A stretch of 64,000 nucleotides of DNA from an uncultured Pseudomonadales bacterium (GCA_964574595.1 CAZNOF010000001.1:9586-73585); one strand, 5' to 3'. Numbered from the stretch's first letter, positions 1 through 64,000 are shown. Program-made: numbers and translations. Notes: a model not told the origin generated them from the letters alone.

Positions 1-122
1 ATGCTTTTTTAATTTGCTCTCGAGTGGTTAGATACTTTTTCATAGGTACGCACAAACAGCTCGGATAATAGTGGGTGATCGATCAGAGTTAATGTTGATA
101 TTTGTGTTTGCAATCTTTTTCA

Positions 123-196
123 TGGATGCCCGATCAGGATTCGAACCTGAATAAACAGCTTCAAAGGCTGCTGTCCTACCATTAGACCATCGGGCA
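123..196 (-). tRNA. tRNA-Gln (anticodon TTG), CCA encoded
   Basis: Reverse complement folds as a cloverleaf. Acceptor TGCCCGA/TCGGGCA, T-loop TTCGAAT, anticodon loop CTTTGAA gives TTG. Ends ...GCA-T-CCA. Confidence 0.7.
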
Positions 197-270
197 TAGG
201 GCGTGTTTCCACACGTCAAGGAACGATATTGTAACAAAGTTTTGTCTGTCTTGCACCTAGATCTCAAGAT

Positions 271-702
271 ATGCGTGTTAAAATGACTAATATGGCAAAC
301 GCAGCCGGCTACTCCAACACTCCACTCATCAAAAAATTGGGTCTGACTTTTCAAGATGTGGTTTTATTAATCAATCCGCTTATTAACTATGATGAGATGC
401 TGGATATTGATTTTGCGCAAGTCAATTTTGCTGGCGAAGAAGAACAAGCCACCTTTATTCATTGGTTTGTCCAGACACAAGCTGAATTCGTTGAGAAGTT
501 TCCAGAAGTCAAAAAAAGACTAGCTAAAGATGGCATGCTTTGGGTTTCTTGGCCGAAACAAGCCAGTGCTTTGAAAAGTGATCTGACTGAAAATATGATT
601 CGCGAGCTAGCTTTAGAAAATGAACTCGTTGATGTCAAAGTCTGTGCTGTTGATGAAAATTGGTCAGGACTCAAGCTTGTTTATCGCTTAGCCAATCGTT
701 AA
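271..702 (+). CDS. DUF3052-like hypothetical protein
   Basis: 143-aa ORF. Motifs GYSNTPLIKKLGL, LWVSWPK, VDVKVCAVDENWSGLK resemble the DUF3052 family from memory. Start uncertain among three early Met codons. Confidence 0.45.
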   Translation: MRVKMTNMANAAGYSNTPLIKKLGLTFQDVVLLINPLINYDEMLDIDFAQVNFAGEEEQATFIHWFVQTQAEFVEKFPEVKKRLAKDGMLWVSWPKQASALKSDLTENMIRELALENELVDVKVCAVDENWSGLKLVYRLANR

Positions 703-1877
703 TACCTACGACGAGAATCTCTTCTTCGATCTCCGCGATCAAATCTATTTCTGCCAAACCGAACTGGTTCTGGGGCTGGCATATTTGATTTTACTTTTCG
801 AAGTTTTGCGACGAAGAAACCTTCCATGGTGCCACTTGGGAGAATTCGTAAACTATTTTTCACTTCTGGATCGTACTCTTGTCCCTGCCAACTCCCAATT
901 CCCGGCATGCCCTGAATTCCTGGAATACTGATGGTTTCTACCTGGACGGTGCCTTTTTCGCGCTCTAATAACCAGTTCAAGACGCCTTCATTTTCCTCAG
1001 GTGCTAAGGTACAGGTTGAATAGACAATGGTGCCACCCACTTTACAGGAAGTGACCGCTGAGCGAAGTAAGTGTTGCTGACGAACAGACAGATCTCTGAT
1101 TTTTTGCTCCGACCAATCTTGATAGGTTTTTGGATCGCCGCAATAAATCCGGCCTTCCATGGTGCATGGTACGTCAACCAGAACTCGGTCGTAGAACTCT
1201 GGATTTTTCTTCCAAAAATACTCACCAGGACCCCTGCGAGTAAAAGCGTTGTTCACACCTTGCATTCGTAAGTTGGCGGTTAATTTGAATAAGCGAATTG
1301 GACTAACGTCATTGGCAATAATTTCACCTTTATTCTGCATCATGGCTGCCATTTGGGTGGTTTTACTCCCTGGGGCTGCAGTTAAGTCGAGGACTTTCTC
1401 GCCTGGTTGTGGGTCTAAAACAATGGGTGGCAACATGCTCGATAAACTTTGAACGTAAAATGAACCATTGAGGTAAAGTGGATTTTCTGTCAGCTCTCGG
1501 AGTGGCATATTTTTGACCACATAGGCTAACGGATTCCAGGCGACAGGTTGCAACTCTACGCCAGCGGCGGTTAACTCTTTATATAAATCTTCAGAAGAAA
1601 TTTTCAAGGTATTAGCGCGTAAAGTGGTGGGTCGTTTTAAACTAAAGAAGGTCAGTAAGTTTTGATAAATTTCTTCACCAAATTGATCTTTTAGTCTACT
1701 CAAGAAAACAGCTGGCAATTGATCACAATTTGTATCCATAGTCGTATTGTACCAAAAAAAATGAAGATTAATTTCGGGTATTTTTCTTGATAGAATCAAC
1801 GAATGTCCTTTCTCCCCACCCCCATTCATGAGCACTTTGCCAAAAATGATCCGACTCTCTTCAAATGGATCGCCCAA
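699..1877 (-). CDS. RsmB/NOP2/Sun-family RNA m5C methyltransferase with Arg-rich C-terminal tail
   Basis: SAM motif DLTAAPGSKTTQMA, catalytic-Cys motifs VLVDVPCTMEG and GGTIVYSTCTLAPEENEGV. C-terminus RNRFDRGDRRRDSRRRY. Confidence 0.85.
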   Translation of the reverse strand: MGDPFEESRIIFGKVLMNGGGEKGHSLILSRKIPEINLHFFWYNTTMDTNCDQLPAVFLSRLKDQFGEEIYQNLLTFFSLKRPTTLRANTLKISSEDLYKELTAAGVELQPVAWNPLAYVVKNMPLRELTENPLYLNGSFYVQSLSSMLPPIVLDPQPGEKVLDLTAAPGSKTTQMAAMMQNKGEIIANDVSPIRLFKLTANLRMQGVNNAFTRRGPGEYFWKKNPEFYDRVLVDVPCTMEGRIYCGDPKTYQDWSEQKIRDLSVRQQHLLRSAVTSCKVGGTIVYSTCTLAPEENEGVLNWLLEREKGTVQVETISIPGIQGMPGIGSWQGQEYDPEVKNSLRILPSGTMEGFFVAKLRKVKSNMPAPEPVRFGRNRFDRGDRRRDSRRRY

Positions 1878-2423
1878 ATTGAGGCGTTTGAGTTAGTTGA
1901 ACATCAAAACTATTTTGAAGAGTTGTCTAGCTCAATTGTTTCTCAACAATTATCAACCAAAGTGGCAGACGTGATCTGGGGCAGATTAATCAAACTTTTT
2001 CCAGAAGAGAAAGTAACGCCTGAGATCATACTTCAATTAAGTGAAGCGGATTTGCGAGCTGTTGGTCTGTCATTTGCCAAGATTAAATATATTAAGGATT
2101 TGGCAACTAGAGTTTTAAATGGTGATGTTCACCTGGAGAAAATCTCAAAGTTGAGTGATGAAGAAATCATTGTTGAACTCACGAAAGTCAAAGGCATCGG
2201 CAAGTGGACGGCAGAAATGTTTTTAATGTTCACGTTAGCCAGACCAAATGTTTTTTCACATGGTGACCTGGGACTTAAAAAAGGGATTCAAAAAGTCTAT
2301 GAGTTAGCTGAGATGCCAACAGAAGAAGAAATGCTGGAACTTGAGAAGAACTGGCAACCATACAAGACCTATGCCAGCCGAATTTTGTGGAAGAGCCTAG
2401 AAAGCGGTATACTAAAAAAATGA
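1803..2423 (+). CDS. HhH-GPD DNA glycosylase (AlkA-like DNA-3-methyladenine glycosylase II)
   Basis: Helix-hairpin-helix followed by GIGKWTAEMFLMF and a catalytic Asp region. 5' end overlaps the convergent upstream gene on the opposite strand, so the true start may be internal. Confidence 0.7.
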   Translation: MSFLPTPIHEHFAKNDPTLFKWIAQIEAFELVEHQNYFEELSSSIVSQQLSTKVADVIWGRLIKLFPEEKVTPEIILQLSEADLRAVGLSFAKIKYIKDLATRVLNGDVHLEKISKLSDEEIIVELTKVKGIGKWTAEMFLMFTLARPNVFSHGDLGLKKGIQKVYELAEMPTEEEMLELEKNWQPYKTYASRILWKSLESGILKK

Positions 2424-2698
2424 AAAAATTAAACCAGAAAAAGTATTGGTTTAAGCGAAAATATTATGGATGGGGTTGGTACCCAGCAAGTTGGGAAGGA
2501 TGGACAGTTTTGGCGTTTTACGTTTCCATTCTGGTTATGAATGCGTTTCGTCTAGAATCTCCTAGCTTGCCACCTCAACGTGTCATCTCAGAAATCTTGC
2601 CAGAGACGTCTTTCTTGACAGTGTTGCTGATTGCCTTGTGTTACTGCAAAGGAGAAACTCCGCGTTGGCAATGGGGCGAAAAGAAGAAGAAAAAGTAG
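2387..2698 (+). CDS. small membrane protein, Lys-rich C-terminus
   Basis: 103-aa ORF with two hydrophobic helices and a KKKKK tail. No family recognised. Confidence 0.35.
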   Translation: MEEPRKRYTKKMKKLNQKKYWFKRKYYGWGWYPASWEGWTVLAFYVSILVMNAFRLESPSLPPQRVISEILPETSFLTVLLIALCYCKGETPRWQWGEKKKKK

Positions 2699-2923
2699 CT
2701 ACTTTACGTTTTGAATTTGGTTGGAAATGATGTCGATGATGCTACTCAAGAATGGAACTGACTTGCTTTGAGTGATGATAAAACCAATCGCCGCGACCGT
2801 CAGTGCTGCGCCAACCACACTCCCTACCCCCCAGCCAATTCCCCCAATTGTGTTATCGATAAAAATCGCGAGTCGTGACTTGTAAATCTTATTGACTGGT
2901 TCTGACTGAACTGAAGAAGACAT
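2699..2923 (-). CDS. small membrane protein
   Basis: 74-aa ORF with Gly-rich hydrophobic helices. No family recognised. Confidence 0.3.
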   Translation of the reverse strand: MSSSVQSEPVNKIYKSRLAIFIDNTIGGIGWGVGSVVGAALTVAAIGFIITQSKSVPFLSSIIDIISNQIQNVK

Positions 2924-2985
2924 GCAGCTATTCTATGCAGATACGTGATGAGAGTGAAGGGTGAAAAAATGGTACAATACAACTT

Positions 2986-3819
2986 GTGCCTCACGCCTTT
3001 AACCCTGCCAAAGCTCATTCTCAACGCCGACCCATCTCTCGCCCCGGAAATCGTGGTCCCAAAAAGTCAGCTGATACATCGTGGGAACCAGTCAGTGATT
3101 GGTATAACTCCAGTGTTGGCGACAGTGGTCATTATTATCACCAACGCGTCGTTTTACCTGAGACTTTGAAGATTCTGAATTTAACAGCTGAAAGTAGTGT
3201 TTTAGATCTAGGTTGTGGGCAAGGTGTGCTTGCCAGACATATGCCGCCTTCAGTGTACTACCAGGGTTTAGATATTGCTCCAAACCTAGTCGCATTTGCT
3301 AAAGAACATGATCTGAAAAACAATCATCACTTTGTGGTGGCAGATGTGTGTCGATCTAGTATTCCTATTCAAAAACAAGATTTCACTCACGCCACGATTA
3401 TTCTTGCCATTCAAAATATGAAGGAATCACAGATGGCAATGAAGAATGCCTCGACCCATTTGGCTAAGGGTGGCAAGTTAGTTATTGTCATGAACCATCC
3501 CTGCTTCCGAATTCCTCGGCAATCAAGTTGGGGTATCGATCCAGATAAAAAAACACAATATAGACGAATTGATCGATATTATTCTGATTTGGAAATTCCA
3601 ATTACCGCCCATCCGGGTGAAAAACAATCAGCGATTACCTGGTCCTTTCACCATCCTCTGAGTTACTATACCAATCAGTTAAAGCAAACCGGATTTCTGA
3701 TTGAAGAAATTGCGGAATGGAATTCAGATAAAGTTAGCGTTGGAAAAGCAGCCAAGATGGAAAATCGTGGCCGGCAAGAGTTCCCACTCTTTTTGACCCT
3801 CGTAGCCGTTAAAAAATAG
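2986..3819 (+). CDS. class I SAM-dependent methyltransferase
   Basis: Motif I VLDLGCGQGVLA, acidic motif II (LDIAP), post-I hydrophobic strand. Basic N-terminal extension. Confidence 0.7.
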   Translation: MPHAFNPAKAHSQRRPISRPGNRGPKKSADTSWEPVSDWYNSSVGDSGHYYHQRVVLPETLKILNLTAESSVLDLGCGQGVLARHMPPSVYYQGLDIAPNLVAFAKEHDLKNNHHFVVADVCRSSIPIQKQDFTHATIILAIQNMKESQMAMKNASTHLAKGGKLVIVMNHPCFRIPRQSSWGIDPDKKTQYRRIDRYYSDLEIPITAHPGEKQSAITWSFHHPLSYYTNQLKQTGFLIEEIAEWNSDKVSVGKAAKMENRGRQEFPLFLTLVAVKK

Positions 3820-3923
3820 CTCTCCCTCTCATTTTTCTTACTTTTTTCTTACATCAATCGTGGTTGCTTCTTATGTGTTTGGCCTATTCTTAATGCAAGT
3901 TAAAAGAGCTTAAGGAGGACTAT

Positions 3924-4028
3924 ATGAAAGGTCGACAAGGTTTCGCCTCAATGGATCCTGAAAAACGCAGGCAAATAGCTCGCTTGGGTGGTAAAGCATC
4001 CGGCAAAAAAAGAGCTAAGCCGAATTAA
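3924..4028 (+). CDS. KGG-repeat general stress protein (YciG-like), 34 aa; absent from the ORF track
   Basis: AAGGAGG SD at 3912, ATG at 3924. Translation MKGRQGFASMDPEKRRQIARLGGKASGKKRAKPN carries the KGG/GGKAS stress-protein repeat. Paralogous to the next gene. Confidence 0.6.
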   Translation: MKGRQGFASMDPEKRRQIARLGGKASGKKRAKPN

Positions 4029-4049
4029 CTTAGAAAAGTAAGGAGTTTT

Positions 4050-4265
4050 ATGTCAACAAAAACTCGTGGTTTTGCACAAATGAGTAAAGAAAGACAAAAA
4101 GAAATTGCTAGTCGTGGTGGGAAGGCTGCCCATGCAAAGGGCACCGCTCACACATTCAGTTCTGATGAAGCACGACAAGCTGGTAAAAAAGGTGGCCAAG
4201 CGCCTCGTAAAAAAGCTGTTCGCACTTCCAAAGTGACTGAATCTACAACGCAAGCCGGATCATAA
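4050..4265 (+). CDS. KGG-repeat general stress protein (YciG/Con-10-like)
   Basis: RGGKAAHAKG and KKGGQAPRKK repeats. SD AAGGAG upstream. Confidence 0.65.
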   Translation: MSTKTRGFAQMSKERQKEIASRGGKAAHAKGTAHTFSSDEARQAGKKGGQAPRKKAVRTSKVTESTTQAGS

Positions 4266-5000
4266 CGTTTTTTCCAGAATGACGTATTGATTTGTTTGTT
4301 GCTGCTTCCCATCAGCCAAGAATTGTTCGCTAACTGTTAAGTTGGTATCTGCAACCAGACGTGAAAGCTCATCCTTGTCAATTAAATGACAATACCGAAC
4401 AGCTTGTGTTCCTCTATCCCAAGTAAGTAGGTAGTCATTTCGCTCAACATCTTGTGAGTCGAGGCCGATCTCCGCAAACGATTTTTGTCGACTCAACATG
4501 TTGGGAATTTGATCAAATTGCCAGGTTGTAAAGATGAGTAATCCCCCTGGGTTTAGTTGTTTTGCAAGCTGGACTAGTAACTTGGCTCTTTGAGCATACC
4601 CAGGAATGTGATGCAGTACGCCAAACAGGCCAATGAGATCTGCCTGAGTGGCTGGTGGGTTCTTCAAAAGATCTGCCTGAAGAAGATGTAATTTATCTGG
4701 GGGCAAAACTTGAGAAAGTGACTCTTCAGCATCATCGAGTAATTTGCGATTACTATCAGTCCCAAAATACTCAATTGAAAGATCAGTTTCAGTTTCTAGA
4801 AAAGCGCCAAAGCGGCCATTCCCACATCCCACATCCAGCACAGTTATTTCCTTGTTCAATGTGAAGTGAGATTCAAGTAATGGGACAATCCGTTGCCATC
4901 CAGCCCAAGGTTGTTGTCTCGTTTCAGAGAACTCCGCCGCAATTTTGAGATAAAAATCTTGATTTAGCTGGTTTAATTTTTGAATTGTTTGTTCGTCCAT
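4260..5000 (-). CDS. class I SAM-dependent methyltransferase
   Basis: Motif I VLDVGCGNGRFG, motif II LLQADL, post-II GGLLIFTTW. Confidence 0.7.
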   Translation of the reverse strand: MDEQTIQKLNQLNQDFYLKIAAEFSETRQQPWAGWQRIVPLLESHFTLNKEITVLDVGCGNGRFGAFLETETDLSIEYFGTDSNRKLLDDAEESLSQVLPPDKLHLLQADLLKNPPATQADLIGLFGVLHHIPGYAQRAKLLVQLAKQLNPGGLLIFTTWQFDQIPNMLSRQKSFAEIGLDSQDVERNDYLLTWDRGTQAVRYCHLIDKDELSRLVADTNLTVSEQFLADGKQQQTNQYVILEKTL

Positions 5001-5031
5001 ATAATTCAGTTCGATTTATAGGCTATAATGC

Positions 5032-6894
5032 GTGGTTATGCATCTGCCTAGTGATTATAACCTCTATCTGGAGCAACTGGTACCAGTTCTGACTGAAGTT
5101 GCGGCCGCTGAAAGTTGGTCCGCCAAAGATTTAGCGCGAATCTTAAACAAATATCCAAAGCCAGATTCAGGCATTTTCTCTAAAGAGATATTAGTTCAAG
5201 CCTATCGAAAGCTAGCCGGAACCCATGGGTTACCTCCTTATAAAGATGAAGTCATGCAACGCCTCCAAATGAAGCCAACCAGAACCGGCTCTGGAGTGAC
5301 GCCAGTGACAGTTCTGACGAAGCCGTTCCCCTGTCCTGGCAAATGCATCTTTTGTCCAAATGACATCCGCATGCCAAAAAGTTACTTGTCAGATGAGCCA
5401 GGAGCTCAGCGAGCAGAACGGAACTCTTTTGACCCATACCTGCAAACCTATAACCGACTTCAAGCCTTTCAAAATATTGGTCACCAAATTGATAAAGTCG
5501 AGCTGATTATTTTGGGTGGCACTTGGTCATATTACCCAGAGGCTTATCAAATTTGGTTCATCAAAGAATGCTTCCGGGCGCTCAATGACTATGGTGAAAA
5601 AATTGACGACCGGGAACGGATTGAAAACTACTACCATGAAATGCGTGAAAGACTGAAAGAGGTTGAGACTGCCATTAAACATCGACCAGTGCCTGGAAAT
5701 AATCCCGTCATAAATAAGCAGGCAATGCAAGCTTACCAAGTGCATGGTGAAGAGCTTTCCAAGAGCTACAACCAGACTGTTTCTGAAATGTATGTGGCTC
5801 CAGAGAAAATTGGTGGATTTGATCAATATCAAACTGCTGATTGGAGCTCTCTTGAAGCAGAGCAACATCGAAATGAAACTGCCATCTCTCGAAATGTGGG
5901 TTTAGTCATCGAGACTCGCCCAGATAATATTTCAGAAGCTGAGGTCTTGAGAATTCGCCGACTGGGATGCACCAAAACGCAAATCGGATTTCAAAGTTTG
6001 AACGATGCGGTGCTGGACTTGAATAAACGTGGTCACGATGTGGCTGCTACCAGAAGAGCCGTCAAGTTGCTCAGGCAAGCCGGTTTCAAGATTCATGCTC
6101 ATTGGATGCCGAATCTATATGGTTCAAGTGTGGAAATTGATAAGGGTGATTACGATATTCTGTTCAACGATCTTGATTTCAAGCCAGATGAATTGAAGAT
6201 TTATCCTTGCTCACTGATTGAAAGTGCTGAGCTGATGCAGTATTACCAACGTGGTGAGTGGAAGCCTTACTCTGAGCCAGAGCTGCTAGATATCTTGACA
6301 TACTGTTTGACGCATACCCCGCCATTTTGTCGACTGACCCGTGTCATCCGTGATATTCCATCTACGGACATTGTGGTGGGAAACAAAAAAACCAACTTCC
6401 GAGAGATCGCTGAGAAGAAACTGACTGAATTGGGTGAAAAGAGCTCGGATATTCGAGCAAGAGAAATTCGTAAGCAAGAGGTCTCTGCTGAAGATCTGGA
6501 ACTAAACTTGGTGAAGTATGAGACAAGTGTCAGTCATGAAATTTTCCTCCAGTACATTGTCAAAGAATCAGGTAAGCCACCTGAACAGTCAAAAATCGCT
6601 GCCTTTTTACGATTAAGTATTCCCACAGTTCCCAACTTTATTGATGAACTAAAAGATGGCGCGATTATTCGAGAGATTCACGTTTACGGACAAACAGTCG
6701 GAATTGGCAAGAAGACTGAAGGCAAAGCCCAACACCTGGGTTTAGGACAGAAACTGATAGATGAAGCAGTTAAATTAACAAAAGAAGCCGGCCTGCGGAA
6801 GTTAGCTGTGATTTCAGCCATTGGTACTCGCGAGTATTATCGCAAACGGGGCTTCACTAAAGGTTCTCTTTATCAATTTCTGGACTGGGAATAA
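5032..6894 (+). CDS. Elp3-family radical SAM/GNAT protein (tRNA U34 cm5 modification enzyme homolog)
   Basis: Radical-SAM cluster motif CPGKCIFCPN; 620 aa; C-terminal GNAT-like fold (QHLGLGQKLIDEA...YYRKRGF). GTG at 5032 or ATG at 5038 as start. Confidence 0.85.
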   Translation: MVMHLPSDYNLYLEQLVPVLTEVAAAESWSAKDLARILNKYPKPDSGIFSKEILVQAYRKLAGTHGLPPYKDEVMQRLQMKPTRTGSGVTPVTVLTKPFPCPGKCIFCPNDIRMPKSYLSDEPGAQRAERNSFDPYLQTYNRLQAFQNIGHQIDKVELIILGGTWSYYPEAYQIWFIKECFRALNDYGEKIDDRERIENYYHEMRERLKEVETAIKHRPVPGNNPVINKQAMQAYQVHGEELSKSYNQTVSEMYVAPEKIGGFDQYQTADWSSLEAEQHRNETAISRNVGLVIETRPDNISEAEVLRIRRLGCTKTQIGFQSLNDAVLDLNKRGHDVAATRRAVKLLRQAGFKIHAHWMPNLYGSSVEIDKGDYDILFNDLDFKPDELKIYPCSLIESAELMQYYQRGEWKPYSEPELLDILTYCLTHTPPFCRLTRVIRDIPSTDIVVGNKKTNFREIAEKKLTELGEKSSDIRAREIRKQEVSAEDLELNLVKYETSVSHEIFLQYIVKESGKPPEQSKIAAFLRLSIPTVPNFIDELKDGAIIREIHVYGQTVGIGKKTEGKAQHLGLGQKLIDEAVKLTKEAGLRKLAVISAIGTREYYRKRGFTKGSLYQFLDWE

Positions 6895-8342
6895 CCTGCC
6901 CAAGCCTGTAAAAATCCAGCTCCCACCCCAGGAATTTTTGAGACATCATTGACGCTCAAGGTTGGGAGTAGTGCGGCATACTTGACTACTGAATATGAGA
7001 TACATCCTGGGAAGTACCTAGTAAAGTGAGGTCTTTGGAGCGTTACTTTTTTGAGTATGGTTTGTCTTCTTACATTTTCTGACTTACTGAGCATAAAGAC
7101 CTCTGGTATACAAATATCACAAGCCTGACAGTTCTGAGTTGCTCGTTCACCAAAATACTTCAATATTTGGTTACTTCTGCACGCGTTTCTTTCTAAATAG
7201 TTTCGTACAGCATTGAGTTTGGCCTGCGTATTCTTTCTGAGTTTTCTTTGCTGGGAGCTTTCAATTTGATCTTTCGTTTGAGGAAACCGTCTTAGAAAAA
7301 GTTCACGCTGAATTTGTTGATCATGCTTCGTGTAGAACAGAAAGCAGTGTGACTCGAGACCGTCTCTTCCCGCTCTTCCTACTTCCTGGTAGTACCCCTC
7401 TAGATCTTGAGGAACCTGGGTGTGAATGACCACTCGGATGTCTGGAATATCGATGCCCATCCCAAAGGCATTGGTGGCGGCAATCATCTTCACTTGGCTG
7501 CTGGTAAATTGTTGTTGAATGAGGACTCTCTCCTCAGCCGCAAGTCCCCCATGGTAATACAAACAGTCGTACCCATAATGTCGTGCAATTTGTGAAATCT
7601 CAACTGTTTGGGCACGTGTTGCACAATAAATGATCACCTTTTCTTCAGAAAACCTGCGCCATAATTTGAAAAGCCAAAGTTGTTTTTCTGCTTCTGAATG
7701 ACAAAACCGACAGTTGAGTTTGAGATTCTTTCTAGAAAAGCTGCTTTGAAAAATCACTGATGAATCCATCTCTAAGTGTTTTAAAATATCTTTTTGAACA
7801 GCTTGTGTAGCCGTGGCTGTTAAAGCGATCAGCCGAGGAGCACTACTGAGCGAGTGAATAAACTTGGGAATTTGCGTATACGCTGGCCGGAAGTCATGGC
7901 CCCATTGACTGACGCAATGTGCTTCATCAATAGCAATGAACTGAATGCTGACTTTTGTACACGCATTGAGAAAATTTTTGTTCAGCAGGCGTTCTGGCGA
8001 AACGTAGACAAATTGATATAGGCCATTTGTGAAGGTTGTGAAAAATGTCTGTTGTTCTGTTTCACTTAAACTACTATTCAAGAAGGCGGCAGAGATTCCC
8101 CGCCCTAGGAGCTGGTCAACTTGGTCTTTCATCAAAGAAATAAGTGGTGAGATAACAATGGTTGTGCCACCCATCATCAAACCGGGAATTTGGTAGCAAA
8201 CGGATTTGCCACCACCTGTAGGCAAGATGGCCAGGACATTCTGACCAGCTAACACCGATTGAATAATTTGCGATTGCTTTAGTCTAAAGGAATTATAGCC
8301 AAAGTACTTTTTCAAAACCTCTTCGGGAGTTTCAGTTGTCAT
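6873..8342 (-). CDS. recQ: RecQ-family ATP-dependent DNA helicase (no HRDC)
   Basis: Walker A PTGGGKSVCYQIP, DEAH box IDEAHCVSQWGHDFRPAY, arginine finger QEVGRAGRDG, RQC Zn cluster CQACDIC. Confidence 0.85.
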   Translation of the reverse strand: MTTETPEEVLKKYFGYNSFRLKQSQIIQSVLAGQNVLAILPTGGGKSVCYQIPGLMMGGTTIVISPLISLMKDQVDQLLGRGISAAFLNSSLSETEQQTFFTTFTNGLYQFVYVSPERLLNKNFLNACTKVSIQFIAIDEAHCVSQWGHDFRPAYTQIPKFIHSLSSAPRLIALTATATQAVQKDILKHLEMDSSVIFQSSFSRKNLKLNCRFCHSEAEKQLWLFKLWRRFSEEKVIIYCATRAQTVEISQIARHYGYDCLYYHGGLAAEERVLIQQQFTSSQVKMIAATNAFGMGIDIPDIRVVIHTQVPQDLEGYYQEVGRAGRDGLESHCFLFYTKHDQQIQRELFLRRFPQTKDQIESSQQRKLRKNTQAKLNAVRNYLERNACRSNQILKYFGERATQNCQACDICIPEVFMLSKSENVRRQTILKKVTLQRPHFTRYFPGCISYSVVKYAALLPTLSVNDVSKIPGVGAGFLQAWAGYSQSRN

Positions 8343-8377
8343 GAGAGCAGCGTATCAAGAGCAGTTGTCATCAACCG

Positions 8378-9556
8378 TTATTTTTTGAGGTATTTTTTAC
8401 CACTCAACTTTTCGGGCAACAGGCTCTTTTGAGCACCTGGATACATTTCGTAGCCCTTGCCATATCCTAGTTCTTTCATTAGTTTTGTCGGAGCATTTCG
8501 AATCTCCAACGGGATTGGCAAGTTGCCAAACTTCTGCACGTCTGCCAATGCTTCAAAATAAGCGTCATACGCGGTTCGATCTTTTTTTGCTTGAGCTAAA
8601 TAAGTTACCCCGTGGGCTAAATTAATTTGGGCTTCAGGGTAGCCAATTTTGGTAACAGCCTCAAAGACAGCATTTGCGACAACTAACGCCGTTGGCTGTG
8701 CTACACCAATATCCTCACTCGCAAAGATGACCATTCGTCGCGCAATAAATTTCGGGTCTTCGCCAGCATTGACCATTCTGGCTAAATAGTAGAGCGCGGC
8801 ATCCACATTGCTGGCACGCATAGATTTAATAAAGGCACTAATTGTGTCGTAATGTTCTTCACCTTGTTTGTCGTAACGAAGGTATTGGCTCTGGAGAGCA
8901 GCTTTCAAGGAGTCCAAAGAAAGGTTTTGATAAAGTGCAAAGGCTTGTTCAATAACGGTTAATAATTGGCGTGCATCACCATTTGCATAGGTGGCTAACC
9001 ACTCCCTTGCCTCAGGGCTGATCTCAATATGTTTGTACTTTTTATCTTGTTTAATTAATTGAAGTGCGCGGTCAATGATTTGATCTAGTTCTGCCGCGTT
9101 TAATGACTTCAAGACAAAGACTCTGGATCTGGAGAGCAGAGCTGGAATTACTTCAAAGCTGGGATTCTCGGTAGTGGCACCGATTAAGACAATGACACCT
9201 TTTTCAACGTATGGCAGAAGAAAATCTTGTTGAGCTTTATTAAATCGATGAATTTCGTCCAGGAAAAAAACTGGAGCGACAGGCAGTTTTGCTGCCTCTT
9301 CCACAATGGTTCTGACCTCTGCCTTATTAGCTGACACGGCAGACAGTTCAAAGTACTCTCGGCCGGTTTCTCTAGCAACAATGTGGGCCAGTGTTGTTTT
9401 CCCCACGCCTGGAGGACCCCAAAAAATCATTGAGAAAGCGTGGTGTTGTTCAATTGCTTTTCTGAGTGGTTTTTCCGGACCAACCAAGTGTGCCTGGCCT
9501 ATATACTCATCCAAATTCTGGGGTCTTAAAATAGCAGCCAGCGGTTCGGTTTTCAT
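8378..9556 (-). CDS. rarA: replication-associated recombination protein A (RarA/MgsA AAA+ ATPase)
   Basis: Walker [10 protein letters not shown], Walker [17 protein letters not shown]-terminal MgsA helical domain. Confidence 0.85.
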
Positions 9557-9611
9557 ATGGGTTTAGTGTAGCACTGTCATATTTAGCCAGTCGAGAGGTA
9601 CAATACGGTCT

Positions 9612-10370
9612 ATGCTATCTATAAAAGAACTCACCAAATTAGAAAAGAAAAGTTTTCGCGATGAAACAGGTGTCTTCCTAATTGAAGGAAAAAAAGTCTT
9701 TGAAGAGGCGCGAAAAGCAAAACTGGTAATGGATCAGGTTCTCGTCACGGAAAAGTTTTTATTCGAAAATCGCAACTTTCTGTATGAACATCAGCTTACT
9801 TTTAGAGATGTGATTAGTATTAGTCAACACAATGCTGAACGATTAGCCGGCACTGTGACCACAACAGGTCTATTTGCTGTTGTTCAAAAACCCAAAGTTA
9901 CTTTGGCAGAAGTACAGAAAACATCATTTGTAGCAGTACTTGAAGATATTCGTGATCCAGGTAATCTCGGTACCATGATTCGAACTGCGGACTGGTTTGG
10001 CGTCAACTCAATTATTTTAAGTAGTTCTGGTGTGGATTTGTACAACAGTAAAGTAATCAGAGCTACCATGGGTTCACTTTTTCACTTAACTATTTATACC
10101 TCGGATGATCTAGTAAATGACTTGAAGACGCTTAAACAAGATGGCTTTCGAATGGTAGTGACAAGACCGGAAGGTACAACACCACTTCAGTCAATTAAAC
10201 TGGATAAAAGTTGTATCATTTTTGGAAATGAATCCTTAGGCACATCCGCAGAAGTTGATGAGTTGGCTGATGATGTTTTTACTATTCCAAAATACGGAGA
10301 TGCTGAATCACTGAATGTAGGTGTGGCGTTTGGAATTACCCTAAACCAACTCCTCCAGGCAAAGGTTTAA
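9612..10370 (+). CDS. TrmH/SpoU-family RNA 2'-O-methyltransferase
   Basis: SPOUT motifs DPGNLGTMIRTADWFG, IFGNESLG, ESLNVGVAFGI. Confidence 0.8.
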   Translation: MLSIKELTKLEKKSFRDETGVFLIEGKKVFEEARKAKLVMDQVLVTEKFLFENRNFLYEHQLTFRDVISISQHNAERLAGTVTTTGLFAVVQKPKVTLAEVQKTSFVAVLEDIRDPGNLGTMIRTADWFGVNSIILSSSGVDLYNSKVIRATMGSLFHLTIYTSDDLVNDLKTLKQDGFRMVVTRPEGTTPLQSIKLDKSCIIFGNESLGTSAEVDELADDVFTIPKYGDAESLNVGVAFGITLNQLLQAKV

Positions 10371-11379
10371 GACTTTCTGGATTTGGTGATTCAGGTGGCT
10401 GAATCACTATGTTAGTGCACAGAATCGAATAGAACTGTTCTTTTAATTCTTCCGTAACAATCATCTCTATAATTCCCTCGTTTGGTTGACCGTAGTAGAT
10501 AACTGCACCCAGTGGAGCGACCAGCGCTAAAATAACGGCTCCTAAGTCCTCCTCACCATGAACTCTGACATGGAACGGTGCTGTAAAAATTGTTTCTCGG
10601 CTTTTAAATAAACTCTCTTGTGTTTCCATTAAATGCTGAACAAATTCTCGACTAATTTGGCCCGCTGGATTTGCGACGCCTTTGTCTTCCTTCACTTGGG
10701 CCAAATTTGGTGACTGAAACATTTGTCGTTGATTGAATCCGTCGTAGACACCGATTTGATACGGCCAATTATTTTGAATGAAAGTCTCTAAGACCATATC
10801 GCCAACAACGTACGTGTAAAGGTAGTGATTGGTGGGTTGAAGCACAACTTGGCCGCGCTTTTCCCTAAAGAATGCTTTCTGCTGATCATTTAACATGACG
10901 CCTTGTTCCAAACACAGTGAATACACTTGACCTTGGCGGTTCACCAGACCCTGGCGAATTCTAGTTGATGAAAGATACTCATTTTTTTGATCACGGAGGA
11001 GTTCACAGACTTCGATTGGCAAGGCGAGCAACTGCAGGTTTACCCGACATTGATTAATAAAGTCGCCGCCAGCCTTGGTCAACTCGGTCACAATAATGGC
11101 TTCTACTGGTGAGCCTTGGAGGGTAGGGCCGCAAGGATCTGCTAAGGGAAAAACTTTTGAGGGAATTTGTTCTTGAGCTAAAAATTGAGTGACATTGGCA
11201 GAGCGCGTTTCAAAAGGTTCGATCATTTGAAAAAACTTTTTGGTTCGTGTCAACTCATTTGTGGTCACTCCGACCCAAATTTCGTCAGCAAGACTGGCCG
11301 CAAACTTCAGAAAAGCCTGATGTCCAGCATGCATGTGGTCAAACGTGCCACCCATTCCAACGATTTTATATTTTTTCAT
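10336..11379 (-). CDS. cytidylyltransferase-like protein (archaeal-type PPAT-like N-domain) fused to a ~190-aa C-terminal domain, possibly DUF359/GTP-dependent dephospho-CoA kinase-like
   Basis: N-terminal GGTFDHMHAGH (HxGH) and ISSTRIR nucleotidyltransferase motifs. C-terminal half has GDMV...VYDG..R and HGEEDL motifs that I recall from DUF359 (unverified). Start overlaps the upstream gene's stop (TAATG). Confidence 0.5.
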   Translation of the reverse strand: MKKYKIVGMGGTFDHMHAGHQAFLKFAASLADEIWVGVTTNELTRTKKFFQMIEPFETRSANVTQFLAQEQIPSKVFPLADPCGPTLQGSPVEAIIVTELTKAGGDFINQCRVNLQLLALPIEVCELLRDQKNEYLSSTRIRQGLVNRQGQVYSLCLEQGVMLNDQQKAFFREKRGQVVLQPTNHYLYTYVVGDMVLETFIQNNWPYQIGVYDGFNQRQMFQSPNLAQVKEDKGVANPAGQISREFVQHLMETQESLFKSRETIFTAPFHVRVHGEEDLGAVILALVAPLGAVIYYGQPNEGIIEMIVTEELKEQFYSILCTNIVIQPPESPNPESLKPLPGGVGLG

Positions 11380-13316
11380 TAGCCTGCTCCTCCGCCACCG
11401 CCGCCACCACCACCTCCTCCGCCTCCAGATGATCCACCTGAAGACCCAACCCCAGCGGCGCCGTAGCTAGAGGTTACAGCAGTTGAAAGAGAATTTAAAG
11501 CGGTACCTACAGATTCAAAGCTACTGCCAAATGACTGTGCCCCGTTTCCAGAACTGGAGAAGCCGCCCCAATACCCAACGAGCATTGCTTGATCGGCGGC
11601 AGAAAATTGCACGGGTAGCTGAGACAGTGCCTTCATCGAAATGCCCAGCACAGTGCCATACACTAAATATTTTTCCCAGAGAATAATCGAGTCGATCGGG
11701 TAATTTTTTGTTGATTGATAATCGTCCATGTGCTTTTTAAATGCGTTCCACTCAGCAGCTTGTTGATTGCCACTGTCAGTTCGTTTTTCACCGTTCAGAT
11801 AGATGAGGATTGCTAATATAAAAGCAACCACACCTAATCCCACTCCCAAAAATCCAGCTAGTACTAATACTCCATTGCCATATTCTCCACCCAATCCTAC
11901 AAAGACGAAATTGACCCAGCCGATCAGCATTCCGACTACGCCTAAAAGCAACCGAGCTTTCGTTTCGTGAGCTGTTTTGTCTAAGAGGTGAGTCTCTAGG
12001 TTTGTTTGCAGAGTAAGCTCACTGAGATCTTTGAAGAATTGATTGGAAGAGACAGTATTACTTTTGCAGTAGCTGACAATGTCTTTTAAGGCCACTACCG
12101 TCTTCTCTTTTCCTTCGAGAGAGTGTTGAGTTGCGCCAACATTGTCAAACAAGAAACTGAGCACTTCACTTTCAAAGGCATTTGGTTTGTACTTGGGCTT
12201 GGGTTGGGCTTCTAAGTAATAGGCATATTCTTTAAAGATAAGTCCTTCTGGTTGATCAGAACGCAAGATTTTCAGTACACGATGTTGAACGAGCGAAAGC
12301 ACCAGGGCGGTGAATGATTTGGGGGTTAACTCACTACTAAGGGAGAGTAGTTGCTCGACCTGTGGAGGAGGTAGTTCACTAGGTGGATCCCACAATGTTC
12401 CAGAGAAATTTACGGCTGGTGGAGTGGGTTCTTTGTGAATAGCAAAGAAGCGCCGCACTTCTTTGATGATAAGCCAGAACAATCCAATTGAGGCAATGAC
12501 CGACACAGTAGTCAGGAACCAGCTAGTGAGTCTTCTTTGTGCTTTGAGAGCCTTGGTGTCATTAATAAAGCCTTGTTCTTGCTGATTAATTTGGGTTTCA
12601 GTTAAACTACCGGCACTTCCTTCAGGGAAAAGTGATTTGGGCAACAAGATTCTACCCTCAAAGTAGGTCTTTGAAGGGAGATTTGGGACGGAAAAAGTGA
12701 CCAGAGTGGCAGTTGGAATCGAGACGGTGCCATCAAGTGGGCCATGCAGCCAGGCTTTTATTTGATCATTAGGAATGCCTGCTGGCAAATTGACAGAAAC
12801 AGAGACCCTCCCCTGACTGTGATCCCAATCATTTCCTATGAATTGCCAATAGAGTTCTGAGTTGTCTGGATCAACCGTAACTGCATTTTGAACTGTGTAA
12901 CTCGTGGTAAAGGTTTTCACTTCCGAGTGAGCGCTGTAAAACCATTTGAGATAATACTGACTGCCTTGATCTTCCACATAGAAAGCGTTTGTCTCTTCTT
13001 GTCCGGGTCTCACTTGGGTATAGCAGACGGTTTCATCACAAACTTTGAAGTTTTTGACAATGTACGGCTCTGTCCGGCCGGGGTTTTTGGTGGTGTCAGG
13101 GTCCTTGAGAATCGTTTGGTAGGCAAAGGTGAAGCTGCCGGAGAAATCGTACGTTCGCTTCTCCTCCACTGTCATGCTGCCATCAGTGTGCAAGGTGGCG
13201 TTGGTGGTTACAGATGTGATTTCATAAGACTTGGAGGCGGCGGACACAGAGTTGGGAAAAATCAGTCCCAGGCTAAGAGTCAATAAAAAAGCGCTCAAAA
13301 TCAGAACTTTCTTCAT
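11379..13316 (-). CDS. DUF2207-like membrane protein with C-terminal poly-Gly tail
   Basis: Signal peptide, large extracytoplasmic N-domain, several TM helices, Ser/Gly tail ending GGGGGGGGGGGGGAG. Architecture typical of DUF2207. Confidence 0.65.
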   Translation of the reverse strand: MKKVLILSAFLLTLSLGLIFPNSVSAASKSYEITSVTTNATLHTDGSMTVEEKRTYDFSGSFTFAYQTILKDPDTTKNPGRTEPYIVKNFKVCDETVCYTQVRPGQEETNAFYVEDQGSQYYLKWFYSAHSEVKTFTTSYTVQNAVTVDPDNSELYWQFIGNDWDHSQGRVSVSVNLPAGIPNDQIKAWLHGPLDGTVSIPTATLVTFSVPNLPSKTYFEGRILLPKSLFPEGSAGSLTETQINQQEQGFINDTKALKAQRRLTSWFLTTVSVIASIGLFWLIIKEVRRFFAIHKEPTPPAVNFSGTLWDPPSELPPPQVEQLLSLSSELTPKSFTALVLSLVQHRVLKILRSDQPEGLIFKEYAYYLEAQPKPKYKPNAFESEVLSFLFDNVGATQHSLEGKEKTVVALKDIVSYCKSNTVSSNQFFKDLSELTLQTNLETHLLDKTAHETKARLLLGVVGMLIGWVNFVFVGLGGEYGNGVLVLAGFLGVGLGVVAFILAILIYLNGEKRTDSGNQQAAEWNAFKKHMDDYQSTKNYPIDSIILWEKYLVYGTVLGISMKALSQLPVQFSAADQAMLVGYWGGFSSSGNGAQSFGSSFESVGTALNSLSTAVTSSYGAAGVGSSGGSSGGGGGGGGGGGGGAG

Positions 13317-13379
13317 TAATCATATCTTTGCAGACCAGAGGTGAATTGTCAAAGTGGAAGTGATATAATTTCAAACATT

Positions 13380-13461
13380 GCCGAAGTGGTGAAATGGTAG
13401 ACACGTCAGACTTAAAATCTGATGCCTTAACAGCGTGAGGGTTCGAGTCCCTCCTTCGGCA
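13380..13461 (+). tRNA. tRNA-Leu (anticodon TAA), long variable arm
   Basis: Acceptor GCCGAAG/CTTCGGC+A, anticodon loop CTTAAAA, long variable arm, T-loop TTCGAGT. Extended -10 TGATATAAT about 20 nt upstream. Confidence 0.8.
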
Positions 13462-13477
13462 CAAGAATATATAGAAA

Positions 13478-13508
13478 CGGACAGGAGTTAATACCCCTGT
13501 CCGTTTTT
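13478..13508. terminator. bidirectional intrinsic terminator
   Basis: CGGACAGG...CCTGTCCG stem followed by TTTTT, preceded by an A-run. Confidence 0.5.
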
Positions 13509-13515
13509 GGAACTG

Positions 13516-13899
13516 CTACTGTTTTTTGTACTCATCGAGGTCCGCCATCCGGAAGAAAAAATCCGGGTTATCGGCAGTTGAATCGATAAGACTTTGGTCC
13601 AGCTTTTCCCCATCAAAATCCATACTGGCACCCTTCTTGAGGACGACAGTGATCACACCTCTCGGGAAAACAGAAAGCGAATCAACCGAGTCATTCGAGA
13701 GCAGTGCGAGTACTGCTGTGCGAATCATCGTGAAGTTGTCTCCGTATCCTGCGAGCATGTAGTCGTAGATCAGGATGTCCCCACGAAAGTGGGTGTTGTT
13801 GTAAGTAGCGGCCGCTTCACCATCGCACAAAATGTCATAAACTCTTGTCCGACCGTTTGCGAATCGCTTTACTACAAATTCTCTTCTCTCAGAAGCCAT
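13516..13899 (-). CDS. hypothetical protein
   Basis: 127-aa ORF between two tRNA genes. No family recognised. Confidence 0.4.
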   Translation of the reverse strand: MASERREFVVKRFANGRTRVYDILCDGEAAATYNNTHFRGDILIYDYMLAGYGDNFTMIRTAVLALLSNDSVDSLSVFPRGVITVVLKKGASMDFDGEKLDQSLIDSTADNPDFFFRMADLDEYKKQ

Positions 13900-14075
13900 T
13901 GTAATTACTCCATGATAAGGATTAAACAGTTCTATCAGTTTGAGACGTGTTAAGGTGCAAAAAAGATTGTCTCAAACGTACTTATTATATCATTTTGCCA
14001 GATTTACGTCAGGATTTTCATTTTCTCAACGAAGAAAATCAAAAGTACGCTATAATATGAAGTCTTGTGTGAAGT

Positions 14076-14149
14076 CGGGGAATAGCTCAGATGGCTAGAG
14101 CGCGCGGTTTGGGACCGCGAGGCCGCAGGTTCGAGTCCTGTTTCCCCGA
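14076..14149 (+). tRNA. tRNA-Pro (anticodon TGG)
   Basis: Acceptor CGGGGAA/TTCCCCG+A, D-arm GCTCAGATGGCTAGAGC, anticodon loop TTTGGGA, T-loop TTCGAGT. TATAATATGA -10 box at 14051. Confidence 0.85.
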
Positions 14150-14312
14150 CAATTTGAACTAATTGGCTAATACGAATTATCATTCTTAGTTCATTGAACT
14201 AGGAGTTTCTGAGTTTAGAGAGGTTTCAGTTCAGTTGAGTAGGACTCTTTTAACTCAAATCTCAAATAGTTCAGATTAATTGAGTTACCATTGAACTAAT
14301 GACTCAACGTCA

Positions 14313-15059
14313 TTAATTATGTAGTTTAGGTTCAATTTCCTTTATTGACCTGACAAAACTTGAAAGTCTAGAAAGCCTTTTCTGGGATAATTCTAGATCC
14401 GAAAAACTGGTTATTGTACTCACAATGTTTTTGATACTGCCATGGGTTTTATCATACTTTAATCCTACATTTCCAAATAATCTTGCCAAAGATTCATATG
14501 GGTGAAAAATTGAACTTAGATCGTCTACTGTTATATCCATCTTCAGCTCATCCGAAATATATTTCTCATTGAGCTTATCGCTGAGTATTGGAAATAGGTG
14601 ATAAAAAGCTAAAAACCACGCTTCAATCTCCATCATGGCAAAATGAAAATCAATCTTTTCTTGTTTTATTTTTGCAATTTCAGAGAGAATACTATTTTCT
14701 ATTAGAGACGTAACTGTTGGGTTGACTACGCCAGGTGGAAAGCGTCTTTTTTTTAATTCATTTTTATATGTTTCGCAATAAATGTCCCTAAGGCAGATGA
14801 CCTTTTCATATCGTTCAAAGAAAGATGAGGAGCTATTCTTAAGCATGCTTACTAGCTTGTTATCACCATCTGCTATGAATATTCGAAAAGTTATGAGTGG
14901 TTCGGCTCCTTCATATTTGTGAACATAAAAATCTGATTTGAAATTTTGAAATTTGAGAGGGTCGATAATTATATTAATATTTTTATATAAGATGAGAATG
15001 ATATGGTGAATAAAAATAGCTTCAGCATAGCCTTCTACACAAATAGCAATGGTGCGCAT
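14313..15059 (-). CDS. Toprim-like protein (DUF4276/OLD-family-like), second gene of a candidate ATPase-nuclease defense pair
   Basis: N-terminal ICVEGYAE (VEGxxE Toprim Glu motif), FIADGDN (DxD motif), later MEIEAWFLA. 16-nt gap to the upstream ATPase gene. ~30% GC. Confidence 0.5.
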   Translation of the reverse strand: MRTIAICVEGYAEAIFIHHIILILYKNINIIIDPLKFQNFKSDFYVHKYEGAEPLITFRIFIADGDNKLVSMLKNSSSSFFERYEKVICLRDIYCETYKNELKKRRFPPGVVNPTVTSLIENSILSEIAKIKQEKIDFHFAMMEIEAWFLAFYHLFPILSDKLNEKYISDELKMDITVDDLSSIFHPYESLARLFGNVGLKYDKTHGSIKNIVSTITSFSDLELSQKRLSRLSSFVRSIKEIEPKLHN

Positions 15060-15075
15060 AGAGATTTAATCCAGT

Positions 15076-16182
15076 TTATTTTAGGAAATCGGAACTAAAG
15101 AGATCAAAGTTATTTAATCCCGTGAGCTCGAACTCTTCGAAAATTTTTGGTTTATTTTCATTACTAAAACTCGAGACCGTATCACCATGTCTCGCCAAGA
15201 TTACAATCTCATCTAATGAAACGGCATTTGCTAGGAATTGATCATTTGTAGTAGCTACAATCTGTATGTCTGCAGTTTCTGTTTTTACTTTTAAGAGCTT
15301 GGCTAATCTGTTTGCTCTTTCGAAATCTAAATCGGAGCCCAGATCGTCTATGAAAATAGATATTGTTCCTTTTTCAATTCTTGCCTTCAATAAATATTGA
15401 ATAGCCATTAGCAGTGATAAGACACCATACATACCTGAAGACATCTCCGGCTGAGGTATAGGATATTTAACGTCTTTTTCCTTGATGAATAATACCTTCG
15501 GTGAAAAGGCGGCATGTACTATACTTTGCAATAGGTTCTTACTTATTTTTTCAATATTAAAACCCACAAAGTTTAAATCATCTATTATTTTATTTATATC
15601 TTCGCTTTCTAATTTATCCCAGTATTCAGAAATGAGTTGTAACGAAGGCAAATCTGGTAATTTTGCTGTATTCATAAATAAGGAAATGCTACTGGGATTA
15701 AGGCCTGAAGAAAAACTATAGGACACTGAGTTTTCAGCCCATTCATACAAATTCTCAAAAAAAGGATATTCCTTTTCATCTCTTCTAATATGGAGAACTA
15801 ATTTATCTTTTGGGGGGTTGATAATAATGAAATCTTTAATAATTTCTGAAAAAAGCTTTGCTTCAGATACATTTCTAACTAATTTTGTTTTCCCATTAAC
15901 AACTATTTTCTCTTCCTCGATAATTCCATCTTTAATGGAACAACAATATTTATATATGTCATCTCCATTGGAAAAATCTGCGTCCCATTCTCCATTTGAG
16001 AATTTAGTTTGATTTGTTATTAACTGAGTTAATCCTGTGATTAGGCGATGGAATTTGCTTTTCCCAGTAGAATTTTTACCCATGATCAAAGAAAGATTTT
16101 TAAGGAAAGTATCTTCTAATTTCCACGCATTCTGTTTTGGCGTGTTAATATTTTCTTGGTACCTGATTCGCTTTAATTTCAT
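15076..16182 (-). CDS. ABC-type (AAA_21/AAA_15-like) ATPase, first gene of the candidate defense pair
   Basis: Walker A GKNSTGKS, signature-like PQPEMSSGM, Walker B ISIFIDDLGSDLD, H-loop IVATTND. Very AT-rich. Confidence 0.7.
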   Translation of the reverse strand: MKLKRIRYQENINTPKQNAWKLEDTFLKNLSLIMGKNSTGKSKFHRLITGLTQLITNQTKFSNGEWDADFSNGDDIYKYCCSIKDGIIEEEKIVVNGKTKLVRNVSEAKLFSEIIKDFIIINPPKDKLVLHIRRDEKEYPFFENLYEWAENSVSYSFSSGLNPSSISLFMNTAKLPDLPSLQLISEYWDKLESEDINKIIDDLNFVGFNIEKISKNLLQSIVHAAFSPKVLFIKEKDVKYPIPQPEMSSGMYGVLSLLMAIQYLLKARIEKGTISIFIDDLGSDLDFERANRLAKLLKVKTETADIQIVATTNDQFLANAVSLDEIVILARHGDTVSSFSNENKPKIFEEFELTGLNNFDLFSSDFLK

Positions 16183-16350
16183 ACTACATATTCTATTCTA
16201 TTTCTTTCAAAAAACATTATGTGTTCTTAAGCATACTTTCTATATAAATTTCTCTTATTACTTCCTAGATTTTGCTTGTGAATTTCTCAGGAGAGCTGAT
16301 CTAGTCTGGTGAACTACTAATTCGAAAACCGTTTCTTCTAGACAAAAGTG

Positions 16351-16376
16351 AAAAAGCCAGCGAAAGCTGGTTTTTC
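16351..16376. terminator. bidirectional intrinsic terminator
   Basis: AAAAA-GCCAGC-GAAA-GCTGG-TTTTT. Confidence 0.5.
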
Positions 16377-16380
16377 TCTA

Positions 16381-17055
16381 CTACAAATAACACTCCACAT
16401 CGAAAAATCTGATGGATCCATAGTCAGTAACTCGTGAGAGAGTGATGCCATCTAAAGAAACTTGTTTGATACTTAAAGAATTGTGTAAGTTGTGTAGGAG
16501 CTGAGTAGCTCTTTCTTCCAAACCTCTGGCTAATTGATTGAGTTCTGCCCCGCGCGAAAAGCCTCGCTCTTTCATCAAAACTTGTTCAATCGACTCTCGC
16601 AATGGCGCAAGTTCATAGCTGCGGATGAATTCTTGTCCGGTGAGTGCTCGCATTTCAATATCCGCCACGACGGCATCTACATAGAGTTTGACATCAATTG
16701 TCCGACCTTTTCCCTCAGCTCTGAAACCGTACTTGGTATAGAAATTATGGTCTGGCAAACCGAGATTAATGACTTTACCGGAGCTTGGGAATTCGACGTA
16801 TGAACCGCCATGAACTATGACTCCTGCAGATTTAAGAACATCACTCGACAGGAGCTTTTTCTTCATGTATTCAGAGAGATCATGAGCAGTATCGACAGAC
16901 TCTTCAGCTGCCTCATTTGCGGCATGTTCAATTTGTTCTGGAACTCCTTCCTCTCCTTCTGTTCCCTTTTTAATTCCATTTTTTAAGAAATTAAGCCACT
17001 TCTTGAGCTCATTTTCATCTTTTTTTGGTTCTTCTGAGTGTTCACTTTCGTGCAT
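16381..17055 (-). CDS. hypothetical protein (acidic N-terminus)
   Basis: 224-aa ORF. No recognisable family. Confidence 0.45.
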   Translation of the reverse strand: MHESEHSEEPKKDENELKKWLNFLKNGIKKGTEGEEGVPEQIEHAANEAAEESVDTAHDLSEYMKKKLLSSDVLKSAGVIVHGGSYVEFPSSGKVINLGLPDHNFYTKYGFRAEGKGRTIDVKLYVDAVVADIEMRALTGQEFIRSYELAPLRESIEQVLMKERGFSRGAELNQLARGLEERATQLLHNLHNSLSIKQVSLDGITLSRVTDYGSIRFFDVECYL

Positions 17056-17090
17056 GTTTTTCAGTATAGCGAGTATAATTCGTCATATCT

Positions 17091-17630
17091 ATGTCATCAT
17101 TTAACTACATCACAGAAATCCAGAAAATAATTGATAGTAAGGAACTTGTTGAAGTTCGTGTCTACAGCAATCCCGGAATGTTTAACGTGGCCTACGTACT
17201 GGGAGCGAACCAGGAATTCTTAGTGCTGGCTGAAATCGATCCTAAGGCACACCTCGACGGAGTCTGTGTGTATCAAATGGACAATGTCATTTCAATAAAA
17301 CAAAACACGCCCTATCTCGCCAAGTTTTCGCAAAAAATTTCTGGTACTGCCCAGTATGACCAGGCTTACAAGGACTTTGAGGCATTAAGTGATCTAACTT
17401 TTGAAGGGTTCATTTCTGCTTTTGAAGGTAAAGATACACTGGTAGAAGTGCTTTGCGATGGTGGTGAGACTGTGGCTGGCAAGATTTTCGCTCATGATGA
17501 GCATATCTTGGTGCTTTCCGAGCTTGATAGCAAAAAAGGCACGACAGACGGAACAACCTACCTTAATAAGGATTCGATCATCAGACTTTCTACAGATGTG
17601 CCTTGGGTGAACAAACTGATCAAGAAATAA
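17091..17630 (+). CDS. hypothetical protein with internal tandem duplication
   Basis: 179-aa ORF. Two ~80-aa halves share VEV.....FLVL.E.D-type segments. Confidence 0.45.
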   Translation: MSSFNYITEIQKIIDSKELVEVRVYSNPGMFNVAYVLGANQEFLVLAEIDPKAHLDGVCVYQMDNVISIKQNTPYLAKFSQKISGTAQYDQAYKDFEALSDLTFEGFISAFEGKDTLVEVLCDGGETVAGKIFAHDEHILVLSELDSKKGTTDGTTYLNKDSIIRLSTDVPWVNKLIKK

Positions 17631-17664
17631 AATAGGCTGAGTCCTGCGACCCAGCCTATGACCA

Positions 17665-17919
17665 TCAGTTGAAGAAAATCGGCCATAGAAACACCGAGAA
17701 AAAGATCCAGCCTAAAAGACTGAACGTTGCCCCGGAAACATAACTAAACCAATCTTCTTTCTTCTCTCTTAAAACGTAGGTGACAATAAGACCACCCAGA
17801 ATCGAAATAATCGGCCAAAGGATGGGCGGTATTTCTATCAGGGCTGTTGTCACACCGAGGCCAGCTCCAAAGGAAATGGCCAACAGCGTTCTGAGTATCA
17901 TTTGTTCACTCCTCAGCAA
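17665..17919 (-). CDS. small membrane protein
   Basis: 84 aa, three hydrophobic helices. Confidence 0.35.
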   Translation of the reverse strand: MLRSEQMILRTLLAISFGAGLGVTTALIEIPPILWPIISILGGLIVTYVLREKKEDWFSYVSGATFSLLGWIFFSVFLWPIFFN

Positions 17920-18038
17920 ACTAATCCAATTGATACATCAATATTATATCACTGTTACAGCTGCTTGGTCATTTATTGGATTTCCATTCACTTGTGAAGA
18001 GTATATATTGGAGATATTAGTTGCGATAAAAGGATCAT

Positions 18039-18851
18039 ATGTTCGATTTTGGGCGTGAAATCTTGAAGAAAGTAACGGGTAAAGAAAACGACAAGGCGCT
18101 TGTCACTCAAGTTGACTCAGGTATTGCTTCCGGAATGAAGGTTGATGTTAAAAGGTACGACGATCAGAAGCATGTTTCTCTTGATGAGAAGAATCCCAAA
18201 TACATCGAAGTGAAAAAAGTGCTTGAAGAAAAACTGAAAATCCATAATGGTGACCCAATTATTTTATCCTTGATTACTGCTCTTTCTTTGTATGATAACG
18301 GTGGAATCGGAATCCAGCATATGAACGAAGATGGCCTGACGTTCCTAACTGCAGAAGAAGTGCAGAATGTGGTGGATCCTGTGCATGACCTCGCGATTGG
18401 GACAGGTGTATTAATTAGGTTAGATGAGAAAAAAGCAATCTCCTCAGTGGCTGAAATTGACACATTCTCTATGGTTGATTTGTCTCAAGCTCTGACTGGA
18501 ATTGAACCAGTTGACTTGCCTGCATTAGCAACAAGAACAGACATTAATTTTAGTTTAACGAATAAAAATACACCCGCTTTGCAATCCGATTCAACTCCCA
18601 TTGTCGAGATCGAAGAAGTGAAAGGAGATGCTGAACACGTAAAAGTGCGAATAGGCATCTATGAATTTACGTTTAAAGCGACTCAAGAAGGGACGTTAAA
18701 GGTACATGACAAATTGGTAATACATGTAAAGGATCCGGATATAAGCTTTTTGCAAGATCCGAAAAACATTGACGGGATTTATAAAGTAGGCTCAACCATC
18801 GTAAAGCGAGATGGAACTGATCCAAAGCCAACTCAGCCGCAACTCCTCTAA
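18039..18851 (+). CDS. hypothetical protein
   Basis: 270-aa ORF. No family recognised. Confidence 0.45.
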   Translation: MFDFGREILKKVTGKENDKALVTQVDSGIASGMKVDVKRYDDQKHVSLDEKNPKYIEVKKVLEEKLKIHNGDPIILSLITALSLYDNGGIGIQHMNEDGLTFLTAEEVQNVVDPVHDLAIGTGVLIRLDEKKAISSVAEIDTFSMVDLSQALTGIEPVDLPALATRTDINFSLTNKNTPALQSDSTPIVEIEEVKGDAEHVKVRIGIYEFTFKATQEGTLKVHDKLVIHVKDPDISFLQDPKNIDGIYKVGSTIVKRDGTDPKPTQPQLL

Positions 18852-18917
18852 ATTGAACCATATCCCCCCTTCTTTCGAACAATTGGTAAGGTTATACTTG
18901 GTCGAGGAGGAAGACAT

Positions 18918-19181
18918 ATGACAAACCCACTAGACAACCGGATTCCCGGTGATATCACTGAGTTAGAAGATTTAGTCAATGGCGTCACTCCAGAAGATGA
19001 CGACTTAGAAAAAGATGGTGAAGCCGGCATTGGCTCTTCCGAAACAGATTTAGAAGCAGATGACGATGTCAGTGAATTTGCTCAACAAGTTGGCATCGGC
19101 TCAGATGACGATGATGAAGCCCGACCGCTGAACATTGCGCGTGATGTTGAAATTGCCGAAAAAATTCACCGAAATAAATAG
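18918..19181 (+). CDS. small highly acidic protein
   Basis: 87 aa rich in Asp/Glu. GGAGGAAG SD upstream. Confidence 0.4.
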   Translation: MTNPLDNRIPGDITELEDLVNGVTPEDDDLEKDGEAGIGSSETDLEADDDVSEFAQQVGIGSDDDDEARPLNIARDVEIAEKIHRNK

Positions 19182-19199
19182 GTATATAATAGTAGCTCA

Positions 19200-19435
19200 T
19201 TCATAATTGAAAATTATCCGCCTGAGGAAGAGTCGCGTCTTCCAATTCTTCTCACAAGAAGCGGATCTTTGCAAAATCAAAGACGGGTCAGCCCGAGACA
19301 GCTGAGACCTCTACTCCATTAACTAGAGCGCAGGTTGCAAAGTCTACTTTGGTAACAAGGTAGAAAATAAGGGTGGTACCGCATTAACACTAATGCCCCT
19401 TTTGTTTCTTTATTAGAAGCAGAAGGGGTTTTTTT
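19200..19435 (+). promoter_or_regulatory. structured 5' leader ending in a terminator/SD-sequestering hairpin that abuts the start codon (candidate riboswitch or attenuator)
   Basis: TATATAAT -10 at ~19185. ~235-nt untranslated leader with several local hairpins. 9-bp stem CCCCTTTTG/CAGAAGGGG (19396-19428) followed by TTTTTTT running directly into ATG 19436. The only SD-like GAAGG lies in the 3' arm of the stem. Confidence 0.4.
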
Positions 19436-20404
19436 ATGCAAAATAACGTAATCTTGGATTGTGACACAGGAGAAGATGATGCGCTGGCAATCTTGATTGC
19501 TTTAGCAAATCATCTGCCGCTGAAGTTGCTCGTGACAAGTTATGGGAATACAAGTCTGGAAAACGCGACTCGGAATTCCTCACAGCTGCTGAGTCTAGCT
19601 GAGGCAAAAGACGTTCTGGTTTTGCCAGGATCAATTCAACCGCTTATGCCTCACTTAATTGAAAAAGAAGTTAGCGCAGGGAGTTTTGTGGGTAAGAATG
19701 GGTTATGTAACACCCAACTTTCCCCAAGTAAGTTTGATAATATTTTGAGCTCAACACCTGAGAGTTTTGTAGCGATTTTGAGTGAGTATGTTAGAAGACA
19801 CGGTAAGATCGATTACATTATTACTGGGCCATGTACAAATTTTGCAAAGCTCTGCACTGCTCTTGGCGATGATATTCATTACTACATCAATCAAGTATTT
19901 ATCATGGGGGGAGCCCTTTACGCACCAGGTAATTCCGGTCCGAAAGATTCGGTGACGAATCAGCAAGTGGCTGAGTTCAATTTCTACTGTGATCCACTGG
20001 CAGCGGGAAAAGTATTGAATTCAGGTCTACCAATTAAGCTGGTCAGCTGGGATGTAACTTCGACAGTTACTCTCAGCTTTGCCGAAATTCAGCATTTTCA
20101 GAGCCAGTCTGCCTCTGGTCAATTCGCCATTACCTTAATGCAAAATTTCTTTAAGTACTACGGTTTGGGTCACGATCGAAATTTTGAGTTAAATGATCCG
20201 TTGACTGTTCTGGCTTGTTTAGGCTGGGGAAACTACCGAGAAGAGAAAGTAAAAGTAGTCACAGAAAAAATGAACTATGGACAGTCGAATATTTGTGCTA
20301 ATGGTGCTCTTATAAGCTACTTCAATTTAACTGATAAAGGAAGAGAACAAGCTACTCAGAAGATGCTAACAGATTTGAAAATTGGTAAAAAAAGAGCTCG
20401 TTAG
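19436..20404 (+). CDS. nucleoside hydrolase (IU-NH family)
   Basis: N-terminal DCDTGEDDALAI Ca-binding aspartate cluster. ~320 aa typical of RihA/IunH. Confidence 0.85.
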   Translation: MQNNVILDCDTGEDDALAILIALANHLPLKLLVTSYGNTSLENATRNSSQLLSLAEAKDVLVLPGSIQPLMPHLIEKEVSAGSFVGKNGLCNTQLSPSKFDNILSSTPESFVAILSEYVRRHGKIDYIITGPCTNFAKLCTALGDDIHYYINQVFIMGGALYAPGNSGPKDSVTNQQVAEFNFYCDPLAAGKVLNSGLPIKLVSWDVTSTVTLSFAEIQHFQSQSASGQFAITLMQNFFKYYGLGHDRNFELNDPLTVLACLGWGNYREEKVKVVTEKMNYGQSNICANGALISYFNLTDKGREQATQKMLTDLKIGKKRAR

Positions 20405-20454
20405 CAGGCTGACGAGCTCTTTCAACGGTGATGGGTTACCATTCTGGACATATG

Positions 20455-21057
20455 TTATTTGCCCAGCTTAGCAAGCCCATGTTTACCTTTTGACACCCAG
20501 TGCAGGATGTCAGCAACGGTCCTCAACAGCCAGACGATGATGTCTATGCCGTTCCAGCAGCCAACAATCGCTGCCATAATCAGTCCGGCATCAACATTGA
20601 AAATGGCGTAGGCACCACCAATTCCAGCAATGCAGATGGCTTCTATGGTGAGCTTCCATTTAGGATCGTCCTCGCGAATGAGGAGGAAAATTAATGGACC
20701 CATTCCAGCCAACCACAATGGTTGTTTCCCATAATCATTCATGCCGATTAGGATCATTGCTAAACAGATAACTGCTTGCAATGTATCGATCCATTGCTGG
20801 ATCGTAAAATCGGGTAAGAACGGCAAGACAATTACCTGATTCTTATCCAGCTTGGCCGGCGCAGCTGGCATGTGGGCGGGTGTAGCAGGACCAGCCGGAT
20901 GACCTTCATTTTCTTTGGGATGACCAGAGTTGTCAGTTTTCCCATTCGCTGCTGGTCCACCGTGGACTGCTGCAGCCCCACCCTTACTAAAGCCTTGTCC
21001 TCCACTTTGTGCGGAGGTGTCTTTGGCATGATCTGCTGTATGAGTTGAATCACTCAA
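20455..21057 (-). CDS. membrane protein with disordered Gly/Pro/Ala-rich cytoplasmic N-terminus
   Basis: 200-aa ORF. About 75-aa low-complexity N-region, then 4 predicted TM helices. Confidence 0.5.
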   Translation of the reverse strand: MSDSTHTADHAKDTSAQSGGQGFSKGGAAAVHGGPAANGKTDNSGHPKENEGHPAGPATPAHMPAAPAKLDKNQVIVLPFLPDFTIQQWIDTLQAVICLAMILIGMNDYGKQPLWLAGMGPLIFLLIREDDPKWKLTIEAICIAGIGGAYAIFNVDAGLIMAAIVGCWNGIDIIVWLLRTVADILHWVSKGKHGLAKLGK

Positions 21058-21192
21058 TTTGTTTGCCTCCTTAAATTAGACATTCTGATACAGATCTATT
21101 ATGTATTATACTCCTTTTATCTAGATAGAAAGGGATTTATCGGTCTAATCGCCAGATTGCCCATCTGTTTCGTATTGTGTTAAACTACACGA

Positions 21193-21624
21193 ATGAATAT
21201 CCTCGTTGTCTTCGAGACGCAAAATGGAACGACTCAGTACGTCGCTGAGGTCATCCAGAAACAATTTCAAGACCTCGGACACCAGGTTACATTACATGGT
21301 GTTAAAGCCCAGGGTATGACTCCTCCTATGATGGACTACGACGTCATTCTCTTTGGAGCTCCTACCTATGAAGACGGTAAGCTTGAGAACTCAATGAGAG
21401 TGTTTATAGCGAGAAATAATCCAGATTTCAGTCAGAAAAAAGTGGCTGTTTTTGGCTTAGGCAATCGTTTTTACCCTCAATTTTGTATCTCAGCACAAAT
21501 TTTGGCTGATTGGGTTACCAAGAATAAAGGTACATTGTTGGTTGAGCCATTAAAAATTGACGGTTTCCCTGACAATTTAGCTCCTCTACAGTCTTGGATT
21601 GCGCAACTCTCAGCAAAGTTATGA
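21193..21624 (+). CDS. flavodoxin-like protein
   Basis: MNILVVFETQNGTTQYVAE flavodoxin N-terminal FMN-binding signature. 143 aa. Confidence 0.7.
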   Translation: MNILVVFETQNGTTQYVAEVIQKQFQDLGHQVTLHGVKAQGMTPPMMDYDVILFGAPTYEDGKLENSMRVFIARNNPDFSQKKVAVFGLGNRFYPQFCISAQILADWVTKNKGTLLVEPLKIDGFPDNLAPLQSWIAQLSAKL

Positions 21625-22808
21625 AACCAAAAGATCCTGCCCTTCTCGTTCTCGCGTTTATTATTTTCGTCAACTCCTTGGCCTATGGAACAATTATTCC
21701 ATTGCTATACCCATATGCGGTTCGATTTGGTATTACCCCACCTAGTTTGGCGCTGCTCTTTGCTTCTTACTCAGTCACTCAGTTTATTGCTACGCCTATT
21801 CTTGGCAGACTATCAGATCGCTTTGGCAGAAAGCCGATTTTATTGCTCTGTCTCCTGGGTACAAGTTTGTCTTTAGCCATGTTTGCAGTGGCTACAAATA
21901 TTCTGCTGCTTTTTATTGCTCGACTTTTTGATGGTATTACCGGTGGAAATATTTCTGTGGCTCAAGCCATGATTGCTGATAAGACGAGTGGTGAGCACCG
22001 TTCTAAATCCTTTGGGTTCCTGCTTGCAGCTTTTGGAGCTGGCTTTGTAGCTGGACCAGCGGTCGGCGGATTATTAAGTCAATTTGGTTTGACTGCTCCA
22101 TTCTGGTTTGCCGCGATTTTAGCGCTGTTGGGAACTATTTTAGGTCAGATTATCTTGAAAGAAACCTTGCCTAAAGAAGACAGGCAACCTTCGCATGAAC
22201 CACTTTTTAGAGTCAAAACCCTCTATGAGGCATTTTTCAAGCCGCTCACCGGTGAGATTTTAGCGATTAGTTTTTTACTGGCGATAGCCCAAAACGCCAT
22301 CATCATCGGCGTGCAATCCTACACCGTGGACAACCTGCAAATGTCAGCTGCCCAGACAGGTGTCATGTTTACCGCAGTCGGAATTATTAATATTTTGACG
22401 CAGGTAGTGGGTTTGCGATATTTGCTGCATAAGTTTAAAAACACGGTTCAAGTCATTTCGGTTCTGCTGTTCCTTTCCACAATTTCGCTTTTAGCCCTTT
22501 TCTTTGTGCACACTATCAACTCGTTCCTAATCGTATTATTTGCGTTTGCCGTGTTTAGTTCGCCGATTGGCGCGATTATTACTGGCCTATTATCAGAACG
22601 AACCAAAGATGAAGACCAAGGTGGAATTTTAGGCTTAAATCAGTCGTATAACTCGCTGGGTCAAATCATTGGACCACTTTTAGCTGGGGCGATTGCGGCT
22701 CGAATTGCCACGAACAATATTTTTCTGGCATCAGCCGGTGTTTTTGTGGCAACACTTCTAGTGAGTGTGATGTCTCAGAAAAAAGCGACTCACAAACTTG
22801 ATTTGTAA
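21621..22808 (+). CDS. MFS transporter
   Basis: MFS motif A GRLSDRFGRKP, 12 predicted TM helices. Start set at ATG 21621, overlapping the upstream stop as ATGA. Confidence 0.8.
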   Translation: MKPKDPALLVLAFIIFVNSLAYGTIIPLLYPYAVRFGITPPSLALLFASYSVTQFIATPILGRLSDRFGRKPILLLCLLGTSLSLAMFAVATNILLLFIARLFDGITGGNISVAQAMIADKTSGEHRSKSFGFLLAAFGAGFVAGPAVGGLLSQFGLTAPFWFAAILALLGTILGQIILKETLPKEDRQPSHEPLFRVKTLYEAFFKPLTGEILAISFLLAIAQNAIIIGVQSYTVDNLQMSAAQTGVMFTAVGIINILTQVVGLRYLLHKFKNTVQVISVLLFLSTISLLALFFVHTINSFLIVLFAFAVFSSPIGAIITGLLSERTKDEDQGGILGLNQSYNSLGQIIGPLLAGAIAARIATNNIFLASAGVFVATLLVSVMSQKKATHKLDL

Positions 22809-22842
22809 AAATGCACCTTCCTTCGTATAATCAAACAGCTTC

Positions 22843-22915
22843 GCGGGTATAGTTCACCGGTAGAATGACTCCCTTCCAAGGAGTAGAAGCGGGTTCGATT
22901 CCCGCTACCCGCTCA
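22843..22915 (+). tRNA. tRNA-Gly (anticodon TCC)
   Basis: Acceptor GCGGGTA/TACCCGC, anticodon loop CTTCCAA, T-loop TTCGATT. -10 box CGTATAAT at ~22824. Exact ends +/-2 nt. Confidence 0.75.
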
Positions 22916-22962
22916 CCAGATTTCCCTTTACACATTCTCCAATACCTTCTATTATCATTTTA

Positions 22963-23685
22963 ATGAACGAACACACTCAAAAATCCGAACCTCAGCCTCA
23001 AGAAGTGAAGTCTTCGCTTCGAGAAGATTTGCAGCTGACTGAGTATAGAAACGCTGAATATGTAGTTCCTTTTTACGATCCAGAAGTCGCTGATCAACTG
23101 AATGCAATTGTGAGTGAGATTGAGTCCATTTCCCCTGGAGAAAACATGGACAGATTCCTGGAGTTGCAGGACATGATTGATGCGTTGCCAGTTCGTCAAA
23201 AAATAAAATTGAAGTTTGATATCCTGGATGGAACGGGCCAAATTCGTCCTGACAGCCGAGAACAATTTACAGAAGATGTCATTTTTAAGATGCATGCCTT
23301 ATTTGGGCACGAACAAAATTTTAAAGAGCTTGAGAAGCTAGCGCTCTTTAAAAAAGCTCACCCAGACGTACGAATTAAGATGGTGATAGCTCATGGCGGA
23401 GCGGAAGCGGAGTGGGATCCGGTTCTACCAGTGATTGCGAAACAAACTTGGATGTACTGGGATGTAAACAAACAAGCGCACCCATTAAAAGAGTTAATTG
23501 AGACCATGAACAAAGAAGCAGACGTTCTTCTCTTGATTTGCTGCAATGAAGCAAATATTACCATGAAGCAGTCTCCTCTCACGGTTTTTTACAGTCACGG
23601 AAAAGTTTCAACTACTGGTTCTCAAGAAATGAAAATAATCGCCGGTTCAGATGGCGAATATCAAGAGTCAGTCGACATTGAGTAA
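22963..23685 (+). CDS. hypothetical protein
   Basis: 240-aa ORF. No family recognised. Confidence 0.45.
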   Translation: MNEHTQKSEPQPQEVKSSLREDLQLTEYRNAEYVVPFYDPEVADQLNAIVSEIESISPGENMDRFLELQDMIDALPVRQKIKLKFDILDGTGQIRPDSREQFTEDVIFKMHALFGHEQNFKELEKLALFKKAHPDVRIKMVIAHGGAEAEWDPVLPVIAKQTWMYWDVNKQAHPLKELIETMNKEADVLLLICCNEANITMKQSPLTVFYSHGKVSTTGSQEMKIIAGSDGEYQESVDIE

Positions 23686-23772
23686 ATTTGTCACTAAAAA
23701 ATCTCCCCATAGATCGAAAAAAATCTGGCTAATTGACATTATAGGGTGTTCTCATAGTATCCTTAATGTCAT

Positions 23773-26244
23773 ATGAAAAAGAAGAGCTCTATACATGCAG
23801 GTAGTCTAGTCGCACTATTTGGTGTTGTTATCATGACTTTGGTAACTGTGCTTTTCTCCACGGGTTTCTTCCCTGCTCCGGCTAAGATTTTGTCAATGTT
23901 ATTGCCTCATGCTGCTGCTCCAGTTAAAACAATTAATGTTCTCGAATTACGTTACCTGCCTTTGGATTATTCAGTTCAAGATGCCAAAACGACTGCTGTT
24001 TCAAGTTTGTTAGTGACAGACATCGTTGACGCTTCTCGTGCTAAAGGATACAAAAATACGGCAGCTACACCAGCAGTTCAACCAGTTATTAAGTATGTTT
24101 TAAAACGTGCTTCAGCGCCACCATACACCCAGGGCAACTTTGAAGTCTGGTATGACTCTCTCAATACTATTTTGACTCAAGATCATGATTTACCTGGTGG
24201 CATGAACCTCTGTGACTACATCGTGGCAAATAATATCGATCAAGTCTGGGGGTGGTTTGACGTTCGTGCTGCAGGGAATGGTCCGATTGGCGGGTACAAT
24301 CAAGAATTTACTCGATTCTGGTCATATAACGTTTTACCAGTTCAACAAGGATACCAACCACTGTGCGGTGGCAAACGGTCATTTATTTTCTTAGGGTTAG
24401 ATCAGAACGCTGGTGTCGATAATGCCTTACACAGCTTTGGTCACTCCATGGAATCCATGTTAACTTTAGTACAGGGTCACGACTTATTCTGGACGAAATG
24501 GGCTGGAATAACTGGTGCTGAAGGTGGAACCGCTACCACCTGTGGTGACGTGCACTTTCCTCCTAACGGTGCGGCAGACTATGACTATGTGAATACACGT
24601 AATGTAACTACAAGTTGTGAGGATTGGAAGCCAGATGGAACTGGCACACAAAAACGTTTCACTTGTGCCGAATGGGGTTGTTCTCAAGAAGGTTACATGA
24701 AGTGGTGGTTACAAAACATGCCTAATGCAAACAATGGCTTAACCTATGCTGGCCGAGCTATTCCAAATTGGTGGGATTTGCTTGGCGATACGGATAATGC
24801 CATCGGCCAAGCTGCTTACAGAGGTGAGTACCTGACATCAGATTTCCTAGACTCCGCTCGTCCGTCCTACCTAGATTCTACCTCCAAGGCCACTCAAGCC
24901 AGTGGTGCTTCATTGACTATGACGCAAACCATTAGTGGTACGAATAGATTATTAATGGTGGCGGCTTCTTATCGATCTCCTGCCAAAGCCCAAACCGATG
25001 GTGGTAGTTCTGGAACGGGTACCAAAGAACAGATTACCGGAGTGAAATGGGGTACGACTGCTTTAACTCGAGTCAACCGTACCATTACAGATGAGTACAC
25101 GACTGAGCTCTGGTACTTAGTCGCTCCAGCCACTGGTTCCAATACCATTACCGTTAGCTTTGTTGGTAATGTTCAAGACCAAAACCTGTCTGGTGCCTCA
25201 TTCACCGGAGTAAACCAAACGACTCCATTTGCGAATGCAGCTGGATCATCTCTTACTGGTGGATCGGCAACTCCGACCATTACCGTGCCAACAACAGCTT
25301 CACAAGTGCTATTTGGAGTCACTTCAATGTACACGGGTTCAAATACCTTAACAGTCTCTGGAGCAACCAGGGGTGTGTTTGGATTAAAGACAATGAATGT
25401 GATTGGAAAAGGTGCTGTGGCCGCTGGTGGGGCAACTGCTACTCTCTCTTGGAGTGGTACATCTGCCTGGCCATGGTCAATTAGTGCTGTGGCGATCAAT
25501 TTAACTAGTGCTCCAGCAGTCACGCCAACTCCGAGCCCAAGTTTGGTGCCAACACCAAGCCCAACTCCAACCCCTGTGGCGACTCCGATTCCAACGCCTG
25601 TGCCAAGTCCAGTTCCAACTCCTACACCGACATCCGGGCTGCCAACTACACCAACTGTCGATTTAAAGATAAATGGACAAGATAGAGTGTATACACAAGC
25701 TGGTTTGAGAGGTTCAACGATTGGAAATATAACTCTCACTTGGAAAACTGTAGGTGCAACTAGTTGTAAAGCTCTTGGCTCATGGACAGGTGCCAAACCT
25801 GTGAATGGATCGGCAACTGTGGCATTTGTGACAGGGACTGAAAAACCTAATACCAAATACTACGCACTCCAATGTGTCGGGGCTGGTGGAGCAACATGGT
25901 ACGATGTTGCCTTCGTGGTAGTTCCACAAATCAATACATTACTTCCAGTCATGGAAGCAAAAATGTTTGTCAATGGCTTTGATGACACGATGATGCCTGC
26001 TGGCAGCGGTATTGTAGGCGCCGGAACTCAACAGAAGCTATACATCAAGAGCGGATCAGCTCCAGTCTTGTCCTATATATCATATGGACAGACATGCACA
26101 TCTCCTTGGATTGCCTCTAATCCAAAAGGCGCTATGACTACTGGCGTAACTCAGCCAGCTATCACCAAGACCACAACATACAGTATGACTTGTGATCAAA
26201 TTAAGAAGACTGTCACGTACTCAGTGTCTGCGAATATTAGATAG
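23773..26244 (+). CDS. large secreted/membrane-anchored protein with Pro/Thr-rich linker
   Basis: N-terminal signal/anchor helix, 823 aa. PT linker TPTPSPSLVPTPSPTPTPVATPIPTPVPSPVPTPTPT separates a ~600-aa N-domain from a C-terminal beta-rich domain. Confidence 0.6.
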   Translation: MKKKSSIHAGSLVALFGVVIMTLVTVLFSTGFFPAPAKILSMLLPHAAAPVKTINVLELRYLPLDYSVQDAKTTAVSSLLVTDIVDASRAKGYKNTAATPAVQPVIKYVLKRASAPPYTQGNFEVWYDSLNTILTQDHDLPGGMNLCDYIVANNIDQVWGWFDVRAAGNGPIGGYNQEFTRFWSYNVLPVQQGYQPLCGGKRSFIFLGLDQNAGVDNALHSFGHSMESMLTLVQGHDLFWTKWAGITGAEGGTATTCGDVHFPPNGAADYDYVNTRNVTTSCEDWKPDGTGTQKRFTCAEWGCSQEGYMKWWLQNMPNANNGLTYAGRAIPNWWDLLGDTDNAIGQAAYRGEYLTSDFLDSARPSYLDSTSKATQASGASLTMTQTISGTNRLLMVAASYRSPAKAQTDGGSSGTGTKEQITGVKWGTTALTRVNRTITDEYTTELWYLVAPATGSNTITVSFVGNVQDQNLSGASFTGVNQTTPFANAAGSSLTGGSATPTITVPTTASQVLFGVTSMYTGSNTLTVSGATRGVFGLKTMNVIGKGAVAAGGATATLSWSGTSAWPWSISAVAINLTSAPAVTPTPSPSLVPTPSPTPTPVATPIPTPVPSPVPTPTPTSGLPTTPTVDLKINGQDRVYTQAGLRGSTIGNITLTWKTVGATSCKALGSWTGAKPVNGSATVAFVTGTEKPNTKYYALQCVGAGGATWYDVAFVVVPQINTLLPVMEAKMFVNGFDDTMMPAGSGIVGAGTQQKLYIKSGSAPVLSYISYGQTCTSPWIASNPKGAMTTGVTQPAITKTTTYSMTCDQIKKTVTYSVSANIR

Positions 26245-26275
26245 TTTGATTGGTTAAAATAAAACAGATAGATAC

Positions 26276-26310
26276 AAAAAAGCTCACGGGTAAACTCGTG
26301 AGCTTTTTTT
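26276..26310. terminator. bidirectional intrinsic terminator
   Basis: AAAAA-AGCTCACG-GGTAAACT-CGTGAGCT-TTTTTT between convergent genes. Confidence 0.6.
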
Positions 26311-26325
26311 CAGTAATTTACTTTT

Positions 26326-27114
26326 CTATTTTAATGAGGCGTTAATCTTCACTAAGTCTTGAAACGCAGTTTTCAAATCTTCTCGGACCGTTTTCAAGCT
26401 ATCTCGGCCAGCGAGCAAAGTTGGTTTATTGGCTGGATAGCCTTCAGGTGTTAGTCCAGATACAGAATTAATCACACTTTGAGCCTTGGCCTGAGCATCT
26501 GTAACTTTGGCAGTGCGATCAGCCAGCAGCTTATTTGCTTCCGTCACGTCCTTGCCAGCTGATTGTGCGGTAGCGATTTTGGCTTGAATAGTGGCATTAT
26601 CGGCCATCATTTGATTAGACACCTGCAAGGAAATATCTGCATGAGCCAAGATTTCTACTTTTGGAATCAGGAGTAAAAACACTCGATACGACGTGACGAT
26701 CGATTGCTTATCAGCTTTCAAAGTAGCTGGGTCCGTGTCAGCATCGATTTTTACTTTCAGGGAATTTAAGTCTGAAATAGCCGTTTGAATTTGAGCCAGC
26801 AAAGCTGATTTCTGATCAGCAGAAATTCTGGTCATGGCGTTTACTCTGGTAGTGACGCGGTTCAGGGCAGCAATACGGCGATCGATTTCTTTATCTGCAT
26901 TTGAACCAGCTACTTCCATGCGAGCATTTTGACGCAGCTCCATCTTGTCTTCAGATTTGGCTGATGGCGTGGCAATTCTCATCATGGCTGGTTGAATGCT
27001 CAATCGTTTGTCATCTGCTTCCATCATTCTTGCGTTAGCAACTTGTGGCAGAAAAGCCGAGACCAGCATGACTGCTGGCAAAATGGTGAGAAAAAGTGGG
27101 GTTTTAGTGTTCAT
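26326..27114 (-). CDS. secreted coiled-coil protein
   Basis: Signal peptide then Ala/Gln/Lys-rich predicted coiled coil. 262 aa. Confidence 0.5.
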   Translation of the reverse strand: MNTKTPLFLTILPAVMLVSAFLPQVANARMMEADDKRLSIQPAMMRIATPSAKSEDKMELRQNARMEVAGSNADKEIDRRIAALNRVTTRVNAMTRISADQKSALLAQIQTAISDLNSLKVKIDADTDPATLKADKQSIVTSYRVFLLLIPKVEILAHADISLQVSNQMMADNATIQAKIATAQSAGKDVTEANKLLADRTAKVTDAQAKAQSVINSVSGLTPEGYPANKPTLLAGRDSLKTVREDLKTAFQDLVKINASLK

Positions 27115-27125
27115 AGATTTCCTGA

Positions 27126-27440
27126 TTAATTAACTGTTATGGCTTGATCATTAAGACCCTGATCAACTGAGCTGGCATCCTTATTTAAGGTATCAAGCTG
27201 AGCGCTCTCTTTGGTTTCCGCTTCTGTGGTGTTCTGGGCCTTGACCACAGGTGAAGTGGCTGGCTCATACATCATAGCTGTATCTGGAGAAGCAGTTGCC
27301 TCCTGGTTGGTCGGGGCTGTATTTTCCGGAGCTACTGCAGTTTGCTTACTACACCCAGCGAACAAAAAACTGACCAATGTCAGTCCTGTTATGCCTAGCA
27401 AAACCTTCGTTTTAGGAGAGGAAAATGATGAATTTAACAT
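27126..27440 (-). CDS. putative lipoprotein
   Basis: Signal peptide with lipobox LFAGC. 104 aa. Confidence 0.45.
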   Translation of the reverse strand: MLNSSFSSPKTKVLLGITGLTLVSFLFAGCSKQTAVAPENTAPTNQEATASPDTAMMYEPATSPVVKAQNTTEAETKESAQLDTLNKDASSVDQGLNDQAITVN

Positions 27441-27550
27441 AGTAAATTCCTTATCTAATTTGAAGTATAGACTACTCCAAAGTGACTCAAATTACAACTG
27501 AATAAACGGCTGAAAAAGACCTGAACTCGTGTTTTTTCTCGAGTAAATAA

Positions 27551-27581
27551 AAAATAGCCCGGTGTTGCCGGGCTATTTTTA
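27551..27581. terminator. bidirectional intrinsic terminator
   Basis: AAAAAAT-AGCCCGG-TGTTG-CCGGGCT-ATTTTT, immediately 3' of hsp20. Confidence 0.6.
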
Positions 27582-27598
27582 GAGAGTGACCTCCATTT

Positions 27599-28018
27599 CT
27601 ATTTGGCTGCTTTTACAGACAGCTTTTTGGGTTTGGATGCTTCTGCTTTTTTAAAGGTAATAGTCAGTACACCATTCTTGACGACAGCGTCAGGTTCTTG
27701 ATTTGGATCAATCAGACCTGGGATAGCTACTTTGTAGGAATAATTCCAAGATGACTTACTGTAATGTTTCTTTTTTTCGTCAGTCTCGGTTTCTTCTCTT
27801 TGAGCTTTGATCCAGACAACGCCTTTTTCAAAGGTAATGTCGATGTCTTTCTCTTCCACTCCGGCCACACTGGCTCTCAAGACGACTTCGTTGTCTGTCT
27901 CGTAGAGATCCAAGTTATTGGCTCCAACAGTAGTGATGCTTCCTAATGCATCTTCATCCCAAATATCTGGCCAGCGAAGCATACTGCCAAAAGCAGGATT
28001 CCAAGGAACAATTGCCAT
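27599..28018 (-). CDS. Hsp20/alpha-crystallin small heat-shock protein
   Basis: alpha-crystallin domain (DIWDE..., GVLTITFKK). 139 aa. GGAGGAG SD. Confidence 0.85.
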   Translation of the reverse strand: MAIVPWNPAFGSMLRWPDIWDEDALGSITTVGANNLDLYETDNEVVLRASVAGVEEKDIDITFEKGVVWIKAQREETETDEKKKHYSKSSWNYSYKVAIPGLIDPNQEPDAVVKNGVLTITFKKAEASKPKKLSVKAAK

Positions 28019-28058
28019 ATCTCCTCCATTTCTGCGCTCTCACATCTGGTGAGAGGCG

Positions 28059-28085
28059 TTAGCACTTGATTATGTTTATTGCTAA
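28059..28085. promoter_or_regulatory. CIRCE-like inverted repeat (HrcA operator-like) in the hsp20 leader
   Basis: TTAGCACTT-N9-TATTGCTAA versus CIRCE consensus TTAGCACTC-N9-GAGTGCTAA (8/9 and 7/9). About 40 nt upstream of the hsp20 start. An additional hairpin CTCTCAC/GTGAGAG at 28037-28055 sits next to the SD. Confidence 0.45.
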
Positions 28086-28173
28086 TTTATGCCACAATTA
28101 GCAGTCTTTGTCAATAACTGATAATGAATCTGGTGACCGGCTAGTGACAATGACACTAGATTGAGCTACGCTT

Positions 28174-28992
28174 TTGAGAGCTATTACAATGGGAGTTGTT
28201 ATGAACCTTATTCATGCGTTGGTGCTGGGAATTGTTGAAGGATTTACCGAGTTTTTACCCATTTCATCCACTTTTCATCTCCTTGCTGCCACCAAATTAC
28301 TCTCTATCCCTACAACTGAGTTTAGTAAGTTCTTTGACGTGTTCATTCAGGCTTTTGCTATCTTGCCAGTGATTCTGTTGTTTGGAAAAGATTGGTTAAA
28401 GGATAAAACCATGCTCCTAAAAGTAATGGCATCGTTTGTTCCTACTGCCATTGTTGGGTTACTTCTAAACAAAGTAATTAAAGAAGTGTTCTTCGCTTCA
28501 CCCTGGTTAATGTTGGGCTCGTTTTTCTTCGTGGGTGTGATTTTTTTCGTGATTGAGTTTCTGATCAAAAAGGAAAAGATGACCTTGGCGAAATCTACAG
28601 CAGACATGACCTGGACCCAAGCTATTTTGATTGGTGTTTTTCAAGCCTTTGCGGTTGTGCCGGGAGTCTCCAGAGCTGGCGCGGTGATTGTCGGTATGAT
28701 GGTGTTTGGTTTCAAACGTGATGAAGCTGCCAAGTACTCCTTCACCTTGGCCGTACCTACGATTTTAGCTGCTGCTGCTCTAGACTTGATTAAATCACGC
28801 TCTGCTTTGACCGGTGTAGCCATGTCCCAAAACTTAATGCTGTTGGGAGTGGGATCAATTGCGGCTTTTGTGAGTTCCTTACTAATCGTCGCTTGGTTTA
28901 TCAAGTATTTAAAGACCCACTCACTAAATGTTTTTGGGAGTTATAGAATGATTGTTGCAGCAATTTTATTATTACTTGGATTTACCAAATGA
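28174..28992 (+). CDS. uppP: undecaprenyl-diphosphatase
   Basis: BacA motifs GFTEFLPISSTFHL and GVSRAGAVIVG. 8 TM helices. Confidence 0.85.
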   Translation: MRAITMGVVMNLIHALVLGIVEGFTEFLPISSTFHLLAATKLLSIPTTEFSKFFDVFIQAFAILPVILLFGKDWLKDKTMLLKVMASFVPTAIVGLLLNKVIKEVFFASPWLMLGSFFFVGVIFFVIEFLIKKEKMTLAKSTADMTWTQAILIGVFQAFAVVPGVSRAGAVIVGMMVFGFKRDEAAKYSFTLAVPTILAAAALDLIKSRSALTGVAMSQNLMLLGVGSIAAFVSSLLIVAWFIKYLKTHSLNVFGSYRMIVAAILLLLGFTK

Positions 28993-29840
28993 AGACTGTC
29001 TATACGACTGAACAACTTCAACACAAAGCAACGCTGATTCGCCAAGATATTATTGAGATGCTTTTAAAAGCTGGCTCTGGTCACGTAGCTGGGCCACTGG
29101 GCATGGCCGACATTTTTGCTGTCCTCTACTTCTCCGTTTTGCGGCATGATCCACAAAAACCACATTGGGCAGATCGGGATCGATTAGTCGTTTCAAATGG
29201 TCATATATGTCCGGTGATGTATGCGGCATTAGCAGAAGCTGGGTACTTCCCTAAGCACTGGCTGAGTACCTTGCGCCAAATTGACAGCAAGTTGCAGGGT
29301 CATCCAAACCATTTGGATACTCCTGGAGTGGAAACGAGTAGCGGACCACTGGGTCAGGGAATTTCTCAAGCCGTGGGTATGGCTCTGGCTGGGAAACTTG
29401 ATCAGAAAAATTATCAAGTGTACTGTGTGATGAGTGATGGTGAGCACAATGAGGGACAAGTTTGGGAAGCATTGATGTCAGCTAGTAAATATAAACTTCA
29501 CAACTTAGCCGTCATCATCGATCGAAATAACATTCAAATCGATGGGTATACAGAAAATATCATGCCGCTTGAGTCATTAAAAGCGAAATACGAAGCCTTT
29601 AACTGGCATGTCCTAGAGATTGATGGGCATAATATTGAAGCCATAATCAACGCCTGTGACGAGGCAAAAGCCATTTTTGAAAAACCAGTGGCAATCATCG
29701 CCCATACCATCCCAGGTAAAGGGGTGGACTTCATGCAGTGGAAGCCTGAATGGCATGGAAAAGCGCCAAACAAGGTGGAGGCTGAAGTTGCACTGAAAGA
29801 GTTACGAAGTATGGCAGGTAAAATTAGCCGGCCTGACTAG
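28989..29840 (+). CDS. transketolase, N-terminal (TPP-binding) subunit of a split enzyme
   Basis: GHVAGPLGMADIFAVLY, DRDRLVVSNGH, GPLGQGISQAVGMA TPP motifs. 283 aa. No C-terminal subunit adjacent. Confidence 0.8.
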   Translation: MKTVYTTEQLQHKATLIRQDIIEMLLKAGSGHVAGPLGMADIFAVLYFSVLRHDPQKPHWADRDRLVVSNGHICPVMYAALAEAGYFPKHWLSTLRQIDSKLQGHPNHLDTPGVETSSGPLGQGISQAVGMALAGKLDQKNYQVYCVMSDGEHNEGQVWEALMSASKYKLHNLAVIIDRNNIQIDGYTENIMPLESLKAKYEAFNWHVLEIDGHNIEAIINACDEAKAIFEKPVAIIAHTIPGKGVDFMQWKPEWHGKAPNKVEAEVALKELRSMAGKISRPD

Positions 29841-30909
29841 TCAAATACTTGTGCAGTCGCTCTGGGTACAAAATTCTGTCAGGTAATTCGATATATTTTA
29901 AGTCATCTAGACCCACCTTGGCGGTGTAAAGTTTCTCGACTTCCCCACCCTCATCAAGAAATTTTTTCACTTGGAGCATCCCTTCGTAGTAGAGCGCTTC
30001 CTTGCCAAAACAGCCTGGCATTTCTGTGTCTGCGAAGCCTCGTTTGAGACGGAACGTTCTTTGAAAAGCCAATTCAGGAGTAAAGCCATTGGACAGTAAA
30101 TACTCATAGACTGTCTTAAACGCGCCAGTTCTGGCGATATTACCAGCCAGATACTTTAGAGCATGATGTTTCAAATTAATCTCACCAGCAGTTGAGCAGT
30201 AGTCGCCTAAAAAAGAGGCCAGTCCTTCTTCCGTTTTAATGTAGAACGGTAGCGGTTTTTTGAGAAGCGGATTGGGTTGTTGTTCCGCATTTACCCCGCG
30301 GATAACATGGCCATCAATTTCATGAGCCAGCATGGCGTCAAAGTTCGTGAAGTCCCAATTAAATATCTTGCCAATTAATAACTTTTTCTGAGCGGCTTTG
30401 ACGCGAAAGTAAAAATCAGTTTGTTCAGAGAGTTCTACCGTCCAATCGGAGATTCCGTACGAATGAAGATACTCGGTGATGCCAGTCACAATTTCAGCCG
30501 AGGTTTTCGTCTCGGAAGATTCAAAAGGTAATGGGGATGCAGCGTCAATTTTTGCTTGATCAATATACGTTTGGTCAAATGTGCATTGATAGAGCTGACA
30601 ACTATTCATGCCAAAATCTTCATTGCCACGATTGAGCAGCATTAAAATGGTGAGTTCTTGTTCCTGTTTCTTTCGATATAAAATCCATGACTCAAGATCT
30701 GTGTGGGTTGTGGCCTCTTTTGATTTCAAAAATGCATGCAGTTTTTCTTCGAGGAGTTTTACCGGAATTTCCGGATACTCAATTTGGGGATTTTGGTTGG
30801 GATTGGCTAAAAATTTCTCGCGTGCTTCCACTAAATTCAAAGGTGTTAGCCAATGGTTTGTTTTTAAAAGCGCATCGACTTCGTGTATCAGCTCTTGAAT
30901 TTGGGACAT
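29824..30909 (-). CDS. DUF1704-like protein (QEGLA-motif family)
   Basis: HEIDGH (HExxH-like) and EEGLASF resembling the QEGLA signature. 361 aa. Confidence 0.6.
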   Translation of the reverse strand: MSQIQELIHEVDALLKTNHWLTPLNLVEAREKFLANPNQNPQIEYPEIPVKLLEEKLHAFLKSKEATTHTDLESWILYRKKQEQELTILMLLNRGNEDFGMNSCQLYQCTFDQTYIDQAKIDAASPLPFESSETKTSAEIVTGITEYLHSYGISDWTVELSEQTDFYFRVKAAQKKLLIGKIFNWDFTNFDAMLAHEIDGHVIRGVNAEQQPNPLLKKPLPFYIKTEEGLASFLGDYCSTAGEINLKHHALKYLAGNIARTGAFKTVYEYLLSNGFTPELAFQRTFRLKRGFADTEMPGCFGKEALYYEGMLQVKKFLDEGGEVEKLYTAKVGLDDLKYIELPDRILYPERLHKYLTSQAG

Positions 30910-30923
30910 AGCCAGATTGTAAC

Positions 30924-31442
30924 ATGAATCAAAAAGTGTTACTCTATCTCCCTATGACAGACGCACAAGACATTTGCCCAAAATGTGGCTCCCAATTAAA
31001 AGATCCTGAAGAGACCAAAACAGGAAAAAAATTACAACGTTGTTCCCGTGGTGTATGGAATCCACAAACCCATGAAACCGAGGGTTGTGATTATGTGAAG
31101 TGGTTAACTGCTGAGGCAAAACCTCTTGATGAAAACTGTCCAAAATGTGGTGCTCCACTGGTTATGCAGATCACTCGCTCCGGTAAAAAAATGAAGAAGT
31201 GCAGTACGAGTGGTTGGGATAAAGATAATCGTGTTGCCACAGGTTGCGATTATGTGGAATGGATCAATGGCTCTACTAAAGAATTAGATGAAGCTTGTCC
31301 TTTGTGTGATGCCAAATTAGTCCTCTTTACGACCAGTTCCGGGAAGCGCATGAAAAAATGCTCAACTGCAGGTTGGGATCGTGAATTCAAACAACCAACT
31401 GGCTGTACCTACGTTCAGTGGCTTAAAGAAGGTGAAGGATAG
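30924..31442 (+). CDS. standalone protein of three tandem topoisomerase-type C4 zinc ribbons
   Basis: Three ~50-aa repeats, each CP.CG...(K)....GK(K/R)..KCS..GW....TGCDYV.W. Confidence 0.6.
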   Translation: MNQKVLLYLPMTDAQDICPKCGSQLKDPEETKTGKKLQRCSRGVWNPQTHETEGCDYVKWLTAEAKPLDENCPKCGAPLVMQITRSGKKMKKCSTSGWDKDNRVATGCDYVEWINGSTKELDEACPLCDAKLVLFTTSSGKRMKKCSTAGWDREFKQPTGCTYVQWLKEGEG

Positions 31443-31513
31443 TTTTCAGCTCATCCTCAGTTAGTCATTTTATTATCAGAGCTGCCCAACCGCTGTGATG
31501 AACAGCTCCGACA

Positions 31514-32437
31514 ATGACACATACCAAAATCGTTGCTACTCTCACATTCGCTTATATAGCATCTATTTCCGTGTTCATGATTTTACATAGAATCTGGTTT
31601 TCGCCTGATCAATTTTTTGTATTTGCTTTAATTGGCTGCATTTTTTTGGGTCGAGCAAATATATTCATCATGGATTGGGGACCGTTTTTAGTCGGTTTCT
31701 TTAGTTACGAATTTCTACGCGGTTTAGTACCTTTTGTTTCTACTCGCGTCCACATTTTTTCGATGATCAATTTTGACAAGATGTTATTTGGCGAAGTGCC
31801 CATCATGACCCTCCAACGACTCTTCTACCGGCCTGATAACTTGCAGTGGTACGACTACGTGCTCGTTACACTGTACATCTGCCATTTTGTGACACCAATG
31901 GTAATTGGATTTTTATTTTGGTTAAAGGATCGAGCATTTTTTAGAAACTATGCCTTGGGAATTTTGGTGTTATCTTCCTCTGGATTTTTCACCTTTGCCC
32001 TCTACCCGGCCATGCCACCTTGGATGGCTTCGGAGCAGGGCTACTTGCCGCCCATCAAAGAAGTAACCGGCCATGTGATGAGTCATTTTTTACCGGACAG
32101 TATTTCCGTGCCCACAATTTATTCAGTGATGCGAGCCAACCCAGTTGCAGCAATGCCTTCACTTCACGCGGCATTTCCGCTTCTAATTTATCTATTTGTA
32201 GTGAAAAAGTTTGGTAAATGGGGATACCTCTTCTTGCCATATGTGATTGGTGTTTGGATTGCGGTGATGTACCTTGGAGAACACTATTTTGTCGATGTGC
32301 TAGCAGGCGCCATCTACGCTGTAGGAGCCTTCATGGTGGTTGAGAAAAAAGGCTATTTATTTAGCCTGGTGAAGCCTGCATTTGATAAACTACCTAAGTT
32401 ACCAAGTTTCAATTGGAAAAGAGCATTCAAAATATGA
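31514..32437 (+). CDS. PAP2-superfamily-like integral membrane protein
   Basis: ~8 TM helices. PSLH (PSGH-like) and GEHYFVDVLAG (HxxxD) motifs. Confidence 0.5.
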   Translation: MTHTKIVATLTFAYIASISVFMILHRIWFSPDQFFVFALIGCIFLGRANIFIMDWGPFLVGFFSYEFLRGLVPFVSTRVHIFSMINFDKMLFGEVPIMTLQRLFYRPDNLQWYDYVLVTLYICHFVTPMVIGFLFWLKDRAFFRNYALGILVLSSSGFFTFALYPAMPPWMASEQGYLPPIKEVTGHVMSHFLPDSISVPTIYSVMRANPVAAMPSLHAAFPLLIYLFVVKKFGKWGYLFLPYVIGVWIAVMYLGEHYFVDVLAGAIYAVGAFMVVEKKGYLFSLVKPAFDKLPKLPSFNWKRAFKI

Positions 32438-33315
32438 AGGTCGGTGTAACGGGTGGATATGGATTCATTGGTGGACACCTTGTGAAGAGATTACTTCATG
32501 ATGGGCATGAGGTGGTAGTTTTAGACAACATGCGTCGGCCGCAGCACCGACTTCGCCGACACCCAGCGCTTTCACTGCACCGTGGTGATATCCGCAATTT
32601 CCAAGATTTACACGTTTTTGCAGACTGCCAAGTAATCATTAACTTGGCGGCAGAAAGTTCTGTGTTACAGGCAGAAGCAAATGCCGATTATGCACGAGAG
32701 ACGAATATTCATGGAGTGGCAAATTTGGCCAAGTTCTGCTCTGAACTGCAAATTCGCCTCGTGCAGGCTTCCAGCCGAGAAGTGTATGGAGAAGTGTCTG
32801 AACTGCCAGTCAAAGAATCAACACCATTGGCAGCAAAAAACCTCTATGGAAAGTCCAAAGTAGTAGCTGAGGATCTGCTTTTAACGAGCAGGAAGAACTC
32901 CCAGCTCGTTGTAACGATCTTCCGTTTTTCAAATGTAATTGGCACCCATGATGCTGGGAGGTTACTACCACTCTGGCTGCGAGCAGCCAGTCAAGGCAAA
33001 CCGCTGACGATTTTTGGTGGTGAGCAGGTGATTGATTTTATCCCAGTTGAAGTTGCCGTGGATGCACTGATGTTTTCATTAGATCATGACCTTCCTTTAC
33101 CGGTGAATATTGGCAGCGGTCAGTCAATTTCTGTTCTGGCGCTCGCCCAGCATATCCAAAGCCTTTTTCCTCACATTAGCCTAGATGTTCAACCAGCTCG
33201 ATCAATTGAAGTGACTGGGTATCAGGCTGATATTACTCAGATGATTCAGCTAGGTCTCTATCGACCTATCTCATTTAAGAAATACCTCAAAAAATTGAGT
33301 CATTACTATCGATAG
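32434..33315 (+). CDS. NAD-dependent epimerase/dehydratase (extended SDR)
   Basis: Rossmann motif GVTGGYGFIGGHL, YGKSK catalytic YxxxK. ATGA overlap with the upstream gene. Confidence 0.75.
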   Translation: MKVGVTGGYGFIGGHLVKRLLHDGHEVVVLDNMRRPQHRLRRHPALSLHRGDIRNFQDLHVFADCQVIINLAAESSVLQAEANADYARETNIHGVANLAKFCSELQIRLVQASSREVYGEVSELPVKESTPLAAKNLYGKSKVVAEDLLLTSRKNSQLVVTIFRFSNVIGTHDAGRLLPLWLRAASQGKPLTIFGGEQVIDFIPVEVAVDALMFSLDHDLPLPVNIGSGQSISVLALAQHIQSLFPHISLDVQPARSIEVTGYQADITQMIQLGLYRPISFKKYLKKLSHYYR

Positions 33316-33320
33316 TTAAA

Positions 33321-34808
33321 TTATTGAACTAATTTTTGCTTGGCTGAATCAATCATTCTTGCTGCTTGCTCATAGTTTACTACCCAACCCGTTTGGCAGA
33401 CACTCTTGTAAAAAAAGTTTTTAAGCATCCTCCCTTGAGCGTCATAAACTTCAGGGTAGCATCGGTACTTGATGATGTTATTTGAATAAGACTGTAGCTG
33501 GCTCTCTGCTAAAGCAAGATACTCGGCTTTTCCAGTTTGTTGATAAAGCAGGACCAGCAGCTTTATATACTCCATGCCCCAGTGACTCCAGATGGCTGTG
33601 CCCCCATACTCAGGAACGAAGAACCTGACCAAAGAGTACTCTCTTTCTGGACGGTCTTCTGTTTGATATTTTAAGCCAAATGGTTGGTCAATTTTGTTCT
33701 GCCGAATATACGATACACTTCTTTCAAAGTAAGGTAACTCAACAGGGTCTTGTGGATTGAGAAATCCCGTTTGTAAAACGATGAGCCAGTCTGAGGAGTA
33801 ATAGCTATTTTTAATGGCTGCAGGAGAAACATCTTCCAAAAAATAGCCCTTATCATCAATCCAATACTGATTAAGAATGTTTTGTCTTAGTTCTTCTAGA
33901 GCGGCGGCATTTTTGGGCACAATTCCCTCTTCTTGGGCAAGTTGTTGTGTCTTCCAAAGAATTACATTGTCATAAAAGGCGCTCTGTCTTTTGGCAATGT
34001 CCTTTGTTCCAGAAAGTAAAATATCAGATTTAATGAGGCCAGTCTTCGAATCTACAACTGATTGAATATACGCATTGTAGTGCCTGAGTAATGTTGTCTT
34101 GTAATCTTGAAGCAACTGTTGTGCGGCTTGTTGTGTTTGTAAAGAAGTTGTCTGGGTGTGGGGGAACGGATATCTAGTCAGAAGCTCATCACTGCTTTGC
34201 ATTGTCCGAATGGCGTAGAGCAGGCTAAAAAGTGAATCAGACGGAGGTTGGTAAATATTTAATAGCGTGACGGAGTGTTGGCCGACAGGCACAATTGTGG
34301 TGGAAAGTGCTGATGACTGAGAGAATACCTCAAGAGCATAGGCTGTGGTCTGTAAATAAATTTTTTGTCTGTTGAGCCAATCTTCTTGATCTATTGCCGT
34401 TCGAGGATCTAAGAGTGTGGCGTAAAAAATACCTAGTGATCGAATATAGAGTGTGCTGAAGTGGTCACCTGAAATCAGGTAGAGATGATCCGGGTTAAAT
34501 CGAATCTGATGTATTTCGCGAATGATATCAGGAAGAGTTGTGCTCTGTGTTTTTTTGTTTCGTTCGTAGACATTGCCAAGTATGTGATAAGCAGATTTCA
34601 CTTTACTAAAGGATCTGTAAATGATGTTTGATCTGACAAATAGATCTACGTCTTTCACTAAGACGAGCTGCCCGCTGGAGTCTGTTCTTGTGGTAAAGGC
34701 AGTTTGGACAGCAGAGTATCTGGTGAAGGGGTTGGTTAAGTACGAAGCTATTGCTACTAAAATGCAGACGACCGTAGTGGTGAGAAAACCTTTCCAGCGT
34801 TTTTTCAT
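33321..34808 (-). CDS. membrane-anchored hypothetical protein (~495 aa)
   Basis: N-terminal TM anchor (MKKRWKGFLTTTVVCILVAIASYL) then a large extracytoplasmic domain. Start chosen at an internal Met. Confidence 0.45.
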   Translation of the reverse strand: MKKRWKGFLTTTVVCILVAIASYLTNPFTRYSAVQTAFTTRTDSSGQLVLVKDVDLFVRSNIIYRSFSKVKSAYHILGNVYERNKKTQSTTLPDIIREIHQIRFNPDHLYLISGDHFSTLYIRSLGIFYATLLDPRTAIDQEDWLNRQKIYLQTTAYALEVFSQSSALSTTIVPVGQHSVTLLNIYQPPSDSLFSLLYAIRTMQSSDELLTRYPFPHTQTTSLQTQQAAQQLLQDYKTTLLRHYNAYIQSVVDSKTGLIKSDILLSGTKDIAKRQSAFYDNVILWKTQQLAQEEGIVPKNAAALEELRQNILNQYWIDDKGYFLEDVSPAAIKNSYYSSDWLIVLQTGFLNPQDPVELPYFERSVSYIRQNKIDQPFGLKYQTEDRPEREYSLVRFFVPEYGGTAIWSHWGMEYIKLLVLLYQQTGKAEYLALAESQLQSYSNNIIKYRCYPEVYDAQGRMLKNFFYKSVCQTGWVVNYEQAARMIDSAKQKLVQ

Positions 34809-34948
34809 TCTTTTCTCACGAAAGAACGTAGCGTGGACCCGGGCACGATGAGAGTGAGATGGCGGTAACATACAGGTAATTGTAACCGTTTTTTGGTTAG
34901 GTACAGAAGAGAATGTTTCCGTGTTAGAATGCCTGAGCCAGGTGGATT

Positions 34949-35944
34949 ATGAGCACGAAATTACCTACAAAACTCCTCTTCTACATAAACATCCTGTCGC
35001 TTGGTTTTATCATCACTTTTTTCAGTACTTTGGGCTTCTACGTGCTAGCAGAAAAGGTATTTTTTGATCGGATGTTTTATCAGAAAAGCGCGGTCCATGG
35101 ATATAGAACAGATGGTGGGAATGCAGTTCAGCGATACATTGAGAACTTTTTGATTGCCGACAGACTTGATGACTTGCTGCAACTTGTCTATCAAAAAGAC
35201 AGTTCAAATCATCAAAGTGATTCATTGGGAACGGTTCGAATTGCGGTGATTGGTGACTCAGTCGCGTATGGCCTAGGCGTAAGAAAAGAAGATGCATTTC
35301 CCCTGCAACTTCAAGCCAAATTAAACGCCTATCGACCCACAAAAGTTTATAACTACAGTTATCCTGGAGATAGTATTATTGATAACTTTCTCAAATACCA
35401 ACTTTCTATGAAGAAAGACAACATTGATCTCTATATTTTTACGATGATTGACAACGATCTGCTCTTCCAAAAACGAAACAAGTATCCAGGTTATACAGCA
35501 CTCATGGATCAATTGAAAAGTGATTGTAAGCAGTCAATATTCACCTATGAATTTACGGGGAGAACTTGGGAAGACTTAGTGAATCAGGGTTTTTATCCAT
35601 CCTACTCAGATCGATTTGCAAATGTCTGTTTTTTAAAACAGATAGCCACCAAAATTGCTCCTGAAAAAAGTCTCTTTATCTCGTTTGATTCGACCAAGTC
35701 ATACCATCAGGGTGTAAATGAGCAAAGTGATTTTACGTTGAAGGTAGATAACCTTTATGCCACTTATGCCTCTGTGCTCCGTGATCAAGGGTTGCGAGTG
35801 ATAGATCCAGACGACTCAACCAAAAAATTTATTTACCACCAAGTCTCTGCGATGGAAGGTCATCCTTCTAAGGAAACTCAAGGTGCCTACGCTGATATTC
35901 TGTTAGAAAAGTTGTTAACTACTCCACTGTATACTCAAAAGTAA
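34949..35944 (+). CDS. membrane-anchored SGNH/GDSL hydrolase
   Basis: TM anchor then GDSL block IAVIGDSVAYGLG. Confidence 0.65.
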   Translation: MSTKLPTKLLFYINILSLGFIITFFSTLGFYVLAEKVFFDRMFYQKSAVHGYRTDGGNAVQRYIENFLIADRLDDLLQLVYQKDSSNHQSDSLGTVRIAVIGDSVAYGLGVRKEDAFPLQLQAKLNAYRPTKVYNYSYPGDSIIDNFLKYQLSMKKDNIDLYIFTMIDNDLLFQKRNKYPGYTALMDQLKSDCKQSIFTYEFTGRTWEDLVNQGFYPSYSDRFANVCFLKQIATKIAPEKSLFISFDSTKSYHQGVNEQSDFTLKVDNLYATYASVLRDQGLRVIDPDDSTKKFIYHQVSAMEGHPSKETQGAYADILLEKLLTTPLYTQK

Positions 35945-36650
35945 TGTTGTTGTTTCCGTAGTCTGACTCAGTGATCTTTTTGTCAGGGTTTAACTGGATC
36001 TGGATAGTGTGATGTCCAACGCTATTTGGCAACGTTTTGTTTGTGGCAAAATGGTTGGTGGTGTTAGGATCAACTTTTTCATCCAGGGTAAGGGTCGGCT
36101 GATTTGATCCGTCGAAAACAAATCGTACTTCAATTTTTTCTGTCTGTGCTTTTCCTTTATTTTGTACTTCCACCGTATTTACCGTAAACGTCTCCGAGCT
36201 GGCTCGTTTGATATTGTGATCATTTAGGACATTGGTACTCCAGCTAGCACTAGAGGTGAAATAGAGCGGGTCAGCAATCGTTAGATCAGCCGCGGGTGCT
36301 GGAGTTGGACTAGGACTTGGGCTGGGCGATGGGCTTGGACTAGGTTTTGGAGTTGGCTTTGTTGAGGCTGAAGCTGTTGGTGAAGCGCTAGGTTTGGCGG
36401 TTGGCAATTTAGTTGCTGCAACAGCAGAAGGAGAAGGTGAGGCGGCAAAGATGGCAACGGGTGTTGGGCTAGGAACGAGTTTTACTGCCTCTGGAGTTGG
36501 GCTGGCGTGTATCTGAGTCTCTTTGGATGTAGAGAACGGAAAAAAGGCTTTGACGACGACGACCAGCGTGATTAGAAGCATGCCACCAAGAACTGCTACT
36601 GCTAAAAGCTTGTCTTTATCGATGTTTTTCATAAACACATTATACTTCAT
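35919..36650 (-). CDS. secreted CARDB-like domain protein with Pro/Ser-rich linker (paralog A)
   Basis: TM anchor, KPTPKPSPSPSPSPSPSPTPAPA linker. C-terminal GHH...INPD.K.TESDYGNNN..FEY.VE shared with 37912-38583. Confidence 0.5.
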   Translation of the reverse strand: MKYNVFMKNIDKDKLLAVAVLGGMLLITLVVVVKAFFPFSTSKETQIHASPTPEAVKLVPSPTPVAIFAASPSPSAVAATKLPTAKPSASPTASASTKPTPKPSPSPSPSPSPSPTPAPAADLTIADPLYFTSSASWSTNVLNDHNIKRASSETFTVNTVEVQNKGKAQTEKIEVRFVFDGSNQPTLTLDEKVDPNTTNHFATNKTLPNSVGHHTIQIQLNPDKKITESDYGNNNITFEYTVE

Positions 36651-36651
36651 C

Positions 36652-36882
36652 TCATTCTGTACCAGAACTGTATTGAATACCGGTGTTCTGCTTTGTCATC
36701 ATTTCGATCAGGGAAACTCCAACCGGTTGGATTTCATAGTAATAGCTTGGAGAACCATCAAGTGTCATGGGCGGTACGGCACAACTATTTCCAGGAACTC
36801 CACACGTTACTTTGGCAGGAATTAAAAAAACTCCTGTAAGTACAATGACGATAACTAATCTGATCAATCGATTTTTTTGCAT
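36652..36882 (-). CDS. small secreted protein
   Basis: 76 aa with signal peptide. Start is 2 nt from the upstream stop. Confidence 0.35.
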   Translation of the reverse strand: MQKNRLIRLVIVIVLTGVFLIPAKVTCGVPGNSCAVPPMTLDGSPSYYYEIQPVGVSLIEMMTKQNTGIQYSSGTE

Positions 36883-36943
36883 AGTTATAAACTATTCTAT
36901 CTCATTTGGTTTGAATTGAGTAAGCATATATAATCCAGCCAAC

Positions 36944-37888
36944 ATGGCAAAGAAGACCAAGGTGGCACTCATCATCTGTACGAGAAACAATCAAGACAAG
37001 TTGAAGGTATCGCTTCATCATCTGTTCAAACATTTACCGGAGTCCATAGAGCTATTGTTGATTGATCAGTCGACGCGAAATTTTTTGCCCAGTCACTTTC
37101 TTTTTCCTAGAAAGCTTGCGAGTATTCTCAGAACACCTTCTCAGCGGGGGTTGAGCCGAGCTAGAAATACTGCAATTCAGGTTTCTGATGCCGATGTTCT
37201 GGCCTGGACAGATGACGACTGCATTCTAAGCAATTCATACGGAGCTCGTTTGCAGGAAATTGCCAAACTAGCACCCAAAGCAAAAAAACTCAAAATAGCT
37301 GGCGTGTGCGGTAGAACTTTGCCCTACATTGCTACTCAACCATCGGTTGATCACTTTTGTCCTTGCACATTCACTCAGTCCTCTTCTCCATCAAACCCAG
37401 ATGAATTCAGTCACTGGAAAACTGTTGGTCTGGGAAATAACATGGTCCTTTTTAAAGACGTCATCAATGAAATGGGTGAGTTTAAAGAATGGCTTGGAGT
37501 GGGTTCATTTGGCGAGAGTGGTGAAGATGGTGAGTTTATGATGCGTTGTATCTCTGCTGGTTATACATTTCTGTATGACTCAGAGCTCCTGGTCTACCAT
37601 AATAAGTGGCTTGAGAAAAAAAGTTTTCAGTCTGAAATTCAAATGCGAAAATACATGTGTGGCGGTTTAGCGTTGTATGGGTACTATTGGTTTCAAGGTA
37701 TTAATAGCTGTAAAGCTCAGTTTATGGAAGACGTGTTAAACTCACAAAGTAGGGTCGTCTATCTTTTGAAATCTGCAATCAAGAAGCCGCAAAAAGCTCC
37801 TCTTTTACTGCGCTCCTGCTTCTTTGATCTGTACTATCTCTTCAAAGGAATCTCGCTAGCCATATTCCATACCTATGTAGGCAGCTAA
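36944..37888 (+). CDS. family 2 glycosyltransferase
   Basis: ALIICTRNN N-terminal GT-A strand, DxD (TDDD), QRG-like region. Confidence 0.75.
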   Translation: MAKKTKVALIICTRNNQDKLKVSLHHLFKHLPESIELLLIDQSTRNFLPSHFLFPRKLASILRTPSQRGLSRARNTAIQVSDADVLAWTDDDCILSNSYGARLQEIAKLAPKAKKLKIAGVCGRTLPYIATQPSVDHFCPCTFTQSSSPSNPDEFSHWKTVGLGNNMVLFKDVINEMGEFKEWLGVGSFGESGEDGEFMMRCISAGYTFLYDSELLVYHNKWLEKKSFQSEIQMRKYMCGGLALYGYYWFQGINSCKAQFMEDVLNSQSRVVYLLKSAIKKPQKAPLLLRSCFFDLYYLFKGISLAIFHTYVGS

Positions 37889-37911
37889 TCTGTTGCTTTA
37901 TCAAGCAGTGA

Positions 37912-38583
37912 TTACTCTACTTCGTAATTAAACGCCACTTCATTATTTGAGTAATCTGACTCAGTGACTTTTCTGTCAGGATTAATTTTTATGTGAACAA
38001 TATGGTGACCTTTGCCACTGTCTAAGTCAAAACCCCAACCCATTTCGTTCGTTCTTCCTGGGTCGATATTGTCATCAAGTAATCGGGTTGTTTCTTTCCC
38101 ATCAACTATTATGGTGACATTTAATTTGCCTCCGGCTACTGGGCCTGCATTCTTCACTTTCACCGAATTGATTCTTGGCTGTGTGGCAGTGGGAGATAAT
38201 TTTATTTCGTCATTCCATCTGTAGTTATAGTAGTTCCCCCCAGCAAACATATTTTCCTCATCAGTAAATACGAAGTCAGGCGCTGCAATTGGTGATGGTG
38301 ACACCGAGGGTGAGGGACTTACTTTTGGCGTAGGCTTAATAGTGGGTCGTGGCGTTGGTTTTGGTGAAGGAGTTGGCGATGGTATTGGGCTTGGGGTTGG
38401 AATGGGTGAGCCAACAGCTACCGGTGAGGGATTTGCCTGAGTGATTTCAGTTTCAGCGAGTTGTTCCCTTTGACTGGAATTTCTTCTGGTCTGAACTAAA
38501 ATCGTTCCGACTCCAATAAGTAGAAGTAGTGAAATTGCTGCGATAATTGCAGCTTTTTTTGTTTGAATGGATTTCATAGGCAC
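37912..38583 (-). CDS. secreted CARDB-like domain protein with Pro/Ser-rich linker (paralog B)
   Basis: TM anchor, SPIPTPSPIPSPTPSPKPTPRPTIKPTPK linker. C-terminal ...GHHIVHIKINPDRKVTESDYSNNEVAFNYEVE. Confidence 0.5.
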   Translation of the reverse strand: MPMKSIQTKKAAIIAAISLLLLIGVGTILVQTRRNSSQREQLAETEITQANPSPVAVGSPIPTPSPIPSPTPSPKPTPRPTIKPTPKVSPSPSVSPSPIAAPDFVFTDEENMFAGGNYYNYRWNDEIKLSPTATQPRINSVKVKNAGPVAGGKLNVTIIVDGKETTRLLDDNIDPGRTNEMGWGFDLDSGKGHHIVHIKINPDRKVTESDYSNNEVAFNYEVE

Positions 38584-38630
38584 CTATTCTACTCCAAACT
38601 TTGTAAATTGGATGTGATAAATGCTACTTC

Positions 38631-39491
38631 TTACAGGAATAAGAGTACTAATCCAGCCGTTACACCTAAAATACCAATCATCTTTTTGAGTGTTAACTCA
38701 TCTTTAAAGAGGAAAGCTGACATCAGAGTCAACAAAGAAATTGAAGCCGCATTTGTAGCATTTATAAATCCAACATTTGGAGCCAAGTTAAATCCAAGTT
38801 GCATAAAGTAGTTGAAACTTGCCCCAAAGATTCCGATCAGGAAAAGTGTGATGAGTTGCTGTTTTGAGACTGTTCTCCACTCAATTTTCTTGTGATGCAT
38901 TTCTCCCATGATGATCACTGAGACGATTGCCATCGACAGGGTTAATCTTGTCAAAATTGGTACTCCCATATTGAGAAGATACTTCGAGCTAAGGGCAAGT
39001 AACCCCCAACAAAAAAAAGCTGCCACTGTATATGGCAACCACAACTTATTTGAAGTTTCTCTGTCCATCTTTTTGTCGATCGTAATCAAGGCTGAGAACA
39101 GGACAATCAGAACTATGGAGATGACTGTTTTGAACGTTAATGGTGCTGAAAAAAGAAATACAGAAGCAATCGCCGTAAATACCACATAACTCTTGGAAAT
39201 AATCAGGCTGTATCCGGGATTTGGTGAGTACTCGATTCCTTTTAAAGAGAAGGCATTTCCTAAATAACTAAAGAAAATACTTTGAATAATTATGATGACG
39301 TAGGCAATTGGAGAAAGTACAAAATTTGTGGGGGTTTGGGCGGTCAAAACTAAGTAGACAACGAGTGGAATTAAGAACATTGCTAGATTATTCAGTTGCC
39401 TAGGCGTTTTGAGGGCATTGCTCTGCCGTACACACAGATATAAGGCAACCGAACTTACGAACATCAGTAGGCTGGCAATAATCCAATTCAT
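38631..39491 (-). CDS. DMT-superfamily (EamA-like) transporter
   Basis: 10 predicted TM helices in two repeated halves. Start moved to the internal Met MNWIIASLL because the 32 upstream ORF codons overlap tRNA-His. Confidence 0.6.
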   Translation of the reverse strand: MNWIIASLLMFVSSVALYLCVRQSNALKTPRQLNNLAMFLIPLVVYLVLTAQTPTNFVLSPIAYVIIIIQSIFFSYLGNAFSLKGIEYSPNPGYSLIISKSYVVFTAIASVFLFSAPLTFKTVISIVLIVLFSALITIDKKMDRETSNKLWLPYTVAAFFCWGLLALSSKYLLNMGVPILTRLTLSMAIVSVIIMGEMHHKKIEWRTVSKQQLITLFLIGIFGASFNYFMQLGFNLAPNVGFINATNAASISLLTLMSAFLFKDELTLKKMIGILGVTAGLVLLFL

Positions 39492-39509
39492 AGATATCAA
39501 ATCATTCCT

Positions 39510-39586
39510 GGGTGGATGACGGGACTCGAACCCGCGACCTCTGCTTTCACAGAGCAGCGCTCTAACCAACTGAGCTACAACCACCA
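39510..39586 (-). tRNA. tRNA-His (anticodon GTG) with encoded G-1
   Basis: Reverse complement GGTGGTTGTAGCTCAGTTGGTTAGAGC...CTGTGAA...GGTTCGAGTCC...CATCCACC. Extra 5' G pairs with discriminator C. Confidence 0.8.
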
Positions 39587-39629
39587 TTTTTGGCCAATGT
39601 ATTTGACCAGAAGGCTATTTTACTACACA

Positions 39630-39662
39630 AAACCCCTCTAGCCCAGCGGCCAGAGGGGTTTT
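39630..39662. terminator. intrinsic terminator (bidirectional)
   Basis: AAAA-CCCCTCT-AGCCCAGCGGCC-AGAGGGG-TTTT. Confidence 0.5.
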
Positions 39663-39675
39663 ACTCATTTTGCCG

Positions 39676-39885
39676 TTATTTTGTTGAACAGACTTTACAG
39701 TCCTTCATGTGTGTGGCTGCCACGTAAACAGCAGATACACCCACCAGAATATAGACCACCTTCTCAAGAGCTGGCATAAAGCCAACCAATGCAGTTACCA
39801 GGTTGAAGTTGAGCAAACCAACGAGGCCCCAATTCAAACCGCCAACTACCAAAAGCAAGAAAGCTACCATATGAAGTAATTTCAT
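39676..39885 (-). CDS. DUF378-like small membrane protein
   Basis: 69 aa, two TM helices, GGLNWGLVG signature. Confidence 0.55.
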   Translation of the reverse strand: MKLLHMVAFLLLVVGGLNWGLVGLLNFNLVTALVGFMPALEKVVYILVGVSAVYVAATHMKDCKVCSTK

Positions 39886-39974
39886 TCACCCTCCTTAAAC
39901 TAAACTGTTAATAACCTTACATATAACTGTAGAAGTTATTCAAAAGAGGTGCAATGTGCGATAGAAGCGTATTT

Positions 39975-40406
39975 TTACTCTTGTGGAGTCTCAGCTTTGT
40001 GAGCTAAGGAATGTAAAATGAGATCTAATTTATCATTTAATTCGTCAAATTTTTGATTCAACTCAGTCAAATCAAGCTTTGGGGCTGCCTGAGGCATCTC
40101 TCGTCTTGGGGTATATGCTGGTCTATCAAATCTTGGTCGATCAGATTGTGGTCTGTCGTAACTATTTCTGCGTGGTGCTCGACTAAAGTCACCATTGTCT
40201 CGATCTTTTTCGACACTTTCAAAACAGTCACTACAGTAAATTGGTTTACCACTGGTTGGTTTAAAAGGAACTCGGCAGTTCTTGCCACAGTTCACACAAA
40301 CGGCGTCAAACATTTCTCTGTCACCGCCACCGTTACCACCGCGACCACTTGAGGATCTGTGTCCTCTACTACCACCAAAGTTGTTACTTCTCTGAAAATC
40401 TTGCAT
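39975..40406 (-). CDS. RG/RGG-rich protein with CxxC-x17-CxxC zinc ribbon
   Basis: GGSRGHRSSSGRGGNGGGDRE, then CVNCGKNCRVPFKPTSGKPIYCSDC, then Arg/Asp/Pro-rich repeats. Confidence 0.5.
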   Translation of the reverse strand: MQDFQRSNNFGGSRGHRSSSGRGGNGGGDREMFDAVCVNCGKNCRVPFKPTSGKPIYCSDCFESVEKDRDNGDFSRAPRRNSYDRPQSDRPRFDRPAYTPRREMPQAAPKLDLTELNQKFDELNDKLDLILHSLAHKAETPQE

Positions 40407-40591
40407 GTATTACCATTCTTGCGCTATTTTACGCCTGGTGAATTATAACAGGTTCTCAAGAAAAATGCGGATGAGACAATATTTCTGATGATATAATCTT
40501 TGGCGTCTTGTGATTTCGCAGCTTTACTCGACAACAGTCTGGTTTGCGTTTCGTTTTGACAGATCTTTAATAGTTCAAAGGAGTTTAGAAA

Positions 40592-41995
40592 TTGCCTCAC
40601 AGAATTATCATTGTAGGCGGAGGAATATCGGCGCTGCTGTGTGCAGTTAAGCTAGTTGAGAACTCACCCACACTCAAAGTCACACTCATCAACCGTGCCA
40701 GATTTGGCACCGCGGATGACGACGGCTATGAACCAGAACAGTGGAATCACACGCATGTGCTATCGGCCAAGGGGCTTGAAATGCTCTATGGCTGGATTCC
40801 GGGTAGTTACGAGTATCTAAACGACTGGAATGCACCGATTCTGGCTTGGGGCACGCCGGATGTAGATATCTCGTTTCCGAAAGGAAAGCTGACCAAGAAA
40901 CATCCACTAGGCGTCGTCACCCGGAGCATGACACGCAACTTACTTGAGCGAATCATTCGGAACCATGTGATTCGAGTTGGCATCGACACTGGCCAAATTG
41001 AATTTGTGGAACGTGTAGACGTGACAGGCCTGCTGCGTGAAGGGGATTCGGTGGTAGGTGTAAAAGTAACACCACGGTCTGGCGCCAAAATTCCTAATTG
41101 GTTTGAAGGATCTTCTACAGAAGGCTGGCATGCTTCGGCTCATGAAGTCATCCTCGCTGCCGGGTCAGGTACTCGGTGGTATGACTGGCTAAGAGAAGTT
41201 AACGCCGAAGTTCCACCCGCGCTTGAAGTTGATGCCCGCATGTCATACATGAGTGCGGATTTTGAAGATGTGCCGTTACCCGTTGAAGACGACCAAGAAG
41301 CCAAGATGTTTGCTACCGGCGATAAATTTGATCGGGCGATGGTCATCGCTAAAGTTGAAGGCCATGGTATCTATCGAGTCACCATGTTCGTCTACAACCT
41401 TGATGAGCTGCCAAGCACAGAAACCGAGTTCATCAACTTGGCTACCACAATTAGTCCAGAGGGTGCTAGCTACTTAGCTAGGGGCAGGATGATTAGCAAA
41501 GTACATAAGTATCAAAAGTGCGAAAGCCGGATGCACCAAGTTTGGCTGGTGAAAAATTGGTTAAAGCATCTTTACCTGCTCGGTGACTCGCTAGCTAAGT
41601 TCAATCCGAAGTTTGGGCAAGGTATTACCCTGTCAATGTTAGAAATTGAACTGCTGGCTAGAGAGCTGATGTACGGCTCTTCTCATACCTACAACAAGAA
41701 AGTTCAGAAGCTACTCTCTTTCCCGTGGACGATGGTTTCATCTGCGGATTATGAGATGAAACGTAGTTACGGTGACACTGACGTGCCGCCTGAGACCGCC
41801 TTCAGCAAGCTGATGGGCAGATATTCTGGACACTTACTGAGTATTGCCGGCAGAGACGAAAATTGGCCAGTGGCAAGAGCCTTCTTTCAGGTCTCGAATT
41901 TCATGTCTGGTCCTGAAGCCATGCTAGACCCACGAGTCCTGTACATTGCCGCTCGAGAAAAGTTGGCGCCGAAGGAGCAGTACGTTCAATTCTAA
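40592..41995 (+). CDS. FAD-dependent oxidoreductase/monooxygenase-like
   Basis: N-terminal Rossmann IIIVGGGISALLCA. TTG start with AAAGGAG SD. GC content looks ~50% versus ~41% in flanks. Confidence 0.6.
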   Translation: MPHRIIIVGGGISALLCAVKLVENSPTLKVTLINRARFGTADDDGYEPEQWNHTHVLSAKGLEMLYGWIPGSYEYLNDWNAPILAWGTPDVDISFPKGKLTKKHPLGVVTRSMTRNLLERIIRNHVIRVGIDTGQIEFVERVDVTGLLREGDSVVGVKVTPRSGAKIPNWFEGSSTEGWHASAHEVILAAGSGTRWYDWLREVNAEVPPALEVDARMSYMSADFEDVPLPVEDDQEAKMFATGDKFDRAMVIAKVEGHGIYRVTMFVYNLDELPSTETEFINLATTISPEGASYLARGRMISKVHKYQKCESRMHQVWLVKNWLKHLYLLGDSLAKFNPKFGQGITLSMLEIELLARELMYGSSHTYNKKVQKLLSFPWTMVSSADYEMKRSYGDTDVPPETAFSKLMGRYSGHLLSIAGRDENWPVARAFFQVSNFMSGPEAMLDPRVLYIAAREKLAPKEQYVQF

Positions 41996-42024
41996 ATTCT
42001 GACCTACATTGAACATTAAACCAA

Positions 42025-42056
42025 ACACCCCGATTGAGACCGGGGTGTTTTTATTT
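42025..42056 (+). terminator. intrinsic terminator
   Basis: ACACCCCG-ATTGAGAC-CGGGGTGT-TTTTATTT. Confidence 0.6.
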
Positions 42057-42088
42057 GGAATACTTCTAATAATGATACAATTTCGGCT

Positions 42089-42805
42089 ATGAAGAGTATT
42101 TATAGTATTGGAACATTGCAACGAATCCTCGATCACTGGGGCGTGGGAAAAATCTTTGATGCTACGTACTTCAGTTTTGAAGGACGAGCAATTTGGCGCC
42201 AGTGGATTGAAACAAACCAAGGCGAATTTGAACTGTACTCATATCCAGATGCTTCTGACCCGTATTATGAAAAGAGGTTGACTGAATATTTTGAAACGCA
42301 TCGAGGTCAAATTAACCCAAAATTAGTTCACAGTTTTGACCGATATCACAAGCTTGTGAGGATGAGTACCAAACAGCAAATTTCAGCTAAGCAAGCAATG
42401 ACCGAATTTGAAGCCTTAAAAACACTGTCGATCGTCAAGGCGTTTAGAGTGTATGGATCAATTATTCAAATTCAATTTTCTAAAGATGCTGTCATTTCAT
42501 CTTACGCACATTGGGTTTTGCAAAAAAATACTGACGCAAAAACAGAAATTCTTGTTGACTCTTGGACTGCTTCAATAGAGGAAATGGATGCAGCGATGAC
42601 CGAATTTGAGAATAGCCAAGCACCATTTGAGAAGGCAGTAATTAGCGCTGACCAAGTAGAACTTTTTTTCTCTAAAAAGTATTTGCTTGTTCTTCAAAAA
42701 GAATCAACATTCCCTGCCATGACTCTTCATATTGATGGGCGTCAAAATTGGATGAATATTTTTGACGAGCGAAAAATCTTTTATAAAAAAGATCTTATCT
42801 CCTGA
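42089..42805 (+). CDS. hypothetical protein
   Basis: 238-aa ORF. No family recognised. Confidence 0.45.
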   Translation: MKSIYSIGTLQRILDHWGVGKIFDATYFSFEGRAIWRQWIETNQGEFELYSYPDASDPYYEKRLTEYFETHRGQINPKLVHSFDRYHKLVRMSTKQQISAKQAMTEFEALKTLSIVKAFRVYGSIIQIQFSKDAVISSYAHWVLQKNTDAKTEILVDSWTASIEEMDAAMTEFENSQAPFEKAVISADQVELFFSKKYLLVLQKESTFPAMTLHIDGRQNWMNIFDERKIFYKKDLIS

Positions 42806-44045
42806 ATAAATTTCTGAATGAGTCGATCAATCTTTGGAAGAAATTACCGTTACTCCCAGGTGTTGGGTTTGGCAATGAATTACTGCCCGGAACTGTACTG
42901 GCTTTAGGAGTAGCTTGAATACAAGCTGCTGAATTGGATTCAACCACATAACCACGGTCAGTATCTGATTGACCACAGCCGATATTTAAACTCCAGCGAG
43001 AGCAAATGTTTCCTAGTCCAAGCGTAATTGATTGTTGTGGTGCTAACACCTTACTTCCACTTTGATTCAAGTTGGTCTTGCTGAAGGTGTTCAGTGACCA
43101 ATTAAATTGTTGTGCAGAACTGCCAGTGTTTTGAACTTGGAACATACCAGTTGTTGTCCATTTTGTAGAGTCTGGATAAGGCACAACTTTAAAGTTTTTC
43201 ATAGCACATTGAATTTGTGTAGACGGAATGGTTGGACTTGGTTTCACTACAACTGGACTTGGTGTTGGTCTCATACTTACTACGGGTGTTGGACTAGCAA
43301 CTGGTCGGGTTGATGGACTTACAGATGGAGTGACCACCACAATTGGGCTAGCAACTGGAGAGACTCTTGGTGAGGCTATTGGCGAAGCAATTGGTGAAGC
43401 CACTGGTGTTGGCGTTGGAACTACAACCACTGGGCTGGCGATTGGAGAAGCTACGGTCGTGGGAGACGGTGATGGAGATGCTGGATTTGCAAAAGTGAAA
43501 ACAGCCGTAGGTGTAACTCCCAGCAAATTCTGACCAGTCACACTCTGCAAAATCTTAGAATAGTTCTCATCAACAGCAATGCTCATGGTTCCGGAAGCAG
43601 GCACCGTGAATCGCAATGTAGCGAGTGGGACGACTGCATTGTTAGGGTTAAAGGGTGTTTGTGGATCTTTTGTAATAAAGGCTAAAGTGAGTTTTTTGCC
43701 GCCATTGGCATCGACAATTGTTGAAGCCACAGAATTCAATGCAGAAAAAGTTTGAGGTTCAACTGTGATCGCCGGTACATTGCCAGAAATGTTGGCAATT
43801 AATTGAAAGCCATCCACGTTGGAGGCTCCGGTGCCACTTGCACTAATAGTGATAGCTTCAACAGTCCCAGGTTTCAATGTAGTTCCAGATTGACTCTGAA
43901 AAGTGAACTGAGCTGTCCCTGTTAACGTTGAAGCTTGCTGCCTCAGATCAAAATTATTTTTTAAAAAGTAAGCGCCCAGCATGGTGGCGGCAACCATGAC
44001 AATCAACGAAAGTGCTGTGAGTTTTTGACGATATGTTGTGTTCAT
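42795..44045 (-). CDS. secreted protein with Pro/Ser/Val-rich linker
   Basis: Signal/anchor helix. ~60-aa SP(I/V)ASP repeat linker. Cys-containing C-terminal domain. Confidence 0.55.
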   Translation of the reverse strand: MNTTYRQKLTALSLIVMVAATMLGAYFLKNNFDLRQQASTLTGTAQFTFQSQSGTTLKPGTVEAITISASGTGASNVDGFQLIANISGNVPAITVEPQTFSALNSVASTIVDANGGKKLTLAFITKDPQTPFNPNNAVVPLATLRFTVPASGTMSIAVDENYSKILQSVTGQNLLGVTPTAVFTFANPASPSPSPTTVASPIASPVVVVPTPTPVASPIASPIASPRVSPVASPIVVVTPSVSPSTRPVASPTPVVSMRPTPSPVVVKPSPTIPSTQIQCAMKNFKVVPYPDSTKWTTTGMFQVQNTGSSAQQFNWSLNTFSKTNLNQSGSKVLAPQQSITLGLGNICSRWSLNIGCGQSDTDRGYVVESNSAACIQATPKASTVPGSNSLPNPTPGSNGNFFQRLIDSFRNLFRR

Positions 44046-44092
44046 GGTCGTTTCTTCTTTCTCTACTTCTTGTACCTACTGTATCTCGGACT

Positions 44093-47000
44093 TTAATACT
44101 CAATTTGAGATGGATCAGTGACAATGATTTCTGGATCTTTGCCTTCTGGCCAATACAAACTGACTTTACCCGTGACAGAAATTTTCTTGCCTTTTAATGA
44201 TAGCGGATCATATAAGAATTTAGAGCTGTCTTTAGCAAATACACGGATCAAAAGATGACCATCATGTGGATCTGTAAATGCTAAGTAAATACCCTTTGGC
44301 ATATGGTTTACAGCTGATTTGATCACTCCAGTAACTTTTACGGTTTTACCAATATGTTTTAATGCCTCGGTATGAGAAATGACTTTTGGTGCCTCCGTGG
44401 TCACGCCTAAAACCTTTGCTGATTGAGTCTCCGGAGTAACTGCTTGACTCGTTGCTCCAGGGTTGCCGTTTTCTAAGACTACCAGTCCCCCATCGTTAGC
44501 TTTGACGAGTACCATGCCATCACTGACGACTGCAAATGGTCTTGATCCGTCATTGTGATCATTGTGATATTCGTAGAATCCGGCTGGATAACCTCTCTGG
44601 TCTCCATATGAGTACAAGCCTGCACTGCAATATCTTGTTGTACTGTTAAATTGACAGTTTGATGGACCATATGAGTTTGAATTTCCGCCTGGGAAAAGTT
44701 GTGGGTTACAACCACTGTCACTTGCTGGACAATAGACCTGTCTCCAAATCACGAATGGAGCGTCCACTGTTTTAATTGGATTGGCAATCGTGGCACCTAA
44801 TCCTGCACTGCGATCGACGATTTGTTCAGCTGTATTCACAAGCCAATGGCTATGGAAAATAATGTCATTAGACATACTCAGATCAACCATTTCATCAGTT
44901 TGAATATCTGGATTTCTGACGAATCGCACATCTCCGGCTTGGTATCCACTCACAGTTGTATTATCTAGAACCATCTCACCCATGTTAGCGTCTTCTCTTC
45001 CATCACACCACCCAGTGCCACAAGCTTGTTTATTTCTCCAAATGATATATGCCACTTCTTTGCCGTCAGGGGTGACTCGAATCACAGGTTGTGGACCCAT
45101 TGGTAAGAAGCCGCCATCACCTTCTGCACCATTTCCGACTAAAGGTGTAAATGCACTCTTTCCATCATCTAACTTAAGGGCAAATAAGGCTTGTTGATCG
45201 GGTTTACCAGTTAGATTGGCACGAATATCGGCCAAGTTGTCTGGGAATGGATTCCATGTCCAGATGGTATCCCAATCTAATCTGTAACGAATGAAGACAA
45301 TTCCATGACCCTCGGCAATTACTGGCCAGCCATCCTCGGCTTGAGCACCAGTGCTGTTTGGGTCTCCAGGTTGATAGTTGCGGGACGTTGGTTTCGTCTT
45401 CCATTTTTCGATACCAGTGTTGGCATCTAAAGCGTGAACATTCAAATCCCGTGTGACAACAATGAGTGAGTTCTTGCTGGTAGAGTAAGAAAGCGGCGTT
45501 GCTCCAGGAGAATTAGTAGCATACTCCCAAGTTTTGGTCATACTGCCTGTATCAATTGCGTCAATCACACCAGTCGCTCCAATTACATACAGTTTGGAGT
45601 TCACCAGTGTTGGAGCTAAGTTAAGAGCCGCTGGTGCTTTAAATGTACCCGCAACTGCTCCAGTGGCGGCATTTAATTTATAGACATTACTATCGCCTGA
45701 CGTGACATAGAGGAACTCACCCGAGTACGCCGGTGTTGAAGACAACGTTCCGATTGAACCTTTTTGCCAGAGCACATTGCCATTTGCTTTGTTTAGAGCA
45801 AAGACCTGATCTCCAGCAACCATATAGACTCTGCCTCCGCCGGTAATTGGTTGTACGTATTCAGGAACAGTGATGTGGTTTGCTTGTTTCTTGCCATTCG
45901 CATCTGCACCATTCCACTCCCATTTAAACTTCCATGGTGTTGGAACTGACTGAACAGTGTAGTTCGTGTGTTGTGGATTTTGACCAAATTGTGTCCACTC
46001 CCCTGCCTGCGCTGCTGGAATGGTTGTAGCAACTGGTGATGGTGATGTTACGACCACAGGAGTAGGTGTAGGTGAAGCTACTGGAGATGGAGATGCTTTT
46101 GGTGTTGGCGTTGGTGACAGTTTAATAACTGGACACGTCTTGAACATAGATCTTGTCAGAATAAAGTAGTCACTGAGATCAGCAATGTTCTTTGGATCTT
46201 TGTCGATGTTGGATCGAGGATTGGAAAGAGTATCTTTCAAATAGTCTTTGACTAGTGCCTGGTAGTCAGATATATCCACCAAACCATTTCCGTCAATATC
46301 AGCATCACATGTGCCCGCTGCCGCGGTAGGAGACGGAGACACTGCTGGTGATGGCGAAGGACTTGGTGAAGGGATTGGAGAGACGCTTGGTGTTGGATTT
46401 GGTGCAGTATATGAAGAGTTGCGAATCTTTAAGGCCACATCCTTCGTTAAATTTGAAACTGTTGCTGTTAAGTTGCCATCAGCACCAACCGTGACATTGG
46501 CTTGGGAGGTTGCACCAGTGGTGGTGTTCCAAGTTTCAACTGTGTATGCCCCTGCTGCCATGCCAGGAATCGTAAAAGTTCCGTTAATTGCTGTCGGTGT
46601 TCCACTGTTTTGCCACCTTGAATCTTTGTGCTGAACCCATGCATAAGCATGCTGGTTATTTGCTGCCTTCATTAAGAGGACGCGCATTTTGGCATTGCTA
46701 GCTGAGATAGTTTGATTTGAGAAAAGGTTTATGTCTGCCGTAGATAAGAAGGTAAATTGAGCAGCGTCATAATCGATGTCTTTAAAGAAATTGCTTGCCA
46801 CTTTGCGATCCGCATATTTCTGTGCCAAGTAGTTTTGTTGTTGGAAGAACCAGTCAATTGGTGATGATCCAGCAACTGAGAATAAGCCTGCCCAAAGCCC
46901 ATTGTGTGCAACGAGTGGGTTTGGTGTACCAGGGTCATTCCAATCTGGTCCACTTGAATCAAACTCACCCCAATAGATAGGCTTTTGTGCGCCTGTCCAT

Positions 47001-48361
47001 CTTGATCCATCGCCAAAGAAACAGTTAGTGGTACCTGGGAATCGTAGACATTGAGCTGCCCTGTACAAGAAGTTTGTTTCGTCACCAAACAAGTCTGCTG
47101 GGTAACGTGAGGACATTAAGTAGTCGTGATAACTTGTTATATCCATCATTGAGTTAGAGAAGAAGGCTGGACTGTACGCTTGTGATCCTTGAGAAGTGTT
47201 AAAAAGATGATGATACGGGTCGATGGATTTAACGTAAGATGAAAGCGTTTGATACCAGTTCCATTGATCTGTTCCTGCAGGGATATGACCTTCCTCATTC
47301 CAGTGCTCTATGACACCAACGGATGTTGAGTACCCCCAACGGGCTATTCGGTAGCGGTAGTTTCTTTGCCAATATTTCAGGTACTGTGGGTTTTTGTAAT
47401 CTGTTCTATCAACATCCCAAATCCAGTAAGGATCTTCATGACTGTTCCAGACAATATAGACACCGTTCCGCTCAGCTGCTTCAGCGATCTTGTCAAATTC
47501 ATAACCACCGCGTTGGTTCATTTGTGATCCCTTTGGGATACTGTTAAATCCTGCAGTACCTTCAGGATTAAAATCATCGGGCCATTTGTAATGGTCATAA
47601 TGACCCTCAACAGTCAAGTTATATCCATCGTTCTGTGTCCAAATTCTAAGAAAGTTAATGCCGTTTTGTCCGTAAGTATTAAAGAGATCTTCATACTCAT
47701 AACTTCGACCATTAGTTGCTGGCCATTGATGACCACTGGCAATTGGTACGAACGCCTCGCCGGATGATAAAGATAAAAAGCGACTGTCTTTTGGTGAGAC
47801 ACGTAGGAAACCTTTGTTGTTAGAGTTTGCAACTTGGAGTGTTTGTGTTCCTGTCGTGGGATATCTTGTCGTCCCATCTTTATCAGCAACAGAAATATAG
47901 TATGTATAGTTGCCTACTTCTTCTGGTGTAAAACGGACGCGCCAATCATAATTGTTGGTCGGTGTCATTATTTCATCACCATTGCCTGACTTTGTTCTCG
48001 TGTAGTCTTGATAGTAAAAAGCTGGAACTGTCAGATTTTTACCTGATGGAGACGTAAAGATGGCGTTGACGGTAATACCATCTACTCCGTATGGAGATAA
48101 TCTACCTGGATTGGCAGCTGGAGTATCGGCAGCATCGTAAAAGTAGTAAGGCAAGAAGGAGCCTTCAGCGAATGGTCGGGACAAAGTGAAAGCCATTTCG
48201 AATTTTGAGAGTTTTGCTACTGTGGTCGGTGCCGATTTAATCGCTGTAACAGTTGTAGCGGCGAAAATCTGTGAGGTGGCGAATGAAAAGAAAGCGAGGG
48301 CTAAAAATAAAACGCTGACGGCGCGTTTAGATAACACAGAAAGTTGGCTCTTGAACCTCAT
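44093..48361 (-). CDS. giant (1422 aa) secreted multidomain protein: glycoside-hydrolase-like region, dockerin-like Ca-binding repeat, PQQ-like beta-propeller
   Basis: Signal peptide. (beta/alpha)8-like stretch (FLRIWTQNDGYNL, WNEEGH). DIDGNGLVDISDY dockerin/EF-hand-like loop. 4+ repeats of the ...G.VYALDA.TG..LW.. PQQ/BamB type. PT/PS linkers. Confidence 0.65.
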   Translation of the reverse strand: MRFKSQLSVLSKRAVSVLFLALAFFSFATSQIFAATTVTAIKSAPTTVAKLSKFEMAFTLSRPFAEGSFLPYYFYDAADTPAANPGRLSPYGVDGITVNAIFTSPSGKNLTVPAFYYQDYTRTKSGNGDEIMTPTNNYDWRVRFTPEEVGNYTYYISVADKDGTTRYPTTGTQTLQVANSNNKGFLRVSPKDSRFLSLSSGEAFVPIASGHQWPATNGRSYEYEDLFNTYGQNGINFLRIWTQNDGYNLTVEGHYDHYKWPDDFNPEGTAGFNSIPKGSQMNQRGGYEFDKIAEAAERNGVYIVWNSHEDPYWIWDVDRTDYKNPQYLKYWQRNYRYRIARWGYSTSVGVIEHWNEEGHIPAGTDQWNWYQTLSSYVKSIDPYHHLFNTSQGSQAYSPAFFSNSMMDITSYHDYLMSSRYPADLFGDETNFLYRAAQCLRFPGTTNCFFGDGSRWTGAQKPIYWGEFDSSGPDWNDPGTPNPLVAHNGLWAGLFSVAGSSPIDWFFQQQNYLAQKYADRKVASNFFKDIDYDAAQFTFLSTADINLFSNQTISASNAKMRVLLMKAANNQHAYAWVQHKDSRWQNSGTPTAINGTFTIPGMAAGAYTVETWNTTTGATSQANVTVGADGNLTATVSNLTKDVALKIRNSSYTAPNPTPSVSPIPSPSPSPSPAVSPSPTAAAGTCDADIDGNGLVDISDYQALVKDYLKDTLSNPRSNIDKDPKNIADLSDYFILTRSMFKTCPVIKLSPTPTPKASPSPVASPTPTPVVVTSPSPVATTIPAAQAGEWTQFGQNPQHTNYTVQSVPTPWKFKWEWNGADANGKKQANHITVPEYVQPITGGGRVYMVAGDQVFALNKANGNVLWQKGSIGTLSSTPAYSGEFLYVTSGDSNVYKLNAATGAVAGTFKAPAALNLAPTLVNSKLYVIGATGVIDAIDTGSMTKTWEYATNSPGATPLSYSTSKNSLIVVTRDLNVHALDANTGIEKWKTKPTSRNYQPGDPNSTGAQAEDGWPVIAEGHGIVFIRYRLDWDTIWTWNPFPDNLADIRANLTGKPDQQALFALKLDDGKSAFTPLVGNGAEGDGGFLPMGPQPVIRVTPDGKEVAYIIWRNKQACGTGWCDGREDANMGEMVLDNTTVSGYQAGDVRFVRNPDIQTDEMVDLSMSNDIIFHSHWLVNTAEQIVDRSAGLGATIANPIKTVDAPFVIWRQVYCPASDSGCNPQLFPGGNSNSYGPSNCQFNSTTRYCSAGLYSYGDQRGYPAGFYEYHNDHNDGSRPFAVVSDGMVLVKANDGGLVVLENGNPGATSQAVTPETQSAKVLGVTTEAPKVISHTEALKHIGKTVKVTGVIKSAVNHMPKGIYLAFTDPHDGHLLIRVFAKDSSKFLYDPLSLKGKKISVTGKVSLYWPEGKDPEIIVTDPSQIEY

Positions 48362-48434
48362 CCATTAACGATAATTCAAAGCAGAAAGTTTTGCAAGAAG
48401 GATCTTGTGACTGAGGAAAGCAAAAGTGTATTTG

Positions 48435-48508
48435 TGTGCCAGGCGGGACTCGAACCCACGACCTGCGGCTTAGAAGGCAGCTGCTCTATCCAGCTGAGCT
48501 ACTGGCAC
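48435..48508 (-). tRNA. tRNA-Arg (anticodon TCT)
   Basis: Reverse complement GTGCCAGTAGCTCAGCTGGATAGAGCAGCTGCCTTCTAAGCCGCAGGTCGTGGGTTCGAGTCCCGCCTGGCACA. Anticodon loop CTTCTAA. Confidence 0.8.
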
Positions 48509-48525
48509 ATACAGGCTATTATACC

Positions 48526-48559
48526 AAAACCCCCTCAGCTAAGCTGAAGGGGTTTTTTT
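48526..48559. terminator. bidirectional intrinsic terminator
   Basis: AAAA-CCCCCTCAGC-TAA-GCTGAAGGGG-TTTTTTT. Confidence 0.6.
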
Positions 48560-48574
48560 GAATCAATTTAATGC

Positions 48575-48937
48575 CTATTTCTTTTTGGCAACTTTTTTGC
48601 CAACAGCCTTTAATGCTGGAGAACTACTTACTTTTTTAACAAGTTTCTTCTCTGCTTTAACTGCTTTTTTGGTGTCTTTTTTGACTTCTTTTGAAACTTT
48701 TGAAGCCAGTTTTCTACTGTTCGCTTGGACTTTTTTGGCAAACTTTTTAGGGTTCTTCTTTGCTTCCTTAGTGATTTTGACTGCTTCCTTCTCTACCTTC
48801 ATCACTTCCTTTTTTACCATGGTGCGATTTTCCTTGCTAGAAAAGAAAACTGCTGCTGCTCCAGCTACTACGCCGGTGACTAAAGCAAATATGCCCGTAC
48901 CTGATGATTTTTTTGCCATGTTACTCCTTAAGAACAA
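48575..48937 (-). CDS. YtxH-like protein with Lys-rich (histone-H1-like) tail
   Basis: N-terminal GTGIFALVTGVVAGAAAVFFSSKE (YtxH-like GxxAGAAAG helix) then KKxxKK repeats. The overlapping + strand ORF 48558-49142 is judged a mirror artefact. Confidence 0.5.
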   Translation of the reverse strand: MFLRSNMAKKSSGTGIFALVTGVVAGAAAVFFSSKENRTMVKKEVMKVEKEAVKITKEAKKNPKKFAKKVQANSRKLASKVSKEVKKDTKKAVKAEKKLVKKVSSSPALKAVGKKVAKKK

Positions 48938-48962
48938 TGTATATTTTTATGACAATTTAATA

Positions 48963-49982
48963 TTACACAAATTGTTCGTGATAAGCTACTATCGCAGCTT
49001 GAGTTTGTACGGCTTTAACGGCAAATTTACCGATGGTTGTTTCTTCGGAAAGCATCACAGCGTTTGTTCCATCGTAAACAGCATTAGCAATATCGTTCAC
49101 TTCTGCTCTAGTAGGTCGTGGGTTTTCCACCATAGAGAGTAACATTTGGGTAGCAGTGATCACAAATTTGTTTGCTTCATTACACTTTTTGATAATCACT
49201 TTTTGCCAGTGAGGAACTTCGTAGAATGGCAACTCTACACCTAAATCACCACGTGCCACCATGACAGCATCAGCACTTGCGATAATTTCATCCAAGTTAT
49301 CAATGGCCTTTTGGTTTTCAATTTTGGCTACGATTTGTGCAGTAATGTTGTTCTCTTGTAGTTTCTTTCTGAGTAACTCAATGTCAGCGGCACTTCTCAC
49401 AAAGGAAAGAGCCACATAATCGATTTCTGTACCAGCTAAAGATGTTAAGTAAGTCTCATCTTTTTCTGTGAGTGATGGCATATTTAGTACCACACCCGGT
49501 GTGTTCATGGTTTTACTTTGTTTCACTGTACAATCGTAGACAGAAGTACAAACTAATTTACCTGCCTCTTTTGAGGTTATGGTGAACTCGCATGCTCCAT
49601 CTGCTAATAAAATTTGATTGCCTACATTTAAACTATCAATGACATCTGCTGGAACGATGACGACTCGTTGGTTGTCACCAGCATCGACCACAAATGAAAC
49701 TTCTTCACCTTTTTTTACTTCAAATGGTGTGCCGTTTGGGATAGCGATACGAACTTCAGGTCCTTGGAGGTCCATCAGGACTTTAGTATTCATGCCTAAA
49801 TCTTTTGCTACTTTTTTCACACGGAGCATTCGTTCTTGATGCCAGTCTGGCAAGTTATGCTTGGTGTTGAAGCGGGCGACATTCATACCAGCCTTCATCA
49901 ACTCTGCTAATGCATTTTCACTTTCAGATACTGGTCCAATAGTGGCGACAATTTGTGTTTTGCGCTTTGATAGATCGATCAT
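48963..49982 (-). CDS. pyk: pyruvate kinase (short form lacking the C-terminal regulatory domain)
   Basis: TKIVATIGP-like N-terminus ([11 protein letters not shown]), [10 protein letters not shown] active site. 339 aa. Confidence 0.85.
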
Positions 49983-50145
49983 ACACGTCCTTATCTACTT
50001 AAAGATTGAATATAGTGAAAGTGATTATCTTCCTCCAATCTGGTTTCTTCAAGTAGTGACTCTGTAATTTAGATTCACTCTGCTTGTCAGGGAGCCGAAA
50101 ATAGGATATGTTGAACAACGCTTTACACATTTTGTAGGAGGATTT

Positions 50146-50667
50146 ATGACAGACGATAACAACACATTACAATCTGGTGACGATTTGGCCGCCGCCGCTC
50201 TTTCAGAGTCAGATGACACGACGAGTGCAGCTCCTGTAGCAAGTACACCTTCACCTATGAACTCGGCAGCATTAGCCGACACGCTGCAATCTTTGCAAAA
50301 TGTAATTGAAAGAAATGCTGACGAACTCGATAGAATTAAAGAGGAAATGCAGATTCAACGAGAGGCATTGAAAAATGTTTTCGAGAATGATTCTCAATTA
50401 AGTGAAGTAACTGCAGAGGCCGCTACCGTCACAAACAAAGTCAAAGAGCGAAAATCTCAAATTCAAAACAGTCCAGAAATTTTGCAGTACAAAACCAAAA
50501 TTGGTGAGTTAACCGAGCAGAAAAAAGAGATTGAAGAGGCTTTGAATAACCACTTGCTTAATTTGTTCCAAATTACCGGTACTAAAACCTTTGACACGAT
50601 GAGTGGTCGACAACGAGAGTTTTCTGTCCGCGCCAGTCTCAAGGGAAATAAGAAAACTGCAGAATAA
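50146..50667 (+). CDS. hypothetical acidic coiled-coil protein
   Basis: 173-aa ORF, GGAGG SD. No family recognised. Confidence 0.45.
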   Translation: MTDDNNTLQSGDDLAAAALSESDDTTSAAPVASTPSPMNSAALADTLQSLQNVIERNADELDRIKEEMQIQREALKNVFENDSQLSEVTAEAATVTNKVKERKSQIQNSPEILQYKTKIGELTEQKKEIEEALNNHLLNLFQITGTKTFDTMSGRQREFSVRASLKGNKKTAE

Positions 50668-50673
50668 GACAGT

Positions 50674-51978
50674 TTAGATAACACTCACTGCGTGTTCTTG
50701 AATCAGCTCCTCTTCAATTCTGAGGAGTTGATTGTATTTGGAGAGTCTCTCACTTCGTGACAAGGCGCCTGCTTTAATTTGACCGGCACCCGTTCCCACC
50801 ACAATGTCTGCAATGGAGGTATCTTCTGTTTCGCCACTTCTGTGAGAAACGATCACTCCCCAATTGGCTGACTGAGCCAGACATATTGCCCGAAGAGATT
50901 CGGTGAGTGTCCCGATTTGGTTGACTTTCATTAGCAATGTATTACACGCTTTTTTATCGATGGCTTTTTGAATTCGTTCGGTATTGGTGACGAGCAGGTC
51001 ATCGCCCACAATTTGAATTTTATGTCCAATCCGCTTGTTTAATTCAGCCCAGCCTTCCCAATCATCCTCAGCTAAGCCATCTTCAATTGAGATAATGGGA
51101 AATTGGCGAATCAGATCTTCCCACATGTCAATGACCTGTGCGGTATCCTTCGTTTCTTTTTGAACTCGGAAATTGTAATGATCTTTCTCCCAGAGTTCTG
51201 ACATAGCTGGATCCAAACCAATTCCCACATCTGTGCCTGTTTTATATCCGGCTTGCTCAATTGCTTCTAATAGAATTTCAATTGCTTCCTCGTTACAACT
51301 CAAGGCAGGGGCGAACCCACCCTCATCACCTACGGTGGTAATGTAATTCTTTTTGTTCAAAACAGCGGCTAAATGATGGTAAATTTCGGTACATTGTCTG
51401 AGTTGTTCGGAAAACGATACTTTTTGTAATGGAATAAGCATGAACTCTTGAAAATCAGTAGTCTGCCAATGCGTGTGTGCTCCACCATTGAGGACGTTAA
51501 ACATTGGTCTTGGCAATGACATCGGTTTGCAATCTAAGGTTGGAAATTCAGTACAAGTTTGACTATAGAGCTGTGAAATATATTGATAATAAGGGACTTT
51601 TAATGAGCTAGCAGCAGCTCTTGAGATGGCAAGTGATACGCCAAGAATGGCATTTGCCCCTAAACGACCATCATTCTGGGTGCCGTCTCTGAGGACCATC
51701 TCATTATCGAGACTGGCTTGTTGAAATGGGTCGTTATTTGCCAAAAAGGTCGCAATTTCATCGTTAATATGGCTTACTGCTTCTTCTACTCCTTTGCCAA
51801 GATATGCATTCTGATCTCCGTCACGAAGTTCCAGCACTTCATGGACGCCGGTACTGGCACCACTAGGTACGGAAGCACGGCCAAAAGCACCATCAGCGAG
51901 CAGAACGTCTACCTCCACGGTCGGATTGCCCCGTGAGTCAAGAATTTGGCGGGCGTGAATCTCAGAAATTGTTGGCAT
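50674..51978 (-). CDS. eno: enolase
   Basis: N-terminus EIHARQILDSRGNPTVEV, full-length 434 aa, metal-binding Asp/Glu pattern. Confidence 0.9.
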   Translation of the reverse strand: MPTISEIHARQILDSRGNPTVEVDVLLADGAFGRASVPSGASTGVHEVLELRDGDQNAYLGKGVEEAVSHINDEIATFLANNDPFQQASLDNEMVLRDGTQNDGRLGANAILGVSLAISRAAASSLKVPYYQYISQLYSQTCTEFPTLDCKPMSLPRPMFNVLNGGAHTHWQTTDFQEFMLIPLQKVSFSEQLRQCTEIYHHLAAVLNKKNYITTVGDEGGFAPALSCNEEAIEILLEAIEQAGYKTGTDVGIGLDPAMSELWEKDHYNFRVQKETKDTAQVIDMWEDLIRQFPIISIEDGLAEDDWEGWAELNKRIGHKIQIVGDDLLVTNTERIQKAIDKKACNTLLMKVNQIGTLTESLRAICLAQSANWGVIVSHRSGETEDTSIADIVVGTGAGQIKAGALSRSERLSKYNQLLRIEEELIQEHAVSVI

Positions 51979-52057
51979 GCTTTTAACTATATCTGATTTC
52001 CAACAAAAAAACGACCTAAAGAGTTTCCTCTCTAGGCCGTCTTTCTTATTTCAAAAA

Positions 52058-52348
52058 TTATTCATTAAACGGTCTTCGTTCACCTGTCCGTTCAGGACGG
52101 TCTCCACCTCGAGTAAATTTCTTTGGTGGCTTGGGTGTAGGAGCGTTTTTCAAGCGTTTAATAGACTTTAGTCTTTTACGCATCCGTCGTAACTCATTCA
52201 TTTTCTGAGTTCGGATTTCAGATGGTTTCATATAGTACTTACGGTCTTTAACGACTTGAATAATATTTGTGGCAGCAACGACTTTTTTGAATTTCTTAAT
52301 TAGATCTCCAGTATGGTCATCACCTTTCGCACGAATAATAATAGGCAC
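52058..52348 (-). CDS. rpsU: 30S ribosomal protein S21 (extended basic C-terminus)
   Basis: MPIIIRAKGDD...FKK...YYMKPSEIR..K S21 pattern. Confidence 0.7.
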   Translation of the reverse strand: MPIIIRAKGDDHTGDLIKKFKKVVAATNIIQVVKDRKYYMKPSEIRTQKMNELRRMRKRLKSIKRLKNAPTPKPPKKFTRGGDRPERTGERRPFNE

Positions 52349-52451
52349 AAAACAACACCTCCTTCCCCAATTTGGCTGTATTAAATAGAAAAAGCATCAG
52401 CAACAAAACAAGATATTATACCTTAATCACCTACCAAGAAGCAATTCCGAA

Positions 52452-52805
52452 CTAAATATTGTTTAACTTGATTTGCTGGAGCTGGGCTTCAGACCAACCA
52501 CCCATGACATGAATGTGAATATGCTTGACCATTTGCATCTCATTTCCTACGTTCATGACAAGTCGGTAATTTTCAGAAATTCCAGCTGCTTCTACCACTT
52601 TTCTGACAGTGATGAGAAGTCCCGCAAAGATCTCTTCGTCGGCAATTGGCACGTCCTGCAGGCTAGGAAACTCGCGTTTGGTAGCTACTACAATGTCCAC
52701 AGGAGCACTGGGCTTGATATCATCAAAAGCAATAAAATGATCATCTTCATATCGAATATTTGCAGGTACTTCCCGGTTGATGATTTGTGTAAAGACGCTT
52801 GGCAT
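52452..52805 (-). CDS. HIT-family (histidine triad) protein
   Basis: HIHIHVMGG histidine triad motif. Confidence 0.8.
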   Translation of the reverse strand: MPSVFTQIINREVPANIRYEDDHFIAFDDIKPSAPVDIVVATKREFPSLQDVPIADEEIFAGLLITVRKVVEAAGISENYRLVMNVGNEMQMVKHIHIHVMGGWSEAQLQQIKLNNI

Positions 52806-52806
52806 A

Positions 52807-53721
52807 TTAAGAGTAACTCTCCTTTAATAGCTCAATCACTTGTTTCAAACTCAATGAAGTGGGTCGTTGGTTTCGATGTTTTTTTGAGCCGTTGAGTAAC
52901 ATCTTACCACTTGGGTGATAGTACCAAGTCCCAGCAGGATCGAGCTTGAGAATTTTTTCATGAACCACTTTCAAATCTAGGTCAGCGTCTGGTCTGGCTT
53001 TAATTCGAACTTCTCCACCCGTGGGATCTTTTCTAACTACGACCATGTATCCAGATTTTTGAGCGAACTTAATGACCTGGTCATTTTTACTTTCAATTCC
53101 TAGAGCTTTGCCAACTTTCAAAGTGAATTCAGTACCAGCCGAAATGGAGTCACGAGCTTGGAAAGTTTCTTTGAGTGCTGCATATGCTGATTCAAAACAG
53201 TGTATGCCAAATTGTAATTGAGAATCATCGTCATGTAGACCAAGGGACTCAAATCCACCAATTAATTCATGAATCATAAAACAGTATTTTGGTGAACCTG
53301 AATCGTCCCAATATATTTCCTCAAAGTGATCAATCTGTGTAACAAACTCCACAATATATTTGAGCGCTTCATCGTTTTTTAATTCTGGATGCAATCGGCA
53401 AGCGTAGTCGTAAGTAAGTGAGGTGGCACAGATACGTTCTCTACCCCGCTCTGGTTGATGATGGTCAAATTGGCCAAGACCAGTGTCAACATGGGTCACC
53501 TGGTGCATCTGGAAGCCTAGACGTTCTGCTTCGCTGGGGTTGATTTGGCTACCTGGGTCAACAAAAGATTCTTGGGAGTCGGCGTAGTGTTGGGAATCAA
53601 ATTGTTTTAATACCCATACCGAGCCGATGGCATCGAGGTCTGGGGCATGATGGGTCACGATGAGTCTTTTTTCCATGTCTTGATTATAGCAGTTTAGAAA
53701 GAATAGTTTTCTACGGTTCAT
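52807..53721 (-). CDS. DHH-family phosphoesterase (NrnA-like)
   Basis: Motif I HHAPDLDAIGS, motif III GQFDHHQ. 2-nt gap to the HIT gene. Confidence 0.65.
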   Translation of the reverse strand: MNRRKLFFLNCYNQDMEKRLIVTHHAPDLDAIGSVWVLKQFDSQHYADSQESFVDPGSQINPSEAERLGFQMHQVTHVDTGLGQFDHHQPERGRERICATSLTYDYACRLHPELKNDEALKYIVEFVTQIDHFEEIYWDDSGSPKYCFMIHELIGGFESLGLHDDDSQLQFGIHCFESAYAALKETFQARDSISAGTEFTLKVGKALGIESKNDQVIKFAQKSGYMVVVRKDPTGGEVRIKARPDADLDLKVVHEKILKLDPAGTWYYHPSGKMLLNGSKKHRNQRPTSLSLKQVIELLKESYS

Positions 53722-53968
53722 GTCAGATTGAACGGTATACTATTTGTAGGAAGAACGAGTTTTTGTGAAAAGTGAACCCAAACAAAGTACCCACCGCAAC
53801 AGCCATATTGGGAGTGATCCTAATAGAAGAGTTGCCGTGGGTATCCTCACTGGGATAGTCAGTACTATACGAAATGATGCAGAAAAAACCCATAGACAAA
53901 ATGGATGGATTAGTTAGTGTATAACAATATCTTCAGATCACGAGAAATTAAACTATAGGCCCGAATAT

Positions 53969-54313
53969 TTACCGCAACTTTTTCGTTGAATGAGTTGCCT
54001 TTTTGAAAACAAAGCGCAGTAACCACCAAACAGCTTTGAATGGGAGAGTGAGGATTTGCCACATCAGAGGCACTTTATCGTCTTCTCCCCTCACCCATGC
54101 TGACACAATTAACCATTTTTTTTGATCTTCGAGGTATGTTGCAATCAGTTGGACATTACGGCTGTTCACATTTCTGACAAATTTAATCGTGCCAGCTTTT
54201 TTTCCAGGTTCGGTTCTATCGGGATGCCTGAGCACAAGTTCAGCAGCATCTTGAGAAATAGAACGCTGTTTGAGTCGTTCGAGAGAATGTTTAGTAAAAA
54301 TATAATCTGACAT
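53969..54313 (-). CDS. DUF4258-like (toxin-like) small protein
   Basis: MSDYIFTKHSLERLKQRSIS...VRNVNSRNVQLIATY resembles the DUF4258 H..R..R pattern. Hydrophobic C-terminal tail. 4 nt downstream of proS. Confidence 0.4.
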   Translation of the reverse strand: MSDYIFTKHSLERLKQRSISQDAAELVLRHPDRTEPGKKAGTIKFVRNVNSRNVQLIATYLEDQKKWLIVSAWVRGEDDKVPLMWQILTLPFKAVWWLLRFVFKKATHSTKKLR

Positions 54314-54316
54314 GAG

Positions 54317-55765
54317 TTAGTAGGACTGAGCAAATAACCATTGGTGCGTCGCAGGTTTGCCACATTTGATACAAGTACCTTGTTCTTCTTTCACATTTCC
54401 TTCTTCGTCAATAAATGGCAGACAGCGAGTACTGGCTTTGGTCTCGTCTTTAATTTGTTTCTCGCAACTACTTTCTTCACACCAAAAAGCTCTGATGAAT
54501 CCTTTTGTAGTATTCATAATATTTTTAAATGATGCGTAGTCTTTCACTTCAAATGTTAGTTTTGCACGACTCTCTACGGCAGTTTGATACATCTTCTTTT
54601 GGATCTCGTTTAAGGCTGATTTAATTGATTCGGCGGCTTTGTCAGTAGAAATAACTTGACTCTGATGGGAGTAACGAACTTTGAGTTGCAATTCTTTGGC
54701 TGCTAATTCTCGCTCGCCTACTACCACTGTTAACGGCACGCCTTGTAATTCAGCATCATTTAATTTCCAGCCCATACTGTAGTTTTGTCGTTTATCAAAC
54801 ACGCAGCGGACATCAATGTCTCTGAGATTTTTTTGAAGTGATTCGCAGTAAGACAAAACTTCTGCATTTTCACCTTTTGCAGGCACGATCACGATCTGGG
54901 TTGGAGCAATTCTTGGCGGTAAGACTAAGCCATCATCATCACCATGCGTCATGACTAATCCGCCAATTACTCTGGTAGAAAAACCAAAACTGGTTTGCCA
55001 AGCATAATCAGTTTTACCTTCCTCATCTTGGAACGCAATGTTAAAAGCATCTTTTTTTGAGAAGTGTTGTGCCAGATCGTGACTAGTTCCGGCTTGCAAG
55101 GCTTTGCCATCAGGCATTAGGGCTTCCACAGTCGTCGTCATTTCTGCGCCAGCGAACTTTTCGGCATTACTTTTACGGCCTTTGATGACAGGAATGGCTA
55201 AGTCTTCTTCTAACACTTTTCGATATGCTTCAAGACCGTCAAGCACCATGGCTATGGCTTCTTCATGTTTTGCATGAGCTGTATGCGCTTCTTGCCACAG
55301 AAATTCAGTTGTTCTTAAGAAGAAATAGGTCCGTTTTTCCCAACGCACCACGTTATTCCATTGATTAAGACTGAGTGGTAAATCTCGATATGACTGAACC
55401 CATTTACTGTACATTTCGTACATGATGGTTTCAGAAGTTGGTCGAACGACGAGTTTTTCGGTCAGTTCCTCACCACCGGCATGCGTCACAACTGCTAATT
55501 CAGGGGCAAAACCTTCCACGTGCTCTGCTTCACGACTCAAAAAGGACAGAGGGATAAATAATGGAAAGTAGGCATTTTTGACACCTAGATCTTTTAATAA
55601 TGGATCAAGTTTCTTTTGAATGTTTTCCCAAATTTCGAAGCCATTTGGTCGGATGACCATGCAGCCCTTGACGGGTGAATAATCAGCTAATTGGGCAAGT
55701 TGAATAACTTGGGTGTACCACTTGCTCATGTCTTCAGATTTTGGGGTCAGTTGTTTTTTTGCCAT
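54317..55765 (-). CDS. proS: proline--tRNA ligase, archaeal/eukaryote-type
   Basis: Class II motifs, no bacterial INS editing domain, C-terminal Zn domain CIKCGK...HQWLFAQSY. Confidence 0.9.
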   Translation of the reverse strand: MAKKQLTPKSEDMSKWYTQVIQLAQLADYSPVKGCMVIRPNGFEIWENIQKKLDPLLKDLGVKNAYFPLFIPLSFLSREAEHVEGFAPELAVVTHAGGEELTEKLVVRPTSETIMYEMYSKWVQSYRDLPLSLNQWNNVVRWEKRTYFFLRTTEFLWQEAHTAHAKHEEAIAMVLDGLEAYRKVLEEDLAIPVIKGRKSNAEKFAGAEMTTTVEALMPDGKALQAGTSHDLAQHFSKKDAFNIAFQDEEGKTDYAWQTSFGFSTRVIGGLVMTHGDDDGLVLPPRIAPTQIVIVPAKGENAEVLSYCESLQKNLRDIDVRCVFDKRQNYSMGWKLNDAELQGVPLTVVVGERELAAKELQLKVRYSHQSQVISTDKAAESIKSALNEIQKKMYQTAVESRAKLTFEVKDYASFKNIMNTTKGFIRAFWCEESSCEKQIKDETKASTRCLPFIDEEGNVKEEQGTCIKCGKPATHQWLFAQSY

Positions 55766-55792
55766 AGATTCCTATGCGGATTATACATGCAG

Positions 55793-56692
55793 TTACGATT
55801 TTGCCCAAATCTGCAATGCGTCAGCGAAAATACCGCTAGCATCGAGGACTTTAATCTTAGGATGATTAATATTCTGGTGAATTGAGTTGGTGATGACCAC
55901 TGAGTCGATATCTGAGTCAATGATTGCCTCAAAACCCTTGGCAAAAATGCCGTGTGTAGAGAAGAAATGGACTTCTTTTGCGCCATTTTCTTTTAAGAAC
56001 TTGGCTCCGGAAATTACGGTACTGCCTGAGTTAATAATATCGTCAAAAATAAGGACTGATTTACCAGCAACTTCGCCATTGATGCCAACAGCTTCAACTT
56101 CACCAGTGTGTAAATCGCGGTGCTTATCAATATTTACTAAGTCGATGCCCAAGGCTTCAGAAAAGGTATGAGCGCGTTTCAATCCGCCAAAGTCGGGACT
56201 GGCAGCGACATGGTTCTTCAAATCAAAGTTGGACTTAATGTGATTTACAAAGAGATCCATTGCTGATAAATGCTGCGTGCTAATAGAGAAAAACCCAGGA
56301 GTGCTGCTATTATGTAAATCGAGCAGAAAAACTCTTTTGACATAGGTATTTGAGACTAGGTTCGCAATTACTTTAGCAGCAATTGGTTCACCCTCACGAA
56401 AAATTTTATCTTGCAGTGAATAGCCGAGCCATGGAATGACCACATTAATGTGTCTGGCGCCCGCTCTTTCCAGAGCATCTGATAGGAGTAGGAACTCAAT
56501 GATATGTTCGTCTGCTGGATTGGAAAAAGACTGAACCAAGATAATGTTTTCACCCTTCACTGATTCGTTGACCCAAATTCTTTTTTCACCATTGGCAAAG
56601 GTACCAATTTCCACTTTACCCATGGGAATACCCAGTTTGTCAGCCATTTTTTTGGCGAGATCTTGATTTGAAGAACCAGAGAAAATTTTCAT
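55793..56692 (-). CDS. prs: ribose-phosphate pyrophosphokinase
   Basis: MKIFSGSSNQDLA N-terminus, PRPP-binding DDIINSGST. Start trimmed to ATG 56692, which overlaps the upstream stop. Confidence 0.9.
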   Translation of the reverse strand: MKIFSGSSNQDLAKKMADKLGIPMGKVEIGTFANGEKRIWVNESVKGENIILVQSFSNPADEHIIEFLLLSDALERAGARHINVVIPWLGYSLQDKIFREGEPIAAKVIANLVSNTYVKRVFLLDLHNSSTPGFFSISTQHLSAMDLFVNHIKSNFDLKNHVAASPDFGGLKRAHTFSEALGIDLVNIDKHRDLHTGEVEAVGINGEVAGKSVLIFDDIINSGSTVISGAKFLKENGAKEVHFFSTHGIFAKGFEAIIDSDIDSVVITNSIHQNINHPKIKVLDASGIFADALQIWAKS

Positions 56693-56693
56693 A

Positions 56694-57446
56694 TTATTTT
56701 TTCTGCACTGCGATGAGTGCGACTCCAAATAGTGGTGATTTGGGTAGCTCGCGTTCTGATACTTCCATCCAAGTTGTCTTTTGTGGGTTCGGACTAAAAT
56801 ATCTGAACTCCGTAATTGTAGCGCCTTTTAGCATATTTTTCAGTCTTTCGGCGGTATAACAACGCATAAAGTTGTTCTGAAAATAGGCTTTTCCAATAGG
56901 CGTAGTGATGAGGAGTTTGCCTTTGGGTTTAAGAACTCTCAAGCACTCATCAATGGCTTTCTGATCAGATGTGTCTTTGCCGGCTTTTCCGTAAAGGGTG
57001 TCTAGACCAATGTGTTCCATAGTTGAGAGCATAATGACGGTATCAAATTTGTTGTTTGGCAAACCAGAATTACAGATGTCAGCTTGGAGTGGCGTCAAAT
57101 TGGGATGGGAGATTTCCCCTTTTCGAATGTCAATTCCAGTCACTGCAAAGCCAGCAGTTGCTAAAGACAAAGGTACAGAGCTTTCTAACCAACCGACGTC
57201 AAGCACTTTGCCACCTTTTAGAAAATTCAAATGACTAAATACCCAGGGAATTTCGATGATTCGTTCATTTACTTCAAGGAAAGTGTGTTTTTGACGAAGG
57301 TTTTTACTCGCATACAGGAAGGTGGCCAAAGGTTTCCAACCCCATAGATTTTTGTGACTGTCTTTTTTGAGATGAAAATGAACTGGAGCGGTGAAAGGAT
57401 ACTCGCGTGAGGGGGCAAACAAAAAGTGCTGAAGCTTGGCCAACAT
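56694..57446 (-). CDS. class I SAM-dependent methyltransferase-like
   Basis: GGKVLDVGW...GFAVTGIDI motif I, LKPKGKLLITT post-II. Confidence 0.55.
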   Translation of the reverse strand: MLAKLQHFLFAPSREYPFTAPVHFHLKKDSHKNLWGWKPLATFLYASKNLRQKHTFLEVNERIIEIPWVFSHLNFLKGGKVLDVGWLESSVPLSLATAGFAVTGIDIRKGEISHPNLTPLQADICNSGLPNNKFDTVIMLSTMEHIGLDTLYGKAGKDTSDQKAIDECLRVLKPKGKLLITTPIGKAYFQNNFMRCYTAERLKNMLKGATITEFRYFSPNPQKTTWMEVSERELPKSPLFGVALIAVQKK

Positions 57447-57479
57447 GGAGGTTAGTATAATGGCCTACTCGAGAGCTGG

Positions 57480-58232
57480 CTAGAAGGAGATTTTTTCGGC
57501 TAACTCTTGCTCAGTTAACTTACGGGCGTTTTGTCCATGCAGATCCGCTAAAGAAAAAGGACCCATTTGGACCCGGACTAATTTAACCACTTCATACCCT
57601 ACACGAAGCATCATTCTTTTTACCTGATGGTAACGACCCTCGTGGATGGTGATATCTAAAATCGTGTCATCTCCATCTTGATCAACAATCTCAACTTGGG
57701 CTGGTGAAGTCATACCTTCTTGCAATCTGACTCCTCGTTCTAAATGAGCCAAGGCTTTACCTGTTGGTTGGCCTTCAATGGTGATGCGGTAGGTTTTAGC
57801 AATTTCAAAAGATGGATGAGTTAGTTTATTCGCCAGATCACCATCATTAGTTAGGAGCATGAGACCTTCACTGTCTAAATCTAATCGACCAACTGGATAG
57901 AGCCGCGGTAGCTTTTCATCTCTCACTTGAGCTTGAAGATAATCAACAACTGTTTGGCGACTCAACTCATCCTGTGTAGTGGATAGCACGCCAACTGGTT
58001 TATAGATTAAGTAGGTGACTGGATCGGCAATGCGCGTCACAGCCTTGCCGTCGAAAGTAATTTTATCCTTAGACGGGTCAACTCGTTGACCAATCGTAGC
58101 TGGCGCGTCATTCACCATGACTCTGCCTTCCGCCACGAGCTCTTCAGCTTTGCGACGAGAGGCTATGCCGGAATGGGCTAAGAAGACGTGAATTTTTGGC
58201 AGTGGTGAAGACATATGGCAGTTTGGTTCCAA
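57480..58232 (-). CDS. RsuA/RluB-family pseudouridine synthase
   Basis: S4 domain (RRKAEELVAEGRVMVN), catalytic VGRLDLDSEGLMLLTNDG. Confidence 0.8.
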   Translation of the reverse strand: MEPNCHMSSPLPKIHVFLAHSGIASRRKAEELVAEGRVMVNDAPATIGQRVDPSKDKITFDGKAVTRIADPVTYLIYKPVGVLSTTQDELSRQTVVDYLQAQVRDEKLPRLYPVGRLDLDSEGLMLLTNDGDLANKLTHPSFEIAKTYRITIEGQPTGKALAHLERGVRLQEGMTSPAQVEIVDQDGDDTILDITIHEGRYHQVKRMMLRVGYEVVKLVRVQMGPFSLADLHGQNARKLTEQELAEKISF

Positions 58233-58241
58233 CTAGCAGTA

Positions 58242-58640
58242 TTATAGCCTATTTGCTAGGTGAAGTGACTCAGACAATTGGAGACCACTTTTCTTATCGT
58301 TTTCCAAGAGCGCTTTAAGTTCTTCAAGTGATTGGACTTGGACTGGTGGGCGTTGAAACTTTCGCAAGGTGACTATCAGCTGCTGGTCATAAATTTCTGA
58401 ATCAAGGTCAAAAATATAGACTTCAAAAACGTTTTTTGTTTCTCCAAAGATGAGTCGAGGTCCGAAGTATGGTAAGCAGTCATATGACTTACCTTCAATG
58501 ACACAATCTCCAAAATAGACCCCTGCATCAAGATCTTTAGTAGAAAGTTGCACGTCTAGGTTCGCGGTGGGAAAGCCAATGGTACGGCCAACCTGTTCAC
58601 CATGGATGACGCGACCGGTAATGACCTGAGGCAGTTGCAT
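58242..58640 (-). CDS. riboflavin kinase (RibF C-terminal domain only)
   Basis: VITGRVIHGEQVGRTIGFPTANL flavokinase motif. ORF-track N-terminal extension overlaps secA and was trimmed to Met MQLPQV. Confidence 0.7.
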   Translation of the reverse strand: MQLPQVITGRVIHGEQVGRTIGFPTANLDVQLSTKDLDAGVYFGDCVIEGKSYDCLPYFGPRLIFGETKNVFEVYIFDLDSEIYDQQLIVTLRKFQRPPVQVQSLEELKALLENDKKSGLQLSESLHLANRL

Positions 58641-58650
58641 GAGTTCTCTC

Positions 58651-61632
58651 TTAGCCTCGGTGCCAAGGTGCGTTGACCAAGCCACATAGCTTATACTTGA
58701 ACACTTTGCCGGTTTTGGGATTGATGGCTCCGCATGGACACGGATCATTTCGGCCAATTTTAATCGTGGCAGCTCCAGGTTGTGGTTTCTTAGTGGCTTT
58801 AGCATTGGCAAATGCTGCTGCAAAGTCAGCTGTCGAACCTTTTTGGGTGGCTGGTTTGGCGGTCTTTTGATCTGCAGCAGCTTGATTAACTTGCTGCGCC
58901 AAATCACCAAAGACGCCTTGTTTCTGTTCACGAATTTGACTTGGTTGAATGACAATATTCGGTTGGTCATGAATGTGGACACGGAAGATTCTATTGGCAA
59001 TGGTTGATTCAATACTCTGAATCAGTTGCTCAAACATGTTGAAACCTTCTTTTTTGTACTCACTCAAAACAGTAGACTTATCGCCGCGCATCCAAATACC
59101 GTCGCGCAAATTATCCATTTCGTCCAAATGATCCATCCATTTTTCATCAATGGTTGAGAGCATGACGAATCGCTCCAAGTCACGCATCACCACTGGGTTC
59201 AAGACCTCTTCTCTACTATCGTAGGTGGTTCTGACAATTTCCTTGAGTCGATCGATGATTGCTTCGGCTGATGTATCGGAACTAATTGTTGTTCTTAACT
59301 CTTGTTGTGATCGGTCATCAAAAGGAATAATTTTGGTGAATTCTTTGATGATGGCGTCAAATTCATCTTCTGTGAAGTCATGTGGTGCTCGCGCGCGAAC
59401 CATGTTTTCTACTTCGCTGTCGATGTACTCAATGATTTCCTGTTTTAATGGATCACGTTTCGTGGCTTTATCTTCAGTGGTTGGTTGGGCTTGTTCCAGA
59501 ATTCGGCGGCGACGTTTATAAATAATCTCTCGCTGTTTGTTCATGACGTCGTCAAACTCAACCAGTCGTTTACGTTGATCAAAGAAGAAGCCTTCTACTT
59601 TAATTTGAGCGGACTGAATTGCTGAACCTACCATGCCGTGTTCAATTGGTTGGTCTTCTTCAATTTTTAAGAAGTCCATCATTTTGGAAATTTGAGCTCC
59701 GCCAAAGAGACGCATAATTTCATCTTCTAGAGCAATGAAAAATTGAGAGGAACCAGGGTCACCTTGTCGACCGGCTCGGCCTCGTAACTGGTTATCAATA
59801 CGACGAGATTCGTGACGTTCTGAACCAATGATGTGTAAACCACCGAGCTCAACAACTTCTTGGTGTGATTTGCGCCATTTTTCAACTGCCTCTGCAAACC
59901 CTTCCAAATCATAATTCTCTGGTTTCACAGAAGGTGGCAAGTTTAATTTTTTGATGAGCGCTGGATCTTGTTTCTTTGGTTCTTTCTTTGATTTTGATTT
60001 GTCATCAACTTTCTTGAGTCTGAACTCCTTCAGTTCTGGTTTAGCTCCACCCAAGACGATGTCGACACCACGACCCGCAATGTTGGTGGCCACGGTAATA
60101 CTGCCCTTTTTACCGGCATCAGCGATGATAAAGGCTTCACGTTCGTTGTTTTTGGCGTTCAAAACTTGATGTGGAATGCGTTTTCTTTCCAACATGTCCC
60201 CGATAATTTGGTTGTGCTCAATCGATCTGGTACCAATTAAAAGTGGTTGACCAGTGGAATGATACTTCTCAACTTCTTGGACGATGGCATTGTACTTAGC
60301 GGTCGTTGTCTTATATACCACGTCTGCCATGTCATTTCTGACGGCAGGTACGTTTGTTGGAATTGGCAGCACATCCATCTCATAAATCTTGCGGAACTCT
60401 TCTGCTTCAGTCACGGCAGTTCCAGACATACCGGCTAGTTTGTCATACAGACGGAAATAGTTCTGCAAAGAAATGGTGGCAAGTGTTCTTGATTCTTGCT
60501 GAATTGGCACGTTCTCTTTGGCTTCAATTGCTTGATGGAGGCCATCAGAGTAACGACGACCATACATTAAACGACCAGTATGTTCATCAACGATAATGAC
60601 TTGTTTGTCTCGGACGATGTACTCTTTGTCCCGGCGATATAACGTCTTGGCTTTTAAGGCTGCTTCAACGTGATGAATCACATCAAAACTTTCCTCATAT
60701 AAATTATCCACACCTAATTTCTGTTCCGTTCGTTTGACACCTAAGTCAGTTAGGGTGACTGTTTTTTGTTTCTCGTCTAACTTGTAGTCCACATCATGGA
60801 CGAGAGGTTCTACCATCTTGGCGTAGTCATAGTATTTTTTGGTTGGTTCTGTATCTGGAGCAGAAATAATCAATGGTGTTCTGGCCTCATCAATTAAGAT
60901 AGAGTCGGCTTCGTCAACAATGGCAAAGAAGTGACCATTCTCGTCAGTTCGCTGAACCATTTCAGGTAATTGTTGAACCATGTTGTCGCGAAGATAGTCA
61001 AAACCAAACTCATTATTTGTTCCGTAGGTAATGTCTGCTGCATACGCCTCTTGTCGAGTAATCTCTTGAAAGTGCTCAAGACGTTCGTCGCCGCGATCTT
61101 CACTATCAAAATCAGGATTGAAGAGTCTGGCTTTATCATGAACAATGACGGACACACGCATGCCTAAGAAGTGATAGATCGGACCCATCCAACCCACACC
61201 CACTTCCGCAAGGTAATCATTGGCAGTCACTAAGTGGACACCACGACCCAATAGGGCATTTAAATACAGAGGAGCAGTTACAGTTAAAGTTTTACCTTCA
61301 CCAGTTTTTTGCTCTGTTACAGTGTTTTTATGAAGGGCGATGCCTGCCAATAACTGAACATCGAAATGTCTCATTGCCAAAACGCGGCGGGAAGTCTCTC
61401 TGACAGTCGCAAATGCTTCTGGCAGTAAGGCGTCTAAAATTGTTTCATCAGTTTGACCGTCAGCTCTTTTCTCAATGATTCGTTCTCTAAATTCTTTGGT
61501 TTTACTGGCAAGCTGTTTATCTGTCAGTTTTTTGTAATCAGGTTCTAAAGCATTAATTTGCTCGACTATTTTTTGATATTGGTTCAACTTTCGAGCATTT
61601 TCGTCGAAAATCTTGGAAAAGAAATTTAGCAT
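58651..61632 (-). CDS. secA: preprotein translocase ATPase SecA
   Basis: 993 aa. DEAD-like motor, preprotein cross-linking and helical scaffold regions, C-terminal Zn finger CPCG...KLCG. Confidence 0.95.
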   Translation of the reverse strand: MLNFFSKIFDENARKLNQYQKIVEQINALEPDYKKLTDKQLASKTKEFRERIIEKRADGQTDETILDALLPEAFATVRETSRRVLAMRHFDVQLLAGIALHKNTVTEQKTGEGKTLTVTAPLYLNALLGRGVHLVTANDYLAEVGVGWMGPIYHFLGMRVSVIVHDKARLFNPDFDSEDRGDERLEHFQEITRQEAYAADITYGTNNEFGFDYLRDNMVQQLPEMVQRTDENGHFFAIVDEADSILIDEARTPLIISAPDTEPTKKYYDYAKMVEPLVHDVDYKLDEKQKTVTLTDLGVKRTEQKLGVDNLYEESFDVIHHVEAALKAKTLYRRDKEYIVRDKQVIIVDEHTGRLMYGRRYSDGLHQAIEAKENVPIQQESRTLATISLQNYFRLYDKLAGMSGTAVTEAEEFRKIYEMDVLPIPTNVPAVRNDMADVVYKTTTAKYNAIVQEVEKYHSTGQPLLIGTRSIEHNQIIGDMLERKRIPHQVLNAKNNEREAFIIADAGKKGSITVATNIAGRGVDIVLGGAKPELKEFRLKKVDDKSKSKKEPKKQDPALIKKLNLPPSVKPENYDLEGFAEAVEKWRKSHQEVVELGGLHIIGSERHESRRIDNQLRGRAGRQGDPGSSQFFIALEDEIMRLFGGAQISKMMDFLKIEEDQPIEHGMVGSAIQSAQIKVEGFFFDQRKRLVEFDDVMNKQREIIYKRRRRILEQAQPTTEDKATKRDPLKQEIIEYIDSEVENMVRARAPHDFTEDEFDAIIKEFTKIIPFDDRSQQELRTTISSDTSAEAIIDRLKEIVRTTYDSREEVLNPVVMRDLERFVMLSTIDEKWMDHLDEMDNLRDGIWMRGDKSTVLSEYKKEGFNMFEQLIQSIESTIANRIFRVHIHDQPNIVIQPSQIREQKQGVFGDLAQQVNQAAADQKTAKPATQKGSTADFAAAFANAKATKKPQPGAATIKIGRNDPCPCGAINPKTGKVFKYKLCGLVNAPWHRG

Positions 61633-61653
61633 ATGAGTTCCTAAGCTTACCAG

Positions 61654-62925
61654 TTAAAAATTGTTTATCAAGGACTTGCCCATGAATGGTTGGAGGACTT
61701 TGGGAATTCGAATCGAACCATCTTCATTCTGATAGTTTTCAATGACTGCTGCAAGTAAGCGTGGTGAAGCAGCCATGGTGTTATTCAGTGTGTAAACGTA
61801 TTTGGTAGAGCCGTCTTTTGCACGGTACTTAATATTTAAACGACGAGCTTGGAAATCGTTAAAGTAACTGGCAGAATGAGTCTCTCGGTATTTTTCTTGA
61901 CTTGGGAACCAGGTTTCCACATCGTATTTTTTGCGTTGACCAGCACCCATATCACCTGAACACATCAATAAAACTTGGTATGGCAGTTCGAGATCTTTTA
62001 AGAGCTGTTCAGCGTACCCCACCATTTTTTGATGCCAATCTCGAGTCACTTCTTCATCTGCGACGGTGTAAATGACTTGTTCAACTTTGGTGAATTGGTG
62101 GACGCGAATAATGCCCTGAACGTCTTTGCCATAGGTCCCAACTTCTCGGCGGAAACATGGTGAAATACCAACCATTTTAAATGGCAGATCTTTCTCATTT
62201 AATACTTCGTCTTGTCTATAAGCGGTTAAAGAAACTTCAGCGGTGCCAATTAAACATTGATCATCTTGAGTTGTGTAATGATCTTCCATTCCCCAAGGGA
62301 AGTATCCGGTGCCCCACATGGCTTCCTTGTTCACCATCCAAGGGACTGTCATTGGGGTAAAGCCCTCTTTGTAGAGCATACTTAAGGCATAATTCAAAAG
62401 TGCTTGCTCGAGTATGACGGCATCATTTTTCAAGAAATATGATCTAAAACCACCGATTCGAACAGCTCTTTTGGTATCGAGCAAATCGTTTTTGAGCATC
62501 AACTCATCATGTGCTAGTGGCTTAAAACTCAGTTTTGGAATTGTGCCAACTTGCCTGACCACTTGATTATCATCTTCATTTTTGCCAACCGGCACATCAC
62601 TCGCAGGAGGGTTTGCCACTTGATACATCAAGTCTTTAAAGGTCTCTTCCACCTGCTTCAATTGAGGTTCGATATCTTGCAGTTTCGCTTTCAAGTCTCG
62701 ACCAGTTTGAATTTGCTCTTCAGTTGGTCGTTTGGTGGCTGATTTTTTGATCTCATCAGTGTTTTGGTTAATCTGTTGGCGGATTTCCTCTACCTGAGCA
62801 ATCAAGGTTCTGCGCTCTTCATCCTTTTCGAGAACGGATTTAACAATAGACGGATTCATCTGCTTATTTTTGATAGCAGTCTCCAACTCTTGTTGATTTT
62901 GGCGGATGTAGGTAATGTCTAACAT
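61654..62925 (-). CDS. serS: serine--tRNA ligase
   Basis: N-terminal coiled coil, class II motif 2 FRREVGTYG, motif 3 region. Confidence 0.9.
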   Translation of the reverse strand: MLDITYIRQNQQELETAIKNKQMNPSIVKSVLEKDEERRTLIAQVEEIRQQINQNTDEIKKSATKRPTEEQIQTGRDLKAKLQDIEPQLKQVEETFKDLMYQVANPPASDVPVGKNEDDNQVVRQVGTIPKLSFKPLAHDELMLKNDLLDTKRAVRIGGFRSYFLKNDAVILEQALLNYALSMLYKEGFTPMTVPWMVNKEAMWGTGYFPWGMEDHYTTQDDQCLIGTAEVSLTAYRQDEVLNEKDLPFKMVGISPCFRREVGTYGKDVQGIIRVHQFTKVEQVIYTVADEEVTRDWHQKMVGYAEQLLKDLELPYQVLLMCSGDMGAGQRKKYDVETWFPSQEKYRETHSASYFNDFQARRLNIKYRAKDGSTKYVYTLNNTMAASPRLLAAVIENYQNEDGSIRIPKVLQPFMGKSLINNF

Positions 62926-62964
62926 GCCTTGATTATAGCAGAGAAAACTGAGTCTAAGCTGTGA

Positions 62965-64000
62965 TTACTTCCTGAAGACTTCAATGAGGAATGCAATGTG
63001 CTCATCAGGGTCTTTGCCAATCAGCTCAAAGCCTTTTTGGATGTCTTCCCGACTCACATTTGCTGCAAAACTTTTATCCTTGAGTTTCTTTTTGACTGAC
63101 TTCGTTTCCATATCAGAAAACCCAGTTGGTCTCATCAATGAAGCCGCGTGCATCAAACCTGACAACTCATCGTTCGCAAATAGGTACTTCTCAATCAGGG
63201 TTTCAGGTTGTGTGCCGGTTCTGTCTGGAGCATGTGCCAAGATGGCGTTCTTCAAAGCTGCTGGGTAGTGAGCAATCAGCTCGCTGACGGCTCGATTTGG
63301 GTGTTCATCTGGGAACATCTCCCAATCCAGGTCATGAAGGAGTCCTGCCTGATACCAGAGCTCTGGATCCTCACCTAAGGCAACTGCAGAAGCTTCCATG
63401 GCGGCAGCTACCATCTCCATATGATGAATTAAGGCTTGGTTTTTGACGTACTGCTCAACAAGCTTTTTCGCTTCTTCTCGAGGAGGTAATGGTTTGTCTT
63501 CGCCAGCAGTAAAGCGGGTTTCTCGAAATGATTCTGAGGCTACTGGTTTGGTTCCAACTGGGTGTGACTCGGCTGTTGCAGCGAGCTTCTCGTTGACTAC
63601 AACTGGATCTGGCATGTTGTAAATCTCTTTGGTGCTTTCGTCTAATTTGTGCTTGAGTTGTGGGAAGAGTGTTCCTTCTCGAGCGGTGACGTTCTCTAAG
63701 AACCAGAAGACGCGTTCACTATGACCGTAACCAGAGGTTGGTGGCATGCCGTATTCCAGCATCTCGACAAAGTCGATGTCCATCATTTGAGCTTCATCAT
63801 CGCCTTCATTTCTGGCGGCTTGTTGTGCTTGGAATCGTTCGAGCTGATCAATCGGATCATTCAGCTCTGAATAGCCGTTTCCTAACTCACTACCAGCAAT
63901 AATGACATGGAAGCGTTGTGTTAAAGAAGGATCATCAATCTTTGATTTGGCCAATGGTGACATAAACTTTGGCTCATTTACTAGGAAAGCTGGACCAGCT
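62965..64000 (-). CDS. lysS: lysine--tRNA ligase (class II), 5' end beyond window; C-terminal HD-domain extension
   Basis: Frame is open to the window edge (...AGPAFLVNEPKFMSPLAK). LysRS C-terminal motifs GSELGNGYSELNDP and GYGHSER...LFP. An extra ~200 aa follows with an HD motif LIHHMEMVAAAME...AGLLHDLDWE. Confidence 0.8.
   Translation of the reverse strand, partial: AGPAFLVNEPKFMSPLAKSKIDDPSLTQRFHVIIAGSELGNGYSELNDPIDQLERFQAQQAARNEGDDEAQMMDIDFVEMLEYGMPPTSGYGHSERVFWFLENVTAREGTLFPQLKHKLDESTKEIYNMPDPVVVNEKLAATAESHPVGTKPVASESFRETRFTAGEDKPLPPREEAKKLVEQYVKNQALIHHMEMVAAAMEASAVALGEDPELWYQAGLLHDLDWEMFPDEHPNRAVSELIAHYPAALKNAILAHAPDRTGTQPETLIEKYLFANDELSGLMHAASLMRPTGFSDMETKSVKKKLKDKSFAANVSREDIQKGFELIGKDPDEHIAFLIEVFRK

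Follow-up and report, generated by a model that had tools for sequence, protein, structure and literature searches.

A lysyl-tRNA synthetase with a C-terminal HD domain is the fused state of a lysS-HD gene module conserved in Patescibacteria

At the end of the window, by which we mean the whole 64,000-nucleotide stretch of DNA analysed here, translation of the reverse strand yielded a single uninterrupted 344-codon frame on the minus strand (62965-63999), terminated by a TAA. The frame exits the window at its 5′ end and the 5′ part of this lysS-HD gene lies beyond position 64000, in agreement with a preliminary description of this DNA that had the gene cut by the edge; outside the window are the N-terminal ~355 aa of the lysyl-tRNA synthetase (LysRS), that is, the OB anticodon-binding domain and the remaining core. 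All strings quoted in that description (SERVFWFLENVTAREGTLFP, LIHHMEMVAAAME and AGLLHDLDWE) were found, and they lie on the minus strand, the description having given no strand. The part appended to LysRS amounts to 227 aa, made up of a linker of ~50 aa and an HD domain of 177 aa. The features, in the order of the gene, are as follows:

63649..64000, minus strand: class II LysRS catalytic core, C-terminal ~117 aa, including motif 3 (GYGHSERVFWFLEN) and ending in ...TLFPQLKHK
63499..63648, minus strand: ~50-aa stretch joining the two domains (LDESTKEIYNMPDPVVVNEKLAATAESHPVGTKPVASESFRETRFTAGEDK), a variable linker with predicted disorder
62968..63498, minus strand: HD domain (HDIG-type) of 177 aa, all-helical, a predicted metal-dependent phosphohydrolase (PF01966, TIGR00277, family HMM, AF2)
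63421..63423, minus strand: His193 (H30 of the domain), putative first metal ligand, invariant in the family and paired by HMMER with YqeK His29
63325..63336, minus strand: His222-Asp223 (the HD doublet) and Asp225 in LLHDLDWE, H222/D223 pairing with YqeK H58/D59
63301..63303, minus strand: His233 (H70, EHP motif), putative second-metal ligand, invariant, its putative equivalence to YqeK His91 assigned by residue order and not by alignment
63232..63234, minus strand: His256 (H93, AHAP), putative second-metal ligand, conserved in 52 of 52 fusions and aligned with YqeK His117
63169..63171, minus strand: Asp277 (D114, NDELSG), putative last metal ligand, conserved in 51 of 52 fusions and aligned with YqeK Asp135
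63049..63102, minus strand: basic motif KSVKKKLKDKSFAANVSR, a signature of the family that may bind nucleic acid or a polyphosphate chain
62965..62967, minus strand: TAA stop of the fused gene, from the translation
61654..62925, minus strand: serS (ORF), beginning 39 nt downstream of the fused gene, in a conserved lysS-HD-(x)-serS-secA synteny
58651..61632, minus strand: secA (ORF), following serS in the conserved block

The visible LysRS part matched tRNA-synt_2 (PF00152) at aa 3-115 in a Pfam scan (E 8e-18, profile positions 192-307) and lysS_bact (TIGR00499) at aa 3-117 in an NCBIfam scan (E 9e-37, profile positions 378-494). TIGR00499 outscored genX/EpmA (2e-19), AspRS and LysX on this part, and its whole-protein cut-off was missed solely because two thirds of the gene lies outside the window. 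The catalytic core with motif 3 and the LysRS-specific profile similarity place the protein in class II LysRS. Its fused relatives, where complete (~700 aa), combine tRNA_anti-codon (PF01336), tRNA-synt_2 and HD; the first of these, the OB domain that sets LysRS apart from EpmA/GenX, is present in all of them. Two proteins of 569-590 aa with no OB domain listed (P0396 and P0397) were considered as EpmA-like paralogues; this was rejected, as they are truncated gene calls that start inside the OB domain. The gene is a bona fide class II lysyl-tRNA synthetase with a C-terminal HD continuation, and the detection of both LysRS and HD in one frame is far beyond chance. What had been read from the DNA beforehand, a class II LysRS core that reaches its normal end and is followed by a canonical HD domain, is borne out by Pfam, NCBIfam and a family-specific HMM.

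The appended domain matched PF01966 at aa 191-278 (E 4.7e-6, 27.3 bits versus a cut-off of 22), which places it in the HD superfamily. It also belongs to the HDIG group, in which its membership is borderline (TIGR00277 gave 28.7 bits on the HD part alone and 27.3 on the whole 344-aa fragment, for a cut-off of 27.6); 45 of 48 family members match TIGR00277, and the motif in the studied protein is HDLDW, versus HDIGK. With the family-specific HMM the HD part scored at E 4e-70. The preliminary description had named, as a test of its own reading, whether the C-terminal region matches HD profiles, and the region passes PF01966, TIGR00277 and the family HMM. Pfam and NCBIfam cover this family with nothing more specific than their generic HD and HDIG models; below threshold, NCBIfam showed similarity to YqeK, RNase Y, TIGR00295, Trm56-HD PRK12703 and DVU_1551-type NTP transferases, in the last two cases to their HD parts.

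Homologues of the HD part number more than 6,000, and the family comprises 2,531 clusters (50% identity) at E values up to 1e-3 and 855 at E values up to 1e-10. Its members are usually free-standing proteins of ~180 aa, and this form is also common, at ~183 aa, in Calditrichota, Thermotogota, Deferribacter and Marinimicrobia. In the neighbourhoods of six free-standing homologues from outside Patescibacteria we found neither lysS adjacency nor a recurrent partner, and because lysS linkage is lacking there, the basic function of the family cannot depend on LysRS. Among these six, each of the following neighbours occurred a single time: NAD kinase, lgt/ruvB, clpX, SIR2 and a stand-alone B3_4 gene at a distance of 2.4 kb.

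Invariant residues of the HD domain (domain numbering) are H30, H59-D60, D62, H70, H93, D114, F148 and R154, together with a basic KSVKKKLKDK motif in whose region S138, K141, K142, K144, F148 and R154 are near-invariant in both fused and free-standing members. The putative metal ligands are kept in 52 of 52 LysRS-HD fusions (D114 in 51), and among free-standing members with a residue at the column H59/D60 are kept in 390/390 and D62 in 389/390. By these alignments, the predicted catalytic residues of an HD hydrolase are shown to be intact. An AF2 model of the HD domain had ten helices and a pLDDT of 96.4. In an AF2 model of P0391, a fused relative, both domains had pLDDT values above 90, the linker had values below 50, and pTM was 0.57; the linker and pTM values indicate that the linker would be a flexible tether, with no docked assembly.

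Comparison with solved structures placed the domain near, and outside, a known family. A single-sequence phmmer search of the PDB with the HD part gave no match, and the family profile alone reached YqeK. The best five matches of this profile were YqeK Ap4A hydrolases (8jja at 1.2e-5, then 2ogi, 8wmy, 2o08 and 3ccg); the next PDB family was reached with 2pq7 at 0.063, an E-value ~40-fold weaker than that of 3ccg (0.0015) and ~5,000-fold weaker than the best. The YqeK match is itself weak, at 28 bits and mostly over the H...HD segment. HMMER pairs H30 with H29 of YqeK, H59-D60 with H58-D59, H93 with H117 and D114 with D135, and H70 corresponds to H91 by order, such that the whole YqeK dinuclear ligand set (H29, H58, D59, H91, H117, D135) has counterparts in the studied protein, that of H91 by order. 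These residues hold two metal ions in S. pyogenes YqeK (PMC11857287), and we infer a dinuclear metal site, as in YqeK or PgpH, made up of the ligands H, HD, H, H and D. The studied protein did not match the YqeK family model TIGR00488, which needs more than 70 bits, and just 4 of 48 relatives did so at any level (best E 2e-4, ~21 bits). YqeK Lys62, three residues past the HD Asp, is absent, the position being W/Y in HDxD(W/Y)E.

Foldseek returned no close solved structure, its matches being generic to the HD fold (best E 7.6e-3, TM about 0.5). The top match was E. coli GlyRS beta, by its tRNA-binding HD domain, and the best TM (0.55) was to the c-di-AMP phosphodiesterase PgpH; YqeK, at about 0.48, came behind GlyRS-beta HD and PgpH and did not stand above small alarmone hydrolases (TM about 0.42-0.49). 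HD_4 (PF13328), the model of RelA/SpoT-type and small alarmone hydrolases, gave no match even at E up to 1, and at one locus (L091) a separate HD_4 hydrolase gene lies 1.1 kb from the HD-family gene.

We scanned one genome per GTDB species, which gave 80 loci whose frames were translated and then searched with the family HMM. Ten species loci (L006-L015 except L013) hold a complete LysRS-HD of ~700 aa with 48-69% identity to the studied gene. The same fusion was found interrupted by a contig end in L013 and across a run of Ns in L017, and L037 and L041 encode LysRS-B3_4-HD proteins of 980 aa. The MAG labels of the fused GTDB loci are Patescibacteria, WWE3, Dojkabacteria and others. All ten scanned long hits among the 50%-identity cluster representatives were LysRS fusions, including a 1072-aa LysRS + tRNA_bind + B3_4 + HD protein (P0232) and one of reversed order with HD N-terminal to LysRS (P0195), and a further protein search added ~22 fused proteins. 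The fusions are carried on LysRS with either of two motif-3 types: 24 proteins have ERVFWF, as does the studied gene, and 11 have the canonical DRLVMF. In public databases the fused proteins bear automatic names: hypothetical protein, lysyl-tRNA synthetase class 2, or predicted hydrolase (HD superfamily). In the literature searched, which omits most subscription journals, we found no paper on the LysRS-HD fusion or on the HD family.

This recurrence bears on whether an error, be it an overlooked stop or a frameshift from sequencing or assembly, could have joined two genes in the studied DNA. In favour of such an artefact, the nearest LysRS proteins (82-88% identity) are unfused, and in the nearest species-level relative (L018, 86% identity) the two are separate, overlapping genes. 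Against it, the linker is a 50-codon in-frame stretch that lacks ATG, GTG or TTG at the position where free-standing HD genes start (M-x-L-P-x-R), and P0391, from an unrelated ENA assembly, is fused and has 84% identity to the studied protein over both domains and the linker, with about 50 others sharing this architecture. An alignment of the fused relatives showed linkers of ~30-55 residues that are variable and poorly conserved in sequence and always in frame, and the 52 LysRS-HD fusions, from independent assemblies, all keep the frame. Given the missing start codon, the in-frame linkers and P0391, an artefact is exceedingly improbable: the fusion, which had been put forward with the proviso that it might prove to be such an error, survives, since dozens of independent assemblies show it again, with the frame kept, at 42-84% identity.

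The fusion, for which the preliminary description had proposed a check of lineage-wide occurrence, is not lineage-wide: the nearest species genome is unfused and the fusion is patchy. Homologues of the HD part nearest to the studied protein (70-80% identity) are nearly all free-standing Patescibacteria proteins of 173-180 aa, and their genes lie immediately after lysS, abutting or overlapping it. The gap from lysS to HD is 1-7 nt in L001-L003, a single in-frame TAA separates the two in L016 and L048, short stop/start overlaps occur in L032 and L036 (ATGA in L036), and in L018 the genes overlap by 26 nt. At other loci the HD gene is 0.3-3 kb downstream of lysS, as in L056, where a LysRS-DUF2000 fusion is followed by the HD gene at 2.3 kb, and once it is upstream (L044). 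Among L045-L085, the Saccharibacteria-labelled loci that end in a plain LysRS have no HD gene within 6 kb of lysS. UGA recoding was considered as a source of the apparent lysS/HD splits and rejected for both in-frame splits (L016, L048), in which the separating codon is TAA. The lysS-HD-(x)-serS-secA order of the studied stretch recurs in relatives (L001, L003, L004 and L005, with Pfam labels); the neighbours greA and serS were never seen fused. In a rough NJ tree of the HD domain the fused forms are scattered among the unfused, with ~32 Fitch parsimony changes, a count inflated by tree error and truncated proteins and used only to show scatter. The fusion is labile in evolution and patchily distributed, the linkage of lysS with HD is itself broad within Patescibacteria, and lysS and HD have fused and split repeatedly, the studied gene being the fused state of a conserved two-gene module. 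That the two genes abut or overlap suggests that they are translationally coupled, and fusion of abutting, co-translated genes could be close to neutral.

We regard it as very probable that the fusion is real, that the hydrolase is active and that its function is tied to LysRS. LysRS was the first aminoacyl-tRNA synthetase (aaRS) to be recognised as a source of Ap4A, and in vitro it can cap RNA with Np4; the enzymes known for symmetrical Ap4A hydrolysis are ApaH and YqeK (PMC10148737). In the explanation that we favour, the HD domain would be an active dinuclear enzyme acting on a nucleotide, most likely a phosphodiesterase or pyrophosphatase in view of the proposed YqeK- or PgpH-like site. 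Because the domain is kept next to LysRS or tethered to it, its most likely substrates would be adenylyl compounds made by LysRS itself, namely Ap4A with its Np4N relatives and, possibly, stray aminoacyl-adenylate or RNA capped with Np4. The module would then pair a synthesising LysRS with a hydrolase that removes its by-product. Ap4A is weakly favoured by YqeK being the closest solved relative by sequence, and a (p)ppApp/ppGpp-type role loses support through the missing HD_4 match and the dinuclear ligand set. Against Ap4A, and in favour of a role connected with tRNA, the LysRS add-ons B3_4, tRNA_bind and DUF2000 are, at least plausibly, directed at tRNA. The near-neutrality that fusion of abutting genes may have also counts against the favoured explanation. 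We hold the explanation as a whole, mechanism included, tentatively and as falling somewhat short of probable, and an Ap4A-type substrate in particular seems to us possible rather than probable.

The most serious rival to Ap4A is an HD domain that works on tRNA(Lys) or RNA ends and not on a free nucleotide, for example by removing a 2′,3′-cyclic or 3′-phosphate from a damaged CCA end for recharging by LysRS, by RNase-Y-like cleavage or by removal of an Np4 cap. The LysRS of relatives bear, at the C-terminal position also taken by HD, tRNA_bind, B3_4 (of the PheRS-beta editing-domain family) and DUF2000, in series with the HD domain or beside its gene, and the DUF2000 domain matches PDB 2gax, which we take to have a peptidyl-tRNA-hydrolase-2-like (Pth2-like) fold. 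However, HD is the constant partner and B3_4 and DUF2000 vary, so HD does not simply replace them. Hydrolysis of aminoacyl esters is not known to us from any HD enzyme, and most members of the family are free-standing in phyla where they have no lysS or tRNA-gene context. A tRNA or RNA substrate is also in keeping with the invariant Lys/Arg-rich motif of the family, with the tRNA-binding GlyRS beta HD of E. coli (PMC8464048) as top Foldseek match, and with weak profile similarity to the HD part of Trm56-HD PRK12703 (13/48 members) and to RNase Y (12/48), although these similarities to RNA-acting HD families are far below the family thresholds; we judge it rather unlikely.

The domain might instead be a general hydrolase of nucleotide housekeeping or signalling (c-di-AMP/pApA, (p)ppGpp/(p)ppApp, dNTPs or NMPs) without a chemical link to LysRS, its adjacency and fusions reflecting co-expression in a housekeeping operon and easy loss of a stop codon. 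The single TAA or ATGA overlap between the genes in relatives makes fusion mutationally cheap, the family is widespread and free-standing with varied neighbours, and PgpH gave the best structural TM, with small alarmone hydrolases also among the matches. Yet the linkage has outlasted changes of LysRS type, inserted domains and altered gene order (HD-LysRS in P0195, HD upstream in L044), and the neighbours greA and serS were never found fused. Alarmone hydrolases and YfbR-type nucleotidases are mononuclear, unlike the dinuclear ligand set predicted here, PF13328/HD_4 gave no match, and L091 has its HD_4 hydrolase as a separate gene, which leaves a general role quite unlikely in our estimate. 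A non-catalytic domain that aids tRNA binding or regulates LysRS allosterically would have a precedent in GlyRS beta, also the top Foldseek match (PMC8464048). We consider it very improbable, as the GlyRS beta doublet is lost (Ser-Lys) whereas the ligands are kept throughout the fusions (with the one exception at D114) and in the free-standing homologues, and the tether is predicted to be disordered with no docked orientation.

The favoured explanation, a hydrolase of adenylyl compounds coupled to LysRS, would extend beyond the studied gene if the HD family were a third bacterial family of Ap4A/Np4N hydrolases beside ApaH and YqeK, or of Np4-RNA decapping enzymes, that is LysRS-coupled in Patescibacteria. 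We think this somewhat unlikely; were it true, the alarmone would be destroyed where it is made in Patescibacteria, and the scope would be ~2,500 clusters (50% identity) in Patescibacteria, Thermotogota, Calditrichota, Deferribacterota and Marinimicrobia. In combination with the add-ons B3_4, tRNA_bind and DUF2000, it would turn the Patescibacteria LysRS into a multi-domain quality-control hub, and if the substrate were tRNA, the domain would represent a new tRNA(Lys) maintenance activity. Recurrent fusion in both orientations is among the strongest clues to joint function that sequence alone can give, and it ties a large, widespread HD family without a studied member to LysRS, the classic Ap4A source. 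This yields a concrete and cheaply tested hypothesis on dinucleoside polyphosphate turnover in the reduced-genome Patescibacteria and perhaps in many other phyla, and adds an HD domain with a predicted intact catalytic site to the short list of enzymatic modules on aaRSs.

Among known systems, one of the closest to the HD domain is YqeK (COG1713, TIGR00488), the HD-domain enzyme by which Firmicutes hydrolyse Ap4A symmetrically. The two share a small size (~180-195 aa), an all-helical make-up and the HDIG type, both have the six ligands in the same order with 29 residues from the first His to the HD doublet, and the substrate of YqeK is a by-product of LysRS. In contrast to YqeK, the studied protein is missing Lys62, which YqeK requires for activity, its segment from HD to the third His is ~22 aa shorter, its C-terminal half differs and has the basic KSVKKKLKDK, and its gene context is lysS and not nadD. 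The studied HD domain may act like YqeK while being no member of the YqeK family. Trm56-HD (PRK12703) and the DVU_1551 NTP-transferase-HD (NF045665) resemble it in carrying HDIG-type domains on a tRNA-modifying enzyme and a nucleotidyltransferase, respectively, and gave the best non-generic NCBIfam similarities (E 1e-7 to 1e-8 over ~100 residues, far under the cut-offs); their partner enzymes are other than LysRS. A conceptual analogue of a nucleotide hydrolase coupled to LysRS adenylate chemistry is the pair HINT and LysU, in which HIT-family hydrolases act on LysRS-made lysyl-AMP and bind Ap4A, with an unrelated fold and mechanism; we know of no fusion of the two.

The preliminary description had called aaRS-HD fusions non-standard; an HD domain has one earlier instance in an aaRS, in bacterial GlyRS beta, where it is degenerate (PMC8464048). 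This domain, which in (alpha-beta)2 GlyRS sits in the beta subunit, is the only established HD-fold domain inside an aaRS; its doublet is degenerate (Ser-Lys) and no nucleotide binding was found (PMC8464048). It is embedded in a tRNA-binding subunit, whereas the HD domain studied here sits on a tether predicted to be disordered, and it has lost the catalytic doublet that is kept in 52 of 52 LysRS-HD fusions. LysX (LysRS-MprF, NF002821) likewise joins a complete LysRS to a second enzyme, which in our comparison uses the LysRS product; in LysX this is an N-terminal membrane lysyl-phosphatidylglycerol synthase, as opposed to a C-terminal soluble HD hydrolase. The known kind to which the studied gene belongs is thus the aaRS with an appended enzymatic domain, and what is new is the LysRS-HD variant, already present in databases under automatic names.

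The link between lysS and the HD gene, the free-standing relative of the HD domain fused to LysRS in the window, is independent of any single gene order, because reversed arrangements were found in two cases: in P0195, a homologous protein of 715 aa, the HD domain is N-terminal to LysRS, and in locus L044 the HD gene (2084-2728) lies 2 kb upstream of lysS. At two further loci (L016:4774-4782 and L048:7174-7200) lysS and the HD gene share a reading frame and are separated by one TAA codon, so that a single nucleotide change would be enough to turn the split form into the fused one or back again. Several GTDB-representative records with LysRS-HD loci of the Patescibacteria type (L006, L010, L011, L014, L015, L019 and others) bear the title 'uncultured Pseudomonadales bacterium' or, in other cases, 'uncultured Gammaproteobacteria bacterium'; for these loci, record titles look like an unreliable guide to taxonomy.

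Other genes were also annotated in the window:

58242-59012, minus strand: 256-aa ORF with a TTG start, from the ORF list, overlapping the last 360 nt of secA
54317-55765, minus strand: ProRS, carrying a ProRS-C_1 domain
48963-49982, minus strand: pyruvate kinase, 339 aa (PF00224)
44093-48361, minus strand: 1422-aa protein, sole matches PQQ_2/beta-propeller and DUF5060

The riboflavin kinase match of the 256-aa ORF (Flavokinase, E 7.5e-27) is limited to its C-terminal ~130 aa. Most likely the true gene starts just past secA, as in locus L003, and encodes a short protein made up of the flavokinase alone; an FAD-synthetase domain is absent. The pyruvate kinase consists of the barrel domain alone, the usual C-terminal domain being absent, and ORFs of 416 and 304 aa (42795-44045, 52807-53721 (-)) gave zero Pfam matches. 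The ProRS-C_1 domain is a mark of the archaeal/eukaryote-like ProRS type. Since the window holds serS besides the ProRS gene, three aaRS genes fall within 10 kb.

HD is one of several domains found on LysRS. Many Patescibacteria LysRS proteins, of 720-790 aa, bear a C-terminal B3_4 domain (PF03483), and in Patescibacteria loci the HD gene lies directly or closely downstream of the genes encoding them. DUF2000 (PF09391; E 1e-25 to 1e-28) is a third kind of add-on, likewise C-terminal; it matches PDB 2gax (Atu0240) weakly, and its fold is, we presume, peptidyl-tRNA hydrolase 2-like.

LysRS-B3_4, PF03483 at the C-terminus:
L001:3807-5999
L003:3822-5993
L020:2378-4681
L026:5059-7104
L031:4858-7098
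L048:4801-7176
LysRS-DUF2000, PF09391:
L022:604-2583
L027:330-2390, HD gene 0.3 kb downstream
L050:5-1993
L056:4870-6855, HD gene 2.3 kb downstream
Triple and quadruple fusions:
L037:4864-7803, LysRS-B3_4-HD, 980 aa
L041:4879-7815, LysRS-B3_4-HD, 980 aa
protein P0232, LysRS-tRNA_bind-B3_4-HD, 1072 aa

In the HD domain of all three multiple fusions D62 is replaced by T or A and D114 by E, substitutions seen in no simple LysRS-HD fusion. A free-standing B3_4-domain gene (L087:7911-8582) was also observed in a Calditrichota genome, 2.4 kb from a free-standing HD homologue and on the opposite strand; this proximity may be coincidence.

Our literature searches found no account of a B3_4 domain or editing module appended to LysRS. 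The C-terminal B3_4 domain, which is of the same family as the editing domain of PheRS-beta, may give LysRS a module for post-transfer editing.
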